A stretch of DNA of 64,000 bases. It comes from a virus (Duplodnaviria > Caudoviricetes). The position numbers and the translations under genes are program-made. The notes under the pieces were generated by a model, which did not search any database, was not told the origin of the DNA, and was given only the letters and a program-made list of their open reading frames with translations. The DNA is taken from the IMG/VR virus record IMGVR_UViG_3300014206_000001, positions 2,645-66,644 of that record; one strand, 5' to 3'. Shown here piece after piece: positions 1-64,000 of this stretch. Position 1 is the stretch's first letter; the number at the start of each line of letters is the position of its first letter.

Positions 1-1
1 T

Positions 2-3000
2 TCAAGCATTTTCACCTATGCAGAATCAACAAATAAAGTATCTTTTTCAGGTTCTTTGTCTTTACGAAGTCTTAATGATGATAGTACTTATTCAGACCTT
101 GTACCAGAAGATACGACAAATTGTTCTGTAGATGTAGTCGTGAATTTAATGTCAGGAACTTCTATTATAGATTCACTCTCACTTGGACAAGTAAGTGAAT
201 TTAATGGAGAATTTGAAAACGAGCCAGCAGGTGATTATTTTTTGAGATTACAGGTGACTATCAATTGGACTAACAATGTTAGAAAGGTTTTTGCTGATAG
301 TGAAATAAACACAATAAAGGTTTGTGATGGCGACCAAGTAAATGAATATAAAGAAACTTTTGATATATGGATTAAAAACATTTGGGATTCTTCTATCAAT
401 GATGATGAAACAGAATCCGAATTTATGCACAGAGTGTGGGATCCGTTGGTTACGTCAGAAGAAATGACTGTTATGTTTTCAACGGGATTGTTAGTGAATG
501 ATGATTACGAATTTATAATAGCTCAGGATGGTGATGATTATCTTATAACACATGATGAATCAAAAAGTTATGGTGGTGTTTCTTCATTCTGGAAACTGAC
601 ATTGATAAAATCTGATGCAGACCTTGAAACGATAGATAAATACTTGCCGTATATAGGATTCAATGCTTCTGCGGGAGATCATTTCTACCTTATAAATATA
701 GAGATGCCTTATTATCCTTATGTTTACGATGCAGAGCAAAGAGTAGAAGACTATATAAAAGAAGAATTAGCAGAGGTTGATGACGAATATCCAACATTCG
801 CAATAACACCAAGTTCTGAATTTATTGAATCAGGAGTTGTTAATCCCGATGACATTAAAGCAGGGAATAAAATAACTATAGAGAATGAAAGAATACTTGA
901 TTCTCCACAAATGACTTTTTATATTCTTTCTGTAGTTCTCACATATGATGAAGATAAGTTACTTCCTGTGTGGAAAACAACTATCTCAGATAAGCCTACA
1001 TCAACGACAAATTCTATAAGTTTATTGCAAAGTTCTGTAGATGAACTGACAAGTTATTTGAGTTCTTTAAAAAATATAGATAGACTACTTTCTTCTTTTG
1101 ATGAATTATATTTACGCAGAGATGGAATTGATGCGACTTCTTTTTCAAAAACAAAATTTAATAAACAAGTGACAGTTGCTTCCGGATTGGTTTCTGACGA
1201 TTTCAGACAGGGAGGTTTTGCGGGATCTGGTATGGGTCTGTATAAAGATGCAAATGGTCAATCAACATTTGAAGTTGATAATATAAAAGTAAGGAGGTCT
1301 CTTGAAGTTAATGAACTTATAGTAAACCAAGTTACAATATATGGTGGAAAACATATGTATTCAGCAGCAGCAATGACTGTTAGTAATGTTGAGAATATTT
1401 CTGGTGGTTATAGATGTTATTTCGATACAAAAGAAGGAACTGTACTGAATCAATTTGCTTCTGATGACCAAGCTTATTGTCAAAGATACGACCCTGAAAA
1501 TAACAGTGTAATAAAATACTATTGGCGATTAGTTTCAGGTGTAGGTGAAGACTATATTGATTTAAGCACAACGGATTATGATGGTGATGGGATACCGGCA
1601 GTTGGTGATAATATTGCTCAATTAGGAAATAGAACAAACGAAGATAGACAGGCTGCATATATAATTAATCAACTTGACGGTGGTAGTTGTACTCAATATG
1701 CTAAAATTGATGCTTTTTCTTTTGTTGATAAAGATTGGATTTCACAAGGATACGACCCTTCAACTGGAAGAGCTTATAAAGTTACATATGGAGATTCTTA
1801 TGTGGGTGCAAGAGATAAATCTACATATACGCAATGGGATTCTTCCACTCATCAATTAACAGTTAAGGGTGTTATAGTCAAAACTGAAACAGGTGGTGAA
1901 TTTCCAATTCCTGCATATCAGGGTGCTTATGATGAAACAGGGGTAACTGTGTATCATAAAGGAGATTGGGTTACATATGCCGGAGCCTCATGGTTACATA
2001 TTGCTGAATCAAGCGAAAGTGTAACTCCCGTGGAAGGTTCGGTCTGGACTATTTATGCTGCCAATGGAACTAAAGGTTCTGATGGTGAAGGCGTTGAATT
2101 TATATTTACAAGAAACAATACAGGTACAACCCCTGATGCTCCTGTGGCTGGCGAAGACGATGCTTTGCCTGATGACTGGACAGACGACCCACAGGGAGTT
2201 ACCTCTACACTACAATATGAATTTGTTTCAAAAAGGGTTAGTGCAGATGATGTATGGGAAGCTTACGGAACTCCTTCATTATGGACACAATATGTATCAT
2301 CTGGCGAAGATGCTATATCTGTAGAAGTACAAAATCCGGACATAATTGCTACTACTGTTAGCGGAACTGTTAGCACTTCTCTTTATTCGGAAATAAAAGT
2401 CATGAAGGGTGGTGTGTTCATAAGTTATGGTAGTGGTACGAATCAATGGTCAATGACATTGGGTGCAGGTTTTGGAACTGCTACAGGTATATCTACGCCT
2501 TCATCCTATGTAGGAACTAACTATTTTAAAGTATATTGGGATGGAGTTTCTTTTGATTCTAATATAACCACTACCGGAACTTATGCTTTATCTGTATATG
2601 TTCATTTATCTAGTGGAGATGTAACTATTTATAAAACCTTAACCATTTCCAGAAACGACCAGTTTTCTCAAATTCCTAAAGGTACATGGACAGATAATAC
2701 CTATTATACAGGTAATGTATATCAGAGAGATGTCGTAAAATACGGTTCTGTTTACTATATAGCAAAAATAACAGCTAATAAATTTTATTCAACTACTGCG
2801 CCATTATATGATTCTACTCATTGGTCTGCAATGGATTCATTCCAAAACATAGCTACTGGAACACTGTTGGCAGACAACGCTAACATTGCTAATTTTATTT
2901 ACAAAAATTCGTTGATGATTTCTCAGGAAGGAACTATTGATGGAGAAGATTCTAGTAATTATAGTGATGATGATTTTGTACCTAATTTGTCGCTGAATGG

Positions 3001-3709
3001 GGTTACTGGGGAGATTAGTGCGTTGAAAGGAACGTTGGGGGCATTAACTATGGATACGGATGGATATATATCTTTACCGCCTTCATGGAGTAGTACAGAA
3101 ACAGGGAAGCTTAATAATAGTGGACTTTTTCTTACTTATGGCAGTGCTGGTTTTCAAACTATTGAATGGGAAAATGTTGCAGATGGTTATGCTGCTAATA
3201 TTTATGTAAGCGGTACTGATAAGTCTTTTAATATAGACGCTTCTTCAAAAATTAATATAGGTTGTTCATCAGCAGGAGGTGACGAGATAAACATAGGAGC
3301 CGAAGGAACAACTGGTGATATAGCAATAGGTAATTCAAAAAGGTCTACAACAATAAGAGGTGGCTTAACAATAGGAGGTCGCTTAATAGGAAGTGGAACT
3401 ATCCCAGCTATAGTTTCAGGAGTTTTATATGCAAGCAACAAAAGCACAGCCATAATCACTTCTGCAAATACGATAACTAAAATATTGCAGGGTACAAGTA
3501 GTAGCTCGGTTACACCTTCGGATTATGAAAAGATTACGATTATAAATACAACAACATCAGATTTGACTGTATATACTTATGCTCACACAACAAGTTCTAA
3601 TATTAAGATGCAAAATAATCAGGATAATTACAAGATTTATAAATCATCTTCTTGTACATTAACATATTACGGTAGTTATTGGTATCTACCAGCAGACAAC
3701 GGTCAATAA
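2..3709 (+). CDS. Phage tail protein (minor tail/fibre-baseplate type), 5'-truncated by the window
   Basis: Frame is open from base 2 (SSIFTYAEST...). It contains the FRQGGFAGSG..FEVDNIKVRR and YYWRLV segments typical of Bacteroidota phage tail proteins, plus a T/S/G-rich C-terminus. Confidence 0.75.
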   Translation, partial: SSIFTYAESTNKVSFSGSLSLRSLNDDSTYSDLVPEDTTNCSVDVVVNLMSGTSIIDSLSLGQVSEFNGEFENEPAGDYFLRLQVTINWTNNVRKVFADSEINTIKVCDGDQVNEYKETFDIWIKNIWDSSINDDETESEFMHRVWDPLVTSEEMTVMFSTGLLVNDDYEFIIAQDGDDYLITHDESKSYGGVSSFWKLTLIKSDADLETIDKYLPYIGFNASAGDHFYLINIEMPYYPYVYDAEQRVEDYIKEELAEVDDEYPTFAITPSSEFIESGVVNPDDIKAGNKITIENERILDSPQMTFYILSVVLTYDEDKLLPVWKTTISDKPTSTTNSISLLQSSVDELTSYLSSLKNIDRLLSSFDELYLRRDGIDATSFSKTKFNKQVTVASGLVSDDFRQGGFAGSGMGLYKDANGQSTFEVDNIKVRRSLEVNELIVNQVTIYGGKHMYSAAAMTVSNVENISGGYRCYFDTKEGTVLNQFASDDQAYCQRYDPENNSVIKYYWRLVSGVGEDYIDLSTTDYDGDGIPAVGDNIAQLGNRTNEDRQAAYIINQLDGGSCTQYAKIDAFSFVDKDWISQGYDPSTGRAYKVTYGDSYVGARDKSTYTQWDSSTHQLTVKGVIVKTETGGEFPIPAYQGAYDETGVTVYHKGDWVTYAGASWLHIAESSESVTPVEGSVWTIYAANGTKGSDGEGVEFIFTRNNTGTTPDAPVAGEDDALPDDWTDDPQGVTSTLQYEFVSKRVSADDVWEAYGTPSLWTQYVSSGEDAISVEVQNPDIIATTVSGTVSTSLYSEIKVMKGGVFISYGSGTNQWSMTLGAGFGTATGISTPSSYVGTNYFKVYWDGVSFDSNITTTGTYALSVYVHLSSGDVTIYKTLTISRNDQFSQIPKGTWTDNTYYTGNVYQRDVVKYGSVYYIAKITANKFYSTTAPLYDSTHWSAMDSFQNIATGTLLADNANIANFIYKNSLMISQEGTIDGEDSSNYSDDDFVPNLSLNGVTGEISALKGTLGALTMDTDGYISLPPSWSSTETGKLNNSGLFLTYGSAGFQTIEWENVADGYAANIYVSGTDKSFNIDASSKINIGCSSAGGDEINIGAEGTTGDIAIGNSKRSTTIRGGLTIGGRLIGSGTIPAIVSGVLYASNKSTAIITSANTITKILQGTSSSSVTPSDYEKITIINTTTSDLTVYTYAHTTSSNIKMQNNQDNYKIYKSSSCTLTYYGSYWYLPADNGQ

Positions 3710-3719
3710 AAATAAAAAA

Positions 3720-4421
3720 ATGAAAAAATTATTCACATTCGCAATAAACAACTACCCCGGAACGATAAATGACCTCCGGGGTTGTTTAAACGATCAGAAA
3801 CGAATCATAAAATTGTTCGCTGATTATGATACAGTAGCTCTGAAAAATGAGCAAGTAACAGTTCAGACAATAAAAGAACAGATGACAGAAATTGTCAGTA
3901 ATGCAGTTTCGGGAGATTATATTGTGTTCCATTATTCAGGACATGGCACACAGATTCCTGATAAGAACGGAGATGAGGCAGACCATTACGATGAAGCCCT
4001 ATATCTCCACGATGGCGCATTAATAGATGACGACCTATGTGATATACTATCAGGATTAAAAGATGGTGTACACTGCTTAGTTTTGCTTGATTCTTGTTTC
4101 TCAGGAACAGCTACACGAAGTATTAATTTGTTCATTCAAAAAGGAAGGAGAAAATTGTTCAGCAGAAGAAAGAAAATACTTGTCATGCCGAATCAAAAAT
4201 GGAATGTAATTTCTGCATCAGGAGAACATCAGACAAGTGCAGATGCGTTTATTCATGGTGTTTACGAAGGTGCATTCACTCATTACCTTTGTCGTTCTGC
4301 TAAGTCCGGACAAACATTAGAACAATGGTATAAAAAAATGATGCGTGGAGGTATTCTTAGATATGCTCAACGACCTGAATTAGAAATAAATGAAAATGAC
4401 AAGCAAATTATTTTCATATAA
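3720..4421 (+). CDS. Caspase-family (C14, metacaspase-like) cysteine peptidase
   Basis: HYSGHG (His75) and LDSCFSG (Cys126) dyad motifs, N-terminal INNY..LRGCLND and a p10-like SASGEHQTSAD..GAFT. Confidence 0.9.
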   Translation: MKKLFTFAINNYPGTINDLRGCLNDQKRIIKLFADYDTVALKNEQVTVQTIKEQMTEIVSNAVSGDYIVFHYSGHGTQIPDKNGDEADHYDEALYLHDGALIDDDLCDILSGLKDGVHCLVLLDSCFSGTATRSINLFIQKGRRKLFSRRKKILVMPNQKWNVISASGEHQTSADAFIHGVYEGAFTHYLCRSAKSGQTLEQWYKKMMRGGILRYAQRPELEINENDKQIIFI

Positions 4422-4457
4422 CAAAAAAAAGTGTTAATTTTAAATAAAAATAAGAAA

Positions 4458-4943
4458 ATGAAAAAACTATTATTATTCTTGACCGTTTTGTTATTCGTAA
4501 CAGCGGCAAATGCTCAAAAGCATCGTAAGTATCTTATCAAAGATAAATATAAAGTCGTTTATAGAGATACGACATCATTAACTGATTTAGTTTCAAATTC
4601 TTTAGAACAGACATATTATAGCACGGACAGCTGTCTTTACTTAGCACCTGCTATTAATATGACTGTTTACATGGTTAATAAAACGGAAAGTAAATCAGCA
4701 GCTCTTCCGGGAATCGGATATGGTATTAATTATAAACCAGATAATTGTAAATTAGATTGTTCAAGTTTAGTAGGATTAAATGTATTTGCAAATATAGGAG
4801 TAGCGATTACGGATGAAGTTAATTTTGTAGGAGCCATTAGTCCTGTATTTACGTTTTATGATAGTTTATTCACCGGGGGCGCAATGTATGATTTTAATAC
4901 ACGAACGTGGTATTATGTCTTTGGAACATCTTTTGAATTTTAA
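4458..4943 (+). CDS. Secreted, probably outer-membrane beta-strand protein
   Basis: Signal peptide MKKLLLFLTVLLFVTAANA/Q, alternating beta-type segments and C-terminal YYVFGTSFEF resembling a beta-signal. Confidence 0.55.
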   Translation: MKKLLLFLTVLLFVTAANAQKHRKYLIKDKYKVVYRDTTSLTDLVSNSLEQTYYSTDSCLYLAPAINMTVYMVNKTESKSAALPGIGYGINYKPDNCKLDCSSLVGLNVFANIGVAITDEVNFVGAISPVFTFYDSLFTGGAMYDFNTRTWYYVFGTSFEF

Positions 4944-4947
4944 GATC

Positions 4948-5193
4948 ATGAAAGGCATAAAAAACTGGGTTTTACGTATTTTCGCAAAAATAATAATTAA
5001 GAAATTAAAACTTAAAATCATGAAAGATTGGAAAACCACAATAGCAGGAGCGATATTGGCAGCATTAGTTGCTATTCAGCCCATTGTCGAATCAGGTAAT
5101 GTTGATTGGACAGCAGTTATATTTGCAGCACTTATAGCAGCATTTGGGTATCTTGTAAGAGATAAGAAAGGTACTGTTAAAAAACCTAAATAA
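4948..5193 (+). CDS. Putative holin (two TM helices; second in-frame start at 5020)
   Basis: WKTTIAGAILAALVA and WTAVIFAALIAAFGYLV TM segments, basic tail RDKKGTVKKPK, position upstream of the endolysin. Confidence 0.7.
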   Translation: MKGIKNWVLRIFAKIIIKKLKLKIMKDWKTTIAGAILAALVAIQPIVESGNVDWTAVIFAALIAAFGYLVRDKKGTVKKPK

Positions 5194-5200
5194 TTAAGCT

Positions 5201-5554
5201 ATGTTAATCCTACTCACCTGTTCAATAGGTCTTCTTACTGAAATTGTTATGGCTGTGGCAGCTCTTGCTTCTTGCTTCATAGCACTATCTGTGTATCGGA
5301 AAACCATAAAAGAAGAACTTGTTAAAAGAAGTGAACTAATCACTTATGAAAAAAGTACCGATACGAAAATAGACAATCATGACAAACGAATACTGAAAAT
5401 AGAAGGCGAGAAAGCTTCAAGTGCCTATGTAGACAAACAAGACAGGTCTATACAACACAGGATTGATGGTATTGAAAAAAGAACAGGAGAGGATATACAT
5501 GAAATAAGGACGATGCTTACCGCTGTTCATGAATTTTTAATAAAAAACAAATGA
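5201..5554 (+). CDS. Membrane-anchored coiled-coil lysis accessory (holin-like)
   Basis: N-terminal hydrophobic helix followed by a coiled coil; ATGA overlap with the endolysin gene. Confidence 0.5.
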   Translation: MLILLTCSIGLLTEIVMAVAALASCFIALSVYRKTIKEELVKRSELITYEKSTDTKIDNHDKRILKIEGEKASSAYVDKQDRSIQHRIDGIEKRTGEDIHEIRTMLTAVHEFLIKNK

Positions 5555-6087
5555 TTTTTGAAAACCAAATAAAAACAGACAGGAGGGAATTTCTCAATAA
5601 AGTAACTCTTATTTGTGGTAATCTACAAATACCAATTCCTGATTGGTTAATGTTTGTTATGTGGTTTGAAACAGCACACACATTAGACCACACTATTGTT
5701 AATTTTCAAAGGGGAGATAATCCAGATCCTAATATAAGATGCTACAAACGTGCATCAGGAGCTATTCAGTTCATGCCTAGAACAGCTATATCTTTAGGTA
5801 TTACCAATTATGATTTAATACATATGTCGTTCATCGAGCAATTAGACTATGTTGAGAAATACCTAAAACCATATAAGGGCAAGTATCATTCATTCGTAGA
5901 TTTATACCTTGCCATATTCTATCCCGTAATGGTAGGTAAACCAGATACTTACACAATAAAATCAGACATCATTGCAAAACAAAACCCCATTTTTGACGTG
6001 AATAATGATTTAGATATAACAAAAAAAGAAATCAAAATTATTCTGAGGAACAGTATTCCGAATAACTATCGGGACATATTTTATTGA
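5551..6087 (+). CDS. Endolysin, lysozyme-like/lytic transglycosylase fold
   Basis: WFETAHTL (putative catalytic Glu), ASGAIQFMPRTA and EQLDYVEKY..DLYLAIFYP; lies after the holins. Confidence 0.8.
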   Translation: MIFENQIKTDRREFLNKVTLICGNLQIPIPDWLMFVMWFETAHTLDHTIVNFQRGDNPDPNIRCYKRASGAIQFMPRTAISLGITNYDLIHMSFIEQLDYVEKYLKPYKGKYHSFVDLYLAIFYPVMVGKPDTYTIKSDIIAKQNPIFDVNNDLDITKKEIKIILRNSIPNNYRDIFY

Positions 6088-6493
6088 ACTCTCGTTCAAC
6101 CTTCTTGCTGTATGCAGTATAGTCTCCCGGATTCCACTTTCTTATAGCACACTGTATATCTTTATCGGGATTATAATGGTTCTGAATGATATTAAATATC
6201 TCTATTGATTTTTGTTTTGAATACCTATCTTTCAACTTGTACCTATTCTCTTTTACAATCCTATTTGCATCCCTTAAACAGATAGGAGTTATTTGTAATA
6301 TACCTACATCGTTCGCATATCCTACAGCTAAAGAATCACCACCAGATTCTACTTCTATCATAGCTTCTATTAATATCTGCCAAAAATCCACCTCTTCAAC
6401 TGGTACAATATTATGTTGTATAACATATAATTCCGGATTAATTCGGATACCAGTCATTATAATTAGTATTAGTAGTATTGTTTTCTTCTTCAT
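6038..6493 (-). CDS. Lytic transglycosylase (SLT-like) with N-terminal signal/anchor
   Basis: AMIEVESGG..DVGILQITP..AIRKWN motifs; hydrophobic N-terminus MKKKTILLILIIMTG. Confidence 0.8.
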   Translation of the reverse strand: MKKKTILLILIIMTGIRINPELYVIQHNIVPVEEVDFWQILIEAMIEVESGGDSLAVGYANDVGILQITPICLRDANRIVKENRYKLKDRYSKQKSIEIFNIIQNHYNPDKDIQCAIRKWNPGDYTAYSKKVEREFNKICPDSYSEYCSSE

Positions 6494-7212
6494 TACGTAT
6501 AGTATTCTACCCATTTATTTAATGCCCTGCATACCTGTCCCGGGTTCCATTCTTTGCCCATAGAGGTCTTTTCTCCTGTTCCATTCAAAGTATTGCATAT
6601 ACTTTCTAAAGTGTCGCCACGTGTACGTAATGACGAAATTAAAAGATATTGTCTTTTCTTAATTGGATCTCTTGCCATGTCTATTTTCTTTTTATATGCA
6701 GCAGCTATATGTGCCTCATCCATAGACGCACCTTTTCCTCTTCCTAAATGGGTTATTTTTTTGCCTTTTTTAGATATGTGGTGTCCGTTCTTTTTAATAT
6801 CTTTCTTAATCTGTTTTAATGCTTGTTTAGTACGCAAAGCAATTAGTAATGCTTCTCGTTCAGCAATAGCAAAAAACAATATAAAGGTAAATCTATCGGC
6901 ATTCGGGATATCACAGCAAACTAAATTACCTTCTCCTAATTCTGCCATAACGGCCAACGCATCATCAAGATTCCTGAATCTATCTGATTTATATATAATC
7001 AGCTTTGCTCCATTCTTTTTACAGCAGTCAATAGCTTTTCTAAGCTGTACACAATGAACTAAGTCTGTTCCCGTGTACACTTCGCTAAAAGTTTCTATTA
7101 CTTTTCCATCTTTGATGAAGTAATCAATAATATCTGATTGAGCATTTAATCCCAGTCCTGAATCTCCCTGTTTCTTCGTTGAAACACGAAGATATTTGAC
7201 ATATTTTTCCAT
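6493..7212 (-). CDS. Small serine recombinase (resolvase/invertase family)
   Basis: YLRVSTKKQ catalytic Ser motif, SGLGLNAQ, KSDRFR, AEREALLIALRTKQAL and a C-terminal HTH-like region. Confidence 0.9.
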   Translation of the reverse strand: MEKYVKYLRVSTKKQGDSGLGLNAQSDIIDYFIKDGKVIETFSEVYTGTDLVHCVQLRKAIDCCKKNGAKLIIYKSDRFRNLDDALAVMAELGEGNLVCCDIPNADRFTFILFFAIAEREALLIALRTKQALKQIKKDIKKNGHHISKKGKKITHLGRGKGASMDEAHIAAAYKKKIDMARDPIKKRQYLLISSLRTRGDTLESICNTLNGTGEKTSMGKEWNPGQVCRALNKWVEYYT

Positions 7213-7293
7213 AATTTATTGTCTAAATAGTTCTGCAAAAACATCAGCAGCTCCGTAAAAAATGATAAAAAGTGTTATTACCCACATAATTTT

Positions 7294-7731
7294 TTATTTT
7301 AAATTGTACATTAAACTAAATTTCGTATATCCACCGTGCTTTATTATTTCTATTCTATTCGCACTTTCTATAGGATGAAAACAGGCGTGTTCTACCGATA
7401 AATTAATTTTTGGTAGTATTTTATACTTTGCAGACACTTTATATTCTGCGTTTACAGGAGAATAACACGAAATTGTATTTATATCTGTATAAGTATCAGT
7501 ACGTATTTTTAATTCTAAATTCTTAATAGGTGAATATCTCACACCAATCAGTAGATTTAATTCGCCTGCATTATAGGTCAAAATATTATCATAATGTTTA
7601 TAAGAATCCTCAGATGGTTGTTCTAAAATAATCTGATTACTCGTATAGTATTCAATCCCCGCAAAGAACTCAGGTTTTTGAGCGAACAATAAAGAAGGGA
7701 CAAGTAGAAATAGTAATAATAATTTTTTCAT
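7294..7731 (-). CDS. Secreted, probably outer-membrane beta-barrel-like protein
   Basis: Signal peptide ending LLFA/Q; alternating aromatic/hydrophobic strands; terminal FSLMYNLK. Confidence 0.5.
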   Translation of the reverse strand: MKKLLLLFLLVPSLLFAQKPEFFAGIEYYTSNQIILEQPSEDSYKHYDNILTYNAGELNLLIGVRYSPIKNLELKIRTDTYTDINTISCYSPVNAEYKVSAKYKILPKINLSVEHACFHPIESANRIEIIKHGGYTKFSLMYNLK

Positions 7732-7862
7732 AATCGTCTATTTATTAAAAATGATATAAAAAACACAGTAAATAGAATAGCAAAATTAAGCACGTCATCC
7801 CCTGAATAAGTGGCCACGGCAATAAGGGTTATTAAGAGCCATATAGTTGATAGTTTTTTCAT
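7728..7862 (-). CDS. Small membrane protein (44 aa, absent from ORF track)
   Basis: MKKLSTIWLLITLIAVATYSGDDVLNFAILFTVFFISFLINRRL; ATGA overlaps with both neighbours. Confidence 0.6.
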   Translation of the reverse strand: MKKLSTIWLLITLIAVATYSGDDVLNFAILFTVFFISFLINRRL

Positions 7863-8092
7863 TGTAGTATAAAATAATACCAACGGTTTCGGAACTCGAA
7901 ATTCAATGCTGGATAGCCATCTATTCCACGACCTTCGTCCAACATAGTCGCAGCTTCTGATTCAGGAACTACTTGGTATATAAAAATACCTTCTTTTGTT
8001 ATTGATAGATCTCTTTCGTCTATTTCGTACGGTTCAGCTATCAAGTTGTTTTCGCTTACTACTTCTTTGATTTTTCGTACTATTGGTCTCAT
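7859..8092 (-). CDS. Hypothetical protein
   Basis: ORF coupled to neighbours in the leftward operon. Confidence 0.6.
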   Translation of the reverse strand: MRPIVRKIKEVVSENNLIAEPYEIDERDLSITKEGIFIYQVVPESEAATMLDEGRGIDGYPALNFEFRNRWYYFILQ

Positions 8093-8384
8093 AATATGAT
8101 TATTACTAATATAAATGAAAAGATAAGCAAAACTAATATTGTTTTTATTACTGTTCTTTCTTTTACTGTTAATGGCTCCTGTGGTTCATCGAGCCAACAA
8201 TGGTTACGGGATTTTATAAACTGTCTTATGTTTTTCATTTCATTTTGTTTTAATTAGTTTAAAATTCATCCTCAACCCTTTCCTCTTGTTCTATCTCAAT
8301 CATCTTTTTAATGTAGTTCAGGTCTGAATCAGATAGTGTCCTGAAATACTTTTCTAATTCGTTCATTTTCTGTTCGTTCATAAC

Positions 8385-8681
8385 TTATTTATTTAAAAAT
8401 TCAACAATTTCATCAGCAATATCAGATACTTGACTATTCTCTTTAGCATTATTGTACCTTCGTGAACAGTCTGTAACCGTCATGTCTTTCAAGTCTATAC
8501 AGTAAGATACCGCCCGTGACCATTTTTCTGTGCCTTTATAGTACCGGCCATACGTCAAGTTTACATATATTCTATGCTTCCATTCAGATACACGTCCGGA
8601 GTACCATAACTCACCCGTTTGATTTAGTCGTTCTTCCATTAAGGAATTACCATAGTTTACTGCTTGTTCAATTGTTTTCAT
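8385..8681 (-). CDS. Hypothetical early protein
   Basis: MKT start; ATGA-coupled ORF. Confidence 0.65.
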   Translation of the reverse strand: MKTIEQAVNYGNSLMEERLNQTGELWYSGRVSEWKHRIYVNLTYGRYYKGTEKWSRAVSYCIDLKDMTVTDCSRRYNNAKENSQVSDIADEIVEFLNK

Positions 8682-8983
8682 TCCATTAATTTTTGAGTTA
8701 ATCTAAATGCCTCAGAAATATTTAACGACTGAAATCGTATTGTCACACAATCATCTGTCATGAATAAAGTAAAGTCATCTTTTTTGTACATTATGTAAGT
8801 TACTTTATATTCCCGTGGTGCGTCTTGCAAATATACATAAATATCTTTATGTTTCAAATCAATAAAGCCCTCTCCGTACTTGCTCAGGATCAGTTTAATG
8901 CAGTCATTTTTTAATGACTTCTCGTTGTTCAGGATTCTGACGGTTCTGCGTCTTAGGTTTTCTATCTGGTTCATTTTGTTCAT
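8678..8983 (-). CDS. Hypothetical early protein
   Basis: ORF tiles with neighbours; start moved to the ATG at 8983. Confidence 0.6.
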   Translation of the reverse strand: MNKMNQIENLRRRTVRILNNEKSLKNDCIKLILSKYGEGFIDLKHKDIYVYLQDAPREYKVTYIMYKKDDFTLFMTDDCVTIRFQSLNISEAFRLTQKLME

Positions 8984-8984
8984 T

Positions 8985-9350
8985 TTAATATAAGTTAAAC
9001 CACATATCACATTCTTTCAATTCAATTTTAACAGGCATATCGAATTTATTTGAAGAGTTTATATACTCCTCGAATCTATTAATATATTCGCCCTGTTCGC
9101 CTATTATTAAACCCGGTCTATAAGTCGTAATAACCACAGTATAATCCTTTTCGTTTTTATAGAACTTTACGTCTGTAATAGTTATTCGTACATCGTAAGG
9201 ACGAGTAGCATCTCCATAGAAAAAATTTAAACATCTTTTGATTTCCTTATTATCTACCTCTGTTTTTATTTCCCTTTTCAACATATTTCCCATATACTTT
9301 GCTGCATTTTTTGCTGCTGTTATTAGTCTTTTTGTTGCTGCATTTTTCAT
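8985..9350 (-). CDS. KH-domain protein resembling the ribosomal protein S3 N-terminal (type II KH) domain
   Basis: YTVVITTYRPGLIIGEQGEYINRFEEYI matches the S3 pattern [22 protein letters not shown]. Confidence 0.6.
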   Translation of the reverse strand: MKNAATKRLITAAKNAAKYMGNMLKREIKTEVDNKEIKRCLNFFYGDATRPYDVRITITDVKFYKNEKDYTVVITTYRPGLIIGEQGEYINRFEEYINSSNKFDMPVKIELKECDMWFNLY

Positions 9351-9571
9351 AATACTTCTTTAATTTTATCAGTTTTTATTAAAAAATTGTTTGTTTTGTT
9401 AAATTCTACTTCTTCACGAATCCGGCAAGTAATGAAGTTTAAACATTTAACATCTGTTAAAACTTTATCATTACATATGCAAAGACCTATAAATACAAAT
9501 CCTTTCTTTGTATTTTTCATCATTCGTTTGTCACTCTGTGATAAATAGGTTGTTAGTGTTTTTATTGTCAT
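9347..9571 (-). CDS. Hypothetical early protein
   Basis: Coupled ORF. Confidence 0.55.
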   Translation of the reverse strand: MTIKTLTTYLSQSDKRMMKNTKKGFVFIGLCICNDKVLTDVKCLNFITCRIREEVEFNKTNNFLIKTDKIKEVL

Positions 9572-9854
9572 GGTTTTATCGGTTTATAGTTGTTATTGTC
9601 CAATAATACCCACGTTTACTATGCTTTTTACTTCTTCCTCAGCTTCCATATAATTCCCATAACTCTCAATTTGCTTTATAATCCTTTCTTTTGAAGGATC
9701 TATTTTTGATATAATACAGCTCATAATAAACCTCCTTCCTCTTCCGGAAATTCAGGAACTCCGGCCGCTTCTAATAATTCGCCATAAGACATTGTGCCGT
9801 TTCTTAATTCGCCTCTTAAATACTCTAATTTCTTTTTCATTTTGTCAAGTTTAA

Positions 9855-10094
9855 TTAATTATATCTTCTTCCGTATCCATCTATCTTTGCATTATTTACT
9901 AGTCGGTAAGTCATACCCTTTATAGTATCCGTCACAATTGTATATCTACAATTTTTTAGATTATAATGCTTTGCGGCTTTTCTTACTGACGTAAAACATT
10001 CGCCCGGGAAATACTCTTTCCATATAGCTTTCTTAAATTTTGGAGCTACATTTTTTAACTCTTTTTCTACTGTTACACATTTTTCTGTTTTCAT
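9855..10094 (-). CDS. Hypothetical early protein
   Basis: MKT start with A-rich leader. Confidence 0.6.
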   Translation of the reverse strand: MKTEKCVTVEKELKNVAPKFKKAIWKEYFPGECFTSVRKAAKHYNLKNCRYTIVTDTIKGMTYRLVNNAKIDGYGRRYN

Positions 10095-10104
10095 AATGTT
10101 AAAT

Positions 10105-10680
10105 TTATCTATTAATAAAATAATCCTCTAAATTTTCATCATTAAATTCTTCCGGTAGGCATTCCCGTATATCTTCAATGTAATAAAAACCCCCGTAAGA
10201 ATCTTCAAACTCTCCGTTTTCATCATATAATTCAAACCGGTAAATTTCATTATTCAAATAACTATTATATTCATTCAGTTCATTATCAACTACATTTGAT
10301 AAATGTTCATTGTCCATTTTCTCCACGGTCAAACCTGTTTCATCAACTTGCGCCTGAGTAATGAAGGCGAACCCGTAAAACGAACTATCAAAACCTGATT
10401 CAAGTGACTGATGCAAAGCAATTCCAGAATGTTCGTACTTCGTAATAAAACAGGAATAGTATATTTTACCGTACTTTTCTGTTATTTCCTTACATACCGC
10501 TGTTTTTAATTCGCTCATATTACGGCAAGTATTAAGATATTTTTGTATTATCTCCTTTGCTTTGTCGTCACTCTTTAATAGAAATAAAGTTGTATTTGTA
10601 TCTTCGCGCGGGTTCATAGGATCCTCATCATAATAGATTTTTAAACGCGGTTCATTAACGGTTCTTTTAAATGTTTTCAT
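10105..10680 (-). CDS. Conserved acidic early protein (YEHSG..DS..GGFY type)
   Basis: 191 aa ORF with an acidic C-terminal half; the motif style is recalled from phage/ICE leading regions. Confidence 0.65.
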   Translation of the reverse strand: MKTFKRTVNEPRLKIYYDEDPMNPREDTNTTLFLLKSDDKAKEIIQKYLNTCRNMSELKTAVCKEITEKYGKIYYSCFITKYEHSGIALHQSLESGFDSSFYGFAFITQAQVDETGLTVEKMDNEHLSNVVDNELNEYNSYLNNEIYRFELYDENGEFEDSYGGFYYIEDIRECLPEEFNDENLEDYFINR

Positions 10681-10711
10681 AATATTATAATTTAATTGTT
10701 AAAAAAATTTG

Positions 10712-10756
10712 TACCACGCCCGGAATTGAACCGGGAAATTTTTACCTGTCGTGGTT
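10712..10756 (-). ncRNA. tRNA-like minihelix (acceptor stem + T-arm only)
   Basis: Minus strand reads ACCACG-14 nt-CCCGG-TTCAATT-CCGGG-CGTGGT-ACAAA; intergenic. Confidence 0.55.
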
Positions 10757-10765
10757 TGTTTTGTT

Positions 10766-10987
10766 CTACATTATTTCAGCCGCCCAAACATTTTCATCAT
10801 CAAAATATTCAGCCCTTTGTACTTCATTTTGTCCCTGTTTGCCGCCCATAGGGTTAAGATTTATATACTTTTGCATAATTTGTTCAATCTCTGCACAGCC
10901 TAAAGCCTTATTTTTTGTGTATAGAATAATATTCTTTTCACTTGCTGCTATTTGTACACTTCCGTAAACTGTTTTATAATTTTCCAT
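10766..10987 (-). CDS. Hypothetical early protein
   Basis: ORF with A-rich leader. Confidence 0.6.
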   Translation of the reverse strand: MENYKTVYGSVQIAASEKNIILYTKNKALGCAEIEQIMQKYINLNPMGGKQGQNEVQRAEYFDDENVWAAEIM

Positions 10988-11000
10988 TTTTGTTTAATTT

Positions 11001-11096
11001 TTAAAGTTTAATAAAATACATTTCGTAAACTATCAACAGCCCGGCAATTACTTCCAGGGCTGTTAGTGCTGTTTGTTCAATTCTTTTATAGTTCAT
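11001..11096 (-). CDS. Small membrane peptide (31 aa, absent from ORF track)
   Basis: MNYKRIEQTALTALEVIAGLLIVYEMYFIKL; A-rich leader. Confidence 0.5.
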   Translation of the reverse strand: MNYKRIEQTALTALEVIAGLLIVYEMYFIKL

Positions 11097-11189
11097 TTTG
11101 TTTTTCTTTTAATAATAATAACCGCCCGGAGCGGGTTAATTCTTTTGCTCTTTGTTCGCATTTTCGCCGGTTTTCTTTTATTATGTTTT

Positions 11190-12050
11190 TCATTTTAATA
11201 AATTAAATGTCACGCCCTCAATTTTTAAATTCGCTGCATCAAATTGCTCTTGTGTTACTTTGTCTTCGTAATCTTTCCAATTAAACACGGCTTTTTTGCT
11301 ATGGTTATAATAAATAAAATTATTTAAAGGAAGATTTGCAGATATAACAGCCCTTTTTACTGTAAATTCCAAATTTGCCTCAAATATCGCTTTGTCTCTT
11401 TTTGTCATTATCTCAAAAAGTTTTTTATTATTCTCATCTGCAATCTTTGCTGCTTTGCGTTCTTCGATCTTTTCGGGCGTGTATTGTCCGGCTTCTTCTT
11501 TCTCCTTATATTCTTTTATTTCTGCGGCTGTTGGTTTTATATATTCCCGTTTTTTACTATCGTTTAAAAATTCGTTACCTGTCCATTCCTCCAGAATCTT
11601 AATTGCTTTGTTCGCTTTTGCTTCCCATTTTTTAGGCAAACCTGATAAATATAAAAGCATTGAAAAATGATCTTCATTTTCTGCATCAGTAAGGAAAAAA
11701 TAATCTTTTTCATTGCAATTATAATACCTACAAAATTCTTTTTTTGTTAGTCTCTTGATTTGATAAAATCCGTTTCCCACTGCATACATTGGCGCACCTG
11801 AAAAATCGCATAAATGAAGATCTTCAAAAATTTGAAATTCTGGAAAATTCTTTGCTATTTTATTACCTATTGCGCCGCCGCAAAGAATATATTTTTCTAT
11901 TCTGGGCTTATGGGCTTCATAACTTTCTCCTGTTATTGCAAAATCTTGGTACCCATTGTGGCACGGGTCGCCTAGGCTTACTTTAACTTCATACTGCGTT
12001 CCGTCTTTGCTTGTTTTGCTTGTTTTATATACTAAATTATTTGTTTTCAT
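11190..12050 (-). CDS. Hypothetical early protein (286 aa)
   Basis: Long ORF; motifs GDPCHNGYQDFAITG and LHLCDFSGAPMY. Confidence 0.7.
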   Translation of the reverse strand: MKTNNLVYKTSKTSKDGTQYEVKVSLGDPCHNGYQDFAITGESYEAHKPRIEKYILCGGAIGNKIAKNFPEFQIFEDLHLCDFSGAPMYAVGNGFYQIKRLTKKEFCRYYNCNEKDYFFLTDAENEDHFSMLLYLSGLPKKWEAKANKAIKILEEWTGNEFLNDSKKREYIKPTAAEIKEYKEKEEAGQYTPEKIEERKAAKIADENNKKLFEIMTKRDKAIFEANLEFTVKRAVISANLPLNNFIYYNHSKKAVFNWKDYEDKVTQEQFDAANLKIEGVTFNLLK

Positions 12051-12355
12051 TTTAATAAGTTTTTTAAGGTTGTTATATTCTTTTTTTCTCCGTTTACTGT
12101 TATCTCCATTTTATAATAAACATTTTTACATGTTTCATTATAAACCATTTTACAAATAATTTCATCTTCACCGGATAAAAAGCATATTTCCGGATTATTC
12201 GTTATAAACTTGCTTTCGTTTGCACGCCGGCCGGCCGCGTTGATTGACGGCTGCCAAAAATAACAGCTTTTATATTTGTTGTTTGTTTCAATAATCCGAT
12301 TAATTTCGTTTTTTGCTTGCTTGCTTGTTCTTTTTGATACGTTATAAGTTTTCAT
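12047..12355 (-). CDS. Hypothetical early protein (YFWQP..NAAGRRANE)
   Basis: Coupled ORF with MKT start. Confidence 0.65.
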   Translation of the reverse strand: MKTYNVSKRTSKQAKNEINRIIETNNKYKSCYFWQPSINAAGRRANESKFITNNPEICFLSGEDEIICKMVYNETCKNVYYKMEITVNGEKKNITTLKNLLK

Positions 12356-12359
12356 AATG

Positions 12360-12647
12360 TTATTTATTTAATTCAAAATATAAAGATCCTATTTCAATGG
12401 GCGTTAATTCATTTAATAATTTACGCCCTTTACCCTGAAAATTAACAACAAAGGAATACATTAAAAAATAGATTTCGTTTATTTCTGTTGGTATTATTTC
12501 ACCTTCAAAAGTCAAAGAAGGCTTGTTTTTACCCTCAAATTTTAATACTTTACTTTTAGGCAAAATATTTATTAATTCGTGTTGTACGTGTTCGCGCAAA
12601 TTGTTGTTAGCTTTTACAGCTTTTTGGAAATCATTATATATATTCAT
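12360..12647 (-). CDS. Hypothetical early protein
   Basis: Tiled ORF. Confidence 0.6.
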   Translation of the reverse strand: MNIYNDFQKAVKANNNLREHVQHELINILPKSKVLKFEGKNKPSLTFEGEIIPTEINEIYFLMYSFVVNFQGKGRKLLNELTPIEIGSLYFELNK

Positions 12648-12655
12648 AACTTTGT

Positions 12656-12943
12656 TTATTTTAAAAAGTCCCGTAAAAATCCGATTACTTCACTAAATTT
12701 TATTTGTTTTAACTCTATAAATTCACCCCCGTAAAAATAAAAAATTACTTTGTTCGCCCCGTAAAAAGGTATATAATCCACTTTTATTTTTTCTATTTCT
12801 TTGCCGTTTATGAAAAAACATTCATTCACTTTATAAACGCCTAAACCGGTTTTTTTAGTTATTTCTTTACTGCATTCATTGTAAAATTTTGCGATGTTGT
12901 TGTTTATATTTACCGCTTTATTTGCAAGTTTTAATACATTCAT
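12656..12943 (-). CDS. Hypothetical early protein
   Basis: Tiled ORF; start moved to MNVLK. Confidence 0.55.
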   Translation of the reverse strand: MNVLKLANKAVNINNNIAKFYNECSKEITKKTGLGVYKVNECFFINGKEIEKIKVDYIPFYGANKVIFYFYGGEFIELKQIKFSEVIGFLRDFLK

Positions 12944-12951
12944 AGCTTTAT

Positions 12952-13185
12952 TTATTTTAAAAGTTCTCCAATACAAATATTTTTACATTCCTTTTCGTCA
13001 GGGTCGCAGTCAGATAAAAAATTATTTAAAAAGTCTTTTTGATCCTTTTTTCTTAATTGATTAAATAAGTTTTTTACTTGATCTCTGTTTCCGTTTATTA
13101 AAGACAATATTATATAATCATAGTATTGTTCTTTTGTTTTAAAATCATACTCTTTGGCAAGAGTTGAAGCGTATTTTTTACTCAT
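12952..13185 (-). CDS. Hypothetical early protein
   Basis: Tiled ORF whose leader is shared with 10105..10680. Confidence 0.65.
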   Translation of the reverse strand: MSKKYASTLAKEYDFKTKEQYYDYIILSLINGNRDQVKNLFNQLRKKDQKDFLNNFLSDCDPDEKECKNICIGELLK

Positions 13186-13232
13186 AATATTTATAATTTA
13201 ATTGTTTAAAAAATTTGTACCGGTTAAAAGAT

Positions 13233-13436
13233 TTATTCTTTGCTAAAAAAATAATAGTCACCGGCAAAATTGTAATATATATCAATCCCCTTAATTGTAT
13301 CTATATAATCAAATTGACTACATAGAGCCGTATTTTCACAAATCTCATCTTCGCTAAAATCATATAATTTGGCGAAATTTATAGCATTGTCCTCTGTTGC
13401 TTCGCTGCCCTGTAAAATTGTTGAATAAACTTTCAT
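13233..13436 (-). CDS. Small acidic early protein
   Basis: 67 aa, rich in D/E and aromatic residues. Confidence 0.65.
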   Translation of the reverse strand: MKVYSTILQGSEATEDNAINFAKLYDFSEDEICENTALCSQFDYIDTIKGIDIYYNFAGDYYFFSKE

Positions 13437-13645
13437 AACTCGTTAATTAAATCATTTGTATATACTAAAATATTATTAAACCCGTCGGCCTCTTCGGCCG
13501 TTATATCATTCGTAAAAGTCAAGTTAACAACTACACCCGTGTTAAATACGCTTAATTCTACAAAGGTGTATTCGTAAAAATCATTGTCTTTTATAGACTG
13601 TTTGTTACTTTCGGAAAAAACTGTTAGTAAATTTGTTATATTCAT
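13433..13645 (-). CDS. Small acidic early protein
   Basis: 70 aa, coupled ORF. Confidence 0.6.
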   Translation of the reverse strand: MNITNLLTVFSESNKQSIKDNDFYEYTFVELSVFNTGVVVNLTFTNDITAEEADGFNNILVYTNDLINEL

Positions 13646-13657
13646 TTTGTTTAAATT

Positions 13658-13864
13658 TTAATTATTAATTTTGTCAGCAGCTTCAACCGCTAAAATTTCA
13701 TCTTTCGGATTAACTTGTCCATTATTTTTTGTAAGGTTTATTAATACGCCCTTATCAAATACGCCCTTATACATACCTGAAAATGAATTTTTACCATCAA
13801 TAAACCAATGTTCAAAAATTGATAAATAGTAAGCTTTGCCCGTGTAATTTTTTGGTACTCTCAT
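13658..13864 (-). CDS. First gene of the leftward operon, hypothetical
   Basis: ORF directly downstream of the leftward promoter. Confidence 0.6.
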   Translation of the reverse strand: MRVPKNYTGKAYYLSIFEHWFIDGKNSFSGMYKGVFDKGVLINLTKNNGQVNPKDEILAVEAADKINN

Positions 13865-13920
13865 ATCATTTAATTTTATGGCCTTTTGGCCGTGTTTGTT
13901 ATTATTTCTTTTTGTTAATA

Positions 13921-13952
13921 CGAAGATAGGGTAAAATATTTATATAAACAAA
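13921..13952 (-). promoter_or_regulatory. Leftward Bacteroidota sigma-A type promoter
   Basis: Minus strand TTTG-N20-TATCTTCG (one mismatch to TAnnTTTG) upstream of the early operon. Confidence 0.65.
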
Positions 13953-14528
13953 TAAAACATACATTATTTTACATGAATATTTAAATATATCGTATGTTTT
14001 ACAACATGTTTTATAAATAGTAATTTATTATTTTCCACTGGAAACTATTTCCATAAGAAACTATGTGAGGATAAACTACATGTTTGTAGTGTTTGTGTCA
14101 ATATTTTTGCCTTTATGCTTTATTATTTGTATTTAATCTGTCTATGTTAAAGTATTACTTTAAGTGAAGGGGGCTAATGTGTTGAGTATCAATTGATTAT
14201 GACGAAAAATGCATAAAAAAACGCTTAACTAAAGTCTTAGTTTGCTTTTTTTCGCCTTTTATTTTTTCACTATCAAAAAAAATAATGATTAATAACTTTT
14301 TAACCTTTTTACGGGTCTTAAACGTCCGATACTGACGTGTAAAACTTTGTCTATCAATTTATACCCCCCGTACCCCCTAAAACATTTTGGAGCCTTGAGT
14401 TTTAGTCAGATATTCAAAATTTTTTTTTATTTTTTTGAAACTATTTACGACAAGTTTGAAAGCCATTTTGGAGCAAAACTGAGGAATTATAGCTAAAAAG
14501 GGTCTTTTGTGGGTGTCTAAGAAAATTC

Positions 14529-14763
14529 TGTAGTACTTGTAGTATGATGTAGTATTACGTTTTGCCTCTGTAAGGTGCATATATATTAGGTTTGTAGTAC
14601 TTGTAGTACTTGTAGTATGTTTCCACGTGCGCATACACAACTATGGTGTTGTGCTCTAGACGTCCTAGGAAAAGTACTACATTTACTACATCTACTACAA
14701 ATCCCATGGATACTGGTAGTACAGAGGCAAAGTGAAATACTACACGATACTACAAATACTACA
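14529..14763. repeat. 235-bp imperfect palindrome with 6 TGTAGTA + 6 TACTACA iterons; candidate replication origin
   Basis: TGTAGTA at 14529, 14538, 14548, 14593, 14602, 14611; TACTACA at 14675, 14684, 14693, 14738, 14748, 14757; spacing is mirrored. Confidence 0.9.
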
Positions 14764-14823
14764 CTTTTTTTTGGGCAAAAAAGTTAGTTCTCTGGTATTC
14801 AATTACTTGACTGATTTTTTAAA

Positions 14824-15052
14824 CGTGGTTAGGGTGAGTATCAGTTAGTTACGAGGATTTTGAAAAATTAAGTACCTGATTACCAATGTGTTGAAAATTG
14901 AAAAAGTCGAAAAATGCGAAGGGGAGGGGGGGTAGATGGACGTGGTTAGGGTGAGTATCAATGAGTTACGGCAAAAATAAAAAGTTAATATATTGAATAT
15001 AAGGAAGTTAAAAATTGAAAAACAGCAAAATCACGAAGGGGAGGGGGGGGTA
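14824..15052 (+). repeat. Two 117-bp-period direct repeats ending in G-tracts
   Basis: CGTGGTTAGGGTGAGTATCA at 14824 and 14941; CGAAGGGGAGGGGGGG(G)TA at 14917 and 15034. Confidence 0.9.
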
Positions 15053-15207
15053 TTTTGAGGTACCCACTACAAAAAAACGAGGTTTTTGCGTATTTTTTGT
15101 CGTAAAATAAGCTATGGGAGATATGTGGCACAGTAGTTTACACCTCTATAAAGGGTATTACTGATGTGTGAATGAGAAATGCCTATTTTTGGAAAAAACA
15201 AAAATAA

Positions 15208-15239
15208 TTTGGAAAAAACAAAAAGTTGTCGTAGATTTG
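15208..15239 (+). promoter_or_regulatory. Rightward Bacteroidota promoter
   Basis: TTTG-N20-TAGATTTG; the -33 region is duplicated (TTTGGAAAAAACAAAAA at 15188 and 15208). Confidence 0.8.
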
Positions 15240-15261
15240 GAGAATTAAAAATATAAAAGTT

Positions 15262-15498
15262 ATGAAAACAAAATTATTAAAAAAAGTAAGAAAGAGGTTT
15301 AGTATAGTAAAAGTTATTGAGCCGGAAGATTATCTTTATCCGTATTATGGGATAAAAGACAATGGTTGGTTTCCTATTTGTACAAATTATGTCTATAGTT
15401 CCTTAGATGAAGCAAAAGAAGCATTATCGGGTTTTATACGCAAGGCATATTCTCATAAGAAGAAAGAAATTACGATAACTAAAGTTTGGTGGATATGA
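15262..15498 (+). CDS. Hypothetical protein
   Basis: First ORF after the promoter. Confidence 0.65.
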   Translation: MKTKLLKKVRKRFSIVKVIEPEDYLYPYYGIKDNGWFPICTNYVYSSLDEAKEALSGFIRKAYSHKKKEITITKVWWI

Positions 15499-15764
15499 AA
15501 AAAGAACAATTAATAGAAATAGCGAAAGCTGGTTTCCCGGACAGAGTAAAACAGTTTATAGATTTTAAGAATTGTAAAATGTGTCATTGTGGTGGTGTTT
15601 ATAGATTATATGACAAGGATGAAAAATTCATACTTACTTGTCCCGAACACGATCATATTGCAATTTTCATGGATGAAGATAATTTTATACAGATAACAAC
15701 AGGTATAAAAGCCTTTAATCATTATGCAGCTATAAAAAAAATGGAAGAATTAAAATTAGTATAA
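15495..15764 (+). CDS. Hypothetical protein
   Basis: ATGA-coupled ORF. Confidence 0.6.
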   Translation: MKKEQLIEIAKAGFPDRVKQFIDFKNCKMCHCGGVYRLYDKDEKFILTCPEHDHIAIFMDEDNFIQITTGIKAFNHYAAIKKMEELKLV

Positions 15765-15766
15765 TT

Positions 15767-16033
15767 ATGAAAAAAATAAAGTATAGCGACGTAATGTCCT
15801 TAGGATTCAAAGAGCAAGAGAACGCTGACGAATCATATTTTAACGAATATGGCTATCCTTATTGTATCATTACAAAGGATCTTACGAAAAAGATCTACCT
15901 TGACTGGGCAAAAGAAACTCAGTTGTGTGAGTTGGTGAGAATGGATAGTCCAAAGACTTGCAATATTAAAAAACGAGTTCAGATAAAGAGTTTAAAACAG
16001 TTAAAAGAGATAGTTGAATTTTTTAAAGATTAA
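15767..16033 (+). CDS. Hypothetical protein
   Basis: TAATTATG junction. Confidence 0.65.
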   Translation: MKKIKYSDVMSLGFKEQENADESYFNEYGYPYCIITKDLTKKIYLDWAKETQLCELVRMDSPKTCNIKKRVQIKSLKQLKEIVEFFKD

Positions 16034-16038
16034 TAATT

Positions 16039-16359
16039 ATGAAAAACAAAACTAGAGAGGAATTAATTGCAAGGTCTAACATTGCCAGAAAAGAATATCC
16101 GTGTAAGAATGGATATAAATTTGATATTGAAATAATGTTTGATGTAAACGAGTACGAGGATTGTATAAAAATAACGATTTGGTACAAAAACGAGATTATT
16201 GTTACTGAAAGTTCTTTTGTGAACAAAAATTCTCGTAATTGTATGCATGACAGCATAATAAATGCAGAAATAAATACACGTAATGAAGTGGATATGATTT
16301 GTTTGAACAAACAAATATGTGAGAAAGTAATAGAGGATTTAGGTTTTAAATATTTATAA
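16039..16359 (+). CDS. Hypothetical protein
   Basis: Tiled ORF flanked by an 18-bp direct repeat. Confidence 0.6.
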   Translation: MKNKTREELIARSNIARKEYPCKNGYKFDIEIMFDVNEYEDCIKITIWYKNEIIVTESSFVNKNSRNCMHDSIINAEINTRNEVDMICLNKQICEKVIEDLGFKYL

Positions 16360-16361
16360 TT

Positions 16362-16574
16362 ATGAAAAACAAAGAACAGCAATTTTACGAATTTCTAAAA
16401 AAGAACAGAGCCTATAAGAGGTGGATGAGGTTGAAAGTAGAATGGTTTAAAATGGACTGTCCATCAAGTTTTGTTTCAGGAGCTTTTGTCTGGCCTAAGA
16501 AGGAATCTGAGTTTTGGATAAAGATATATAGTAAGTGGAATGATATTTTAAAGAAAGATGAAGATGATGAATGA
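16362..16574 (+). CDS. Trp-rich small protein, paralog of 42707..42940
   Basis: Shared FY.FLKK.RAY.RW.RL..FW.K....W pattern. Confidence 0.65.
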   Translation: MKNKEQQFYEFLKKNRAYKRWMRLKVEWFKMDCPSSFVSGAFVWPKKESEFWIKIYSKWNDILKKDEDDE

Positions 16575-16821
16575 TGATTTAGATTTAAAAAATGGATATA
16601 TTGAGTTGAGCGGATATTGCAGTCAGGTTTTTTTCCGAGGATATACCAGTAAGAATGGTATGCCAAAAACAGCCAAAAGAGAATCTACTGATGGGAAATT
16701 TAATCATAGATATTATGATATAAAAGTAAATAGTATGGATGACTGTGATTTCTGGGGGCATATTTACTTGCCGTGTACAGATTCTAAAACTGTTTATATG
16801 AAATTTGAAGTTTATGCTTAA
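16558..16821 (+). CDS. Hypothetical protein
   Basis: Tiled ORF. Confidence 0.55.
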   Translation: MKMMNDDLDLKNGYIELSGYCSQVFFRGYTSKNGMPKTAKRESTDGKFNHRYYDIKVNSMDDCDFWGHIYLPCTDSKTVYMKFEVYA

Positions 16822-16834
16822 AAATAATAAAAAA

Positions 16835-17824
16835 ATGAAACAGAAAATAGTTATTACAGCAAGAGAAGAGAGATTTATGCAGAAAGCCATCAACTTTCTT
16901 AAAAGTGTAGATGAGAGTGTGGAAAGCAATGGCAACTATAAAGAAAGATTAGTAAACCGAGCAATAAACGGGATGCCATGGTCTAATCACAATTGGGCAT
17001 GGTCATTTCTTTGCTCTGCTGACGAATATAAACAAGCTGGATTTATCCATTTTAGCATGCCGGAAGACTTTGATACATTGAAAGCGATGTATGGGATGGA
17101 AAAAACTATTGAGAACCAAAGAAAAGAATTGAGGAGTTTTAATAATAAAAAGAGAAAAGAAGAGAAACCGCATTTTGTTGCTCGTGTAGATTCTCATTGT
17201 GAGGATGTTTTAAAAAATATTTTTCCTGAGGGAACGGATAAAACAACTTGTACTAGATGTGATATAGATATAGAAGATTATAGAAATCAAATCAACAAAG
17301 CATTTTTTACTCCGAAACTAAATGTAAAGCCTAAAAAAGTAGTCTTCACAAACAGTATTGGTGAACAGTTTACTAAGAAGTATTTGAAAAAGAATAAAGT
17401 TTACTGGGTAATAAAAGAGGGGTTGATTGTTTTTGGTGGACTTATCACTCTTCCATTATATGAAGAAAATAGTTTTTTCTCTGAAATATTCAAGACCGAA
17501 GCATCAGCAGAAACATGGAAGAAAAACTATATTGCAAAGCAGGCGAAAAAAGGCATGAAATGGAATGGGAAAGAATTTGTGGAGATGAAGTTGAGTGAAA
17601 TGGAATATCATGCTAAAGACAGAGAAGATTTGAGGGATGTGATGATGAAGTTGCCTATTGAAATTCTAAACGAAGGATTTAATACCGATATTGTTTATAA
17701 TTTTGTTTCTTTTTCTTGTGGTAGAATAAACAATTTTACAAAAGAATCACATAGCGGTCATAATTTAACAGAAGTAACCAAAGAAGTATTTATTAACGCT
17801 GTAATAAAATATATATGCGAATAA
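16835..17824 (+). CDS. Hypothetical protein sharing a domain with 45190..45921
   Basis: Shared VFTN..GE.FT and SE.FKTE.SAE.WK..Y segments. Confidence 0.7.
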   Translation: MKQKIVITAREERFMQKAINFLKSVDESVESNGNYKERLVNRAINGMPWSNHNWAWSFLCSADEYKQAGFIHFSMPEDFDTLKAMYGMEKTIENQRKELRSFNNKKRKEEKPHFVARVDSHCEDVLKNIFPEGTDKTTCTRCDIDIEDYRNQINKAFFTPKLNVKPKKVVFTNSIGEQFTKKYLKKNKVYWVIKEGLIVFGGLITLPLYEENSFFSEIFKTEASAETWKKNYIAKQAKKGMKWNGKEFVEMKLSEMEYHAKDREDLRDVMMKLPIEILNEGFNTDIVYNFVSFSCGRINNFTKESHSGHNLTEVTKEVFINAVIKYICE

Positions 17825-18126
17825 TAGAAAGAATAAAAAAACTGTTTAAGAAAAAAGAACAGGAAAGAGGAGTAACGGTTGTGGAATTAAAAAACGATAT
17901 GCGAAGAAGCGATATAGTGTGTACTGCTGTATATACTCTTACAAAGACTGCTGATGATGAGAATTACATAAAGCTCCTCAGAAATACAAGTCTGTGTGTA
18001 AGAACAAGACCTCGCAATGATTTTGCAAAGCCACGCAATCCGAACTACATTAACCAAAAGGGTATTACTCCTTGTCGTAATAGGTTAAATAATATGAAGA
18101 AGGATAGGTGTTATGTTGAAAATTAA
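17815..18126 (+). CDS. Hypothetical protein
   Basis: Tiled ORF. Confidence 0.55.
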   Translation: MRIIERIKKLFKKKEQERGVTVVELKNDMRRSDIVCTAVYTLTKTADDENYIKLLRNTSLCVRTRPRNDFAKPRNPNYINQKGITPCRNRLNNMKKDRCYVEN

Positions 18127-18358
18127 AAATAGCATGAATATAGAAAAAGCATTTGTGAAACTAACAGGGGATACTGATAACAGGAATATAGGAAAAATAA
18201 AAGGTACCACCAAATCAGAAGTAAAAAAACTATGTGGAAAAGATTGGAATGAAAAAGCTTGGCAAAGAATGACACGTACTTCAAGAAAATCTAAGAATAG
18301 GATAACAGAAGAATTACCTTTTTTTGATAAAGAACAAAAATTATGGTTTTGGTTTTAA
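18113..18358 (+). CDS. Hypothetical protein
   Basis: Tiled ORF. Confidence 0.55.
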   Translation: MLKIKNSMNIEKAFVKLTGDTDNRNIGKIKGTTKSEVKKLCGKDWNEKAWQRMTRTSRKSKNRITEELPFFDKEQKLWFWF

Positions 18359-18374
18359 TTAAAAAAATAAAAAA

Positions 18375-18557
18375 ATGTATCAAAGAACAATTAATTTAAA
18401 AAAAGGAACGTCTATTAAAATATATACAGCGTTTTGCAATAAGGCTGAAAAAGACGGATGTTTTGTAGCGTGTGGAAGTCCTGACGAGATGTGGATAATG
18501 GTAAGGTTTGAGGACGAGATAAGCTTTAAGGCTTGGATTGTTTCTCTTTGTATATAA
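18375..18557 (+). CDS. Hypothetical protein
   Basis: A-rich leader; tiled ORF. Confidence 0.55.
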   Translation: MYQRTINLKKGTSIKIYTAFCNKAEKDGCFVACGSPDEMWIMVRFEDEISFKAWIVSLCI

Positions 18558-18568
18558 AAAATAATATT

Positions 18569-18838
18569 ATGAAAGCAAAAAAAATAAAAAGACTAAGAGC
18601 CAAATGTGATTGGTACGACGTAGAGGTCATAGGAGGGGGCGTAGGAGTATTTAATCCTTCATGGAGTATGTTTACCCAGGTAATAGCCAAAAGTCCACGA
18701 GAAGCCTGTCTGAGAGCCCGTAGAAGGGGCTATGGTCTTTTCGCTCCTATCCGTGATGAAGTTTTACCAGAATATGCGAATTGGAGAGTTAAATTAAGTC
18801 GGGATATTGATTGTCCACAGAATGTTCAATATTTTTAA
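18569..18838 (+). CDS. Hypothetical protein
   Basis: Tiled ORF (start MKAKK). Confidence 0.55.
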   Translation: MKAKKIKRLRAKCDWYDVEVIGGGVGVFNPSWSMFTQVIAKSPREACLRARRRGYGLFAPIRDEVLPEYANWRVKLSRDIDCPQNVQYF

Positions 18839-18849
18839 AATTATGAAAA

Positions 18850-19248
18850 ATGAAAAACGATAAATCAAAATGGGGTAGCGATGAGTTAATAGGACACGTA
18901 AGAGAAATATTTGACAAACTAAAACACAAAGAATGGGATTGGAAAAGCTTCTATAACGGATGGTTAGAAGGTCGTGTCGATATGTTAAAAATAAAAACAT
19001 ATACAGAAAAAGACATGGATATGGCCTATGATAAAGGCTGGGAAGATGCAAAAAGATGGACTTCTGTAGAAGATGGACTACCTAAAAAAGAAAATGTTAA
19101 TTTTAGCGAAAAAGTTTTAACTAAAAATAGATTTGGGAATGTAGATATTGAAAAATATGATTTTGAAATGGGCTGTTTTACCGGGAAAAGATATGACATG
19201 AAAGAAGATGGAGATGGTCAGGTTTCTGAATGGAGGGAAATATTATGA
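18850..19248 (+). CDS. Hypothetical protein with a DUF551-like WTSVEDGLP C-terminal module
   Basis: RWTSVEDGLP...VSEWREI pattern. Confidence 0.55.
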   Translation: MKNDKSKWGSDELIGHVREIFDKLKHKEWDWKSFYNGWLEGRVDMLKIKTYTEKDMDMAYDKGWEDAKRWTSVEDGLPKKENVNFSEKVLTKNRFGNVDIEKYDFEMGCFTGKRYDMKEDGDGQVSEWREIL

Positions 19249-19568
19249 CAACCAAAGAATTATTAGAATATCATAAAAAATGCTGCGACAAATTAACAAA
19301 AATCATGGAATCAAAGAATCATGATTATGCAGGATTTGACGGTGAAGATCCATTTGCCAACTTCAAATTAGTTGAAAAAATAGGAATTGCCTCAACAGAA
19401 CAGGGATTTCTTACAAGAATGAGTGATAAATTAAGCAGAATTAATAGTTTTGTAAAACAGGGTGTTTTGAACGTTAAAGACGAGAAGATAGAAGATACTT
19501 TGTTAGATTTAGCCAACTATTCGATACTTATGGCTGGGTATATTAAGAGTAAAAAGGATAAAAAATAA
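19245..19568 (+). CDS. DUF1599/Nmad1-like nucleotide-modification-associated protein (all-alpha NTP pyrophosphatase-like)
   Basis: KNHDYAG..DPFANF..RMSDKLSRI..DTLLDLANYSIL. Confidence 0.7.
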   Translation: MTTKELLEYHKKCCDKLTKIMESKNHDYAGFDGEDPFANFKLVEKIGIASTEQGFLTRMSDKLSRINSFVKQGVLNVKDEKIEDTLLDLANYSILMAGYIKSKKDKK

Positions 19569-19574
19569 GTAATT

Positions 19575-19883
19575 ATGGAAAAATTATATTTTGAAAACGA
19601 AGATTCAAATATCTGTATGCCGTTGGGAGACTGTCTTGATAATACAGACGAATTAAAAGAAGTTACATTAATAGAGGCAATACCGGAAAAAGAAAGTATG
19701 TATTGTTTTTGTACAAAAGAATGTGATGTAGTACCAAGAAGCGATTGTAGAAAAGCAGAATGTGATTTATACGAACCAAATAAAAGCGGTAGAGGTGCGT
19801 GTATTCATAGAGGTAAATTATATGGATTTGGAGAAAAGGTTACATTTAATATTGAAAGCGGGAAAAGGATAAAAAATAAGTAA
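19575..19883 (+). CDS. Cys-rich hypothetical protein
   Basis: Many Cys residues; flanked by a 29-bp direct repeat. Confidence 0.65.
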   Translation: MEKLYFENEDSNICMPLGDCLDNTDELKEVTLIEAIPEKESMYCFCTKECDVVPRSDCRKAECDLYEPNKSGRGACIHRGKLYGFGEKVTFNIESGKRIKNK

Positions 19884-19885
19884 TT

Positions 19886-20602
19886 ATGGAAGAACAAAAA
19901 CTGAATTTTAAAGTAAACGAAGACCCTACAATTGTAGTAGTTAGCGAAGATATTGAAAAGAAAGCTATCAAAGCGTGTACTGATTTTAATTTTGTCGCAC
20001 ACGTATTTCTTAGTCATCTTAAAAACAAAAGACTGACAGAGGGTGAAAAGGAAACATATTTGAGTTTGTCTGAAAGCCATATAAGAGCCTTTGTTTCCTT
20101 GTTTGATTATGATAGTGTTTTGAAAAAACAAGCAGAAGAGCGGTATAGCGAAATTAGAATAACCAACGAACAAAACAGAGAATTAAGGAAACAATTAGGT
20201 GGAAAAGTTTCTAACGAAGATTTACGAGAACGATTGAAAATCATAAAAGACGAATTTTATAAATGGTGGAGCATATATGGTTTTGGACATTGTAGTGATG
20301 GTGTTTTTAATGGATATATGTTTGAGACTAAATTATCAGGATATGTTTATGGCAGCCATTACGATGAGCGTGAATCAGAAAAAGAAAAAGTAGAAATGCT
20401 GAGGGGTCATGGTTTTGAAATTGACGATAGCGATGGGTGTTCCGTAATTTCTTCTGACAATAATATAAGATTGCTCAAAAATCTTTTAGAGGGAAAATAT
20501 GCAAGTGTAAAGATAGGTGAGATAAAATCTACTTATTATAATAATAGGAATCAAATCAGAGATATAAAAATATCCATAAGCGATTTTAATGACTTTGATT
20601 AA
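19886..20602 (+). CDS. Hypothetical protein
   Basis: 238 aa tiled ORF. Confidence 0.7.
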   Translation: MEEQKLNFKVNEDPTIVVVSEDIEKKAIKACTDFNFVAHVFLSHLKNKRLTEGEKETYLSLSESHIRAFVSLFDYDSVLKKQAEERYSEIRITNEQNRELRKQLGGKVSNEDLRERLKIIKDEFYKWWSIYGFGHCSDGVFNGYMFETKLSGYVYGSHYDERESEKEKVEMLRGHGFEIDDSDGCSVISSDNNIRLLKNLLEGKYASVKIGEIKSTYYNNRNQIRDIKISISDFNDFD

Positions 20603-20612
20603 GAACAAAACG

Positions 20613-20810
20613 ATGGAAGAACCAAAAGGAATAAATATAAACGGAATCACATGGTACTCTGCTGAGGAAATAGCATTATTACTTGACAAAACACCTGAGA
20701 CTATCAGGTTATGGGTAAAAAGTGGTAAAATAATAAAAAAGCGAGTTCGTGGTTTTAAATCTTACAGACCAACTAAAGATATAGTTGTAGTTAAAGCATA
20801 TAAAGTATGA
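20613..20810 (+). CDS. Excisionase/MerR-like helix-turn-helix protein
   Basis: WYSAEEIALLLDKTPETIRLWVKSGKI. Confidence 0.75.
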   Translation: MEEPKGININGITWYSAEEIALLLDKTPETIRLWVKSGKIIKKRVRGFKSYRPTKDIVVVKAYKV

Positions 20811-22258
20811 ATTATAAAGATTCGTTAGAATTTATATGCGAAAAAATCCCTGATGCCATGCACGGAGAAGGGGCAGCAGATTCACGTGTAAATTCATTGA
20901 AAGAAGCTAAAATGGCTACTGCTATTGCAATTGCTATGCAAAATGGAAATTTCCGGAAAGGAGATAATACCCTGTATATGTATGATGGATTAAAGTACCA
21001 GAAACTTGATACACAGTCTATTAAATCATTAATATGTGAGATATTAGTGAACATAAAGGTAGGGGTGGTTTACCAGGTAAATTCTGTAGATAAGATATTC
21101 AAGCGTATTTTAAATGATATGCACATACAGGAATTTAAGCCATCTAAAACTGTTATTAGTTTTCGCAATAGAGTTCTTGACCTGAAAACTATGAAAATAC
21201 ATCCTCACGAACAACGATGGATGACACGTATTTTTCTTGACATAGATTACGATCCTTTAGCTGGATGTCCATTATGGAAAAAAACTTTGGCAGACATAAT
21301 CTGCAATGAAGATCTGGTTAAGGTACTACAGGAGTTTTTAGGGCTGACATTTGTTGATAGAGATGAATTAAACGTTGAAGCTTGTCTATTTTTGTATGGT
21401 AGTGGTGCAAATGGTAAGAGTGTAGTAGAAACTACAATCCGTAATCTTCTTGGTGAGAACTGTTCTTCTCATGAGATTTCTCAGCTATGTACGAGTAGTG
21501 ATTCTGATTATTATACTGCTATTGCTGATGGGAAATTATTAAATTTTGCTCCGGATATGGGCGATAAAGATTTTTCAGGCGGTAGATTTAAGGCAATAGT
21601 CAGTCATCAGCCAATTATGGTACGACCTATCGGAATGGCTCCATTCGAGGCTAAGGATATGCCATTACTTGCTGCCTGTGTGAACAAAATGCCTATTACT
21701 ACTGATTCATCAAATGGTTATTGGCGAAGAAATAAAATCATAGAATTTACCAAAACATTCAAGGAAGCAGATCAAGATAAGATGCTGAAAAGTAAACTAA
21801 AAGCAGAGATGAGCGGTATTTTCAATTGGATAATGGAGGGTCGTGCGAGAATCATAAAACAAAAAGGACAATTTACCAACTCTGAAAAAATGGAAGAAGT
21901 AATAAAAAGAGTAAGGGTTGAATCAAGTAGTGTTCTTTCTTTTTTAAAAGAGAAAGGGTACACAGGCTTTCTTACTGAAAATCAAAGAGGAGTAGAGGTT
22001 AAAATGCACAGTGTTACTTTGATGGAAGAATATTTAGAGTATTGCAAAACATGGCGAAATTCTCCGAAGTCAAGGTCTAATCTGAAATTTGATTTATTAC
22101 AAGTAGGTTTCCAATATCGTGAAAAAATGAGAGTAGATTACAAAGTTTCCAATGGTTTTGTTTTTTACAAAATAGAAGAAGAAGAAGAAGGAACTTTCGG
22201 AGATGAGGATGTTCAAGGGAAAGAAGATAAAGAATTTGATGGAGAACTACCATTCTAA
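20807..22258 (+). CDS. D5/P4-family SF3 replicative helicase
   Basis: D5_N-like FRNRVLDL, Walker A GSGANGKS, and TTDSSNGYWRRNKIIEF. Confidence 0.9.
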   Translation: MNYKDSLEFICEKIPDAMHGEGAADSRVNSLKEAKMATAIAIAMQNGNFRKGDNTLYMYDGLKYQKLDTQSIKSLICEILVNIKVGVVYQVNSVDKIFKRILNDMHIQEFKPSKTVISFRNRVLDLKTMKIHPHEQRWMTRIFLDIDYDPLAGCPLWKKTLADIICNEDLVKVLQEFLGLTFVDRDELNVEACLFLYGSGANGKSVVETTIRNLLGENCSSHEISQLCTSSDSDYYTAIADGKLLNFAPDMGDKDFSGGRFKAIVSHQPIMVRPIGMAPFEAKDMPLLAACVNKMPITTDSSNGYWRRNKIIEFTKTFKEADQDKMLKSKLKAEMSGIFNWIMEGRARIIKQKGQFTNSEKMEEVIKRVRVESSSVLSFLKEKGYTGFLTENQRGVEVKMHSVTLMEEYLEYCKTWRNSPKSRSNLKFDLLQVGFQYREKMRVDYKVSNGFVFYKIEEEEEGTFGDEDVQGKEDKEFDGELPF

Positions 22259-22270
22259 AATATAACAATT

Positions 22271-22672
22271 ATGAAAAAGAAAACAATAATACACGAATTT
22301 GATCCAGTAATTTATCCCGTAAAATTATGGGTATGTATAACAACCAATTTTGAGCCTTTGAAAGAGAGGTTTTATGATTCTGAAGGGAAAACAGAATTGG
22401 ATTTGGAAGATTTAAAAGATGCGGCAGCAGCTATAACTTGCAGAGTGGTTTCTAAAGAACATAATGATGTTGGAATATTAATAGTTTTTACTCTTCATAA
22501 ATATACAGACACTGAAAGAATTACGCATGAAGCCGCACACGCTGTAGATTTTGTATGGGAATATATAAAAGAGGATACTCCTAGTCCGGAAGCTAATGCT
22601 TATTTGTCCGGATGGATAGCTAAATGTTGCTGGGAAGTTAAAACAGGAAAAGGGATGAAACATCATGACTGA
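22271..22672 (+). CDS. HEXXH putative metallopeptidase
   Basis: ITHEAAHAV followed by EANAYL. Confidence 0.55.
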   Translation: MKKKTIIHEFDPVIYPVKLWVCITTNFEPLKERFYDSEGKTELDLEDLKDAAAAITCRVVSKEHNDVGILIVFTLHKYTDTERITHEAAHAVDFVWEYIKEDTPSPEANAYLSGWIAKCCWEVKTGKGMKHHD

Positions 22673-23600
22673 CCAAATAGACTACGACAAAGTATTTGAA
22701 ATCTTGCCTGAAATTATGGGATTTTCTTTAACGAGATATAGAAACAGGTGGATTTCAAATAGAAGAATAAATGGAGAGATACACCATAGGTTTGATAAAT
22801 TATCATGCAGAAAAGTAAAAAATGGTATTCAGATATTGGAACAGGGTGGTGAAAAATTGACACTATTTAATTGGATGGTGAAATATGGCGGCTGTGCAAC
22901 ACGGAAGGATGCCTATGACGCACTTATTAAACAAAATGGTAGAAATGTATTAATTATTCCAGAAACGCCACCAGAGCCTTTAAAATACGTTTCAAAGATA
23001 TATGTAAAAAAATCTATTTACTACAGAAAACATAATGGTGATATTTTATATAAATGGCTTTGCAAAAAGATAGATAGATTTAAAGTAGCTGTAGTTTTCG
23101 ATGAATATTGTGTAGGTTCCACATTAATGCCTAAATTTAAAGTTCCTGCTACTGTTTTTTGGTATGTAAATGAAAAAGGGAGAATATTTTATGATAAACT
23201 AATTGCATATAGAGACAATGGACATAGACGAAAAGATTGTTCTGCGAATAGGTGTTTTAGAACATATTCAGGATTCAGAGGTAGATGTTTATTTGGATCT
23301 CACCTATTAAAAAAAAGAAAACCTAATCAACGAGTAATAGTAGTTGAGAGTGAGAAAACAGCATTGATGGCTAAGATGTGTTTTAGAAATGAAATATGGT
23401 TAGCTACCGGTGGGAAAACTTATCTCAGGAAAGAAGATATAAAAGATGATTACACTTTGATTGCAGATATTGATGCTTGGGATGATTGGCATAAAAAGTT
23501 TCCCAATCAATGTCCACAATGGTGGAAATCATTTCCGGAATGGAAACATAAGAAAACAGATGATTTTGGAGATTACTTGGAATGGAGATTAAACAAATAA
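22665..23600 (+). CDS. Toprim-type primase-like protein (DUF6371-like)
   Basis: CLFGSHLL..VIVVESEKTAL..WLATGG..DIDA..DDFGDY. Confidence 0.7.
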   Translation: MTDQIDYDKVFEILPEIMGFSLTRYRNRWISNRRINGEIHHRFDKLSCRKVKNGIQILEQGGEKLTLFNWMVKYGGCATRKDAYDALIKQNGRNVLIIPETPPEPLKYVSKIYVKKSIYYRKHNGDILYKWLCKKIDRFKVAVVFDEYCVGSTLMPKFKVPATVFWYVNEKGRIFYDKLIAYRDNGHRRKDCSANRCFRTYSGFRGRCLFGSHLLKKRKPNQRVIVVESEKTALMAKMCFRNEIWLATGGKTYLRKEDIKDDYTLIADIDAWDDWHKKFPNQCPQWWKSFPEWKHKKTDDFGDYLEWRLNK

Positions 23601-23602
23601 AT

Positions 23603-24310
23603 ATGAAGTACATGGGAAGTAAAAGGCGTATAGCAAAATATATACTGCCTATAATTTTAAAAGACAGAAAACCAGATCAATGGTACGTAGAACCGTTTGT
23701 TGGCGGTGCTAATATGATTGATAAGGTTGGGGGTAATAGGATTGGGGCTGATAACAATAAGTATTTGATTGCTTTATTAAAGCATTGTTCTGAAGGAAAA
23801 TCTAAAGAATTATCAGACTACATAACCGAAGAAGAATATAATCACATAAAAAACAATAAGGAAAAATATTCCATGGTTGAAGTTGCACATTGTGGATTTA
23901 ATTCTTCTTTTGGAGCTAAGTGGTTTGGTGGGTATACTAGAGCTAGGAAGAATGGGTGGAATAGAGATGTTATTTGCGGTAAGAATTTATTAATTAAACA
24001 AATGAACAATTTAGCTGGAGTACATTTTATTAATACTACTTATCAAAAATTAGATATACCCAAAAATAGTATAATTTATTGTGATCCACCATATCAAAAC
24101 ACAACAAAATATAAGACAGGAGATTTTAACCACGCTGAATTTTGGCAATGGTGTAGAGAAAAAACAACCGAAGGGCACAAAGTATTTATAAGTGAATATA
24201 ACGCTCCGGATGATTTTGAATGTATTTGGGAAAAACAAATCTCAAACACTCTTGCTAATAAAAGTCATAATAAGAAGCCAGTTGAAAAATTATTTAAACT
24301 AAGACAATGA
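23603..24310 (+). CDS. DNA adenine methyltransferase (Dam/D12 class)
   Basis: KYMGSK, YVEPFVGGA, IYCDPPY, VFISEY. Confidence 0.9.
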   Translation: MKYMGSKRRIAKYILPIILKDRKPDQWYVEPFVGGANMIDKVGGNRIGADNNKYLIALLKHCSEGKSKELSDYITEEEYNHIKNNKEKYSMVEVAHCGFNSSFGAKWFGGYTRARKNGWNRDVICGKNLLIKQMNNLAGVHFINTTYQKLDIPKNSIIYCDPPYQNTTKYKTGDFNHAEFWQWCREKTTEGHKVFISEYNAPDDFECIWEKQISNTLANKSHNKKPVEKLFKLRQ

Positions 24311-24747
24311 AATCACCCTACAAAAACCCAATAAACAAAGTAGAAGCAAAGTTTCAGACAAAATGTGTCCTATGGTATCGAAACATATGGTATCAGAACC
24401 TTCACAATTTATTTGCAGTTTTTAACGAAGGGATAGATGTTAATACAAAAAATTCTATGGGCATGGTTCCGGGAGTTTCGGATTTACTTTATTATGAATC
24501 ATGGAAACGTGGACTATTAGGTCTTGAATGTAAATCTCCCGGAATGTCCCATAGTGTAGCAAAACTGATAAGACAGGCTAAATGGATAATAGATGTTTGT
24601 GATGGTGGAGGCTTTTTTGATGACTACGAGCAATTTCAAAGAATTATAAAAGGTGAAAATTGCTGGATAGACCCTAAAAAAGTATTAGCATTTTGTGAAC
24701 ATACGAATAAAAAAACAATAATATGGAATCGTGAAATTTTTAAATAA
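24307..24747 (+). CDS. VRR-NUC-like PD-(D/E)xK nuclease
   Basis: EAKFQ..GMVPGVSDL..GLECKSP..RQAKW. Confidence 0.7.
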   Translation: MKSPYKNPINKVEAKFQTKCVLWYRNIWYQNLHNLFAVFNEGIDVNTKNSMGMVPGVSDLLYYESWKRGLLGLECKSPGMSHSVAKLIRQAKWIIDVCDGGGFFDDYEQFQRIIKGENCWIDPKKVLAFCEHTNKKTIIWNREIFK

Positions 24748-24754
24748 TAGATAA

Positions 24755-25363
24755 ATGAAAAAACCATTAGTATTACCAACGCCCCCAGCAAATACGCTGT
24801 GGACTTTAACAAAAAGGGATAAAATGTTCTTGGACTTGACACTCCTATATTCAATACCAAATGTAGAATGTTATCAGATGATTTTTGGTGAGAAATTCAC
24901 TAAAACTAAAGCAAGACAATTATCTTCTGCTGTATATACATCTATGGATGGTGCTGATTATCTCAGTAAAAGAAGAAAACAAATAGAAGATTATTTTTGG
25001 CCGGAGAAAGAAGAAGAAGGTGATGTACCGAAAAATAGTGACGGATTCTCTAAAAACTTCGTTCCGGATGTTATCAAAAAAATGGAGACTATCATAAAAA
25101 ATCCTAACGATCCAAATTATTTTGATGCTATGAAGATTGCACTTCAAAAAGTATTAAAAGATATGGACGTCAATAAAAGCGTAGAAGGCCCGAAAAGATA
25201 CCTTCCTGTAGTACCATGTGAGAAATGCAGGTACAGATTGTTTATAGAAAAAGAAGTGGAGGACGAATGTGAGATATGCAAGTATAAAGCATATGGAGAA
25301 AAACACGGACTTCATTATGATTATAAAACACAGTTGGATTATAAAAAGGAAGAAAAAGAATAA
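24755..25363 (+). CDS. Hypothetical protein, possible terminase small subunit
   Basis: N-terminal LTKRDKMF..Y..ARQLSS..YLSKRRKQI resembles a TerS HTH; C-terminal CxxC..CxxC. Confidence 0.35.
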   Translation: MKKPLVLPTPPANTLWTLTKRDKMFLDLTLLYSIPNVECYQMIFGEKFTKTKARQLSSAVYTSMDGADYLSKRRKQIEDYFWPEKEEEGDVPKNSDGFSKNFVPDVIKKMETIIKNPNDPNYFDAMKIALQKVLKDMDVNKSVEGPKRYLPVVPCEKCRYRLFIEKEVEDECEICKYKAYGEKHGLHYDYKTQLDYKKEEKE

Positions 25364-25367
25364 AACA

Positions 25368-25398
25368 TTTGTTTATATGTAAATGTTTAGTATATTTG
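25368..25398 (+). promoter_or_regulatory. Bacteroidota promoter for the nrd region
   Basis: TTTG-N19-TATATTTG. Confidence 0.8.
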
Positions 25399-25433
25399 CA
25401 ATGTAGTTAATTATATAAATTTAAAAACACATT

Positions 25434-25619
25434 ATGGAAAATGAAACTTTTGCTCAGAAATTAGACAGTCTTTTAAAAGAAAGAGGCGTCACAAAAAGAT
25501 GGTTATCAAATACCTTGCCTATGTTGTATGATACGTTGATGTACAAGTTTAGGCATGACAGGTTCACTGAAATAGAGAAGAAGTATATTCGGATTGTTTT
25601 AAGGGTGGAGGAAGAATAA
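25434..25619 (+). CDS. Small XRE/Cro-like HTH protein
   Basis: KLDSLLKERGVTKRWLSNTL..TLMYK. Confidence 0.6.
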   Translation: MENETFAQKLDSLLKERGVTKRWLSNTLPMLYDTLMYKFRHDRFTEIEKKYIRIVLRVEEE

Positions 25620-25621
25620 TT

Positions 25622-25924
25622 ATGGAAACCCTAACACAAGTATCAAAAGAAGTAAACAGAATCTTAGGAGAAGGGATTAGTATATTACCCAATAGTCCTA
25701 TTCATGAAAGATTGAACCGTGCGATAAAAGCAGAGATAACAATTGATGAAAAAATAAGACTTTTAAATATCGCCAATAAGTATAGGGCTGACATACCAAG
25801 ATTAATGGATGTTTATGAAAATGTAAAAAATAGAGGCGATATTTATGCAACAGACCTTAGAGAATTAAATTCTATTGGATTGCCTACTTGCAGTTTTAAG
25901 GAGATTTTTAAGGATAAACCATGA
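25622..25924 (+). CDS. Hypothetical protein
   Basis: Tiled ORF. Confidence 0.6.
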   Translation: METLTQVSKEVNRILGEGISILPNSPIHERLNRAIKAEITIDEKIRLLNIANKYRADIPRLMDVYENVKNRGDIYATDLRELNSIGLPTCSFKEIFKDKP

Positions 25925-26053
25925 GTAATCAGCAATCCAAGATAGTTCCAACGTCCAGAGTATATACGACGATAACTGAACTACAAAGCAAGGGTAAAAC
26001 AATACAGCACGTGTATAATGACGGGACTTATCAAACAATAATAATTTATACTG

Positions 26054-26275
26054 ATGGAAATTAAGAAAGAATATGTGTCAGGAATATCAATGGCTGATTG
26101 TGATATACGCAAGTATAAATTGACAATAATGAACGGAGTAAAAAGGGGCAAATCTTTCATTCAAGAAGTTTTTATTCCAAGGATTAGTGAGTTTGAATAT
26201 GGAGAGACAAAAGCCACATACAATGTTAATGGCAAGGAGTATAAAAACGCCACTGACGCATTTAAAATGTTATAA
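26054..26275 (+). CDS. Hypothetical protein
   Basis: Tiled ORF. Confidence 0.55.
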   Translation: MEIKKEYVSGISMADCDIRKYKLTIMNGVKRGKSFIQEVFIPRISEFEYGETKATYNVNGKEYKNATDAFKML

Positions 26276-26288
26276 CCAAAATAAAAAA

Positions 26289-28448
26289 ATGAAGGTAATT
26301 AAAAGAAACGGAAAGTTGGAAGTGTTTGATTCCAGTAAAATTATTACTGCTATTCAAAAAGCTTTTCAAGAAACCGGAGAAAAAGGATCTTATACTTCTG
26401 TTACAACGGCAGTATTAAAAGAAATAAAAGATCATATGAGCGTTGAATCTATTCAGGATATAATAGAGAAAACGCTTATGGAAAAAGGATTTTTAGTAAC
26501 AGCTAAATCTTTTATTCTTTATAGAGAGCAGCATAAGAATCTCAGAGAAACAATGAAACGGGTTGAGTATATCGACAACTATATTGATAATGGAGAGAAT
26601 GCTGCTACCTCATCAGAGGTTGATGATAATGCCAATATTCAAAACAAGAACGTAGCCACATTAGACGCAGAAGTGCATAAAAAAGACAATACTTTAATTA
26701 ACAGGTATAGAATTACTAAAAAGCTTAAAGAGATGTACGGAGAAAAGGCTCCGGACTATGTTAAAGATTTGAAATCACATATTATCTACAAGCATGACGA
26801 ACACGCATTTGCCAAGCCTTATTGTGTAGCAGTAAATCTATTTCCTTTTATGCAGAAAGGTACTTCTTCCTTAGACGGATTGAATAGTTGTGCGCCAAAG
26901 AATTTAACCAGTTTTGTAGGGCAATTTACAAACTTGACCTTTCTTTTGTCTTCTCAGTTTGCAGGAGCTGTGGCATTTGGGGAATTTTTCAACGTATTTA
27001 ATTACTACTGTGTTAAGGAATTTGGAGAAAATTACTATAAAAGCTCAAGACTAAATGTAGGAATAAAAAGCAGTCCAGAGAAAACAGATAAAGTAATAGA
27101 AATAACGATTTCTGATAGAATAAAACAGGCTTTCCAGGGGATAGTTTATTCCTTAAATCAGCCAGCAGGAAACCGATCTTTCCAATCTCCCTTCTCTAAC
27201 TTTTCTTATTATGACAGTAATTATTGGAATGCCTTATTTAAGGACTTTGTATATCCTGACGGAACAAAACCGGAGTGGGAAGCAATAGATTTTCTTCAAA
27301 GAAAGTTTATGAAGTGGTTCAATGCTGAAAGGAAAAAGTGTTTATTAACCTTTCCCGTTGAGACAATGGCTTTATTATCCGACGGTAAAGACAAAATCAA
27401 AGACAGTGCTTATGAGGACTTAACGGCAGAGATGTATGCAGAAGGACATTCTTTCTTTACTTATATTAGTGATAAAGCTGATAGCCTCAGTAGTTGCTGC
27501 CGGGTTTTGAACAAATTGGATAAAAATACTTTCAATTTCACCAATGGTTTAACAGGTGTCGCTACAGGTTCTAAATCTGTCATAACGCTTAACTTAAACA
27601 GAATTGTTCAAGATTATAGCAAGCTAAATGGTGGAATGTTATTGTTTAATTTTAATCAATATTTATCTAATATTTTAAAAAGAGTATATAAGTATCATTC
27701 AGCTTTTAATGAGCTTTTATGGCACTTGTATGATAAAAATATGTTACCAGTTTATAAACAAGGATATATAAGTTTGAATCAACAATTCCTAACAATAGGA
27801 ATAAATGGTCTAAATGAAGCTGCTGAGTTTTTAAATATTAAGGTAGGAGACAATGACAAGTATGAGGCTTTTTGTAGGCAAATCACAAGCACCATAGGAA
27901 AATGTAATAGAGAGGCAGAACAAAAGCCTTTCAATCCTAAGCATAAGTTGAAGTTTAATACAGAGATGGTTCCGGCAGAAAGTTTGGCTATTAAGAATTA
28001 CAATTGGGATAAAGAAGATGGTTATATAGTACCAGACGAAGCTATAAGGAATTGTTATAATAGTTACTTTTACGAGCCAGAAAAAACTGAAACTTCTATA
28101 CTGGAAAAATTTAGATTACATGGCAGAAGATATGTAGATAGTTTGGATGGCGGAGTTGCTTTACATTGCAATCTGGACGAACATTTGTCTAAAAAGCAGT
28201 ATGCAATTCTTATAAAGTATGCAATAAAAAATGGCACTAATTATTTTACTTTTAATATTCCTAACAGTCAGTGTGATGATTGTGGATATATTAGTAAATC
28301 AAAAATAGATGTTTGTCCTAAATGTGGTAGTAAAAACATTACATGGTGGACGAGAATTATCGGCTATCTTAGACCTATAAAAGCTTTTAGCTCAGGCAGA
28401 AAGGTAGAGGCAAGTAGAAGAGTTTACAAAAACGGAGAAGAATTATGA
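26289..28448 (+). CDS. nrdD: Anaerobic (class III) ribonucleoside-triphosphate reductase with ATP cone
   Basis: ATP cone VIKRNG..FDSSKI, SSCCR, Zn site CDDCG..CPKCG, glycyl-radical motif TRIIGYL. Confidence 0.95.
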   Translation: MKVIKRNGKLEVFDSSKIITAIQKAFQETGEKGSYTSVTTAVLKEIKDHMSVESIQDIIEKTLMEKGFLVTAKSFILYREQHKNLRETMKRVEYIDNYIDNGENAATSSEVDDNANIQNKNVATLDAEVHKKDNTLINRYRITKKLKEMYGEKAPDYVKDLKSHIIYKHDEHAFAKPYCVAVNLFPFMQKGTSSLDGLNSCAPKNLTSFVGQFTNLTFLLSSQFAGAVAFGEFFNVFNYYCVKEFGENYYKSSRLNVGIKSSPEKTDKVIEITISDRIKQAFQGIVYSLNQPAGNRSFQSPFSNFSYYDSNYWNALFKDFVYPDGTKPEWEAIDFLQRKFMKWFNAERKKCLLTFPVETMALLSDGKDKIKDSAYEDLTAEMYAEGHSFFTYISDKADSLSSCCRVLNKLDKNTFNFTNGLTGVATGSKSVITLNLNRIVQDYSKLNGGMLLFNFNQYLSNILKRVYKYHSAFNELLWHLYDKNMLPVYKQGYISLNQQFLTIGINGLNEAAEFLNIKVGDNDKYEAFCRQITSTIGKCNREAEQKPFNPKHKLKFNTEMVPAESLAIKNYNWDKEDGYIVPDEAIRNCYNSYFYEPEKTETSILEKFRLHGRRYVDSLDGGVALHCNLDEHLSKKQYAILIKYAIKNGTNYFTFNIPNSQCDDCGYISKSKIDVCPKCGSKNITWWTRIIGYLRPIKAFSSGRKVEASRRVYKNGEEL

Positions 28449-28552
28449 AATGCGTAGACACAATGATCGTAATGGCAGATGTGCCTGATGAAATAACATT
28501 AGCAATTAACATTTCTAATTGTCCTATACACCGTTCAATAATAATGTCCTAA
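28445..28552 (+). pseudogene. nrdG: Truncated 5' copy of nrdG (29 homologous codons, then non-homologous sequence and a stop)
   Basis: MKCVDTMIVMADVPDEITLAINISNCPIH|RSIIMS*; 23/28 aa identical to the start of 29286..29762. Confidence 0.9.
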
Positions 28553-28555
28553 TGA

Positions 28556-28587
28556 TTGGTATATTTGCATTATTTTATATATCTTTG
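28556..28587 (+). promoter_or_regulatory. Promoter carried by the endonuclease insert
   Basis: TATATTTG at 28560 and TATCTTTG at 28580, 20 nt upstream of the ATG at 28607. Confidence 0.6.
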
Positions 28588-28606
28588 TAGAAACAAAATT
28601 AAAAAT

Positions 28607-29320
28607 ATGGAAGATAAAATAAAACAAAATTGTGGGGACGTTTTAATTATAGAGGGCAAATCTGATAAAAAGGTTAGACATAGGTATTACTATAAAGGCC
28701 ATTTTGAAGGATATACTAAAAAAATTACATTTAGATTGGATTCTGCTAAGTATGGACAAGTTTCTAACTTAGAAAAAAGGGATATTTATGGATTTCTGTG
28801 TGATGAAAATAATACAGATAAATATATCTATTTTGTTTGGAAGAATATGGAAAGAAGATGTTATGATCCTAAATTTGATGCTTATTTATATTATGGAAAA
28901 AAAGGAGTAACTGTATCAGAAGAGTTTAAAACTTATTCTTATTTTAAAAATTGGTATCTATCACATAATTATAGTGTTAAATATGATTTAGATAAAGATT
29001 GTCTTTCCTATATATTAGATATGCCTAAAATATATTCCGAAAAAACCTGTATATTAGTCCCATCTGAGATTAATACTCTTCTATCTACTATAGGAAAAGG
29101 AATCTATTTAACTCCTTATAATACTTATTGTGTAAGAATACGAAGAAATTATTGTAAAATAAATAAAAATTTTAAAACTTTAGCTGAGGCTATTAAATAT
29201 AAAAAGAAAGAGGATATGAAATATTTAACACTTTTATTACCTCTATACGTATTGAAGGAGGAAACAATTAAAAATTTAAAGAAATATGTTAAAATATGTA
29301 GATACAATGGTAGTATGTAG
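28607..29320 (+). mobile_element. Free-standing HNH-type homing endonuclease gene inserted in nrdG
   Basis: WKNMERRCY..YGKKGVTVSEEF..F.NW..DLDKD..YSEKTCILVPSEIN plus a basic AP2-like C-terminus; sits between two nrdG 5' ends. Confidence 0.8.
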
Positions 29321-29762
29321 CGATGTGCCAGATGAAATAACTTTAGCTATAAACATCTCTAACTGTTGTATACACTGCAAAGGATGCCACAGTCCTTATT
29401 TATGGGAGGATATAGGAATAGAATTAACTGAATCAATATTGAATAAGTTAATTAAAGAAAATGACGGAATAACTTGTGTTTGTATCATGGGTGGCGATGC
29501 TTTTCCAGCAGAGGTGAACAAAGCTTTAGTTTTAATAGAAAAGCAAGGGTTGAAGTCAGCTTGGTATTCTGGAAAACAAGGAATAGCAAAAGAAGTAGAT
29601 TTAGGAAATTTGGATTATTTGAAATTAGGGCCTTATGTAGAAAAATTAGGTGGGCTAATTAATAAAACGACTAATCAGGTAATGTATAAAATTACTCATG
29701 ATAAAAATGGCATAACCATGAAAAATATCACTAGTAAGTTTTGGGAAAAATTAAATAGCTAA
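29286..29762 (+). CDS. nrdG: Anaerobic RNR activating protein (radical SAM)
   Basis: CxxxCxxC (CCIHCKGC), CIMGGD, WYSG, YLKLGPY..GGL..TTNQ. Confidence 0.92.
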   Translation: MLKYVDTMVVCSDVPDEITLAINISNCCIHCKGCHSPYLWEDIGIELTESILNKLIKENDGITCVCIMGGDAFPAEVNKALVLIEKQGLKSAWYSGKQGIAKEVDLGNLDYLKLGPYVEKLGGLINKTTNQVMYKITHDKNGITMKNITSKFWEKLNS

Positions 29763-29807
29763 AACCCGACGCAGCTAAAAGCAGGTAGGGAAATATAAAA
29801 AAATGAT

Positions 29808-30173
29808 ATGGAATTTAAAGGAATTGTTAAAACAGTTGTAGACAAATCAGGTGTAAGTAAAAAAGACAACAAACCGTACACATCTTGGAAGTTTATCGTT
29901 GAAGAAGATACTCAGAATTACCCAAATTCAATGGTTCTGGATATTTTTGGAGATAAAGTAACTTGCCCAAAAGAAGGTGATCGTGTTAATGTTATTTTCA
30001 ACACGAAAGCTAAAGAGTATAATGGTAATCTATACCAGAATAATAATGTTTGGAAGATTGAGAAGGAAGAAGAGGAAGAAGCAATGGATACGTCAGCTCC
30101 GGCAATACCTATTCCTGATGGTGGGAAAATAGAAACAGAGGACAAAGATGAAGAAGATATTTTACCTTTCTAA
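29808..30173 (+). CDS. Single-stranded DNA-binding protein (DUF3127-like)
   Basis: OB-type GVSK..W..FIVEE..QYP..FN..KEYNG.LYQ and an acidic tail ending EEDILPF. Confidence 0.8.
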   Translation: MEFKGIVKTVVDKSGVSKKDNKPYTSWKFIVEEDTQNYPNSMVLDIFGDKVTCPKEGDRVNVIFNTKAKEYNGNLYQNNNVWKIEKEEEEEAMDTSAPAIPIPDGGKIETEDKDEEDILPF

Positions 30174-30183
30174 AATCAAAATC

Positions 30184-30435
30184 ATGAAAACAACCCTCTC
30201 AAAACACAAAGCAAAAGCAAAAAAGATAGAATATATAATGAGGACTATCGAACACAGACATCCAGAGATTGACTTTAATAACGAAAGATTAAAACATGAC
30301 ATCTCAGATTATTTTAAATTAAAACAGCAACTAAAAGATGAGCAAGACGACATCATCTGCTGTGTTTCAGATAATCCCGATATGATGTGTTCAGATTGTA
30401 ATTGTTGGAAAAAAACACGAGCAATGTGTGGATAA
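30184..30435 (+). CDS. Hypothetical protein with a C-terminal Cys cluster
   Basis: Tiled ORF; CSDCNCWK. Confidence 0.55.
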   Translation: MKTTLSKHKAKAKKIEYIMRTIEHRHPEIDFNNERLKHDISDYFKLKQQLKDEQDDIICCVSDNPDMMCSDCNCWKKTRAMCG

Positions 30436-30466
30436 AAAAGAAGCCCCTATTTGGGGCTTTCTTTTT
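30434..30466. terminator. Bidirectional intrinsic terminator
   Basis: AAGCCCC-TATTT-GGGGCTT flanked by A- and T-runs between convergent genes. Confidence 0.85.
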
Positions 30467-31949
30467 GCTTTAAAATATTCTTTTTGAAGAAATACCAATA
30501 CTTGGGGCTAATATTAGCTCCATTTTTTGTTCTTAGTATCCCTATGGCTTTCATAAATGCTGCATGGGGATTATCTTTGTTCTTAATACAGATGTCTCTT
30601 AGAATCCAATTATTCTTCCAACCAGCAAGTTTCTTTTCAGCTATCCATCCTTCCATGGTATCCTTTTCCTTTTTTACCAACTCAGTTAATTCTACTTCAT
30701 ATACTTCTTGAGATGTTTCAAAATGGAACTTACAGAAAGGACAATCACGTGCAGAAACAGGAATAGACCTTCCACATCCATGTTTTCCATTCTTGTCTGT
30801 TTTTTCTACAGGACATTCTTTAGTAGGCATAACACCTCCACCCCCTACTTTATGCCATAGAGCTATTGGCGGATCATCTTCGTATATTCCAAAATGGTCT
30901 ATGTTGTCACCGAAATCTAAAACATAAAAAAACTTTTTCCCTTTACAAAGCCTAGATCCTCTACCAGTTGGCTGTCCATATCGAGCATAGGATTTAGTTG
31001 AATAATCAAGAATAACAGCTTCTAATGTAGGCTCGTCCCATCCGGTATCTACAGTTCCTACTGTAACCAAAACCTTAAAGCCGTCTTTCGAGAAACTTTC
31101 GAGTAAAGGTTCTCTATCTCCGGAAAACTCTTTATCGGTTTTAGGAAACTTTTTAGATAGAAGATATTTGGCTGAAATACCAGCATTATTAAAAGCCTTA
31201 CATAAATCTATACAGTGTTTCGATCCTGTAGTGAATACAGCTGTTTTTGCATTAGGACATATCTTTAAGTAGTTTTTAATTATACCTGCATACCTTTCCG
31301 GTTTAGCAAACCTTTTTTGTAACTGATTATTATGGTAATCTCCTGTATTTCTATCTATAGATACATCATCTAACTTTGGAGCCTGGAACTTAAAATTCCT
31401 TGAAGGAGTAAGGTATCCTAAAGATATTAATTCCTTTGTAGTCGTTACAGAAACTATATCTTGATATGTTTCTCCTAATTGAGTTTGTGTCCCAGTTCTC
31501 ACACAGGTAGCAGAAACACCCACAATCCATACATCTTCTCTTAGGTATGGGAGTATAGCATCGTATTCACACCTGTGAGCTTCATCTATGATCAAAAAAT
31601 CTATAGTCTTCATCCATTCCTTAACACTTTCAAACTTATTAATCCTGGATTGTAGTGTTTTTGTCATAGCACAATAAATCATAGAATCCTGCATATTCTT
31701 CATATGTGGATTTATTCTAAAAACAGATTGTCCTAAAATATTAATTTTACTTACATTCTGTTTAAATATCTCCTCTCTATGAGTTAATACAAGAGTTCTA
31801 TGATTTTTTGCAGCAGCCCTTATAGCCATATCTGCAATACAATAACTTTTCCCTCCACCCTGTGACAAATAGCCTAGTACGTGTGTATTTCCTTTTGCCA
31901 TAGATGCAAGTATAGCATCATTAAACCTTGTCTGGTACGGATATAACAT
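30447..31949 (-). CDS. SF2 DEAD/DEAH-box helicase (RadD/YejH-like) with C-terminal Zn ribbon
   Basis: SQGGGKS, IIDEAH, SAT, TGWDEP, GRGSR, CPFC. Confidence 0.9.
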   Translation of the reverse strand: MLYPYQTRFNDAILASMAKGNTHVLGYLSQGGGKSYCIADMAIRAAAKNHRTLVLTHREEIFKQNVSKINILGQSVFRINPHMKNMQDSMIYCAMTKTLQSRINKFESVKEWMKTIDFLIIDEAHRCEYDAILPYLREDVWIVGVSATCVRTGTQTQLGETYQDIVSVTTTKELISLGYLTPSRNFKFQAPKLDDVSIDRNTGDYHNNQLQKRFAKPERYAGIIKNYLKICPNAKTAVFTTGSKHCIDLCKAFNNAGISAKYLLSKKFPKTDKEFSGDREPLLESFSKDGFKVLVTVGTVDTGWDEPTLEAVILDYSTKSYARYGQPTGRGSRLCKGKKFFYVLDFGDNIDHFGIYEDDPPIALWHKVGGGGVMPTKECPVEKTDKNGKHGCGRSIPVSARDCPFCKFHFETSQEVYEVELTELVKKEKDTMEGWIAEKKLAGWKNNWILRDICIKNKDNPHAAFMKAIGILRTKNGANISPKYWYFFKKNILKQKESPK

Positions 31950-32247
31950 CTTCTTTTTTCTTTAGTTTTAAATACAAAAAAGTCATTTTAATAATATCTC
32001 CATATTTTTTATACCATAATTTAATGAAGGAAAAAACAGACATCCTATACAATCTACCTACAAGTTCTTTTGCCTCATCAGACAATATATGAATTTCCTT
32101 ATATGATATTAAATCGGAAACTATCTCATCAGTTGTAACTATTGTTTTTTTACCATTCTCTAATAAAAAATCCACATTGTTTTTCATTGCACAAAGTGGG
32201 ATTATAATTTCTTCTCTATAAGCGTGTGCTATTTCATTCATACTCAA
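31921..32247 (-). CDS. Hypothetical protein
   Basis: Tiled ORF. Confidence 0.55.
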   Translation of the reverse strand: MSMNEIAHAYREEIIIPLCAMKNNVDFLLENGKKTIVTTDEIVSDLISYKEIHILSDEAKELVGRLYRMSVFSFIKLWYKKYGDIIKMTFLYLKLKKKEDVISVPDKV

Positions 32248-32587
32248 TTTCTTTTACTGTTATAAAGAAAATATTTTCTCTATCAATGTCCGATTTCCAG
32301 TTTTGCAACATTTTACTAAAAATAAAAGACATTGATCTTCCATATAACATCATTGACAGTGTCTCTGCTATTGGTGATTTAATAGCTATCACTGTTTTCG
32401 CCATTAACTTTACTTGCTTAGGTGGGTTATCTATCGTGGATATGATCGCTCCAATAGGCACATCTACCAACCATGCATTCTTATATAAACCAAAAGGGAC
32501 TAACATCCCTTTTAGTTTTGGTTCAAATAATTTAGATTCAACTATGTGTAGATCCATCTTTTTTAGTTTTGTATTCATAAATTCCAT
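32234..32587 (-). CDS. Hypothetical protein
   Basis: Tiled ORF. Confidence 0.6.
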   Translation of the reverse strand: MEFMNTKLKKMDLHIVESKLFEPKLKGMLVPFGLYKNAWLVDVPIGAIISTIDNPPKQVKLMAKTVIAIKSPIAETLSMMLYGRSMSFIFSKMLQNWKSDIDRENIFFITVKEIEYE

Positions 32588-33119
32588 TTCTAATTAAAGT
32601 GCATACATAAAATATAGACGGTTTTGTTTTTGTAGCAACTCTATTGTCATGAATAACGCTTAACTCATATTTCAATTTGTCTGCCATTTTAAACGTATTC
32701 AACTTTTTTTTCATACCTATACGGGTGTGGGTTGAACATCTGTCATCTAACTTAGACAGATTTTCTGCATCAAATTTTGAATAGGATTTACCATCTAATA
32801 AACCTTGTCTGTATGAATGTTCTGCTGCTACACATATACTTACTTTGTTCTTATTCATAGTCGATGAATATAATACGGTATTGCGTAATCTATTTGCATC
32901 TATCTTAGAACAAACCATACATATGTAATCGCAATATAATTTATTACTCATTGCTTTACTGTCAGGCAAAAAACGAAACGTATTATAATTATCTTCTCTT
33001 TTTGCACATTCATCAATCTCACCTGCATCTCCGGATGTTGCTGCATCAAGAACTCCTTTCCTGTACATATACTCACACATCCGGATTAAGTCTAATACTA
33101 TAGCGTAATTATTCCACAT
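32538..33119 (-). CDS. Hypothetical protein
   Basis: Tiled ORF (start MWNNY). Confidence 0.6.
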   Translation of the reverse strand: MWNNYAIVLDLIRMCEYMYRKGVLDAATSGDAGEIDECAKREDNYNTFRFLPDSKAMSNKLYCDYICMVCSKIDANRLRNTVLYSSTMNKNKVSICVAAEHSYRQGLLDGKSYSKFDAENLSKLDDRCSTHTRIGMKKKLNTFKMADKLKYELSVIHDNRVATKTKPSIFYVCTLIRNGIYEYKTKKDGSTHS

Positions 33120-33120
33120 A

Positions 33121-34836
33121 CTAAGCCTTTTTATTAAAGAATACTTCACCACCTTCTACGATAATTTCGTCATCACCGATTTCTTTTTTATCGTAATCAT
33201 CAGTTCTTGAAGTAATCAATTGAATGTCTAACTTCTCACACATACTATTTAAAACTTCCAATCCCTTGTTTGTGAAAGCTACGTCATCAACGATGGCTAA
33301 TCTCAATGCTTTTGGTTTTAAGTTCAATCTCGCTGCCTGCAATAAAACACCTATTGCTGCTCTCTGGAATGAAGAATATTGAAATAAATACTGCATTCTT
33401 ATCTTCTTGTCTCCGGGATGGAAGAAATCAATGTCATAAGACCCGTCATATTGAATCCATACTTCTATCCTTCCTGATTCTGTTTCTACAGGGACTATGT
33501 GCATTCCTTCTACTCCACAATCAATTTTCTGATACATTGCACGAAGAACATCTATAAGTTTCTCATATTTATGTTGTGCTTCAATCCATGATTGCCACAA
33601 ATCAAATCTATCACAAAGTGCGTTTATTTTTATAGCAGATTTCTTTTCTGTATCAAGTTTGGATATTTCTGCATCTATTTTTGTGGTATCTATGACACCT
33701 TTTTCAGGTAAATCTAAAGGAGTTTTTTCTAATTTCAAATAGTCAGCAGATCTTTTGGTTAAGTTAGCTGCAAGGGTTTTGTCTGGAAGGGCTATAATGG
33801 GAAGCATACAGTTATATTCAGCCATTTGCTCTTTTCTATCTTTATTTATAAGAATGTTTATTTCTGTTCGGCTTTCTACACTAATTATTTCTTCTACTAA
33901 GGTATATAATTCTTTATAGCGTGCACTAAGTTCTATTTCTTTTTTAGAAAAATAGTCATACTCCTTCCTAAGCTTGTCATAATCAGCCTGTTTCTTATCA
34001 TTATCATCTCTGATTTTTTCCCTTATATCTATTACATCATCCTTAATAACTTGTAACTGCTTTTCCCTCTCTGCTTTTATTTTCGCAACAGCTAATTCAT
34101 AAGCGGTATCCGAACCATTAACAATTCTGTCAAGTTCGATTCTTTTTTGAGTTATCTTTTCATTAATGGCAACGACATCCTGTCTGCGTAATGCAGCCAA
34201 CATGGTTTCATCTAACCCTTCTTCTTTAAATCTTTCAAGGTAACTCCCCGAACCCTGACACATAGTTCTACAGGCATCTCTATGTTTTTTAGCAGCCAAT
34301 ATGTCTGCTACAACTTTATCTGCCCCAAGTTCTTCTAATTCAGGTTTATAGAGCTTTTCTATTAACTGCCTATGGGTTGTTTGATTTTCTGAAAATAAAG
34401 CTGCCATATTGAATGTTAATTCCGTGGTCAGCATTTCAACATACTTACCGGCTGTAGCGGCTACTCCATCAATAAGTGGCTGGTATTGCTTACCATCTGC
34501 ATCTTTTGCATACAGATATGTTTCAAATTTATTTTCACCCTTCTTTCCTCCTTTTTGATACTGAGTAACTTTAGCTCCGGCATATATTTTAATATCACCA
34601 TCCAAAAGGAGGACTTCTGATAAATAGCCATTTTCAAGGATGTCCTTTTTCTTTATTGCAGCTACTCCGGCGGTTGCAGTTTGCAACATTTCAAGTAATG
34701 TACTCTTTCCGTTTCCAGATTCTCCTACTAATTGTATCAACTTCTTAGACATGATGTCCGGTGTTAATACTACTGCTTTGATAATGTTGTGATTCTCTGC
34801 TCTAAAGCTCAGAATTTTTACTTTTTTTTGTTCCAT
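33121..34836 (-). CDS. SMC/Rad50-like coiled-coil ATPase
   Basis: Walker A GESGNGKS, long central coiled coil, C-terminal YSSFQR and AIVDD. Confidence 0.8.
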   Translation of the reverse strand: MEQKKVKILSFRAENHNIIKAVVLTPDIMSKKLIQLVGESGNGKSTLLEMLQTATAGVAAIKKKDILENGYLSEVLLLDGDIKIYAGAKVTQYQKGGKKGENKFETYLYAKDADGKQYQPLIDGVAATAGKYVEMLTTELTFNMAALFSENQTTHRQLIEKLYKPELEELGADKVVADILAAKKHRDACRTMCQGSGSYLERFKEEGLDETMLAALRRQDVVAINEKITQKRIELDRIVNGSDTAYELAVAKIKAEREKQLQVIKDDVIDIREKIRDDNDKKQADYDKLRKEYDYFSKKEIELSARYKELYTLVEEIISVESRTEINILINKDRKEQMAEYNCMLPIIALPDKTLAANLTKRSADYLKLEKTPLDLPEKGVIDTTKIDAEISKLDTEKKSAIKINALCDRFDLWQSWIEAQHKYEKLIDVLRAMYQKIDCGVEGMHIVPVETESGRIEVWIQYDGSYDIDFFHPGDKKIRMQYLFQYSSFQRAAIGVLLQAARLNLKPKALRLAIVDDVAFTNKGLEVLNSMCEKLDIQLITSRTDDYDKKEIGDDEIIVEGGEVFFNKKA

Positions 34837-35608
34837 TTTTGTTTGTTTTATAATAATCATTAATATCACTTAAATCCAATCCTAATTTCAAATACTCATC
34901 TGCCTGAACAACTCTATTGTAAACATCATCCAGATAACTTCCGAACTCTTTACGAGAATACTCAAAAATCAATCCTCTGCGTGGGTCTAATGGAGAATCC
35001 ATGTCAAATTCATTATCATCTGATTGAGGTAAATACTTAACCAAATATATTGTATTTACATTTGGGAAACGGATTAATTGTCCTGCCATCTGTCCACGAT
35101 GCTCTGTAAATACGTCTATTCTCTTCTTTTCAAAAGGGACTGTATCAGAAAATAACCAATACTTTTTTGTACCCACGACACACTTTATTTCAGCCAATGC
35201 TTTTATGTCCGGGATAAGCTCGTCATGGTTTGTTATCTCATGTACTTCATTATACATTCTTTCAATAGTATATTGCATAACATATCCATCAGGACTTACG
35301 CCATAACCAATCTCCGGAATAGTTGCAAATATCTTCTCTGTAAAGTCTACATCACAATGCAGAACATCCCAATCGGTATTTTCTCGTAACCATGCGATTA
35401 CATATGGTTCATTTTCTACACCAATCGTCATTGATCTTGCAGTCACAGTATCGGAAGGGATTTTGTTTTTCCTTTGGTATTGTATCTCATATAGATAAGA
35501 AATATTCCCTACTGTCCATTTTCCGGAAGCTGACATCAATTTGTCAATAGAAGATGCGGACATCATCCCTATTTTATTTTGCTTCCATCTGTATTCTTTT
35601 TCAGTCAT
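34802..35608 (-). CDS. YqaJ/lambda-exonuclease family nuclease
   Basis: KIGMMSASSI, MTIGVENEP, GVSPDG, AEIKC, QMAGQ. Confidence 0.85.
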   Translation of the reverse strand: MTEKEYRWKQNKIGMMSASSIDKLMSASGKWTVGNISYLYEIQYQRKNKIPSDTVTARSMTIGVENEPYVIAWLRENTDWDVLHCDVDFTEKIFATIPEIGYGVSPDGYVMQYTIERMYNEVHEITNHDELIPDIKALAEIKCVVGTKKYWLFSDTVPFEKKRIDVFTEHRGQMAGQLIRFPNVNTIYLVKYLPQSDDNEFDMDSPLDPRRGLIFEYSRKEFGSYLDDVYNRVVQADEYLKLGLDLSDINDYYKTNKNGTKKSKNSEL

Positions 35609-35754
35609 TGTTTTTTGTTAATAAATTTCAGTTTCATTCATAAATATATCTATACTAACTATTTTTTGATGCGAAGATGCTTTTGTTATCTTAACGAGTT
35701 TTACATCTACATTATCAGGTAAATTATTTACCCACCCTTTAAACTCTTTTGCTT

Positions 35755-36654
35755 TCATTTTAAATACCCCTTCTTAATAAATTCTCTATACATAGGATCA
35801 GCGATAATAGAAGCATCAGGATGTGGTCTGCCAGTTTTAGCGATAGTACTTACTCTTTGGTCAAAGAAATGTTTCCAGTCGCTCACAAATGCTGTGTGCA
35901 TTAATTCTGTGTTCGTATCTAATGGCAATACTACTCTTGCCTGTTCTGCTTTTCTTCCTAATCTGATTAGATTGTTATAGCAATAGATACTCACTAAGCT
36001 GGAAAATAGCCAATAATCTATGTCTGTCCAATCTCCATCATCACCTTCCATTAAATCTTGACACAGGGCGATTAACATTTCCTTAGTGGATGTTTTGCAC
36101 AATTCTTTATCATAATGGACACTATTCTTTACCCACGTAGGTTCATTAATAGCAACATCTCCTCCAAATTTACCATCAGTAAAATTACAATATCTGGTAG
36201 ATTGCTCAGAAACAGAATCTTTTCTGTACCTATTGTATTCTCTTGATATTGCAATCTGTGTACTAAACTTAACGGATACTCTTTTCTCGTGATATTTGGT
36301 GGGCTCACATTGAAATTGCAAATCATCTAACCAATCATTTTCACGTAAAACTGCATAGTTTGTGGTGATAAACACTTTATCTTCAACAATGATTGTTTTA
36401 GAATAATGATTCCATCTATACTCTCCTTTTAATCTATGGAAAAAGTCATGATTGTTAACTTTTAAATACACAGTTCCATGTTCCAACGGAGAGGTATGCT
36501 GTTTCTTAACTAACTTCTCAACAAAGATTTTAGCACTATCCTCCTTAGCTTCGGAAGCATAACAAAGTCTTCCTGCTTTTTCAATTATCTCGTAAATACC
36601 TTCTATTCCAGGATTTTGTTTTATTATTTCAAAAGTTGGTTCTTTTATTTTCAT
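35755..36654 (-). CDS. thyX: Flavin-dependent thymidylate synthase
   Basis: IEKAGRLCYAS, HTSPLEHG, REYNRYR..SEQSTRYCN, AEQARVVLP. Confidence 0.88.
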   Translation of the reverse strand: MKIKEPTFEIIKQNPGIEGIYEIIEKAGRLCYASEAKEDSAKIFVEKLVKKQHTSPLEHGTVYLKVNNHDFFHRLKGEYRWNHYSKTIIVEDKVFITTNYAVLRENDWLDDLQFQCEPTKYHEKRVSVKFSTQIAISREYNRYRKDSVSEQSTRYCNFTDGKFGGDVAINEPTWVKNSVHYDKELCKTSTKEMLIALCQDLMEGDDGDWTDIDYWLFSSLVSIYCYNNLIRLGRKAEQARVVLPLDTNTELMHTAFVSDWKHFFDQRVSTIAKTGRPHPDASIIADPMYREFIKKGYLK

Positions 36655-37160
36655 TTTTCTGGTTTATAAAATGGAATATTTGGGATATTGTAAATCTTTC
36701 TTGCTTCGATTAAATCTCTGTGATTTGCTATACGATATTTACCATCTTCACACAATACTGTTTTTACTTTGAAGAATTTAGGGAAGAAATTATTGTAGTG
36801 GTCTTCTTTTATTTCTACAAAATACGGGACATCATAAGGTTTATGTTTTCCATTTTCATCAAGCATTGCCCCAGCAATGAAAGATTTGTAATATCCGTTT
36901 TTTTCTTTTGTTCTGAGAATCTTACTGTATTTTTTACAAGTAGTCATATCAGCAACAGGATTCGCCCATAAATCAAGTCTATTTGGATCAACGCAAATAT
37001 TACCATAAGGTAAATCATTGAGCAAATTACCCAATCCTTTTAAACTCAATCCCATTCTTCTTGCTAAATGCAAAATTATAGAAGCTCCTTTTCCAAGTTC
37101 GTTATTTTCAGTGATTCCCAGAAACCAATAAATTATTTTTATTTTATTTTTTAATTTCAT
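36651..37160 (-). CDS. Hypothetical protein
   Basis: Coupled ORF. Confidence 0.6.
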   Translation of the reverse strand: MKLKNKIKIIYWFLGITENNELGKGASIILHLARRMGLSLKGLGNLLNDLPYGNICVDPNRLDLWANPVADMTTCKKYSKILRTKEKNGYYKSFIAGAMLDENGKHKPYDVPYFVEIKEDHYNNFFPKFFKVKTVLCEDGKYRIANHRDLIEARKIYNIPNIPFYKPEK

Positions 37161-37686
37161 CTTTATATTTTTTAAGTGTTTCCATCATGTCATCAGGTAT
37201 AACATAAAAGTTCTCTAATTCAGCGATAGTGTGGTCTTTTATGTATTTCTTAGCACTCTCCATTTTATCTTCTGTTAGTGGAGTTTTTGAAGATTCTACT
37301 TTTTTAGGTTTTGGTTGTGGCTGTGTCGCTGGTATTTTTGAGATTCTTAAACCCATCATATTTCCACCATCTTGAATATCTCTTGTCTCTTCCTGAGTTA
37401 ATCTTACAGGAAAATCTTTGACAAGATTAATGTACGGTGTTTTTGCTAACTTGCCTATTCTCTTCCTGTTAGTAGCATTTAAGATTATAGGTAGTTTGGT
37501 GTATGGGTTTGACTTAAAATACGCCACCCAAGTATTAGTTTCTTTTCTACCTGATACAAATTCTTCTTCTTTGTACTCTATATGGTCAATAACAATATAA
37601 GGTATGTCTTTACCATTTGGCAACATTTCACACCCCGCATGAGTTAATTTACCACCTGTTCTGTAATGTATTCCTTTTTCTGTCAT
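37144..37686 (-). CDS. Putative ssDNA-binding/annealing partner of YqaJ
   Basis: PIILNATNRKRI..VRL..GLRI pattern recalled from exonuclease-linked phage proteins; K/P-rich linker. Confidence 0.45.
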   Translation of the reverse strand: MTEKGIHYRTGGKLTHAGCEMLPNGKDIPYIVIDHIEYKEEEFVSGRKETNTWVAYFKSNPYTKLPIILNATNRKRIGKLAKTPYINLVKDFPVRLTQEETRDIQDGGNMMGLRISKIPATQPQPKPKKVESSKTPLTEDKMESAKKYIKDHTIAELENFYVIPDDMMETLKKYKDEIKK

Positions 37687-37690
37687 GGTT

Positions 37691-37873
37691 TTATTTTTTA
37701 ATATAATATTTATGTTTCCCAATAATTACTGTTTCCCATATGTCTCCATTTGAGAGGTCTTTTTGTTTCTTGCCTCGTGAGAAATTTTCTGATGTTCCAT
37801 AGGATTCAATGTCAGTGAGTTTGCCTTCACTGACAAGCCTTTTAAACTCTTCGATAAAATCTACTCTTTCCAT
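37691..37873 (-). CDS. Hypothetical protein
   Basis: Tiled ORF. Confidence 0.55.
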   Translation of the reverse strand: MERVDFIEEFKRLVSEGKLTDIESYGTSENFSRGKKQKDLSNGDIWETVIIGKHKYYIKK

Positions 37874-38030
37874 TTTTTACTTTTTTAACGATTCATACCA
37901 ATCTCTCATTTCTATATCATCTCGCAATGTACTTTTCCCTTCTCCGCACATTTCTGTTAATAGAATTGATTTTTCAGCTACAACTTTTGGACTTAATGTT
38001 ATAGTTTTAAGAATGTTTTTAGGTTTTGCC

Positions 38031-38444
38031 TCAAACTTTTCCATCTTGTTTCCCTTTTAGTTTTTCCAACTCATCAACAGATTCTTCTGTTTTTTCTGAT
38101 AACACTTTTTCCTCAGCCAAAACAACCTTATCCTCTTTTTTAGATACTTTTGGAGTTTTGGGATTCATTTTTGCATCAACGGCTTTGTACAACATATCTG
38201 CTATGCCAACATCTTTTAACACCATTCGTGACATATGCGCCATCCTAGCGAGATAATCAATAGCTTTAAAATCTTTTTTCTCTGCTAAATAAGAGAAAAG
38301 CCCACATTCATAGCTACCCGTTGCGAATAATATCGCCCAATCTTTACCATAAGACTTCATTCTCAGTCCATCACAATCAATTGATACATTGATTATTTTC
38401 TCTTTTCCACGAGTTAAATCGTGATTAAACCGTTTCTTTTTCAT
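38031..38444 (-). CDS. Hypothetical protein
   Basis: First gene of the leftward block. Confidence 0.65.
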   Translation of the reverse strand: MKKKRFNHDLTRGKEKIINVSIDCDGLRMKSYGKDWAILFATGSYECGLFSYLAEKKDFKAIDYLARMAHMSRMVLKDVGIADMLYKAVDAKMNPKTPKVSKKEDKVVLAEEKVLSEKTEESVDELEKLKGKQDGKV

Positions 38445-38469
38445 ATATTTGTTTTTAAATTATAAAGCC

Positions 38470-38524
38470 AAAAGTAATATATTATTAATTACTACGCAAA
38501 TAAAAAGTAATATATTATTAATTA
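38470..38524. promoter_or_regulatory. Tandem 22-bp operator-like repeat in the divergent intergenic region
   Basis: AAAAGTAATATATTATTAATTA at 38470 and 38503; each copy contains the palindrome TAATATATTA. Confidence 0.6.
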
Positions 38525-38541
38525 TTTTTAATAATAATAAA

Positions 38542-40065
38542 ATGAAAATGAAAGGATACCTATCTAAACCTTTATGGATTAGACGATTGCCTAATCCACA
38601 AAGCAAACCTGTAGAGGCTACTAATAGTTCTATGACAGGAACGATGTCTCTTGATAGTTTTAATTGTATGGGTTTTACGCAATCCAATTTTGCAGATGAA
38701 TTAAATCCCACTAGTCATAAAATAAATTGTGCAGAATATCGGTCATATAGAAAGAAGTGGAAAACGAACAAAGAAACACAAAAAGTTGAATTTGATGGAT
38801 GGGAAGATGTAGTTCGTACTCCGTTTGGACTACAGATGGGAATATTAAGACATAAAGTAAAACATACTTTTGGCAATGATATTCAGTTTTCGTCAGAAGG
38901 CGACGAAAAGGATGATGAACTTGTGGCAAAGTTTAGTTCGCAATGGAGTATCTCTGGAATGACCGATGCCTTAAATGTGTGGGGTACATCAGCATTCAGC
39001 ACAGGAGATGCTGCCATGTATCTATATATAAAAAATAAACAAATAGAATATAAGGTTTTTTCATATAGTGATGGCGATGTATTTAATATGACTAAAGACG
39101 AGAATGGCGAAGATCTTTTTATACGTTTGTTTGCTGTTAATGGAATTACTTTTATAGAAACATATGGATCGACAGATGTAAAATTATGGGTGGAAGATAG
39201 GATAAGGAAAGAAGGTGATCCATCAAGAAATTTTGAGAGGACTGTAAAATCATTAGGTGGGAATATACAGGGCAAAAAAAATGATGATGGATATATAGAA
39301 CTAAAATCAGACCAGCATGGATTGAAACATTGTCCAGTTATATATCATAGAGAGAAGGATGTATGCTGGGGATTAGGACAACCTATTATGGACAACATTG
39401 ATAAAATATTATCTGACTTAGGTGAGAATAATAAATACTATGCTTATCAGATATTATTTTTAACAGGTGGTGTCATAAATCTTCCCGCAGCAGAAGGAAT
39501 GGGTAAAGTTCTTGGATCAAAAACAGATAAAGGTGATGCTAAAATACTGGAACCTGCTGATGCGAGTAATACATTTACTATTGAACTTGAAAAGAACCTT
39601 GACTTATTGTGGGAAACTGTAGGAATAATCAACCTTGAACCTAAAGACATGAGTGGTGGTGATTATTCCGGATCTTTCATTAGAAATTTATATTGGAGAG
39701 AAACACAATGGTCTACAAATAAAATAGCAGAAATGAGACCTGCATTAAGAGCTATCGTAATGCAGTTCAAAGAACTGGTAGGGATAATCGAAGGTAATAT
39801 TCTCGGATATGACAGTATGAAAATGTCCTTTAAATTAGAACCATGTATTCCTAAAAACGTTTACGAAGAAGTTCAAACTGTGGTTCTTGCTGCACAGGCG
39901 AAAGTAAAATCTATCAAAACAGCTTCGGGTGAGATAACTTCCAATAATGCACACGAATACGAAAGAATACAGGCAGAAGCAAAAGATGCTGCTGATGCTG
40001 AGGCTAAAATAACCGCTGATGCCGCTGATGCTGCTGCAAATACAACTGAAACAACTACAAAATGA
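38542..40065 (+). CDS. Portal protein (SPP1-like)
   Basis: About 507 aa; HTFGNDI, TGDAAMYLY, HCPVIYHR..WGLGQ..IDKILSDL, SGSFIRNLY, KTASGE. Confidence 0.8.
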   Translation: MKMKGYLSKPLWIRRLPNPQSKPVEATNSSMTGTMSLDSFNCMGFTQSNFADELNPTSHKINCAEYRSYRKKWKTNKETQKVEFDGWEDVVRTPFGLQMGILRHKVKHTFGNDIQFSSEGDEKDDELVAKFSSQWSISGMTDALNVWGTSAFSTGDAAMYLYIKNKQIEYKVFSYSDGDVFNMTKDENGEDLFIRLFAVNGITFIETYGSTDVKLWVEDRIRKEGDPSRNFERTVKSLGGNIQGKKNDDGYIELKSDQHGLKHCPVIYHREKDVCWGLGQPIMDNIDKILSDLGENNKYYAYQILFLTGGVINLPAAEGMGKVLGSKTDKGDAKILEPADASNTFTIELEKNLDLLWETVGIINLEPKDMSGGDYSGSFIRNLYWRETQWSTNKIAEMRPALRAIVMQFKELVGIIEGNILGYDSMKMSFKLEPCIPKNVYEEVQTVVLAAQAKVKSIKTASGEITSNNAHEYERIQAEAKDAADAEAKITADAADAAANTTETTTK

Positions 40066-41540
40066 AATTATCGAAAACAAACAGAGACGTAGCTAAAATG
40101 GAAGTACAGGCTCCAAAAGCTCCTATTGTCTCTAAAACAAAACCATCAATTTTTGTCTGTATATTTAACTATAATAAAAACGAAAATGCTTTAAGGTGGC
40201 AGAATTTACTTAAAAAAGATTTCCATGTCGTGATATTTGATTCAGGGTCTGATAAACCTTGTCCTATGGCTATTAGTTATGAGAATATCTATTATGGTGG
40301 AATGTTTAATGAAGCTATAAAGAAATCTACTCATTACGATTGGTGCTGCATTATTACTTCTGATGTATTGATAAATGACAACAATGCGACAAGGTTAATT
40401 GGAATGATGAAAAACGTTGCTAATATGCCTGCCGTGGGTAACTATCAGCCATCATGTGACGTTAAAGGTAGATCTCATTCATTTGGATATAATAAGCGCA
40501 CAGGAACGCTAAGAACAGTTCCTTATATGGAAGGATGGTTCCAGATGTTTAGAACGAAATTGGGATTTAATCTTCCATTAGATATAAATAGAATAGGTTG
40601 GGGTACAGATATGTATCTTTGTAAAAAAGCATTGGCAGCTAAATTGGTCAATGTGGTTGATGATACTATTGTAGTTTTCCACCCAAAAGAATCAGGTTTT
40701 GATAACAATATAGCTAAACAGCAAATGGACAAATGGACTACTACATTACCTGACTGGGAAAATAAAATAAAAATAGGCATGGCTATTAACGTCTTTGAAG
40801 GCTCCGAACACATAAGCGATATAATCAGCGAAATACGGAGCCTTGTAGACGTGGTAGTCGTGCTTTTTCAAAAAGAAAGTTATACAGGATTGTCTGCTGA
40901 TGAAGAAGATATATCTCAAATAAAGCTATTAAAAGAAAAAGGACTTGTTGATGATATTGTAGAGTTCAATAGAATACCTTATATGAATGCACGTGAACAA
41001 GAAACTATTAAACGTAACCAAGGAATGGCTTATCTCGAAACTAAGGGATGCGATTATTCTATTATTATTGATTCTGATGAATTTTATGATAAAAGCGAAT
41101 TTGCAGGAGCCAAAGAATATGTCCGCAAATATCTTCCTGATGCAACCTATTGTTACTACACTAATTTCTATAAAGATAAACAACATATACTTGTAGATGA
41201 TTGTTATAATGTTCAACGAGGTGTTCCATTTCTTTGTAGATCAGGATTGAGGTTTAAATTCAATATGAGATTAAATATACCTTCTGATGCTACACGTAGG
41301 ATTGATTCTAATGGCATAATGTTTCTTCCAAAACAAGCTATTCAGATGTATCATTTATCATGGGTAAGAAAAGACATTCATAAAAAAATGAGGTCTTGGT
41401 CTTCCTCTGCATGGTTTACTGATGACGAGAAAAAAGCTATGATAAAATCATGGGAAACGTTTGATGGTACACAGGAATATGTAACCGTTCCACATAAAAT
41501 ATGTAATAATAAAGTAAAAGTTGTGAAAATAAATCAATAA
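40062..41540 (+). CDS. Two-domain GT-A (GT2-like) glycosyltransferase
   Basis: N-domain IITSDVLI..GWGTD; C-domain INVFEGSE..KRNQG..IIIDSDEFY..MYHLSWVR; ATGA-coupled to the portal. Confidence 0.75.
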   Translation: MKLSKTNRDVAKMEVQAPKAPIVSKTKPSIFVCIFNYNKNENALRWQNLLKKDFHVVIFDSGSDKPCPMAISYENIYYGGMFNEAIKKSTHYDWCCIITSDVLINDNNATRLIGMMKNVANMPAVGNYQPSCDVKGRSHSFGYNKRTGTLRTVPYMEGWFQMFRTKLGFNLPLDINRIGWGTDMYLCKKALAAKLVNVVDDTIVVFHPKESGFDNNIAKQQMDKWTTTLPDWENKIKIGMAINVFEGSEHISDIISEIRSLVDVVVVLFQKESYTGLSADEEDISQIKLLKEKGLVDDIVEFNRIPYMNAREQETIKRNQGMAYLETKGCDYSIIIDSDEFYDKSEFAGAKEYVRKYLPDATYCYYTNFYKDKQHILVDDCYNVQRGVPFLCRSGLRFKFNMRLNIPSDATRRIDSNGIMFLPKQAIQMYHLSWVRKDIHKKMRSWSSSAWFTDDEKKAMIKSWETFDGTQEYVTVPHKICNNKVKVVKINQ

Positions 41541-41543
41541 TTA

Positions 41544-41574
41544 TTTGTTATTTGTTATTTTTGTTTTACATTTG
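41544..41574 (+). promoter_or_regulatory. Bacteroidota promoter for the second accessory cluster
   Basis: TTTG-N19-TACATTTG. Confidence 0.75.
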
Positions 41575-41596
41575 TAAAAATAAATAATAAATAATT

Positions 41597-41881
41597 ATGA
41601 AAAAGCAAAGAACAGCATCAGAATTTAAAAAAGCAGTAGAACTATATGGTATAAAAAGATGGCACATACATTTCTGCTGTCTTTGTGGGTATGATTGTGG
41701 ATATAGGTTTATAGATGGGAAAGTTTTTTATGACAATGGATGTGATTGTGGATGGATTAATCCTAAGCCTAAATTACACGAAAGGACATGGGAGGATGTG
41801 GCTTACCAATATAACATACAAGATGATGAAAAAGTAATAGCAACAATGGATAAATTCTTTGGGTTTGGGATTAATAAATAA
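41597..41881 (+). CDS. Cys-rich (Zn-binding) hypothetical protein
   Basis: HFCCLCGYDCGY..GCDCG. Confidence 0.65.
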   Translation: MKKQRTASEFKKAVELYGIKRWHIHFCCLCGYDCGYRFIDGKVFYDNGCDCGWINPKPKLHERTWEDVAYQYNIQDDEKVIATMDKFFGFGINK

Positions 41882-41894
41882 ATAACAAATAATT

Positions 41895-42143
41895 ATGGAG
41901 CAAATAAAACTAAAAGACAGATTTACAGAGGATTTTTTTGAAGAATTTCAGTATGACCCATTATTCAGAAGTGTTTTTAACGCACTACGTATGGGTGCAT
42001 CTCCTTATAGGGTTATAGAAAATTTATGCAAAGGCATGAAAGAAACAACAAATACCCTTAGAGAGGTTATTGAAAATACCCCCAAAAAAGTAATAGTAAC
42101 AACTGAGGCATTTGAAAGACTAAAAAAGGAAGCTGAAAAATGA
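41895..42143 (+). CDS. Hypothetical protein
   Basis: Tiled ORF. Confidence 0.6.
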   Translation: MEQIKLKDRFTEDFFEEFQYDPLFRSVFNALRMGASPYRVIENLCKGMKETTNTLREVIENTPKKVIVTTEAFERLKKEAEK

Positions 42144-42313
42144 AAATCATAAAACAAATATTAGAATTTATATTTGAGTCTATAGCTGCTATCTTCTTTT
42201 TTATGATGGTTATTATATGTATAGGTATAGTAACATTATTAGGGGTTCATATTGCAGGAGGAGCAATAGGTCTTGTGTATTTTGGTATTAAATATTTAAT
42301 TAAAATGTTATGA
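42140..42313 (+). CDS. Small two-TM membrane protein (57 aa, absent from ORF track)
   Basis: ATGA overlaps at both ends; hydrophobic. Confidence 0.6.
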   Translation: MKIIKQILEFIFESIAAIFFFMMVIICIGIVTLLGVHIAGGAIGLVYFGIKYLIKML

Positions 42314-42696
42314 ATAAATGTAAATGGAGTATTTTCAAATTTGGATATTATTTTCAATATACAGAAGATAATAAGTTTCAAATATTAGGCAAAAACGAAG
42401 AAGGACAATGGACAGATAAATTGATATACAGGAATAGTATTGATCCTCAGCCTTTAACCTTGCATAATATCATTGCAGTTTCGTTATGTTTTTTATTCGG
42501 ACACAAAATAAGCAAATATACAGATTCAGGTGCACATATCTGTGAAAGATGTCGTGCGCATGAAGGTTATGACACAGAAAACAATAGTGGCAAGTGGGAT
42601 AATGCAGGTTATTTATTACAGCCATACTATTGGTTAATACGGAAATATGAGGATATAGTTTTTAAAATAAAAGATAAGAATAAACTTCCTTTTTAA
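42310..42696 (+). CDS. Hypothetical protein
   Basis: Tiled ORF; CFLFGH..HICERC. Confidence 0.6.
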   Translation: MNKCKWSIFKFGYYFQYTEDNKFQILGKNEEGQWTDKLIYRNSIDPQPLTLHNIIAVSLCFLFGHKISKYTDSGAHICERCRAHEGYDTENNSGKWDNAGYLLQPYYWLIRKYEDIVFKIKDKNKLPF

Positions 42697-42706
42697 ATAA
42701 ATAGTT

Positions 42707-42940
42707 ATGAAACAAAGTATAAAAATAGAACAAGAAATTTTTTATGCTTTTTTAAAAAAACATAGAGCCTACAGAAGATGGAAGAGACTAAATGAATTAA
42801 ATGTTAATAGTATAGAATCTGTTAATATACACAATTATGTTTCTTCAACAATTAACTGGTCAAGTGAAAACGTAATGTTTTGGAAAAAATTAGATGATGA
42901 GTGGGAAAATTTTTTGAAATCCATAAAGGAGAAAATTTAG
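42707..42940 (+). CDS. Trp-rich small protein, paralog of 16362..16574
   Basis: Shared motif pattern. Confidence 0.65.
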   Translation: MKQSIKIEQEIFYAFLKKHRAYRRWKRLNELNVNSIESVNIHNYVSSTINWSSENVMFWKKLDDEWENFLKSIKEKI

Positions 42941-42947
42941 ATAAACA

Positions 42948-43187
42948 ATGATAATTATGAAACAATTAGAATTATTAGAACAAGAATTAGCGATGGTGCA
43001 AGAGAACATCATCAGAGTTAAAGAGTATGTGAAAGAGCAAAAGTACTTAGATGAAATAAGTAAAAGTAATTATAAGACTTACAGGTATAATTCACTTGTA
43101 GTTGGGGAGTTAAAACACAGACTGACTGCTTTGAAACAAAGAATTACGTTGGTGGGGAAAATTTCTACTCATGGATTATTTGAATAA
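42948..43187 (+). CDS. Coiled-coil hypothetical protein
   Basis: Tiled ORF. Confidence 0.55.
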   Translation: MIIMKQLELLEQELAMVQENIIRVKEYVKEQKYLDEISKSNYKTYRYNSLVVGELKHRLTALKQRITLVGKISTHGLFE

Positions 43188-43189
43188 TT

Positions 43190-43399
43190 ATGAAACCCAA
43201 CGACCCGATTCACGACATCAAGGGTATGTTTGTATCCCACAAATGTGGTATGCACAACGAAAACGAATTGATTATTAATGAGGATACTTATAGTTTAATA
43301 CTCAAAAAAATCAATTGCAAAAGAGATAAAGAGTTAATGGACAAATACAATAATAAATATCCAGACTGCAAAATAGATAGAATAATTATTATAAAATAA
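43190..43399 (+). CDS. Hypothetical protein
   Basis: Tiled ORF. Confidence 0.5.
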   Translation: MKPNDPIHDIKGMFVSHKCGMHNENELIINEDTYSLILKKINCKRDKELMDKYNNKYPDCKIDRIIIIK

Positions 43400-43560
43400 C
43401 AAATTATGGATTTATTAGAAGACGAAGAAGAAAGAGTAGCCGCATACAAAGAAGGTTATAAAAAGGGTTTTGCTTTAGCTACTAAAATGTACGTTACCTT
43501 AATCGAAGCATTTAAAAAAAGTGTCATAGTAACTAATGAAAAAATACAAAACAACAATTC

Positions 43561-44286
43561 ATGAACACAATAACCAAATTCAGAAACATCCATAAAGGAG
43601 CTACAATAATAGTATTAGGCTCCGGTACGAGCTTAGATTTTTACAATAACTTCAATTTTTCTGACATAAAAACAATCGGAGTAAACATGATGTCAGAATT
43701 AATCCCTTGTGACTATGTCATTTTACATCATCATTCAATACTTAAAAGAGTTCAGGAGAAAGGTAATTATAAACATCTGTTTGTGAGTTTACACGACATC
43801 TGTCTTAATTCAAACGAAATAGTTCCAGACAGTGATGATTATTTTATTTACAACCATTGTAATCAAACTTTTGGTGCTACTAATTTTATGCCATTTGACG
43901 AACGATTTAGAAAAGTATATCCAAATTGCATTTTAACAGGCGGAAACACAGTAATAAACGCAATAGGATTAGCAGTTTACATGGGAGCAAAAAACATATT
44001 ATTAGCAGGTTGTGATGGTGGTGGTATTAATGGTAGGTCAAATGTCAAAGATTATTATCAAGAAGATAAACTTACTGTCAAAAAACAGATAAGGCATTCT
44101 GTAAGTTCTTTAGCTATGAATATGCAGATAAGATGTGAGCTACAAAAGATAGGCGTAAACCTAATGTCGTTAAGTCCATTTCTTGATTTTGATTTGGAAG
44201 GGAATAAGTTTTCTTCATTTAAGGATGAAGATAAAGATGAGTATTTTAGGAATATGTATGAAAAATATAAAATTAGAGAATGCTAA
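43561..44286 (+). CDS. Maf/DUF115 (MptE-like fold) putative glycosyltransferase
   Basis: KFRNIHKG..IVLGSGTSL..IGVN..NTVINAIGLAVYMGAKNILLAGCD. Confidence 0.75.
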   Translation: MNTITKFRNIHKGATIIVLGSGTSLDFYNNFNFSDIKTIGVNMMSELIPCDYVILHHHSILKRVQEKGNYKHLFVSLHDICLNSNEIVPDSDDYFIYNHCNQTFGATNFMPFDERFRKVYPNCILTGGNTVINAIGLAVYMGAKNILLAGCDGGGINGRSNVKDYYQEDKLTVKKQIRHSVSSLAMNMQIRCELQKIGVNLMSLSPFLDFDLEGNKFSSFKDEDKDEYFRNMYEKYKIREC

Positions 44287-44864
44287 AAATAATCTCAGTA
44301 ACATATAATCATCTTCATGAACTTGAAGTGTCTATAGGTTCATTCCTATTGCAAACAGACCCTAATTGGGAGCTATTAACCGTCCACGATGGAATAGTTC
44401 CAGAAACGGTTAAAACTATTGAATCTCGTTACAAAGATAAGCGTGTAAAATTTACAAACACGACAAAACGTAATGGAAAGTGGGGGCATATAAATAGGAA
44501 AATATATCTGAGCAAAATTAAGCCTAACAAAGATGATTGGGTTTTACTCACTAATTCTGATAATTATTACTGTCCTGAATTTGTTGAACAGATGATGAAT
44601 GTTGCAAAAAGAGAGAAGGCAGGGATAGTTACGTGTGATTGCATTCATAGTCATCTTCATTATAGACATCATCACAGTAGTTTAAAGATTGGTGGAATAG
44701 ATATGGGTGAATTTATAGTTCGTGCCGACATAGCTGTTAAGATTGGATTTAACCATACAGATTTTGCTGCTGACGGAATGTATGCTGTAGAGTGTGGGAA
44801 AGAGTGTGAGAAACAAGGACTACTCATGCACCATATCCCTTTAGCTTTATTTGTACATAATTAA
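44280..44864 (+). CDS. GT2-family glycosyltransferase
   Basis: IISVTYN..HDG..WGHINR..LTNSDNYY..IDMG.FIVR..AADG. Confidence 0.8.
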   Translation: MLKIISVTYNHLHELEVSIGSFLLQTDPNWELLTVHDGIVPETVKTIESRYKDKRVKFTNTTKRNGKWGHINRKIYLSKIKPNKDDWVLLTNSDNYYCPEFVEQMMNVAKREKAGIVTCDCIHSHLHYRHHHSSLKIGGIDMGEFIVRADIAVKIGFNHTDFAADGMYAVECGKECEKQGLLMHHIPLALFVHN

Positions 44865-44874
44865 AAAATCAATA

Positions 44875-45186
44875 ATGGATATACTAAACCTATTAAAAGA
44901 TAAAAAAGAAGTCATTAGTTTTCTTTTACAAACGATAGAATCTAATGCTAAAATGAGTACAGGATTGAGAAGTATGATGCAGAAAAATGTCAGCAATGAT
45001 GTTAAAACTCAAAAACTCATAGAAGTAGTAGCTAATCAAAGCATACAAATTAAACACCTTTCCCTGTTATTATTAATATATACACAAGGTTCTAACTTTG
45101 ACAGCGATACAGCAACAATGATGATGAAAATGGGTAGAGGCGAAGAGGCTTTACAACAAATGTTTAAAAATAAAATGGAGGGGTAA
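44875..45186 (+). CDS. Hypothetical protein
   Basis: Tiled ORF. Confidence 0.6.
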   Translation: MDILNLLKDKKEVISFLLQTIESNAKMSTGLRSMMQKNVSNDVKTQKLIEVVANQSIQIKHLSLLLLIYTQGSNFDSDTATMMMKMGRGEEALQQMFKNKMEG

Positions 45187-45189
45187 ATT

Positions 45190-45921
45190 ATGAAAAAACA
45201 AGAAAACGCTAAAGACAGAAAGATCAGGAATCAGAGGAAAGAGATTGAGAGACTGAGTGAAGAAAACAAAAAACTAAAGGGTAAGACTTGTATTTTTGAT
45301 GGTCATACTTTTAATTTAGATTGGGAGATTAATGAGGGTAACACAGCCATAAGTGTTCCAAAAATAGAAGTTGGGTTTGAAGCCTTTTATATCCCCACTA
45401 AAGGAATGACAGAAAAATGTAAGAAGGCTATTGAAAAGGCTATTGATGATAACAAAAAAGTTCAGGATAAGGCTGTGTTTACTAATTGTCTTGGAGAAGA
45501 TTTTACAGAAGGATGGATGGTTAAAAACTTTTATTATTGTGTACGCAAATCAAATTTAAGAGTATATAAACTAAATGGGTTGAGTTATCAATTAAGAGGC
45601 AATGAATCTTGGTCTGAGTGCTTTAAGACTGAGGAATCAGCAGAAAAGTGGAAAGAACAATACAAAACTAATAAACTTAAAGATGGGTTTGTGTTTGATG
45701 AGGATGAGAAAGAATTTAGAGAATTGGGAATAGAAGAAATATCTTATAAAATAGACAGCCTTAATAGCCTTAATCATATTTATTCTTGTATCCCCAAAGA
45801 TTCTGTTCTTTATATTAGAACAATAAACGATATTCCTTTTGCTTTATTTTCTAATAGAGACACACAAACACATTGCATATCCGAAGAAGCCTTTATAAGA
45901 ATAATGAATAATAAAAAATAA
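45190..45921 (+). CDS. Hypothetical protein sharing a domain with 16835..17824
   Basis: See paralog motif. Confidence 0.65.
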   Translation: MKKQENAKDRKIRNQRKEIERLSEENKKLKGKTCIFDGHTFNLDWEINEGNTAISVPKIEVGFEAFYIPTKGMTEKCKKAIEKAIDDNKKVQDKAVFTNCLGEDFTEGWMVKNFYYCVRKSNLRVYKLNGLSYQLRGNESWSECFKTEESAEKWKEQYKTNKLKDGFVFDEDEKEFRELGIEEISYKIDSLNSLNHIYSCIPKDSVLYIRTINDIPFALFSNRDTQTHCISEEAFIRIMNNKK

Positions 45922-45925
45922 TATT

Positions 45926-46144
45926 ATGCACGAAATAACGTATCCTTATTTTATAGACGATCTTCCAAAAACAGACGAAAAAACTATAAACAAATACCAA
46001 CGGTTTATTTCAAAACAAATAAAGGAATACAGCAAAAAGGTTGGTTTTCAGAAAGCCAGACAAGATGCTAATAAAAAATATGGTAAATTTTGGAGAGAAA
46101 GACTTGAAGCTAAAAAGATATATAATATTAAAATAAATAATTAA
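45926..46144 (+). CDS. Basic hypothetical protein
   Basis: Tiled ORF. Confidence 0.55.
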   Translation: MHEITYPYFIDDLPKTDEKTINKYQRFISKQIKEYSKKVGFQKARQDANKKYGKFWRERLEAKKIYNIKINN

Positions 46145-46155
46145 AATCAAAAAAA

Positions 46156-46296
46156 ATGGAAGAAGCAATTAGTGATGAAATTATGGACTTTATTGAATCT
46201 AAATTTGAGGATTTAAACGAAGACAGTCAAGAAGAAGTATTAAATATTCTTGAAGGTGAATTATACAAATTAAGGAGTGAATTAGAACCAAAATAA
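46156..46296 (+). CDS. Very acidic 46-aa protein (absent from ORF track)
   Basis: MEEAISDEIMDFIESKFEDLNEDSQEEVLNILEGELYKLRSELEPK; A-rich leader. Confidence 0.6.
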   Translation: MEEAISDEIMDFIESKFEDLNEDSQEEVLNILEGELYKLRSELEPK

Positions 46297-46307
46297 AAAA
46301 CAATAAA

Positions 46308-46640
46308 ATGAAAAACCTATTAAAAGAAAACGATGTAGCAAAATGCAATTCACAGGAAGAAAGAGAAATGATAATCAATATTGCCTTAAGATTGAATATT
46401 GGAGTAGGTGAAGATACTATCGAATCCAAAAAAAACACAAGGTATCCTAATTTAGTTTTTTCCGACAAACATATTTCGGGCTTAATGAGCGGTAATCTTA
46501 GTGGATATAAATATCACACTCCCCTCCAATTTATAGCAAAAATGGTAGGGGTTGGTGAAGAAAGAAGCTTAAAAATAGCAAACTTGGAAGACAGGATTAA
46601 AGATATGCAGAAAGAGATTGAAGAATTAAAAAAACAATAA
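46308..46640 (+). CDS. Hypothetical protein
   Basis: Tiled ORF. Confidence 0.6.
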   Translation: MKNLLKENDVAKCNSQEEREMIINIALRLNIGVGEDTIESKKNTRYPNLVFSDKHISGLMSGNLSGYKYHTPLQFIAKMVGVGEERSLKIANLEDRIKDMQKEIEELKKQ

Positions 46641-46643
46641 ACA

Positions 46644-47009
46644 ATGGAAAATTTAACAGACTTATTAGAAACGTTAGCGACAAAGTTAGGAACAACAACA
46701 GAGTACTTATGGGGTGTATTAATAAGACAAGCATCTATTAATGCGATGATTAATTTGGTTTATTTTGTGTTTGTATTGCTTGCAGGAGTTGGATTGTATA
46801 TGTTACATAAAAAGTTCTCAAAAGAAGATGATGATGGCGATAGTATATATAGCGATAGTGATGAAGCAATACCTACCATTATGGTGATCGTAACTATTAT
46901 ATGGATTATTATGTTCTTTGTAGGTTTTTTCTCTTTAGGGAGTGTTTTTTACGGATTTTTTAATCCTGAATACTGGGCGTTAGAAAAAGTTTTAAATGTT
47001 TGTAATTAA
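46644..47009 (+). CDS. Two-TM phage membrane protein
   Basis: LATKLGTTTEYLWGVLIRQA followed by two TM helices. Confidence 0.7.
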   Translation: MENLTDLLETLATKLGTTTEYLWGVLIRQASINAMINLVYFVFVLLAGVGLYMLHKKFSKEDDDGDSIYSDSDEAIPTIMVIVTIIWIIMFFVGFFSLGSVFYGFFNPEYWALEKVLNVCN

Positions 47010-47011
47010 AA

Positions 47012-47111
47012 TTTGCGTATTAAATAAAAATAACTATATTTACACAATTGTTTTCATAATTGTTAGTTTAGTTTATTAGGAAAGAGAATCCGTTCTGGGT
47101 TCTCTTTTTTT
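47012..47111 (+). ncRNA. Candidate small RNA: promoter, about 65 nt with no ORF, then terminator
   Basis: TTTG-N19-TATATTTA at 47012-47042; body CAATTGTTTTCATAATTGTTAG...; hairpin 47081-47107 plus U-tract. Confidence 0.45.
47081..47111. terminator. Intrinsic terminator between convergent transcription units
   Basis: AAAGAGAATCC-GTTCT-GGGTTCTCTTT followed by Ts. Confidence 0.85.
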
Positions 47112-48807
47112 AGTACAACCCAATATAATCATTCTCTGTAAATTCTATTTCCTTTTCCTTCCTTGCCCTACCATCGAGTATAAATATTGATCTATATACT
47201 ATAATATCAGTATAATCCGGAGAATAACCATATCTGGATTTAAACTCTATTTTATTATTATAATAGTATTTATTACCCTTTGTAGTCATCCTGAACACAT
47301 CTGATTCCTCTTGTAGAATATCTATAAGGTATTTTGGTGTTTTACTTTTGCCATGAGGAAATTGCCTGTATTTATCTATCGTACATGATATTTTACCTGT
47401 TTCAAGTAAGAATTGTGTCTTACCCATTAATTGAGATCGTATATTGAAAAATTGCTCTGTAGTCACTGGGTTACCTGCTTCATCAATCTCTTGTATTGGC
47501 CTTACGTTTGATGTTATAGCACGACCATTTGTGAAAGCTTTTAAATAAGAACCAACACCTGTAGCATCAAAAGCAAAATTGCCTATCTTAATTCCATATT
47601 TATTAAGCATAAATTCAATCCAAGGTGGAAGTTGCTTTAAATCTCCATTAAATAACTCTACTGCTGTTATCGTAAGTTCCTTCCATATCATCAAAGCGCA
47701 ATTATCTCCACCATCTGCAACATCTAATGTGCCATACATCTCTTCACCTTCCTTGTATGGATTAATCCATATGTTGCTTATCATTTGTTTTGATACAGTA
47801 GCCTCACCTTCCGTGTCTTCATTCCAGTTTTCATAGAACAGCTTATTTGTTTCTGTAGAACCTAAATTGAAAACATTGGCTGCATGACCACCCTGTGTAG
47901 CTGACATCAATATTCTATTCTCTGTCATCTTACATGGTCTAAATGTTATACTCTTGACCATCATCTCCGGAGTTATGTTTATCGCCTTCATGTCTTCCGG
48001 GATAACTATATTACACCTCTTTACTAACTCTTCTCTTGAATCGCCCCAAACTATCTCATGTGGTGTGTTTCCTTTTATGTGACAATATCTTATCTTGCCT
48101 AACTTCGCAGGATCAACAACTGCTCTACCGTCTGGTAATTCTTTTAACCACCAATCTATAAGCACCCTTGTAAAATGGTGAGAGTTTGTATTGAATGTCA
48201 TTATAAACTTACTCTTCATGTGTGAGCTATCTCTATTTCTACTGAGTAAATAGTTTACAATTTTCCAATCATGGTCAGTGGCTTCATCTACAAATATTCG
48301 TGAATCCTGAAAGTTCTTGAACTTTTCTTGTGCATCAGATAATCCTTTTTCCGTTGATGCAGAGAAGTTAGCATGAGTAAATGTTATAGATGTTCCCCAT
48401 TCCGGAAAAGTGAATGTTGGGTTATCACTTCCGGAAAACTCACAACCTGCAAATCCCATATATAATCTTTTTGCATCATCAATGATACCTCCGGCTCCGG
48501 ATTTTGTTGAAACTAATTGCTTTTTAATTATAAGACAACCATAACCGGGTTGGTCTATTCCATCTAGGGCTGCAAGTAATAATCCTAAGGTCTTACCCCC
48601 ACCAGGCTGACCACCAAGTAGTTGTATGTCCACATCCTCTGTTATCATTATTTCTTGTAGTCCCGGCTGTGGCATAAAATCTATACCTTTTCTTAGTTCT
48701 ACACCATCAACTTTTGTCCACCCATCATCACCTACTACACCCAGTTTTCTTTCTACTTTTGGGTATAACTTAGGGAAGTGTGTGTCTATGTTTCTTAGTT
48801 TAAGCAT
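47110..48807 (-). CDS. Terminase large subunit
   Basis: PQPGLQ, Walker A GGQPGGGKT, Walker B IFVDEAT, TFN, nuclease LDVADGGD, FDATGVG, SPDYTD. Confidence 0.9.
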   Translation of the reverse strand: MLKLRNIDTHFPKLYPKVERKLGVVGDDGWTKVDGVELRKGIDFMPQPGLQEIMITEDVDIQLLGGQPGGGKTLGLLLAALDGIDQPGYGCLIIKKQLVSTKSGAGGIIDDAKRLYMGFAGCEFSGSDNPTFTFPEWGTSITFTHANFSASTEKGLSDAQEKFKNFQDSRIFVDEATDHDWKIVNYLLSRNRDSSHMKSKFIMTFNTNSHHFTRVLIDWWLKELPDGRAVVDPAKLGKIRYCHIKGNTPHEIVWGDSREELVKRCNIVIPEDMKAINITPEMMVKSITFRPCKMTENRILMSATQGGHAANVFNLGSTETNKLFYENWNEDTEGEATVSKQMISNIWINPYKEGEEMYGTLDVADGGDNCALMIWKELTITAVELFNGDLKQLPPWIEFMLNKYGIKIGNFAFDATGVGSYLKAFTNGRAITSNVRPIQEIDEAGNPVTTEQFFNIRSQLMGKTQFLLETGKISCTIDKYRQFPHGKSKTPKYLIDILQEESDVFRMTTKGNKYYYNNKIEFKSRYGYSPDYTDIIVYRSIFILDGRARKEKEIEFTENDYIGLY

Positions 48808-48833
48808 TTTATTTGTAAAAATAATGAAAAATA

Positions 48834-48866
48834 TTTGATTATTGTTGATAAATAATATTATATTTG
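48834..48866 (+). promoter_or_regulatory. Bacteroidota promoter for the Com/tRNA/head operon
   Basis: TTTG-N21-TATATTTG. Confidence 0.75.
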
Positions 48867-48869
48867 TAT

Positions 48870-49046
48870 ATGGAAAATAAAACAGTATCATCGAGTTGTT
48901 GCAAATACAAGTGTGATTGCTGCGGGAAAATACTTCCTGTGGCAATTATAAATCTAAAAGGAGAGGTGACATTGTCAGTTTTTTGTAGACATTGTAAATC
49001 AACTACGATTATAAATGTCAAAAATTGCGAAGTAGAGCAGAGGTAG
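48870..49046 (+). CDS. Com-like (Mu) zinc-ribbon protein
   Basis: YKCDCCGKIL..LSVFCRHCKSTTII. Confidence 0.7.
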   Translation: MENKTVSSSCCKYKCDCCGKILPVAIINLKGEVTLSVFCRHCKSTTIINVKNCEVEQR

Positions 49047-49097
49047 CTCGTTAGCTTCATGAGCTAAAGGTCGGTGGTTCAAATCCATCCTTCGCTA
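49026..49097 (+). tRNA. tRNA-Met(CAT), initiator-like body; CCA not encoded
   Basis: Acceptor TGCGAAG/CTTCGCT (1:72 mismatch), D-stem GAGC/GCTC, anticodon arm TTAGC-TTCATGA-GCTAA, T-arm GGTGG-TTCAAAT-CCATC. Confidence 0.9.
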
Positions 49098-49134
49098 CAA
49101 AGTGTCCAAGAGACCGAAAAAATATAGAGGCTAT

Positions 49135-49184
49135 AAGCCCAGACGTGAGATGAAAAACATCTTATTGTCTGGGCTTTTTATTTT
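49135..49184 (+). terminator. Long hairpin + U-tract between the tRNA and the scaffold gene (terminator/attenuator)
   Basis: AAGCCCAGAC..GTCTGGGCTT 10-bp stem with an inner GAGATG/CATCTT stem, followed by TTTTATTTT. Confidence 0.7.
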
Positions 49185-49207
49185 AATTTAAAATTTATAG
49201 AAACACT

Positions 49208-49900
49208 ATGAAATTTACAAAAGAACAAGTGATTAAAAACTTGAAAGAACAGTTGTCACAGCAGGGACAAACCCTCACACTTAGTGACAGAACGTTGAGC
49301 GAAACATTAGATACACTAATGCCCGTACTTGCTACAGATGATACAGAACTTGCTGATTTCGGAAAGATTGTTTTGCCAATCATAAAAACAACTAACGGAA
49401 ATCTTATAAAGGAAAAAGCTGATAGCATCAAAGCATGGGAAATTGCTCATCCTACAAAGGAACCAGAAGGTAATACACCTCCTGAAACTCCACCCAGTTT
49501 AGACGCAACAACTCTTGCGAAACTTATTTCTGAGGGAATATCAAAAGCGGTAGATCCGTTGAGAGAAGAACTCACAAATATTAAAACAAAAGACAAAAAG
49601 GCGCAACTGATTGGACAAGCAAAAGAACTGTTCTTAGCGAAAAAGCCTGATCCTAAATGGAAGTCAGCTTATGAGGATTCCATTGAACTAGTATCCAGAG
49701 ATATTACAGATCAAGACACTCCGGAAACTATATCTGCCTCCATTGAACAAAGGTTTAATAAGGTAGTATCTATGTCGGGCGCAATGTCCGGATACGTTCC
49801 TAATGAAGGTGGAGCTGGTGGTGCAGATCAAACAAAAGCTGCTACTACTTTAGCTGTAAAAACACTTACAGAAGCGGGAATGTTACCAAAAAAAGAATAA
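49208..49900 (+). CDS. Capsid scaffolding protein
   Basis: Helical/coiled coil, P/E/T-rich linker, located before the head genes. Confidence 0.65.
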   Translation: MKFTKEQVIKNLKEQLSQQGQTLTLSDRTLSETLDTLMPVLATDDTELADFGKIVLPIIKTTNGNLIKEKADSIKAWEIAHPTKEPEGNTPPETPPSLDATTLAKLISEGISKAVDPLREELTNIKTKDKKAQLIGQAKELFLAKKPDPKWKSAYEDSIELVSRDITDQDTPETISASIEQRFNKVVSMSGAMSGYVPNEGGAGGADQTKAATTLAVKTLTEAGMLPKKE

Positions 49901-49923
49901 TTTATTTATCTAAAATTTAAAAA

Positions 49924-50559
49924 ATGAGTTTTAATACTTACGGTAAAATAACTAAGACATATGGAGGGAATACCCCTGTATGGTTAGGAGACGGAGAGAT
50001 ACTACCGGGTGGAGGCTCTTTGGTTGCACAATATGTAATTGAAGACGCATTATATCCAGCAGGAACTCCCGTGTATCTTTCAGGTATGGGTGGAGATTTA
50101 ACCCCATTGGAAGTTTTTGAAATACAGGCAGATGTTAGCATAGTAGACACTAGTCTTTATATATCTGCTGGTAATTTTGGTACTGTCCCATTGGCAGAAA
50201 GTGTTTATGGAGTTTTACCATCATCTGGTACAACTATAGCTTTATCATCTGATGTTTCCACTGTTTCTAGTGTTGATGCTTCTGGTAATTACAAACTAAC
50301 GTTTACTGCTGGTGCATTTGGTGCTGCTTCTGCCGGAGATTATCTCGTATTTTCTTCTGAGGCTGGTGCATCTAAGCCAATGCTTGCTCCTGTCAATGGA
50401 TTGTTATACAATGACATTTACTTTGAGGAAGATATAACTGATGCTACTGCAACTGGGGCTGTTAGGGTTTCAGGTCAAATATTGGAAGACCGTATTCCTA
50501 CTATACCTGCATCCATTAAGGCACTTTTGCCGAAAATAACTTTTATTAAAGAGGAATAG
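49924..50559 (+). CDS. Head decoration protein
   Basis: PAGTPV..NGLLYNDIY..ATGAV pattern; lies between scaffold and capsid genes. Confidence 0.6.
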   Translation: MSFNTYGKITKTYGGNTPVWLGDGEILPGGGSLVAQYVIEDALYPAGTPVYLSGMGGDLTPLEVFEIQADVSIVDTSLYISAGNFGTVPLAESVYGVLPSSGTTIALSSDVSTVSSVDASGNYKLTFTAGAFGAASAGDYLVFSSEAGASKPMLAPVNGLLYNDIYFEEDITDATATGAVRVSGQILEDRIPTIPASIKALLPKITFIKEE

Positions 50560-50562
50560 AAT

Positions 50563-51747
50563 ATGAATACTTACCCAAAAAATACGTACGATCTCCTTGC
50601 CGGTGCGCTTGGAAATAATGGCAATAAAGAATTACAGGGATTTTTGGATGACGTTATGTCACTCAAATACAATTCCCTTGATTTATCGGGATTCCCAATG
50701 TCATCTGATATGTTACTTGACTTCACTTATGAACAAGTACAGAAAGAGTTGAAAATGAACGTAATGGCTACTTATGTAGACATTGATTCTCCTGCTATCC
50801 CGCTTGCAACAGAGGGATTCTCATTGGAAACAGGTAAAATTCCTAGAATGAAATTAACCGAGTTTTTTAATGAGGATAAAATTCGTAAACAGAAAATCCT
50901 TGAACAGAGATTCGGTGCAGGAGCTAACAGAGCAAAACAGGCTGCTGTAAAAGATTTGTTTATCACCGTTGATAAATTGATTGGTGGGCATACAAACTCC
51001 TTGACATATCAACGTCATCAAGTTGTTTCTACTGGTGAATTTACACTAAGTTCTACGAATAATCCTCGTGGTATAACTGGTCATAAATTTGCAGCTCATG
51101 TTCCTACAGCTAATAAAGAAACATTAGCAGGAAATTATAGATGGTGGACAGCTGTTTCTGCATCAGGTGTTTATTCAAGTGAAGGATCTAGTTGTGACCC
51201 TAAACAGGATTTAATTGATATGGTAGATGTTGCTGATGACGCAGGAGTATCTTCTAAACATTTTGAAATTGATAAATTGTATGCTAAGCAGCTTGTTAAT
51301 CATACTCAGATTAAACAAGCCATTGGTTATTATATTAACCCAGAGGCAACGAGTGACACTGTAGCTAGACAGATTACAACTAATTTATCACTTGATAAGA
51401 AGTTGGAAATTCTAGGTCTTGTTGTCGGTGCGCCATTTACTTATGTTGATAGTATAGTTTCTGTAGAGAAATTAGTCAATGGAGTTATTACAAGACCTCA
51501 GTTTAGAGCATTTGAAGCTAATTCAATTGTCCTTATCCCTGACGGTAATTTAGGAGAAACATTAACTGTAGAACCTATTACTCTTGCAGGAGGAACTTAT
51601 GGTACATTCTATGGTGGTCGATTATTAATGACCGTGGATTATGACTATGTTAAAAAATTGCAGGCTTATTATACAGAAATGACCTCATTGGTTGTTCCTG
51701 ACAAACCTCAATATATGTGGTACTTACATCCATACGCAAAAGCTTAA
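50563..51747 (+). CDS. Major capsid protein (HK97 fold, lambda E-like)
   Basis: 394 aa; MATYVDIDSP, GKIPRM, RHQVVSTG, SLVVPDKP. Confidence 0.85.
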   Translation: MNTYPKNTYDLLAGALGNNGNKELQGFLDDVMSLKYNSLDLSGFPMSSDMLLDFTYEQVQKELKMNVMATYVDIDSPAIPLATEGFSLETGKIPRMKLTEFFNEDKIRKQKILEQRFGAGANRAKQAAVKDLFITVDKLIGGHTNSLTYQRHQVVSTGEFTLSSTNNPRGITGHKFAAHVPTANKETLAGNYRWWTAVSASGVYSSEGSSCDPKQDLIDMVDVADDAGVSSKHFEIDKLYAKQLVNHTQIKQAIGYYINPEATSDTVARQITTNLSLDKKLEILGLVVGAPFTYVDSIVSVEKLVNGVITRPQFRAFEANSIVLIPDGNLGETLTVEPITLAGGTYGTFYGGRLLMTVDYDYVKKLQAYYTEMTSLVVPDKPQYMWYLHPYAKA

Positions 51748-51750
51748 CCT

Positions 51751-52107
51751 ATGGCACTAACAATAGATCAATATTTACAGGTAATTCAGGGAATAACATT
51801 CTCAGATACTCAGATAGGAAGAACATTGATGAAAAATGGGATTTCTTCTGGTGTGCCTGCTTCTGATGTTAGTGAGCAATTACGAGATTTGGCAGAAGCT
51901 GATATGTTCTATAACGCTTCATTAATGGTAAATGGTGGTGCTTATTCTAAAAAAATAAACAACCGCACAATATCAGAAACGTATGGATCTGTCAGCGATG
52001 CCAGAGTATCGTGGTTAAAAATAGCAAATAGCCTTCGTGCAAAATGGAGCCTACCAGCTTATGATTCACAGAACGAGATTTTTGACGCATCAATATTTTG
52101 GCAATGA
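51751..52107 (+). CDS. Head-tail adaptor
   Basis: Size and position after the capsid gene; LAEADM..WLKIANSLRAKW. Confidence 0.65.
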   Translation: MALTIDQYLQVIQGITFSDTQIGRTLMKNGISSGVPASDVSEQLRDLAEADMFYNASLMVNGGAYSKKINNRTISETYGSVSDARVSWLKIANSLRAKWSLPAYDSQNEIFDASIFWQ

Positions 52108-52541
52108 AAGAGACTATAGTAAGAACTCCTTTATTTTTCAACAATAAGGTAATTTCCTTCAACGGGAACCTTCTTATGTTTAATGTGCTTATAAGCTTAA
52201 ACAATAATGATAGTTTCTTTTATCCTCATACCTGTGCTATTTATAGACACACAGGCGAATTGGATGATAATGGATTGGAAATAACAAAGGGAATTTACTA
52301 TGGTATCTGTGGTTACGATAACAATTCAAATGGAAGTACATCTTTTCAGGGGATTTCATGGCAAACATCACCATCTATAATAATTCCTGAAACAGATATA
52401 AACTTTGAAATAAACGATGTTGCCGTTATTAATCTTGAAAATGAACGTGTGGTTAAGGCTTCTGTAAAACAGCCAGAGGTTCAATTGGAAAAAGAATTTA
52501 TGGGTACAACATTATGGTTAAAATCAGGAAACGATGAGTAA
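52104..52541 (+). CDS. Head closure/neck protein
   Basis: Synteny; HTCAIYR..YYGIC. Confidence 0.5.
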   Translation: MKETIVRTPLFFNNKVISFNGNLLMFNVLISLNNNDSFFYPHTCAIYRHTGELDDNGLEITKGIYYGICGYDNNSNGSTSFQGISWQTSPSIIIPETDINFEINDVAVINLENERVVKASVKQPEVQLEKEFMGTTLWLKSGNDE

Positions 52542-53082
52542 CACAAGTCATAATATGAATGTATTGTCAAAAGCAATGGGAAGAAAACTTGGTGGTTCTG
52601 GAAATTCAGAAGGTATCGCTAAAAGTATTTTCACATCCGTTGCGCACGATATGTTCTCTTGGCTTAATTCTCAGTCTTATTATCAGAATAGAACATTCAA
52701 CTTGTCTGATAGTATTGGTTTCGGAATTTATAATGATGGTTTATTGGTGAAATGGATTTCTAATCGTGGTACGAGTGCTACGACTAATAAAACCTATACT
52801 TATCATGGTATAAAACAAACAATAAGTGGACGTAAAATGCTCGAATCAGCCATTAATTATACGTGTGGTGCATTAGGGTTTTATTCTATGAAAGTTTTTT
52901 GTGCAGTACCTTATGGTGCATGGGTTGAATTAGGAAAAGGGAATCAACGAAGCGATGGACGTGCAAAAGATGGAGTTGGTTGGTGGAGTGAAGGACTTAT
53001 TCCTAAAATCAAAACCCGATTTGTTTCAGAATGTAAAAAGAGAAAAATACAAGTAAAGGATTTTAATTATGGTGAATCTTAA
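52534..53082 (+). CDS. Neck/tail component (HK97 gp10-like)
   Basis: YQNRTFNLSDSIG..AVPYGAWVE. Confidence 0.6.
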   Translation: MSNTSHNMNVLSKAMGRKLGGSGNSEGIAKSIFTSVAHDMFSWLNSQSYYQNRTFNLSDSIGFGIYNDGLLVKWISNRGTSATTNKTYTYHGIKQTISGRKMLESAINYTCGALGFYSMKVFCAVPYGAWVELGKGNQRSDGRAKDGVGWWSEGLIPKIKTRFVSECKKRKIQVKDFNYGES

Positions 53083-53479
53083 TGTCAATCCGGCCGGTGA
53101 CCTTAAAACACTTATTGCTGCATCAATGGATGCTGATTTTGTTATTTACACAAATGGAGGAACGCCAACAGCGGGATTACCAGATGAGTTTATAACAATA
53201 GAGCAAAATGGTGGCATAGGTTCAAAGGGCATAAAAAGGAGTACAGCTAATTGTGTGTTAATGGTTAGTATATATAGAAAACTATTATCAACAGAAGCCA
53301 CAAACTCAGTCCGGGAAGACTTTTTGTTAGCAAAGTTTCAATCTTTATTCAGTAGTCCACTTATTTCTTCTGAGTTCAGCTTTTCCATTGATAAAGAAGC
53401 AATGGTTTATAGAGGAAAGAATATTCAAGAAGGGTATTCTACTAGAATTTTAAATGTAAAAGTAAATATTAATTATTAA
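53069..53479 (+). CDS. Tail terminator
   Basis: Synteny; PDEFITIEQNG. Confidence 0.55.
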   Translation: MVNLNVNPAGDLKTLIAASMDADFVIYTNGGTPTAGLPDEFITIEQNGGIGSKGIKRSTANCVLMVSIYRKLLSTEATNSVREDFLLAKFQSLFSSPLISSEFSFSIDKEAMVYRGKNIQEGYSTRILNVKVNINY

Positions 53480-53490
53480 AAAATAAAATT

Positions 53491-54072
53491 ATGGCAGGAA
53501 TTACAAAATTAGATCCCAGTGTAGGCTCATGCTTCGTGGGAGATGGCGACTTCGTCATTTTTGATGAGATTGCAGATTTTTCATCTGCAACATTATTAAC
53601 GCTTGCAAATCCAAAATCTGTGGGTGATGTAGCACAAGATTCCGTTTCCTGGGATGGAGACGATGTAACAGTAACACCTATTAAAAACACGAAAGGAGAG
53701 ATTATTTGTTCTTATGCTACGGCTGGAACATTTGCATTCTCATTAAATCTCCTTAATTTTAGTAGCGCAGTTCTTAAAAAGTTCATGAAAGGAGAAGCTA
53801 TAACAGCCGCATTGGATTCTTCTACTGGATGGATTGGAGCTACCGATATTGTAGGAATAGGTGATGACTTACCTGTTATTTATGCTCCTATAGCATGGAT
53901 TAATCAGGATTTAAACAAAGTTATAATCTTTCCTAAGGCTCAGATAGCTTCATCTCCCGTAAGAGATAGTAACGGTAATCTTATAAAGGTTTCAGTTACA
54001 GCTATGAAGGTATCCACAGATGACTTGAAAACATTGATGAGCATCTCTGGTGCAACTGTAGTCTACGAGTAA
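53491..54072 (+). CDS. Major tail tube protein
   Basis: 193 aa, beta-rich; VGDVAQDSVSWDGDD..IIFPKA; followed by a terminator. Confidence 0.75.
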   Translation: MAGITKLDPSVGSCFVGDGDFVIFDEIADFSSATLLTLANPKSVGDVAQDSVSWDGDDVTVTPIKNTKGEIICSYATAGTFAFSLNLLNFSSAVLKKFMKGEAITAALDSSTGWIGATDIVGIGDDLPVIYAPIAWINQDLNKVIIFPKAQIASSPVRDSNGNLIKVSVTAMKVSTDDLKTLMSISGATVVYE

Positions 54073-54091
54073 AGGATTTTTATCTTAATGT

Positions 54092-54126
54092 GAAAGGTGG
54101 GTGATTTCGCCTGCCTTTCTTTTTAA
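54092..54126 (+). terminator. Intrinsic terminator after the tail tube gene
   Basis: GAAAGGTGGGTGA..TCGCCTGCCTTTC followed by a T-run. Confidence 0.7.
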
Positions 54127-54136
54127 AAAGGAATTG

Positions 54137-54634
54137 ATGATAACAACAAGAGATAATTTAGAATTAGCAAACATAGATGGTAATAAGTCTAAAGAGATTT
54201 ATCTGGGCGAGAAAAAGATTAGGGTAAAAAGAATGGCTAACAATATAGCAAAAAGACAGGATCGCTATGTTGCCGAAGCAGAGCAATCGTATTCGGAAGA
54301 CAAAAAGATGTTGATTGTTAATATGTCTAATAACAGAGATTTGATACCAAAGTGTCTTTCACTTATGATATTACATTCTTGGTTTAAGGTAACATTTTTT
54401 CATTGGATATATTGGCGATATTTGAGTAATAAATACCCTATGGAAGACTTATCGAAAGCCTTAAAAGATTGCGCAAAATTAAACGATGCGGGTTTTTTTT
54501 TCGATTGTATGGGATTCCTACAGGTAAACAATCAGATGATTCAAAAGATGTCGGAGAAAAATATGTACAGTATAGCTCACGACTCTTCACTACAAGCAAA
54601 TATGAAGTCATCAAAGAAGTCTATGGGAGCATAA
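54137..54634 (+). CDS. Tail assembly chaperone (gpG-like)
   Basis: Lies between tail tube and tape measure; contains a slippery site. Confidence 0.75.
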   Translation: MITTRDNLELANIDGNKSKEIYLGEKKIRVKRMANNIAKRQDRYVAEAEQSYSEDKKMLIVNMSNNRDLIPKCLSLMILHSWFKVTFFHWIYWRYLSNKYPMEDLSKALKDCAKLNDAGFFFDCMGFLQVNNQMIQKMSEKNMYSIAHDSSLQANMKSSKKSMGA

Positions 54635-54879
54635 CCGCCTATTCTCTATATAGATACAATTGGGTTGATTCACTTTTGAAAATATCATTAATACTTGCAG
54701 ATAGAAGTGGATTAAGGAAAAAAGAAACAGTGCCACCTGACCCAAGTATAATAAGAAAAGACAAATTAAGAGGCAAGAAATTAACTTCCTTCCTTGCTAA
54801 ATTAGGTATAGGATCAGAAGTAAAAGAAAAGAGAGCTGAAAGAATACGGACTGAAATAAAAGATAAAAGCCATGAGTGA
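54490..54879 (+). CDS. -1 frameshift extension of the tail chaperone (gpGT-like)
   Basis: G GGT TTT heptamer at 54490-54496 links into the -1 frame ORF, which ends at the tape-measure start. Confidence 0.75.
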   Translation, partial: GFFFRLYGIPTGKQSDDSKDVGEKYVQYSSRLFTTSKYEVIKEVYGSITAYSLYRYNWVDSLLKISLILADRSGLRKKETVPPDPSIIRKDKLRGKKLTSFLAKLGIGSEVKEKRAERIRTEIKDKSHE

Positions 54880-57800
54880 AGAAAAACTAGAATTTGGAAT
54901 GAACCTTAGTGTTGATTTAGATAACTTTAAAAAAACATGGAAAGAGCAAGAAGCCTCAATACAGGCTGTTATCAACAAATCCGTATTTGGAATAAAATTG
55001 GAAGTTGATAAGACATCAATGGATAGTGCTAAAGCTGATGCAAAAGAGGTAGGAAAAGGGTTGTCTGAATCACTCACCGTTGGTAAAAACTCTATAAAAG
55101 AAATGCTCACCTCTATTAAAAAAATGAGAGCAGAAGCCTATCGTAATCCATTAACCACGGAAAAAGATTTAGCCGGTATAAATAATTTATTACAATCAGC
55201 AAGAAAACTTGAAACAGAAGTTAAAACCATAAAAGCATCCCCTTTAAACTTTAGCGAGATAATGAAAATAGGAGACACTGGTGCGCAAGGCATTCAATTA
55301 AAGGCAAGAAAAGCAGAACTGCAAGCCTATTTGGATGTGCAAAAAGAGGGGACAAAGGAAGCTATTAGAGCAAAAGAGGAATTAATAAAAGTTAATGAGC
55401 GCATAGCAAATATGCAAGGTAAGGGGGAGAGCTCCTTAAAATCCACAGATGAAGAAAAAAGAACAAACAACATTATCGCTGCTTATAAGAAATTAGAAGC
55501 AGAACAGGCAAGTATAATTGCACGAATCAGAGAACGAATAAGTTTAGAAAAAGGATCTGTTATTTCAACTTCAAAGGTTGATGTTTCCACGCAGGGAACT
55601 AAACAAGAAATAAATGGATACAATGAACTGACTGCTACAATGAATAAATATAAAAATTCATTGTCTAAAGTAAATCAGGAAAAATTAAAAGCAACAGCTA
55701 CCGAAAATACTAAGAAACAAACAACTAATTTGCGACAGGAATTAGCTATTCAGGAGAAAATAAAAAACTCCATAGATAGTCAAAATACCAAATTAGCTAA
55801 TAAAGAAGCATTAATAAAATCAGCAGCAGAAAGTAAAAAAATATCAGACACCGTAGCCGCCTACAAGAAATTAGAAGCAGAACAAACAAAAATAATAGCA
55901 CAAATCAGAGAGAGGGTAAGTTTGCAGCAAGGAACTGTAGTCTCAACTTCTGGAATAAGCGTTACTTCACAGGGAACAGCTCAGGAAATAGCGGGATATA
56001 ATCAGCTGTCTGTAGCTATGGCAAAATATAAAGCATCTCTTTCTGAAACAAATCAGGAAAAACTCAAATCCACTGCGACAGACACTTCTCAAAAACAAAT
56101 TACAAACTTGCAGCAAGAGCTTTCTATTCAGGAGAAAATAAATGTTTCAATTCAAAAACAAGCTACTCAATGGAATAGGTATGCAGCAATATTAGAAAAA
56201 CCAGAAGCCACTTTAGTTCAGATTAAAAGCAAAATAAATCAAATTGAGAAAATAACTCCTAAGTTGAAAATGGACGCAACTCAGGCTAATAATGCTAAGG
56301 TTGTTTTAGATTCCTTACGTCAAAAAATGGTTAGTTTGCAGCCATCTGCTCAATCCTTAAAAGTTCAATTATCTGCATTAGAAGCACAATGGAGTAGATT
56401 GTCTATTGCAGAAAGAAAAGGAGCTACAGGAAAACAATTGATAGCTAAATATCAAAATTTAACTAAAGAGGCTGGAAAATTAAAAGGAACATTAAAAAGT
56501 GCATCATCAACAATTGATGCAAACACAAACGCATTTAGAAGACAAAGAGGTATGTTAAATGGTATGCCTCAGATGTTAAATTCATATATATCTATACTTG
56601 GTGGATTTAGATTAATAAATAGCATAAGACAAACCACAGGACAATTTGAATTACAGAGAGTTGCTCTTGGTGCTATTATTCAAGACACAGAGAAAGCAAA
56701 TGCTTTATTTGAACAAATAAAAGTAAAAGCTGTAGAATCTCCGTTCATGGTTAAAGATTTGGTAACTTATACCAAGCAATTAGCTGCATTTAGAGTTGAA
56801 ACTGAAAACTTATTTGAAACCACAAACAGGCTTGCAGATATATCCGCTGGATTAGGTGTTGATATGTCAAGATTGATTTTGGCCTATGGGCAAGTGAAGG
56901 CTGCATCGGTGCTTCGTGGGCAGGAATTACGTCAATTTACGGAAGCTGGAATACCTTTGGTTCAGATGCTTGCGGACAAATTCACTATCTTAAATGGTCA
57001 GGCAACAACTACTGGAGATGTGTTCAGTATGATATCAAAAAGAGCTGTTCCTTTTAGCATGATAAAGGAAATATTTGAAGATATGACCAACGAAGGTGGC
57101 GTGTTTTTCAATATGCAGGAAATTCAGTCTAAAACATTGTTGGGATTATATAATAACTTGTCTGATGCTATTCAGATAATGTTTGACGATATGGGTAGAG
57201 CAAACAGAGGTGTGTTAGTTGGGTTTGCCAATGCTGCCCGATACTTAGCTACCAATTGGAGAGGTGTAGCCGTAGCATTAGGTTCTGTGGCTTCTGCTAT
57301 CATATCCTACAATGTAGTAGCAACTATTGCTGGTGCAAAAACTAAGTTTCTTGAAGAGACAGAAAAATTATTAACTAAGGCTGAATTATTAAACGCAAAA
57401 GCTGTAAAATTGCAAACAGCAAACAATATCGCTGCTGCAAAAGCAACAACTGCGGCTGCTGTGGCTACGACTGCGGCTGCTAATGCTAACAATATATTTA
57501 CAAGAAGCTTTTATAAGTTAAAGGCTGCAATATTAGCAAATCCATATACTGCAATAATAGTAGCTGTTACTACTCTTGCAGGGATAATCTATTCCTTTTC
57601 ACAGTACGAAAGTAAAGCTACTATAAAAACAAAAGAGCTTAATGCAACTATATCAAGAATGAAAGCTGCTTCTGATACGTCTGTTGTATCTCTTAATGGA
57701 CTATTGGATAAATTAAAAAATACCACAAAAGGAAGCAAGGAATATGAAGATATTATAAATCAAATAAATAAAAAATCATCTGCTTTTACAGACAATCAAT

Positions 57801-60800
57801 TATCTATTGCTGATTCTTACGATACTGTAGCTGAATCTGTTAAAAAGGTTACAACTGCTATTATGGAGAAAGCAAAAGCAGAGGCTTATTCTGCTGGGGT
57901 AACTAAGATTGAACAGGATTTTACGGACACTAGTTCTAAGCTTTATGATAAAGCATTGGGGAGTTTGACTGGTAAAAGAAATGCTATAAAATTAGATGAA
58001 AATGAAGCTCGTGTGTTTTTATCTGGAATATCTGATTCTATAAAAAATAGTCCTGAACTTTACAAAACTTCGGAATCTATAGTAGATTTATTATCAAAAG
58101 AAATGTCAGCATATGCTAAAAAAAGCGGACAGAAAACTCATGTGTTTGACGTAAATGATCTTTTTTCTTCAGAATTTTCTAAATACGGTAATGTAACCGC
58201 ATTAGCAGATTTTATAGCAAATAGAGATTCTTCTCTCAAAAAAGGTCTTGGCGACCTAAACAGCAAACTTAATACAACATTCAACACAGGCAACGTAGAA
58301 AATTACCAAAAAGAAATCAATGAAGTAGCAAAAACATATGGCGACCTTTTAGCTGTAATAGAAAAGAAGGACTATAGTCAGGAGAAGAGCGGCAAAATGG
58401 ATGCCGATATCCTCCAAAACAGAGTTGATAAGCTAAATGCGATGATTGCCGTATATAAAAAGTTTGACCAAAAATCTCTAGTTGCAAAAACAAAAGCTGA
58501 ATTAAACCAGCTTTTAAAGGTTGGTGATGACTGGGAAACATTAGTATTAAAACTTGCAGGTTCAGGTGCAGGAGCTATTTATAAAAAACAGCAAAGCGAG
58601 GATTATTTTGGATATGTTGAAAGATTAAAAAAAGAATATAGTGATTTAATTAAACAACAAAAAGAGATAGGTGAATTTACTCCCGATATAGATAAAAATC
58701 TGATAAATAACAGATTAAAAGTAGTTGAATCTATTTCTAAAGCACTTGGTGTTTCTTTGACTTCTGGTGGTGGTTCATCAGACAGAATCACACAGCTAAA
58801 GGAAGAAATGAAGTATATAGAATCTGCCTATCAGGAATATCAAAAACTATTAAAAACAGAAAGTGCATCATCAGCTCAGAAAGATGTAAAAAATATATAT
58901 TCTGATAAACGCTACAATTTAGCTTTCTCAGATGAGGATATTGATGCTATGTATGGTAGTATGATTCCAAAGTTCAGAGCATTAGGGAAAGGTGGTTCTA
59001 AAGCACTTAGTGATACTATTATAAAACAAAACAAATTCCGGACTACTTCTATTATTGATGGATTTGAGACTAACTTAGATAGGATAGGTAGAGAAATCAG
59101 TCAGACAGAAGCAGCGAGAACTCTTTATGATAAGATATTTGGAATAAATGGTAATGCGGATTTAGCAGCAAGCGTAGCAGGTAAAAGTTTGGTGAATAAG
59201 AATCTTAAAACCTTGCTGGAGAATCAAGTCAAAGCAACATTTGAAAGTTTAGATATAGCTACTCCTGATTCTATGGATTTAGGCAAATTACAAGAAACTG
59301 TGGATTCCTTATTTGCAACACCTGAGAGACAGAGTAAAGCACAGGGAGCTGTGGATAATTTGAAAACGTATATTAACGACACAACTACTGCTACTATAAA
59401 ATTAAATAACGAACTAAAAAAACTTGAAGGTAAGGGTTTTGATTTAACAGGCGAAGGAGTAGATTTCGATATTTCAAAAGTGGAAAAAAGTAGAACAGAA
59501 AGTCTTGCTAAAATCACAGAAGAACAAAAAGGGATGGAAGCGGACACTTTGTCTTTAAAAGAAGCAAATGGTGAAGAATGGTACAATAAAGAAATGGCAA
59601 GGATTGCTGCCATATATAAAATTCAAAAAGACAATGTCAATAAACTTTCTAATTTAAAAATAGAAGCTGTCAGAGATGATGCTGCGATGAAATTATCAGC
59701 TCTTTATCAAAAAGCATTTGGTAATATTGAAAAATACGGAGTTTCAACATTGAAAAGGCTTCAAGAGGGTATGTCTGATGTAGTAGACACAGCAGAACAA
59801 ATAAATGCAGGCGGAAAGACGATGATACAAGTATCAATGCCTACTGAGCAACTTGACAAAGATGGTAAGGTTATTACAAAAACAACAACCATGTCTATTG
59901 AGGAATTTACTAAATGGAAAAACAAATTAGATGATATTACAAATTCTTTAGAAAAATATAACCCATTTTACACAGCAACGCAAAGTTGGGATACTTTAAT
60001 GGATGCTTTTAAATCAGACGATAAAGATGCTTTACCTGATGCAGTAAAATCTTTCACAACTGACGCAAAAGCAGCTTCTGACCAAGTTGTGGAATGGGCT
60101 GATAATATAAAAACTCTTTTTGGTGAAGATTCTAATATTGGTAGTTCTATTAGTGAAATAGCGAGTATTGTCGATATATCAACTAAATTAGGCTCAGGAA
60201 TGGGCAAATTTGCCACAGGGGATATAACAGGGGGGATAACTGATTCACTTGCTGCATTGGATTCGGCAGCAGGTATGGCTTCTGCTGATAGAAAAGAACA
60301 ATTAGAGGACATAAAAGAAGATGTTGATAATTTACAAGACTTAGTAGGTGTTATTGACGATGTAATTGATAAGCAAAAAGAACTTTTAGCCACAATAGCC
60401 ACTTCTGCTATTAATGACGAAGTTGCTTCAACGACAGCGTTAATAGAAAAACAAGTAGAAGCTGCAAGAAAACAAGGTGTAGAATATCTTAATACTGGAG
60501 CTAATATTTCAAACCATTCATTGGGTTATGAATTAGAAGACGATTTAGATGATTACAAAGATAAGATTGAAGCATTAGGAATTAGCTGGGATGCCATAAG
60601 AGGGAGTGGAAGAATGGAAGGTTTATTTGACTTAACACCCTCTCAATTATCTGATTTAAAATACGGTATCCCAGAAGCATGGGCAAAATTAGATGATTCA
60701 GAAGAGTATATGCTACAAACTATTATAGATAGCGATGATGCCTTACAAGATTTAAGAGATACAGCGGACGAAGCATTGACCGACTTAACATTTGATGATG

Positions 60801-61384
60801 CAAAAGATTCCTTACAAGACCTCTTAGAAGATACAGACACCACATTGTCAGATATTTCAGATAACATGGAAGAGACTTTTCGTAAAGCTATTGTAAATTC
60901 TTTAATGAAAGATGGTGTATCTGATGCACTTCAAGGATGGTATGATGCTTTCTCGAAAGACATGGAAGATGGCGTTCTCGATAATGCAGATGATTTAAAA
61001 GCATTATATACAAGTATATGGGCAGATGCAGAAAATAAACGTGATGCAGCATATGAAGCAGCGGGTGTTGATGATTCCTCTTCTTCTTCCCTAACAGGCA
61101 TAAGCAGAACAGCAGCATCAATAACAGAAGATGAAGCAAAAGAATTGGGAGGTTATATGAATCAAGTGTTGTATTACGAGGTTGCTCAGTATAATATACA
61201 AACTGCTATTTTAGAAAAGATGGGCGATAATGATGGAAGTACATTGACAAATTTATATGCGATACAGGCTTCATCTTTGGAATATATAAAAGGAATAAAA
61301 ACCGATACTGGAAAACTTGTAGATACTATGAATAAATTAGTAATGACTGGTGGTAAATCAATGAATGTAAGGCTTACAAATTAA
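54872..61384 (+). CDS. Tail tape measure protein (2170 aa)
   Basis: Tape-measure domain FELQRVALGAII..ESPF..LAYGQVKAA..GQELRQFTEAGIP; long helical A/K/E-rich body. Confidence 0.92.
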   Translation: MSEEKLEFGMNLSVDLDNFKKTWKEQEASIQAVINKSVFGIKLEVDKTSMDSAKADAKEVGKGLSESLTVGKNSIKEMLTSIKKMRAEAYRNPLTTEKDLAGINNLLQSARKLETEVKTIKASPLNFSEIMKIGDTGAQGIQLKARKAELQAYLDVQKEGTKEAIRAKEELIKVNERIANMQGKGESSLKSTDEEKRTNNIIAAYKKLEAEQASIIARIRERISLEKGSVISTSKVDVSTQGTKQEINGYNELTATMNKYKNSLSKVNQEKLKATATENTKKQTTNLRQELAIQEKIKNSIDSQNTKLANKEALIKSAAESKKISDTVAAYKKLEAEQTKIIAQIRERVSLQQGTVVSTSGISVTSQGTAQEIAGYNQLSVAMAKYKASLSETNQEKLKSTATDTSQKQITNLQQELSIQEKINVSIQKQATQWNRYAAILEKPEATLVQIKSKINQIEKITPKLKMDATQANNAKVVLDSLRQKMVSLQPSAQSLKVQLSALEAQWSRLSIAERKGATGKQLIAKYQNLTKEAGKLKGTLKSASSTIDANTNAFRRQRGMLNGMPQMLNSYISILGGFRLINSIRQTTGQFELQRVALGAIIQDTEKANALFEQIKVKAVESPFMVKDLVTYTKQLAAFRVETENLFETTNRLADISAGLGVDMSRLILAYGQVKAASVLRGQELRQFTEAGIPLVQMLADKFTILNGQATTTGDVFSMISKRAVPFSMIKEIFEDMTNEGGVFFNMQEIQSKTLLGLYNNLSDAIQIMFDDMGRANRGVLVGFANAARYLATNWRGVAVALGSVASAIISYNVVATIAGAKTKFLEETEKLLTKAELLNAKAVKLQTANNIAAAKATTAAAVATTAAANANNIFTRSFYKLKAAILANPYTAIIVAVTTLAGIIYSFSQYESKATIKTKELNATISRMKAASDTSVVSLNGLLDKLKNTTKGSKEYEDIINQINKKSSAFTDNQLSIADSYDTVAESVKKVTTAIMEKAKAEAYSAGVTKIEQDFTDTSSKLYDKALGSLTGKRNAIKLDENEARVFLSGISDSIKNSPELYKTSESIVDLLSKEMSAYAKKSGQKTHVFDVNDLFSSEFSKYGNVTALADFIANRDSSLKKGLGDLNSKLNTTFNTGNVENYQKEINEVAKTYGDLLAVIEKKDYSQEKSGKMDADILQNRVDKLNAMIAVYKKFDQKSLVAKTKAELNQLLKVGDDWETLVLKLAGSGAGAIYKKQQSEDYFGYVERLKKEYSDLIKQQKEIGEFTPDIDKNLINNRLKVVESISKALGVSLTSGGGSSDRITQLKEEMKYIESAYQEYQKLLKTESASSAQKDVKNIYSDKRYNLAFSDEDIDAMYGSMIPKFRALGKGGSKALSDTIIKQNKFRTTSIIDGFETNLDRIGREISQTEAARTLYDKIFGINGNADLAASVAGKSLVNKNLKTLLENQVKATFESLDIATPDSMDLGKLQETVDSLFATPERQSKAQGAVDNLKTYINDTTTATIKLNNELKKLEGKGFDLTGEGVDFDISKVEKSRTESLAKITEEQKGMEADTLSLKEANGEEWYNKEMARIAAIYKIQKDNVNKLSNLKIEAVRDDAAMKLSALYQKAFGNIEKYGVSTLKRLQEGMSDVVDTAEQINAGGKTMIQVSMPTEQLDKDGKVITKTTTMSIEEFTKWKNKLDDITNSLEKYNPFYTATQSWDTLMDAFKSDDKDALPDAVKSFTTDAKAASDQVVEWADNIKTLFGEDSNIGSSISEIASIVDISTKLGSGMGKFATGDITGGITDSLAALDSAAGMASADRKEQLEDIKEDVDNLQDLVGVIDDVIDKQKELLATIATSAINDEVASTTALIEKQVEAARKQGVEYLNTGANISNHSLGYELEDDLDDYKDKIEALGISWDAIRGSGRMEGLFDLTPSQLSDLKYGIPEAWAKLDDSEEYMLQTIIDSDDALQDLRDTADEALTDLTFDDAKDSLQDLLEDTDTTLSDISDNMEETFRKAIVNSLMKDGVSDALQGWYDAFSKDMEDGVLDNADDLKALYTSIWADAENKRDAAYEAAGVDDSSSSSLTGISRTAASITEDEAKELGGYMNQVLYYEVAQYNIQTAILEKMGDNDGSTLTNLYAIQASSLEYIKGIKTDTGKLVDTMNKLVMTGGKSMNVRLTN
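55478..56160 (+). repeat. Internal tandem duplication (378-nt/126-aa period) in the tape measure
   Basis: AAYKKLEAEQ..IRER.SL..QGT.QEI.GYN.L..QEKLK.TAT..QEL.IQEKI occurs at 55478 and 55856. Confidence 0.85.
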
Positions 61385-61399
61385 TTAAAATTAAAAAAA

Positions 61400-64000
61400 A
61401 TGACAGAATTAGATGTAACACAAATTGGGAAAATACAAAGTATCACAGATACTTCATTAAATAACACGTTCGCTGTTATTTACGATGCTACTACCGGCAA
61501 TCCCAAAGGTATGGATGTGGCGTTATTAACGGGAATGAATGATGATATTGGCGACAATGCAGATGCGATTTCTGACGAGGTAACTACCAGAGGTAATGCT
61601 GACACGTCATTGGCAGATGCGATTTCTGATGAAGTAACCGACAGGAAGGATGCTGATACGTTGCTGGGGAATGCCATTGGTAATAACACCGCAGATATAT
61701 CGACAAACGCAGCAGATATATTAACAAAAGAACCTTCATTACCTGACACACCAGATGACCCCGAAGAGAAATTCTTAAACGGGAACAGACAATGGTCTGA
61801 AATAGCATTAGGAAGTGGCGGTTATGCAGGAAATTTATATTTCACAAACGTGGATTCTGATGTTTCTGGTTATAAAAAACTATCCTATACGAATGACGAA
61901 ACAGAAACAGAGTTAAGTGCAGTTACGTCATCAAGTTTAGGCGAAGTAATTGCAGAAACGTTCCTTTTTGATGAAGGTATAGGAATTGAAACTATACCCG
62001 CAGGAAAATGGAACTTAGCATTATTCAGCAAAGTCTCTGGTACAGCAGGAACAACAAACTTGAAGGCTGAATTGTTTTTATATCATCTTGATGGTACGGA
62101 AACTGTTTTAGATTCTCAAACATCAGCGGAAATAAGTACTACTACTTATCCTTATTCTCCACAGGAATTAGAAAGATGGCTTACCCAATACAGTGTATTA
62201 ACCACTGACAGAATGGGTATAAGATTTTATGCTATCACTACAGCGACACCTTCTATAACTGTTACTACAATTGTAGGTGATGGTAGAAGTGCTTATCTTA
62301 CAACTCCTTTAGAACTTAGGCATAATCAGTTAAGGGGGCTAAATGAAGATAGTTTGTATCAGCACGTTACTCAGGTTGAAAAAGATGCTATTGGGAGTAA
62401 TACTGTTGATATTAGTACTCACGTTAATGCTACTGAGGATGCGCATGCGATTGGTGCTATTACAGGGTTGCAAACTAAATTGGATGCACAGGATAGTTCG
62501 ATAGGCATAAATACTACAAATATTACAACACTCTCAAAATTAGTAAAAGTGTGGGCTACTCAAAATGCAGTTGTTGGATTTATTCGATATAATGGAGATG
62601 CTGACCCTGATGCATTAGAAACATATGGAACAACAGATGCATTACATACTTTGCAGTCTCATTTTCATATGGGAGTTATAAAAAATGGTGTTCTAGTCAA
62701 ACAGTGTAAAGATGGTTATTTAACTGTTTCTAATAATGGAGAAACAATAGCTATTGATGGAAGTGAAGGTGATGTAATGTGCTATACAGATGTTTCTATT
62801 TATAAGTTAAATTGTACGACTGATTACAACGGAGAAGAAACTAATTTAATGGCGTTAAGCCTTATCCCTTTTACTTGGCAAGGAAAAACATCTAAAGAAA
62901 TTAAACCATTTGCATTTAATCCGCAATATACTGTTAATACACAAATAGGTGACGATATAAGGTCTTGTGCTCATTCAGTTTATGATTCTTCAATAAATGG
63001 TACTTATGCAGCAGCCACTCCGTTTTTCAATGAAACATATAAAGCAAATGGTGGTGGCTATTTTAACAATGCTATTTCAGGTATTGGTGCAATACAGCAA
63101 GCGCAAAATAAGAATGCTGATGCATTAACGAATGATATTTATATGGGAATGTATTATGAATATTACGAGATCATGTGGGCGTTAATGTTTACAGAATTAG
63201 GGACACTTACTACTAGTTCATTAGATTCAATAGGAGTTGGATGTACGTTAGCATCACCTGCTACTGAACTTACATTTAATGATACAGCTATTTCTGGAAA
63301 TACCGGAGTTAAGATAATTGTTAATGGGGCAGAATATTATCTTAATCTTTTTAGTGATCTAAAATTGACGGTAAATAGCACTTCAACTGATTTAATTAAA
63401 GGAATAGATGGCGCATATTACACATTTACAGAAATGTTAGAAATGCAAAGGGTCTTAGATAAGATTTCTAAATCCGGATTGATCGCTTTAATTGGAGTTT
63501 CTACAAATATTTTTACAGAAGATGCTGGGATAATGACTTTAGCATCCGGGATTAATTTATCAACCGGTGACGGGATGGTCGCAAATCAAAAATATTACGT
63601 TGTAAGAAACATACCTAATTGCCAAGGGCTTGCAGATGGTGTTATGACAGCTGTTATTAATACTTACGTTAAACTGACAATTGCGGATGGCGTATGCTTA
63701 GATGATGATACTCTACTTACGGGTGGAATAGCAATATTAAAGTTCTCACGACCGATATATATGGGGATGAGTATTTTTGACGGATGCTACAAACAAAGTC
63801 AAGGAGCATACTACATTATTCACAATTCGATTACAGGAGAAAAATCGCTTTCTTTTAAGGCTGCAAGTGATGTTAGTAAGGTTCCTGCTTTAAAATCTTT
63901 CGGAATAGAATCCTACGAAGCTGACGAAAGTTCATTATGTGAATTAGAGAAGGGGCTAGATAAAGAATTAATATATATAAATTCTCCTGTTAGTACATAT
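61400..64000 (+). CDS. Tail fibre/structural protein, 3'-truncated (absent from ORF track)
   Basis: ATG at 61400 is open to the window end (MTELDVTQIGK...); ADAISDEVT repeats and a HAIGAITGLQTKLD fibre-like motif. Confidence 0.7.
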   Translation, partial: MTELDVTQIGKIQSITDTSLNNTFAVIYDATTGNPKGMDVALLTGMNDDIGDNADAISDEVTTRGNADTSLADAISDEVTDRKDADTLLGNAIGNNTADISTNAADILTKEPSLPDTPDDPEEKFLNGNRQWSEIALGSGGYAGNLYFTNVDSDVSGYKKLSYTNDETETELSAVTSSSLGEVIAETFLFDEGIGIETIPAGKWNLALFSKVSGTAGTTNLKAELFLYHLDGTETVLDSQTSAEISTTTYPYSPQELERWLTQYSVLTTDRMGIRFYAITTATPSITVTTIVGDGRSAYLTTPLELRHNQLRGLNEDSLYQHVTQVEKDAIGSNTVDISTHVNATEDAHAIGAITGLQTKLDAQDSSIGINTTNITTLSKLVKVWATQNAVVGFIRYNGDADPDALETYGTTDALHTLQSHFHMGVIKNGVLVKQCKDGYLTVSNNGETIAIDGSEGDVMCYTDVSIYKLNCTTDYNGEETNLMALSLIPFTWQGKTSKEIKPFAFNPQYTVNTQIGDDIRSCAHSVYDSSINGTYAAATPFFNETYKANGGGYFNNAISGIGAIQQAQNKNADALTNDIYMGMYYEYYEIMWALMFTELGTLTTSSLDSIGVGCTLASPATELTFNDTAISGNTGVKIIVNGAEYYLNLFSDLKLTVNSTSTDLIKGIDGAYYTFTEMLEMQRVLDKISKSGLIALIGVSTNIFTEDAGIMTLASGINLSTGDGMVANQKYYVVRNIPNCQGLADGVMTAVINTYVKLTIADGVCLDDDTLLTGGIAILKFSRPIYMGMSIFDGCYKQSQGAYYIIHNSITGEKSLSFKAASDVSKVPALKSFGIESYEADESSLCELEKGLDKELIYINSPVSTY

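Follow-up and report, generated by a model that had tools for sequence, protein, structure and literature searches.

The early gene block of the phage genome analyzed here carries, between two genes and on their strand, an element built like the top half of a tRNA, with an acceptor stem stacked on a T-arm. Judged by its sequence and predicted fold, this minihelix fits a recurrent phage class of top-half elements with covarying stems. We give about even chances to the reading that it acts as a t-element-like cis processing signal for RNase P and RNase Z in the early transcript.

Structure of the minihelix

The window, by which we mean the whole 64,000-nt stretch that was analyzed, comes from a 66,644-bp IMG/VR virus genome with direct terminal repeats (DTR) and ∼32% G+C. 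The minihelix consists of the following parts.

10711..10756, minus strand: whole top-half minihelix, from the mismatched A at position 1 to the discriminator-like C (sequence, fold and CM match)
10750..10755, minus strand: 5′ acceptor strand ACCACG (tRNA positions 2-7), forming six Watson-Crick pairs with 10713-10718
10736..10749, minus strand: 14-nt linker ACAGGTAAAAATTT in place of the D and anticodon arms (sequence)
10719..10735, minus strand: T-arm CCCGG-TTCAATT-CCGGG, containing the GGTTCRANYCC motif
10713..10718, minus strand: 3′ acceptor strand CGTGGT, stacked directly on the T-stem

On the minus strand, the sequence reads A(10756)-ACCACG(10755-10750)-ACAGGTAAAAATTT(10749-10736)-CCCGG(10735-10731)-TTCAATT(10730-10724)-CCGGG(10723-10719)-CGTGGT(10718-10713)-A(10712)-C(10711)-AAATTTTTTT. 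The T-loop is canonical (T54 T55 C56 R57 A58), the T-stem is closed by G53-C61, and the instance of the GGTTCRANYCC motif (GGTTCAATTCC, 10732-10722, minus strand) lies inside the tRNA-like fold. Six Watson-Crick pairs and an A·A mismatch at 1:72 make up the acceptor, giving a stack of 11 bp versus 12 in tRNA. There is no D arm, anticodon arm or encoded CCA, and the 14 nt between the 5′ acceptor strand and the T-stem include a GGT at 10744-10746 (GG being linker positions 4-5) that resembles G18 G19 U20 of the D-loop. Folded alone, the minihelix adopts this arrangement as its minimum-free-energy and centroid structure, at −15.3 kcal/mol, with 83% of the ensemble and z = −2.7, and the same fold is both the minimum-free-energy and the centroid structure within 181 nt of context. 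Sequence and minimum-free-energy fold therefore agree with the initial annotation, which had described an acceptor-like stem on a perfect T-arm with the D and anticodon arms replaced by a linker.

The element is not a canonical tRNA gene. ARAGORN, run on the window, called only a tRNA-Met at 49026-49098 and neither a tRNA nor a tmRNA at the minihelix, and Rfam gave no tRNA match at E ≤ 10 within 10400-11100; by both results, and by the 14-nt linker, a cloverleaf with D and anticodon arms is rejected. Likewise set aside was an Rfam match to the Plastid-ycf2 5′UTR (10711-10755, plus strand), which is driven by the T-arm and falls below threshold (22.6 bits versus a gathering score of 65.7). The tRNA-Met(CAT), which is on the plus strand, has a U1·U72 mismatch, no encoded CCA and the trailer A-CAAAG, and its anticodon stem is without the three G-C pairs of initiator tRNAs. 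Because this tRNA of the phage's own lacks an encoded CCA, the host must mature CCA-less tRNA-shaped precursors. The ACAAA common to the trailers of the minihelix and the tRNA-Met was discounted as evidence, the register being off by one relative to the T-stem.

A canonical T-arm pattern occurs twice on the two strands of the window, once in the minihelix and once in the real tRNA-Met. In shuffled versions of the window (n = 300), the T-arm was found 0.05 times per window, and the T-arm together with a 6-bp acceptor within 6-20 nt 0.003 times per window; across ∼1.9 Mb of reversed-sequence controls, no top-half element was detected. The intergenic position, the sense orientation with the flanking genes and the GGT in the linker are features outside the shuffle test that strengthen its result. 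A rate of 0.003 chance matches per window is non-negligible over very many windows, and a single locus alone is no proof.

Genomic setting

Between 6 and 14 kb, small minus-strand ORFs form a tightly packed block. The minihelix is flanked by two of them.

10766..10987, minus strand: upstream 73-aa ORF, stop TAG at 10768-10766, 9-10 nt ahead of the minihelix
10105..10680, minus strand: downstream 191-aa gene of the function-unknown family phrog_6186, ATG at 10680, 31 nt after 10712

The initial annotation had placed the element between genes of the early block, and this is borne out: it is intergenic, in the same sense as both neighbors and at the distances given above from TAG and ATG, and the 85-nt gap that holds it is the largest in the 6-14 kb block. 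The 73-aa ORF has no family match. In the leader, a search for a sigma-70 or Bacteroidota-type (TAnnTTTG) promoter did not find one.

The affinities of the phage were examined through its proteins. A 286-aa neighbor protein is 38% identical to a protein of LoVEphage (Bacteroides) and 49% identical to a protein of Flavobacterium phage FL-1, and a 77-aa protein (12952-13185) has homologues at 51-65% identity on marine metagenome contigs. One of the contigs with a 77-aa homologue, a Tara contig of 67.9 kb, carries a resolvase gene close to the distal end of its early block, as does this phage. Together with the gene content given below, these comparisons point to marine or Bacteroidota-type hosts and to kinship with marine and Bacteroidota-type phages. 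No DNA similarity to known phages was detected around the locus, tblastn of the 191-aa protein against phages gave no match, and no close relatives were found in IMG/VR through three neighboring proteins. The genome encodes a D5-type primase-helicase, Dam methylase, NrdD, ThyX, a helicase and a YqaJ-type exonuclease, and the phage, which is DTR-ended, is probably lytic.

Several other features of the block deserve mention. At its distal end, 3.5 kb from the minihelix, lies a small serine recombinase/invertase (Resolvase domain, 239 aa, 6493-7212, minus strand), and the kin Tara contig (L245) has a similarly placed serine recombinase at 17474-18148. The same early operon includes, 1.4 kb downstream of the minihelix (8985-9350, minus strand), a gene for a 121-aa protein in which a KH_2 RNA-binding domain was recognized (E 3e-6). 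It also has a terminator-like hairpin CCGCTCCGGGCGG followed by TTATTATTAT at 11122-11134 on the minus strand, ∼370 nt upstream of the minihelix. Because of this hairpin, the early block may not be a single uninterrupted transcript.

A recurrent class of phage top-half elements

Among the IMG/VR matches to the 17-nt T-arm were tRNAs, att fragments, tmRNA ends and elements with the minihelix architecture; the identical 17-mer is found in many phage tRNAs and in other minihelices. From the IMG/VR loci we defined a class with a 5-bp T-stem closed by G53-C61, a 7-nt TTCRANY loop, a 7-bp acceptor stacked on the T-stem (12-13 bp in total) and a linker of ∼8-16 nt with GG(T) near its 5′ end; by context, members are in sense orientation within an operon, start at or just past a stop codon and lie ahead of the next start. 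A strict descriptor, requiring seven Watson-Crick or GU acceptor pairs, a linker of 6-20 nt and a canonical T-arm, gave 18 matches (∼13 elements) in 970 kb of IMG/VR loci, whereas 905 kb of bacterial loci and the reversed controls gave no match at all. Single contigs hold independent elements with differing T-arm sequences: there are three each on contigs L155, L206, L136 and L232, and at least eight on L197 (IMGVR_UViG_3300043754_000046). Both L197 and L232 are G+C-rich viral contigs, with minihelices on one strand at a spacing of ∼0.3-1 kb.

Across 13 members, 96.8% of cells are paired, two-sided changes occur in 10 of 12 pairs, and pairing with slid partners is at most 54%, in an alignment that was fitted to the CM (MAFFT could not place the 5′ strands). 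The initial annotation had proposed covariation among related phages as a check on the element. In part this is answered, by compensatory changes in these class members elsewhere, whereas no relative carries the minihelix at this locus. In 13 of 18 cases, members start −1 to 19 nt past a stop codon on their own strand, ahead of the next start, and such placement right past stop codons would fit a processing, or "punctuation," signal. GG, usually GGT, is present within the first seven linker bases, at positions 2-4, in 13 of 15 members, compared with a shuffled mean of 6.7, and 13 was reached in only 1 of 2000 shuffles. By analogy with tRNA structure, we infer that the linker GG sits where G18 G19 of the D-loop would dock on the T-loop.

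How well does the minihelix match this class? CM R2, which was built from the 13 members, none of them from this window, matches 10712-10755 with 29.7 bits (E 8.6e-6), and this is the sole significant match in the 66.6-kb genome. The T-arm supplies much of that score, as tRNA-Cys att fragments with the same T-arm reach 24-26 bits. Since the T-arm alone brings so many bits, discrimination falls to the pairing of the 5′ strand, the short linker with GG and the context, and the minihelix has all three. Its T-arm (CCCGG-TTCAATT-CCGGG) and linker (ACAGGTAAAAATTT) are of the class type, and it lies 9 nt past TAG and 31 nt ahead of ATG. The acceptor, with six pairs, the A·A mismatch and the resulting 11 bp, fails the strict 7-bp descriptor and passes a 6-bp one.

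The kin Tara phage (L245) has a minihelix of its own at 7828-7871 on the plus strand, 8 nt past the stop of the first early gene. It is composed of AGCGTT, a linker with GGT, the T-arm AAAGG TTCGATT CCTTT and AACGCT, and is followed by ∼730 nt without called genes. Because this different minihelix follows the first early gene of a kin phage, the lineage appears to use such elements at shifting positions. A matching kin minihelix is found on contig L246 at 2066-2109, and the acceptor strands of the L245 element are identical to those of an IMG/VR element in L160/L201, with differing T-stems. In the cultured Flavobacterium phage FL-1, a candidate at KY421186.2 7247-7287 (plus strand; 1501-1541 of our locus L239) was detected with a CM E of 0.006. 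Located 18 nt ahead of an ATG at 7306, it has an extended 8-bp hairpin, a T-loop and GGT in a 5′ bulge; given the extended fold and no close relatives for comparison, its membership in the class is possible.

Twin leaders with and without the minihelix

The A/U-rich sequence that leads from the minihelix to the 191-aa gene is present a second time, ahead of the 77-aa gene.

10681..10715, minus strand: A/U-rich leader copy 1 (GGTACAAATTTTTTTAACAATTAAATTATAATATT), up to the ATG at 10680
13186..13225, minus strand: leader copy 2, the "empty site" AACC|GGTACAAATTTTTTAAACAATTAAATTATAAATATT, ahead of the ATG at 13185 of the 77-aa gene
10716..10752, minus strand: 37-nt core present at 10.7 kb and absent at 13.2 kb (alignment and repeat search)

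By repeat search, the 35-nt leader has exactly two copies in the window, where none is expected by chance, and the left flank AACC is shared as well. The 13.2-kb copy reads AACC|GGTAC, and the 10.7-kb copy has exactly 37 nt between these flanks. Within this core are the three innermost acceptor pairs, the linker and the T-arm. For the empty copy, no structure is predicted (fold z = +2.0). The core was either inserted into one leader or symmetrically deleted from the other and is thus an optional module, gained or lost, a point that the initial annotation had not raised. As the 13.2-kb leader does without the minihelix, the minihelix is dispensable for that leader. Near-identical filled and empty leaders within one genome also offer a natural control for the role of the minihelix.

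Homologues of the 191-aa gene (L004-L007, ∼40% identity) have an upstream spacer of 7-22 nt and no minihelix, and ahead of the homologues of the 77-aa gene (L245-L252) the spacers are short and the leader is missing. A 194-aa protein of L245 was considered as a further homologue of the 191-aa protein and was rejected on comparison. Because the homologues of both genes are without them, the two leader copies and the minihelix are lineage-specific additions. The leader itself resembles a duplicated cassette, which relatives of the 77-aa gene do not have. No donor copy of the core was found in the collections searched (IMG/VR, GTDB genomes and JGI metagenomes), and patterns combining leader and element gave no match in IMG/VR or JGI metagenomes.

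Conceivably, the 37-nt core is a portable cassette that can enter or leave phage leaders at short palindromes, although we consider this unlikely. If it were so, phages could place host tRNA-processing sites between their genes and take them out again, with the core as a mobile "RNA punctuation mark" by which operon expression is remodeled, and the filled and empty twin leaders seen here would be a snapshot of that process.

Proposed function and alternative explanations

RNase Z accepts minihelices. Bacterial RNase P correctly cleaves acceptor/T-arm hairpins (McClain, Guerrier-Takada and Altman 1987, reviewed in PMC11143913). In plant mitochondria, tRNA-like t-elements guide RNase P and RNase Z to the sites where mRNA ends are cut (Forner et al. 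2007, PMC1920247), and such elements have been put to like use in Haloferax volcanii (PMC6546412). Because RNase P takes such hairpins and t-elements define mRNA ends elsewhere, we favor a cis processing signal as the reading of the minihelix, at the even chances given above. Under this proposal, the minihelix would be carried in a leftward early polycistronic RNA, transcription of the block being presumed, and would fold in that RNA, with the GG linker able to replace the D-loop at the tRNA elbow. Host RNase P would then cut at the 5′ edge, at about 10757/10756 or 10756/10755, and RNase Z or 3′ trimming would cut past the discriminator, at about 10712/10711. The upstream cistrons would thereby be parted from the 191-aa gene, which would keep an A/U-rich 5′ leader of ∼30 nt, and a small RNA of ∼45 nt would be released. 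Both the RNase P/RNase Z cleavage and any effect on expression are inferred only, by analogy with these systems. Points against the processing reading are the single copy in the genome, the acceptor of six pairs plus A·A, the missing CCA, the absence of the element from the upstream regions of homologues and from the other collections searched, the twin leader that does without it and the large share of the T-arm in the CM score.

Some of the same points would suit a neutral or selfish tRNA-derived mini-insertion, in which 37 nt carrying a hairpin entered a duplicated leader at its ACC|GGT palindrome, or were cleanly lost from the other copy, and have no role in expression. The twin leaders, differing by exactly 37 nt between AACC and GGTAC, speak for such an event, as do the equivalent position being empty in all relatives and a single-copy element with an imperfect 1:72 pair; identity of the T-arm plus CGTGG with the 3′ part of some tRNA-Cys genes in IMG/VR suggests a tRNA origin. 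However, a donor is found nowhere in the collections searched, and the linker is not a deletion product of tRNA-Cys, yet has the class-typical GGT. Orientation, spacing from the stop codon, the intact 11-bp stack and the canonical T-loop all match class members with compensatory evolution, and mobility and function can coexist. We therefore regard an insertion without function as rather unlikely, while granting it a real minority chance. Relic explanations fare much worse. Many of the IMG/VR matches to this T-arm are 3′ fragments of tRNA-Cys, as is typical of att sites, and might be taken to favor a remnant of attP or of a phage tRNA gene that has decayed. Nevertheless, the exact 24-mer spanning the T-arm and 3′ strand has no match in IMG/VR or in the GTDB representative genomes, which cover 185,579 prokaryotic species, and a relaxed 18-mer had 120 matches in bacterial genomes, none of which ARAGORN called as tRNA and those inspected resembling G+C-rich coding sequence; no cellular tRNA with the acceptor/T-arm combination of the minihelix was seen in this 18-mer search. 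In the minihelix the 5′ strand is there and pairs, no trace of a D or anticodon arm is left in the linker, and the genome has DTR ends, with no tyrosine integrase found near the minihelix and only the small serine recombinase 3.5 kb away. The earlier contention that this is no att remnant, made on the grounds that the complementary 5′ strand is there, thus stands, and a relic of either kind is hardly credible.

Two further explanations were weighed. In one, the element is a structural hairpin, 5′-proximal or intercistronic and independent of tRNA enzymes, that stabilizes the mRNA, uncouples the translation of neighboring cistrons or, with the U7 run behind it, acts as a weak attenuator. It does occupy the only large gap (85 nt) of a tightly packed operon, and the U7 run starts 5 nt past the outer stem. 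That run is 11 nt past the inner stem, though, and a minus-strand scan for intrinsic terminators, defined by a U-tract within 0-2 nt of a G+C-rich hairpin, made no call at the minihelix. Moreover, a generic hairpin needs no TTCAATT T-loop, G53-C61 closing pair or GG linker, features that class members share repeatedly, and we think this explanation improbable. (On the antisense, plus strand, the T-arm hairpin is flagged as terminator-like; no plus-strand genes are nearby.) In the other explanation, put forward in the initial annotation for defenses that sense or cleave tRNA, the released RNA would be a decoy or sponge for proteins that bind the tRNA elbow or acceptor end, such as defense toxins, CCA-adding or modification enzymes and SmpB-like binders. 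The elbow-like design, with its T-loop and linker GG, and the stable fold would suit proteins that bind tRNA shape. On the other hand, there is neither an anticodon loop, the target of most known anticodon nucleases, nor an encoded CCA, and among 30 ORFs scanned there was no tRNA-repair, tRNA-processing or nearby defense-related gene. Acceptor stems in the class are also highly variable, and its members sit at gene boundaries, sometimes many to a contig, a pattern better suited to punctuation in cis. The decoy proposal thus found no support, and its probability is slight.

The cis processing signal, if it is indeed cut by RNase P and RNase Z, would mean that phages of several host groups shape their early transcripts by mitochondrial-style "tRNA punctuation." Annotation would then be missing a regulatory layer, because tRNA finders and Rfam skip minihelices. 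If cut, elements of this kind would also be of use in engineering, as compact signals for RNA cutting by host enzymes.

Comparison with known systems

Several known RNAs share parts of this architecture. The tRNA-like domain of tmRNA, like the minihelix, has an acceptor stem and T-arm with a D-loop analogue and no D-stem. In tmRNA, however, the acceptor strands are ∼300 nt apart, separated by pseudoknots and the tag ORF, and the molecule is aminoacylated; as noted, ARAGORN finds no tmRNA here. Synthetic minihelix substrates of RNase P (PMC11143913) resemble the element in having an acceptor stem stacked on a T-stem and loop, which is sufficient for correct cleavage in vitro. These substrates are linker-free and usually CCA-ended, whereas the phage element, with its 11 bp and the mismatch, bulges out a 14-nt linker that includes GGT and has no CCA. 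Among phage RNAs, the phi80 M3 RNA and the precursor of the P1/P7 C4 antisense RNA (PMC11143913) are transcripts matured by host RNase P via tRNA-like features, but they are dedicated small-RNA precursors with other folds and not intercistronic top-half mimics.

A 2023 catalogue of conserved RNA structures in IMG/VR viruses includes csRNAs labeled "tRNA or tRNA-like" that only sometimes overlap ARAGORN calls (PMC10690425). In the part of its text covered by our search, the acceptor/T-arm architecture, the placement after stop codons and a processing role do not appear. Full-text literature searches found no description of such phage top-half elements, and the class is apparently undescribed so far.

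A further parallel is with the t-elements (PMC1920247, PMC6546412), which, like the minihelix, place a tRNA-like fold with GGTTCRANYCC in a longer or polycistronic transcript beside coding regions, and for which a role in guiding the RNase P and RNase Z cuts behind mRNA ends has been proposed or shown. The t-elements come from organelles or archaea, in many cases form a more complete, non-canonical cloverleaf, and have mapped RNA ends; in contrast, the minihelix is phage-borne, consists only of acceptor, T-arm and 14-nt linker, and is described here from its sequence and predicted fold. Mimicry of tRNA in the manner of t-elements is itself already known, and what appears to be new is its occurrence in phages.

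Follow-up and report, generated by a model that had tools for sequence, protein, structure and literature searches.

The P4 origin consists of short (8-bp) iterons, direct and inverted, which are bound by the winged-helix C-terminal domain of alpha. In the core origins of SV40/polyomavirus and papillomavirus, palindromic 5-6-bp sites direct two oppositely oriented SF3 hexamers (large T antigen, E1), and the DNA melts to the sides of these sites (AT tract, early palindrome) rather than in the middle. The SaPI Rep proteins recognize penta- to heptanucleotide iterons through the winged helix of the C-terminal domain, and SaPI origins contain 6-12 iterons in two opposed sets, one hexamer being thought to bind each side (PMC9371898). 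Iterons L2-L4 of SaPI5 are made of TGCAACC plus an AA spacer, i.e. 7-nt words with a 9-bp period, and in the cryo-EM structure of PriRep5 on its origin three neighbouring C-terminal domains of one hexamer occupied three successive 7-nt iterons and a fourth C-terminal domain swung out to an inverted iteron (bioRxiv 10.64898/2026.10.17.759575). In Gram-negative PICIs, pri-rep is combined with an AlpA-type HTH gene and with an origin that has two sets of iterons (PMC6092414).

The locus described here has two opposed sets of short iterons as well. The SaPI and PICI sets lie within approximately 250-300 bp, and here 6 + 6 exact 7-mers were found within 235 bp; the 7-nt iteron and 2-nt spacer of SaPI5 give a period of 9 bp, and the triplets found here have a period of 9-10 bp. 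The array belongs to a 66.6-kb tailed phage of Bacteroidales-phage type, not to a satellite. The source genome is an IMG/VR record of 66,644 bases with a 123-bp terminal repeat at the end, rated complete by IMG/VR/CheckV, and the window (the whole stretch of 64,000 nucleotides that was analysed) corresponds to genome positions 2645-66644. The array was located inside a 1.4-kb stretch without credible ORFs (13865-15261) between divergent gene blocks. To the left of this gap is a leftward block of small genes and to the right a rightward block of about 20 small ORFs followed by the replication module, in which the genes for a 73-aa HTH_17 protein, an SF3 helicase, a 133-aa ORF and a DUF6371 protein follow one another in this order. 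Elsewhere the genome encodes NrdD, a homing HNH, an SNF2-type helicase, SbcCD-like functions, ThyX, portal, large terminase, major capsid and tail proteins. The features referred to below are as follows.

14074-14091, no strand: two outward-facing, one-mismatch iteron copies (weak)
14364-14379, no strand: C-rich run left of the array, with G-rich counterparts at 14921-14933 and 15039-15051
14408-14447, no strand: A/T tract (T9-A-T7) about 80 bp left of the array, 40-mer stability -39.5 kcal/mol
14529-14554, + strand: outer-left triplet of TGTAGTA iterons, exact matches starting at 14529, 14538 and 14548; its mirror is 14738-14763
14561-14572, + strand: left copy of the 12-bp box TTTGCCTCTGTA, exact in both arms
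14593-14617, + strand: inner-left triplet of TGTAGTA, starting at 14593, 14602 and 14611, with a 9-bp period
14618-14674, no strand: 57-bp centre, AT 0.53, containing the hairpin 14636-14653 and the axis 14646
14675-14699, - strand: inner-right triplet (TACTACA on the + strand), exact matches at 14675, 14684 and 14693
14720-14731, - strand: right (inverted) copy of the 12-bp box TTTGCCTCTGTA, exact
14738-14763, - strand: outer-right triplet of iterons, exact matches at 14738, 14748 and 14757
20589-20810, + strand: 73-aa HTH_17 (AlpA/excisionase-type) protein, its gene overlapping the helicase start (Pfam E 6.6e-5, below the gathering score)
20807-22258, + strand: SF3 self-loading helicase composed of a D5_N tier and an ATPase tier, followed by a C-terminal winged helix (approximately residues 385-456; Pfam, NCBIfam, PDB, AF2, Foldseek)
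22665-23600, + strand: DUF6371 protein (Pfam), with homologues adjoining the helicase in loci L128, L135, L137, L373 and L374

A preliminary description of this DNA had reported six TGTAGTA copies on the + strand facing six on the - strand, with spacings of 9, 10, 45, 9 and 9 in exact mirror register. This was reproduced in full with the axis at base 14646, and the matching spacer arms that it had also reported were found to be the 12-bp box TTTGCCTCTGTA, exact at 14561-14572 (+) and 14720-14731 (-). The hairpin CACAAC-N6-GTTGTG, which had been placed at the axis, is present at 14636-14653, but it is centred on 14644.5, 1.5 bp off the main axis. Two extra copies had been described as a pair at 14075-14090; both were recovered (at 14074 and 14085), but each matches with one mismatch and the two face away from each other; they are possibly an auxiliary site, possibly chance.

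The word TGTAGTA was found 27 times in the window compared to 8.6 times expected from shuffling, a number that was reached in none of 100 shuffles, and 12 of these copies are packed into 235 bp. No other place in the window contained any non-trivial 7-mer at five or more copies per 300 bp. There is no second TGTAGTA cluster in the genome, the next densest 300-bp stretch having 6 one-mismatch matches compared to 14 at the array. In a 240-bp palindrome scan of the whole genome, the array had 81 of 120 complementary positions compared to a genome mean of 32.6 (sd 5.1; z approximately 9.5), and it was the strongest palindrome of the complete 66.6-kb genome, the runner-up reaching 59 of 120. The six iterons of an arm all point one way, and the two arms are turned toward each other. 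Nowhere is the element richer in GC than in its centre (14618-14674), where the AT fraction is 0.53 compared to 0.69 in the gap and 0.67 in the window.

When each arm was compared to its mirror partner, complementarity was complete at the iteron positions (42/42) and in the 12-bp box (12/12), but only 27 of the remaining 63 positions were complementary, which is near random for the composition. The similarity is not uniform and the arms are therefore not a recent inverted duplication. These findings show that the iterons and their geometry are under purifying selection, the sites and their spacing having been kept while the rest drifted. The conservation of one 12-bp box per arm suggests that it is a candidate binding site of a second factor; no exact copy of TTTGCCTCTGTA was found outside the array in the window.

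The distance from the array to the flanking start codons was 500-665 bp on both sides, and the array lies 6.0 kb upstream of the helicase start. The least stable DNA was found outside the array, at 13932-14030, 14256-14295, 14408-14447 and 14977-15016. The A/T tract at 14408-14447, which is at about the level of the cut-off for the least stable ~1% of the window (-39.4 kcal/mol), is a candidate unwinding element. Alignment of the flanks showed that a comparable T-run precedes the arrays of the phages BI-TP1 and PF672P2, described below, and that similar C/G-rich runs flank both.

Other repeats were observed in the gap. To the right of the array there is a tandem unit of approximately 110 nt (14823-14932 and 14940-15049; 73% identity, 117-bp period), and GAAGGGGAGGGGGGG, a G-rich run, ends each copy. 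Three direct copies of the motif G(G/T)TGAGTATCA were found, one of them at 14181-14191, and all exact or one-mismatch-with-context copies of this motif lie inside the gap. Three 32-nt direct repeats approximately 122 bp apart were also seen beside the iterons of relatives in the L135 group. The ~110-nt units might be tandem promoters of early genes, encode a small RNA or act as an accessory element of the origin. At 14032-14063, approximately 170 bp upstream of the leftward block, two adjacent 16-bp units were found (TTTCCACTGGAAACTA and TTTCCATAAGAAACTA), the first with the internal dyad TTTCC-N3-GGAAA; this element looks like a dimer operator. Farther away, positions 6493-7212 on the - strand encode a small serine recombinase (239 aa, Resolvase N-terminal domain) that shares 65% identity over 158 residues with a recombinase of the IMG/VR contig L373; the helicase of L373 is only 35% identical, which suggests a mobile or exchanged module.

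The P4/D5-type helicase that the preliminary description had assigned to 20807-22258 was confirmed by matches to D5_N and DUF5906 and by a score of 142 bits against TIGR01613 (cut-off 108.7), the model of the P4-family primase C-terminal (SF3) region, as expected of a P4 alpha-family initiator. The sole PDB sequence match of the protein was PriRep5 of SaPI5 (7OLA/7OM0, E 1.3e-7). An AF2 model built on 59 homologues had a mean pLDDT of 91 and ended in a winged-helix pattern (beta-alpha-alpha-beta-beta, residues 395-456). The top Foldseek match for this model was again 7ola (TM 0.65/0.72 over approximately 460 columns), with the D5-type helicases of ASFV, mpox and vaccinia ranking behind it. The modelled fold thus points the same way as the sequence match, to a structural homologue of SaPI5 PriRep5 with the C-terminal winged helix included. 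The helicase has no fused primase domain, and the DUF6371 protein is possibly a separate primase. A putative cognate helicase with an SF3 ATPase and a C-terminal winged helix is accordingly encoded on the same element as the array.

The 73-aa HTH_17 protein is probably a regulator of the replication operon, and a weak relative holds the same position in loci L135 and L128. The preliminary description had listed the HTH among the proteins that might bind the repeats; it looks more like the AlpA-type regulator preceding the PICI pri-rep than like an iteron binder.

The closest helicase relatives (P0001-P0035) were 41-63% identical and were found on contigs of up to 72 kb. The nearest named phages were Parabacteroides phage PF672P2, with a helicase 40% identical, and Bacteroides phages LoVEphage and BI-TP1 (32%). 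In PF672P2 there is a 1.37-kb gap just upstream of a small ORF and the helicase gene, equivalent to the gap in the window, and the word AAGGTAGG is present there in 2 + 3 copies in both orientations, with an axis near position 11415 of locus L137, 0.4 kb upstream of the helicase. BI-TP1 and LoVEphage share the word TGTATAGT (eight and seven copies, respectively, in both orientations, 0.55 kb upstream of the helicase), and their arrays were the strongest palindromes of their own loci (z 7.5 and 8.0). The L135 group of IMG/VR loci (L124-L135) has 2 + 2 mirrored copies of a 12-mer whose core is the LoVEphage word, located in a 0.9-kb gap 6.5 kb upstream of the helicase, a distance that resembles that in the window. 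L418, L404 and the L425 group have words of their own, in both orientations and upstream of the helicase gene.

Left of the arrays of both BI-TP1 and LoVEphage, homologues of the 286-aa leftward gene of the window were found, indicating that the junction is the same in all three. These findings show that the same array type is conserved at the equivalent junction in distant relatives sharing the helicase; the lack of conservation in relatives, which the preliminary description had named as evidence against its reading, was thus not observed. The array-to-helicase distance in relatives ranged from 0.06 to 6.5 kb upstream. In the 46 loci that had full flanks, 51 clusters were counted, of which 40 were 0-4 kb upstream of the helicase gene, and a cluster of at least five copies within 7.6 kb was found upstream in 11 of 23 helicase groups compared to 1 of 23 downstream; the related loci were retrieved via the helicase, so that part of this association comes from the search design.

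The arrays of LoVEphage, BI-TP1 and PF672P2 are unannotated in their GenBank records, and the LoVEphage paper does not mention an origin. The unannotated iteron palindromes span 11039-11270 in LoVEphage (MW660583; locus L139) and 11128-11390 in BI-TP1 (locus L138). The LoVEphage record has short hypothetical CDSs across or beside the array (e.g. locus positions 11196-11339 and 11422-11532), which are probably spurious.

A blastn comparison of the gap with GenBank phages gave no match, a scan of genome contigs gave a single distant match, and scans of IMG/VR and metagenomes for double or triple TGTAGTA patterns recovered mostly 9-bp coding tandem repeats. Non-coding TGTAGTA triplets with an 8-9-bp period in both orientations were also seen in unrelated contigs of metagenomic or viral origin, at L299:3409-3650, L250:1743-2005, L233:394-673, L329:875-1350 and L194:7232-7470. 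Those of L299 lie directly after the gene for a 1017-aa DUF5906 (SF3) protein and those of L250 directly before the gene for an 826-aa Prim-Pol protein; no homology of these two neighbour proteins to the window helicase or to its C-terminal domain was detected. The triplets in these five loci count as analogous examples only.

From the sequence, the modelled fold and the analogy to PriRep5, the array is predicted to be the replication origin of the phage, read by the PriRep5-like helicase with one ring per arm; we consider this probable, with room for doubt. The two-fold symmetric loading platform for a P4/D5-type helicase that the preliminary description had envisaged is supported by the conservation of the array at the junction, the PriRep5-like fold and the grammar of the PriRep5 origin. 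In such a mechanism, the winged-helix C-terminal domains of a hexameric helicase would read the six 7-bp TGTAGTA iterons that point the same way in one arm, and each arm, being two triplets with a 9-10-bp period, would load one ring. Since the arms face each other, two rings would assemble in opposite orientation, the nearby DNA would melt, and the rings would leave in opposite directions, giving bidirectional replication. Melting would probably take place at the A/T tracts flanking the array or in the spacers within the arms, and not in the GC-richer centre.

The divergence of the helicase is of interest in relation to its predicted role as the reader of the iterons. Compared to PF672P2, the C-terminal domain was 19% identical and the rest of the helicase 45%; across the relatives, the identities were 16-30% for the C-terminal winged helix (residues approximately 385-460) and 23-51% for the remainder. 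Such fast divergence fits a specificity domain, but relaxed constraint would look similar in an alignment. A TGTA core was frequent among the words of the family (TGTAGTA, TGTATAGT, TATGTAT, TGTATAA); the look at covariation between the iteron word and the C-terminal domain was anecdotal, and the automatic calls over 95 helicase loci were noisy.

Several observations weigh against an origin. The centre of the array has more GC than the DNA around it, where SaPI/PICI origins have an AT-rich core; the array does not adjoin the helicase gene but lies 6 kb upstream; and early regulatory regions also sit upstream of replication genes. GC skew, a check proposed in the preliminary description, did not discriminate. 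The cumulative minimum was found at 14383, in the gap, where it coincides with the switch of gene strand, and the skew therefore cannot separate replication from transcription here. A per-gene fit of skew to transcription versus replication direction gave t of at most 2.4 over 4-14 kb, and the third-codon skew gave t 0.3 at the axis.

Among the alternatives, the one that survives best is that the array is an operator, in which a small phage DNA-binding protein on the twelve sites controls the divergent early units as a master switch, as the preliminary description had also considered; we regard this as unlikely, though it deserves to be weighed. The binder might be the HTH_17 protein or an early protein of 60-100 aa without annotation, and the array might serve autoregulation of the replication genes. 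The array does lie between divergent gene blocks, and in PF672P2, BI-TP1 and LoVEphage it is located only 0.3-0.5 kb upstream of the operon formed by the small ORF and the helicase. Promoters were sought with the Bacteroides-type motifs TTTG and TAnnTTTG, which replaced a sigma-70 promoter/terminator scan, uninformative for a host of Bacteroidota type. A candidate TTTG-N22-TAGGTTTG was found in the left arm, with TAGGTTTG at 14587, and its TTTG belongs to the left copy of the conserved 12-bp box, where it may double as the -33 element according to its position. On the other hand, both start codons are 500-665 bp away, the best promoter of this type for the right block (15208-15239) is outside the array, and no leftward promoter motif of this type was found in or near the array. 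Twelve asymmetric 7-mers in 9-bp triplets follow the grammar of iterons and not that of the dyads bound by HTH repressors. In temperate relatives the array and the module of CI-type repressor and integrase are approximately 10 kb apart, and the genes next to the gap gave no match to a DNA-binding family. Plasmid iterons are commonly both origin and operator, and an operator function may likewise coexist with an origin function here.

The 286-aa protein of the left block was also considered as an iteron binder and was rejected, as it is absent from the loci of the L135 group, which share the LoVEphage word. At 15187-15227 an exact 17-bp direct repeat, TTTGGAAAAAACAAAAA, was observed with a 20-bp period; it provides TTTG elements upstream of the -7 box TAGATTTG at 15232, and together these are likely the promoter of the rightward early block.

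It is very improbable that the array is a partition (centromere-like) site, on which an RHH or ParB-type adaptor would polymerize along the repeats to segregate an extrachromosomal prophage. ParR and omega sites (parC of R1, the omega heptads of pSM19035) do typically consist of short direct and inverted repeats whose period is less than a helical turn, and both LoVEphage and BI-TP1 encode a ParA-like protein. That gene, however, is approximately 7 kb from the array in both phages and not adjacent, and across relatives that have no ParA in the fetched loci the array tracks the helicase, not ParA. ParA, ParM, ParB and RHH were undetected in the window proteins scanned, with limited sensitivity for small RHH proteins, and no operon of an adjacent adaptor (RHH or ParB) and a partition NTPase was found among the flanking or larger window proteins scanned.

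A packaging (pac/cos) platform for the small terminase, the other alternative named in the preliminary description, found no support and is scarcely credible: some pac sites are repeated short TerS-binding motifs, but 32 kb separate the array from the large terminase gene (47110-48945), the place of the array in relatives goes with the helicase and not with the terminase, and in the GenBank records of PF672P2 and BI-TP1 the array is internal, far from the record ends. Finally, a structural palindrome without protein-site logic (a relic of inverted duplication, a cruciform or recombination hotspot, or a long hairpin RNA) has a probability close to negligible: the array strand can form a hairpin of 249 nt (-54 kcal/mol, z -8.7) and long-hairpin (plant miRNA-precursor) models of Rfam match it, but these scores are far below gathering (51.7 compared to 144 bits), perfect complementarity is restricted to the iterons and the 12-bp box, and selection for a hairpin is unlikely because pairing is not kept along the whole stem, both signals being by-products of the mirrored sites.

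The predicted origin may be generalized, though with considerable doubt, to a strict 6 + 6 design used by the clade. One iteron would be read per subunit and two triplets per ring, the GC-rich core would not melt, the origin would be uncoupled from the helicase gene, the 12-bp box would be a second factor site in each arm, and the rings would stand back-to-back or face-to-face and open the DNA outward. If this is true, the array would offer a fully symmetric template from nature for capturing the two-hexamer loading intermediate of self-loading SF3 helicases, which is still unseen.

Replication origins have so far been unannotated in the Bacteroidales phages of the gut, among them the LoVEphage group, which is highly prevalent. 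These results give an origin candidate for the whole clade defined by the helicase and name the C-terminal winged helix of the helicase as its likely reader. To our knowledge, the window array is the cleanest version, with twelve perfect sites in exact mirror register. The authors of the PriRep5 work regard the assembly of two self-loading SF3 hexamers as still an open question, and the array is an attractive substrate for structural work on it. Replicons or vector engineering for Bacteroidales phages are a possible use.

Compared to described systems, the array is not a plasmid iteron origin of the Rep_3/RepA type. The 17-22-bp direct repeats of that type are absent, the iterons being 7 bp and in both orientations, and no Rep_3-type initiator was found among the scanned ORFs. 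The SV40 and papillomavirus origins are a precedent for a centre that is not AT-rich, as a resemblance of mechanism and not of membership, and the outward opening of the 6 + 6 design would be more like SV40 than like the central melting proposed for SaPI. Their origin-binding domains, however, are unlike the winged helix in fold, they have 4-6 sites and not 12, and they belong to eukaryotic viruses. The P4 ori/crr system is alike in that its helicase is of the P4-family primase C-terminal (SF3) family (TIGR01613). In contrast, P4 needs the second cis element crr with the same iterons, whereas the genome described here has no second cluster; alpha carries its own primase domain, and the P4 iterons are not exactly two-fold symmetric.

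LoVEphage, BI-TP1 and PF672P2 share with the window a homologous helicase (32-40% identity) and the same junction between divergent blocks; their iterons are likewise short and mirrored, with C/G-rich and T-rich runs on the flanks. They differ in their words (TGTATAGT, AAGGTAGG), in having fewer copies and looser symmetry, and in the position of the array 0.3-0.5 kb from the helicase operon; the centre in BI-TP1 is AT-rich.

The SaPI/PICI origins were found to be the closest in design. The three-tier helicase (N-terminal tier, SF3 ATPase, winged-helix C-terminal domain) is shared, with PriRep5 as the best match in both sequence and fold, and an AlpA-type HTH gene lies directly upstream of the helicase gene as in the Gram-negative PICIs. 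In contrast, the AT-rich centre between the two sets is absent (AT 0.53), and the array precedes the helicase by 6.0 kb, whereas the SaPI origin is directly downstream of rep. Because both of these features are lacking, the element is not called a member of the SaPI origins. Further features unlike SaPI/PICI are the exact mirror register, the single iteron direction and 12-bp box in each arm, the complete phage in place of a satellite and the helicase without a fused primase. By analogy, the element may be described as working like a SaPI-type origin and as a variant of that design. It extends the known SaPI/P4 origin design, with a different core and no new principle, to a new phage lineage.
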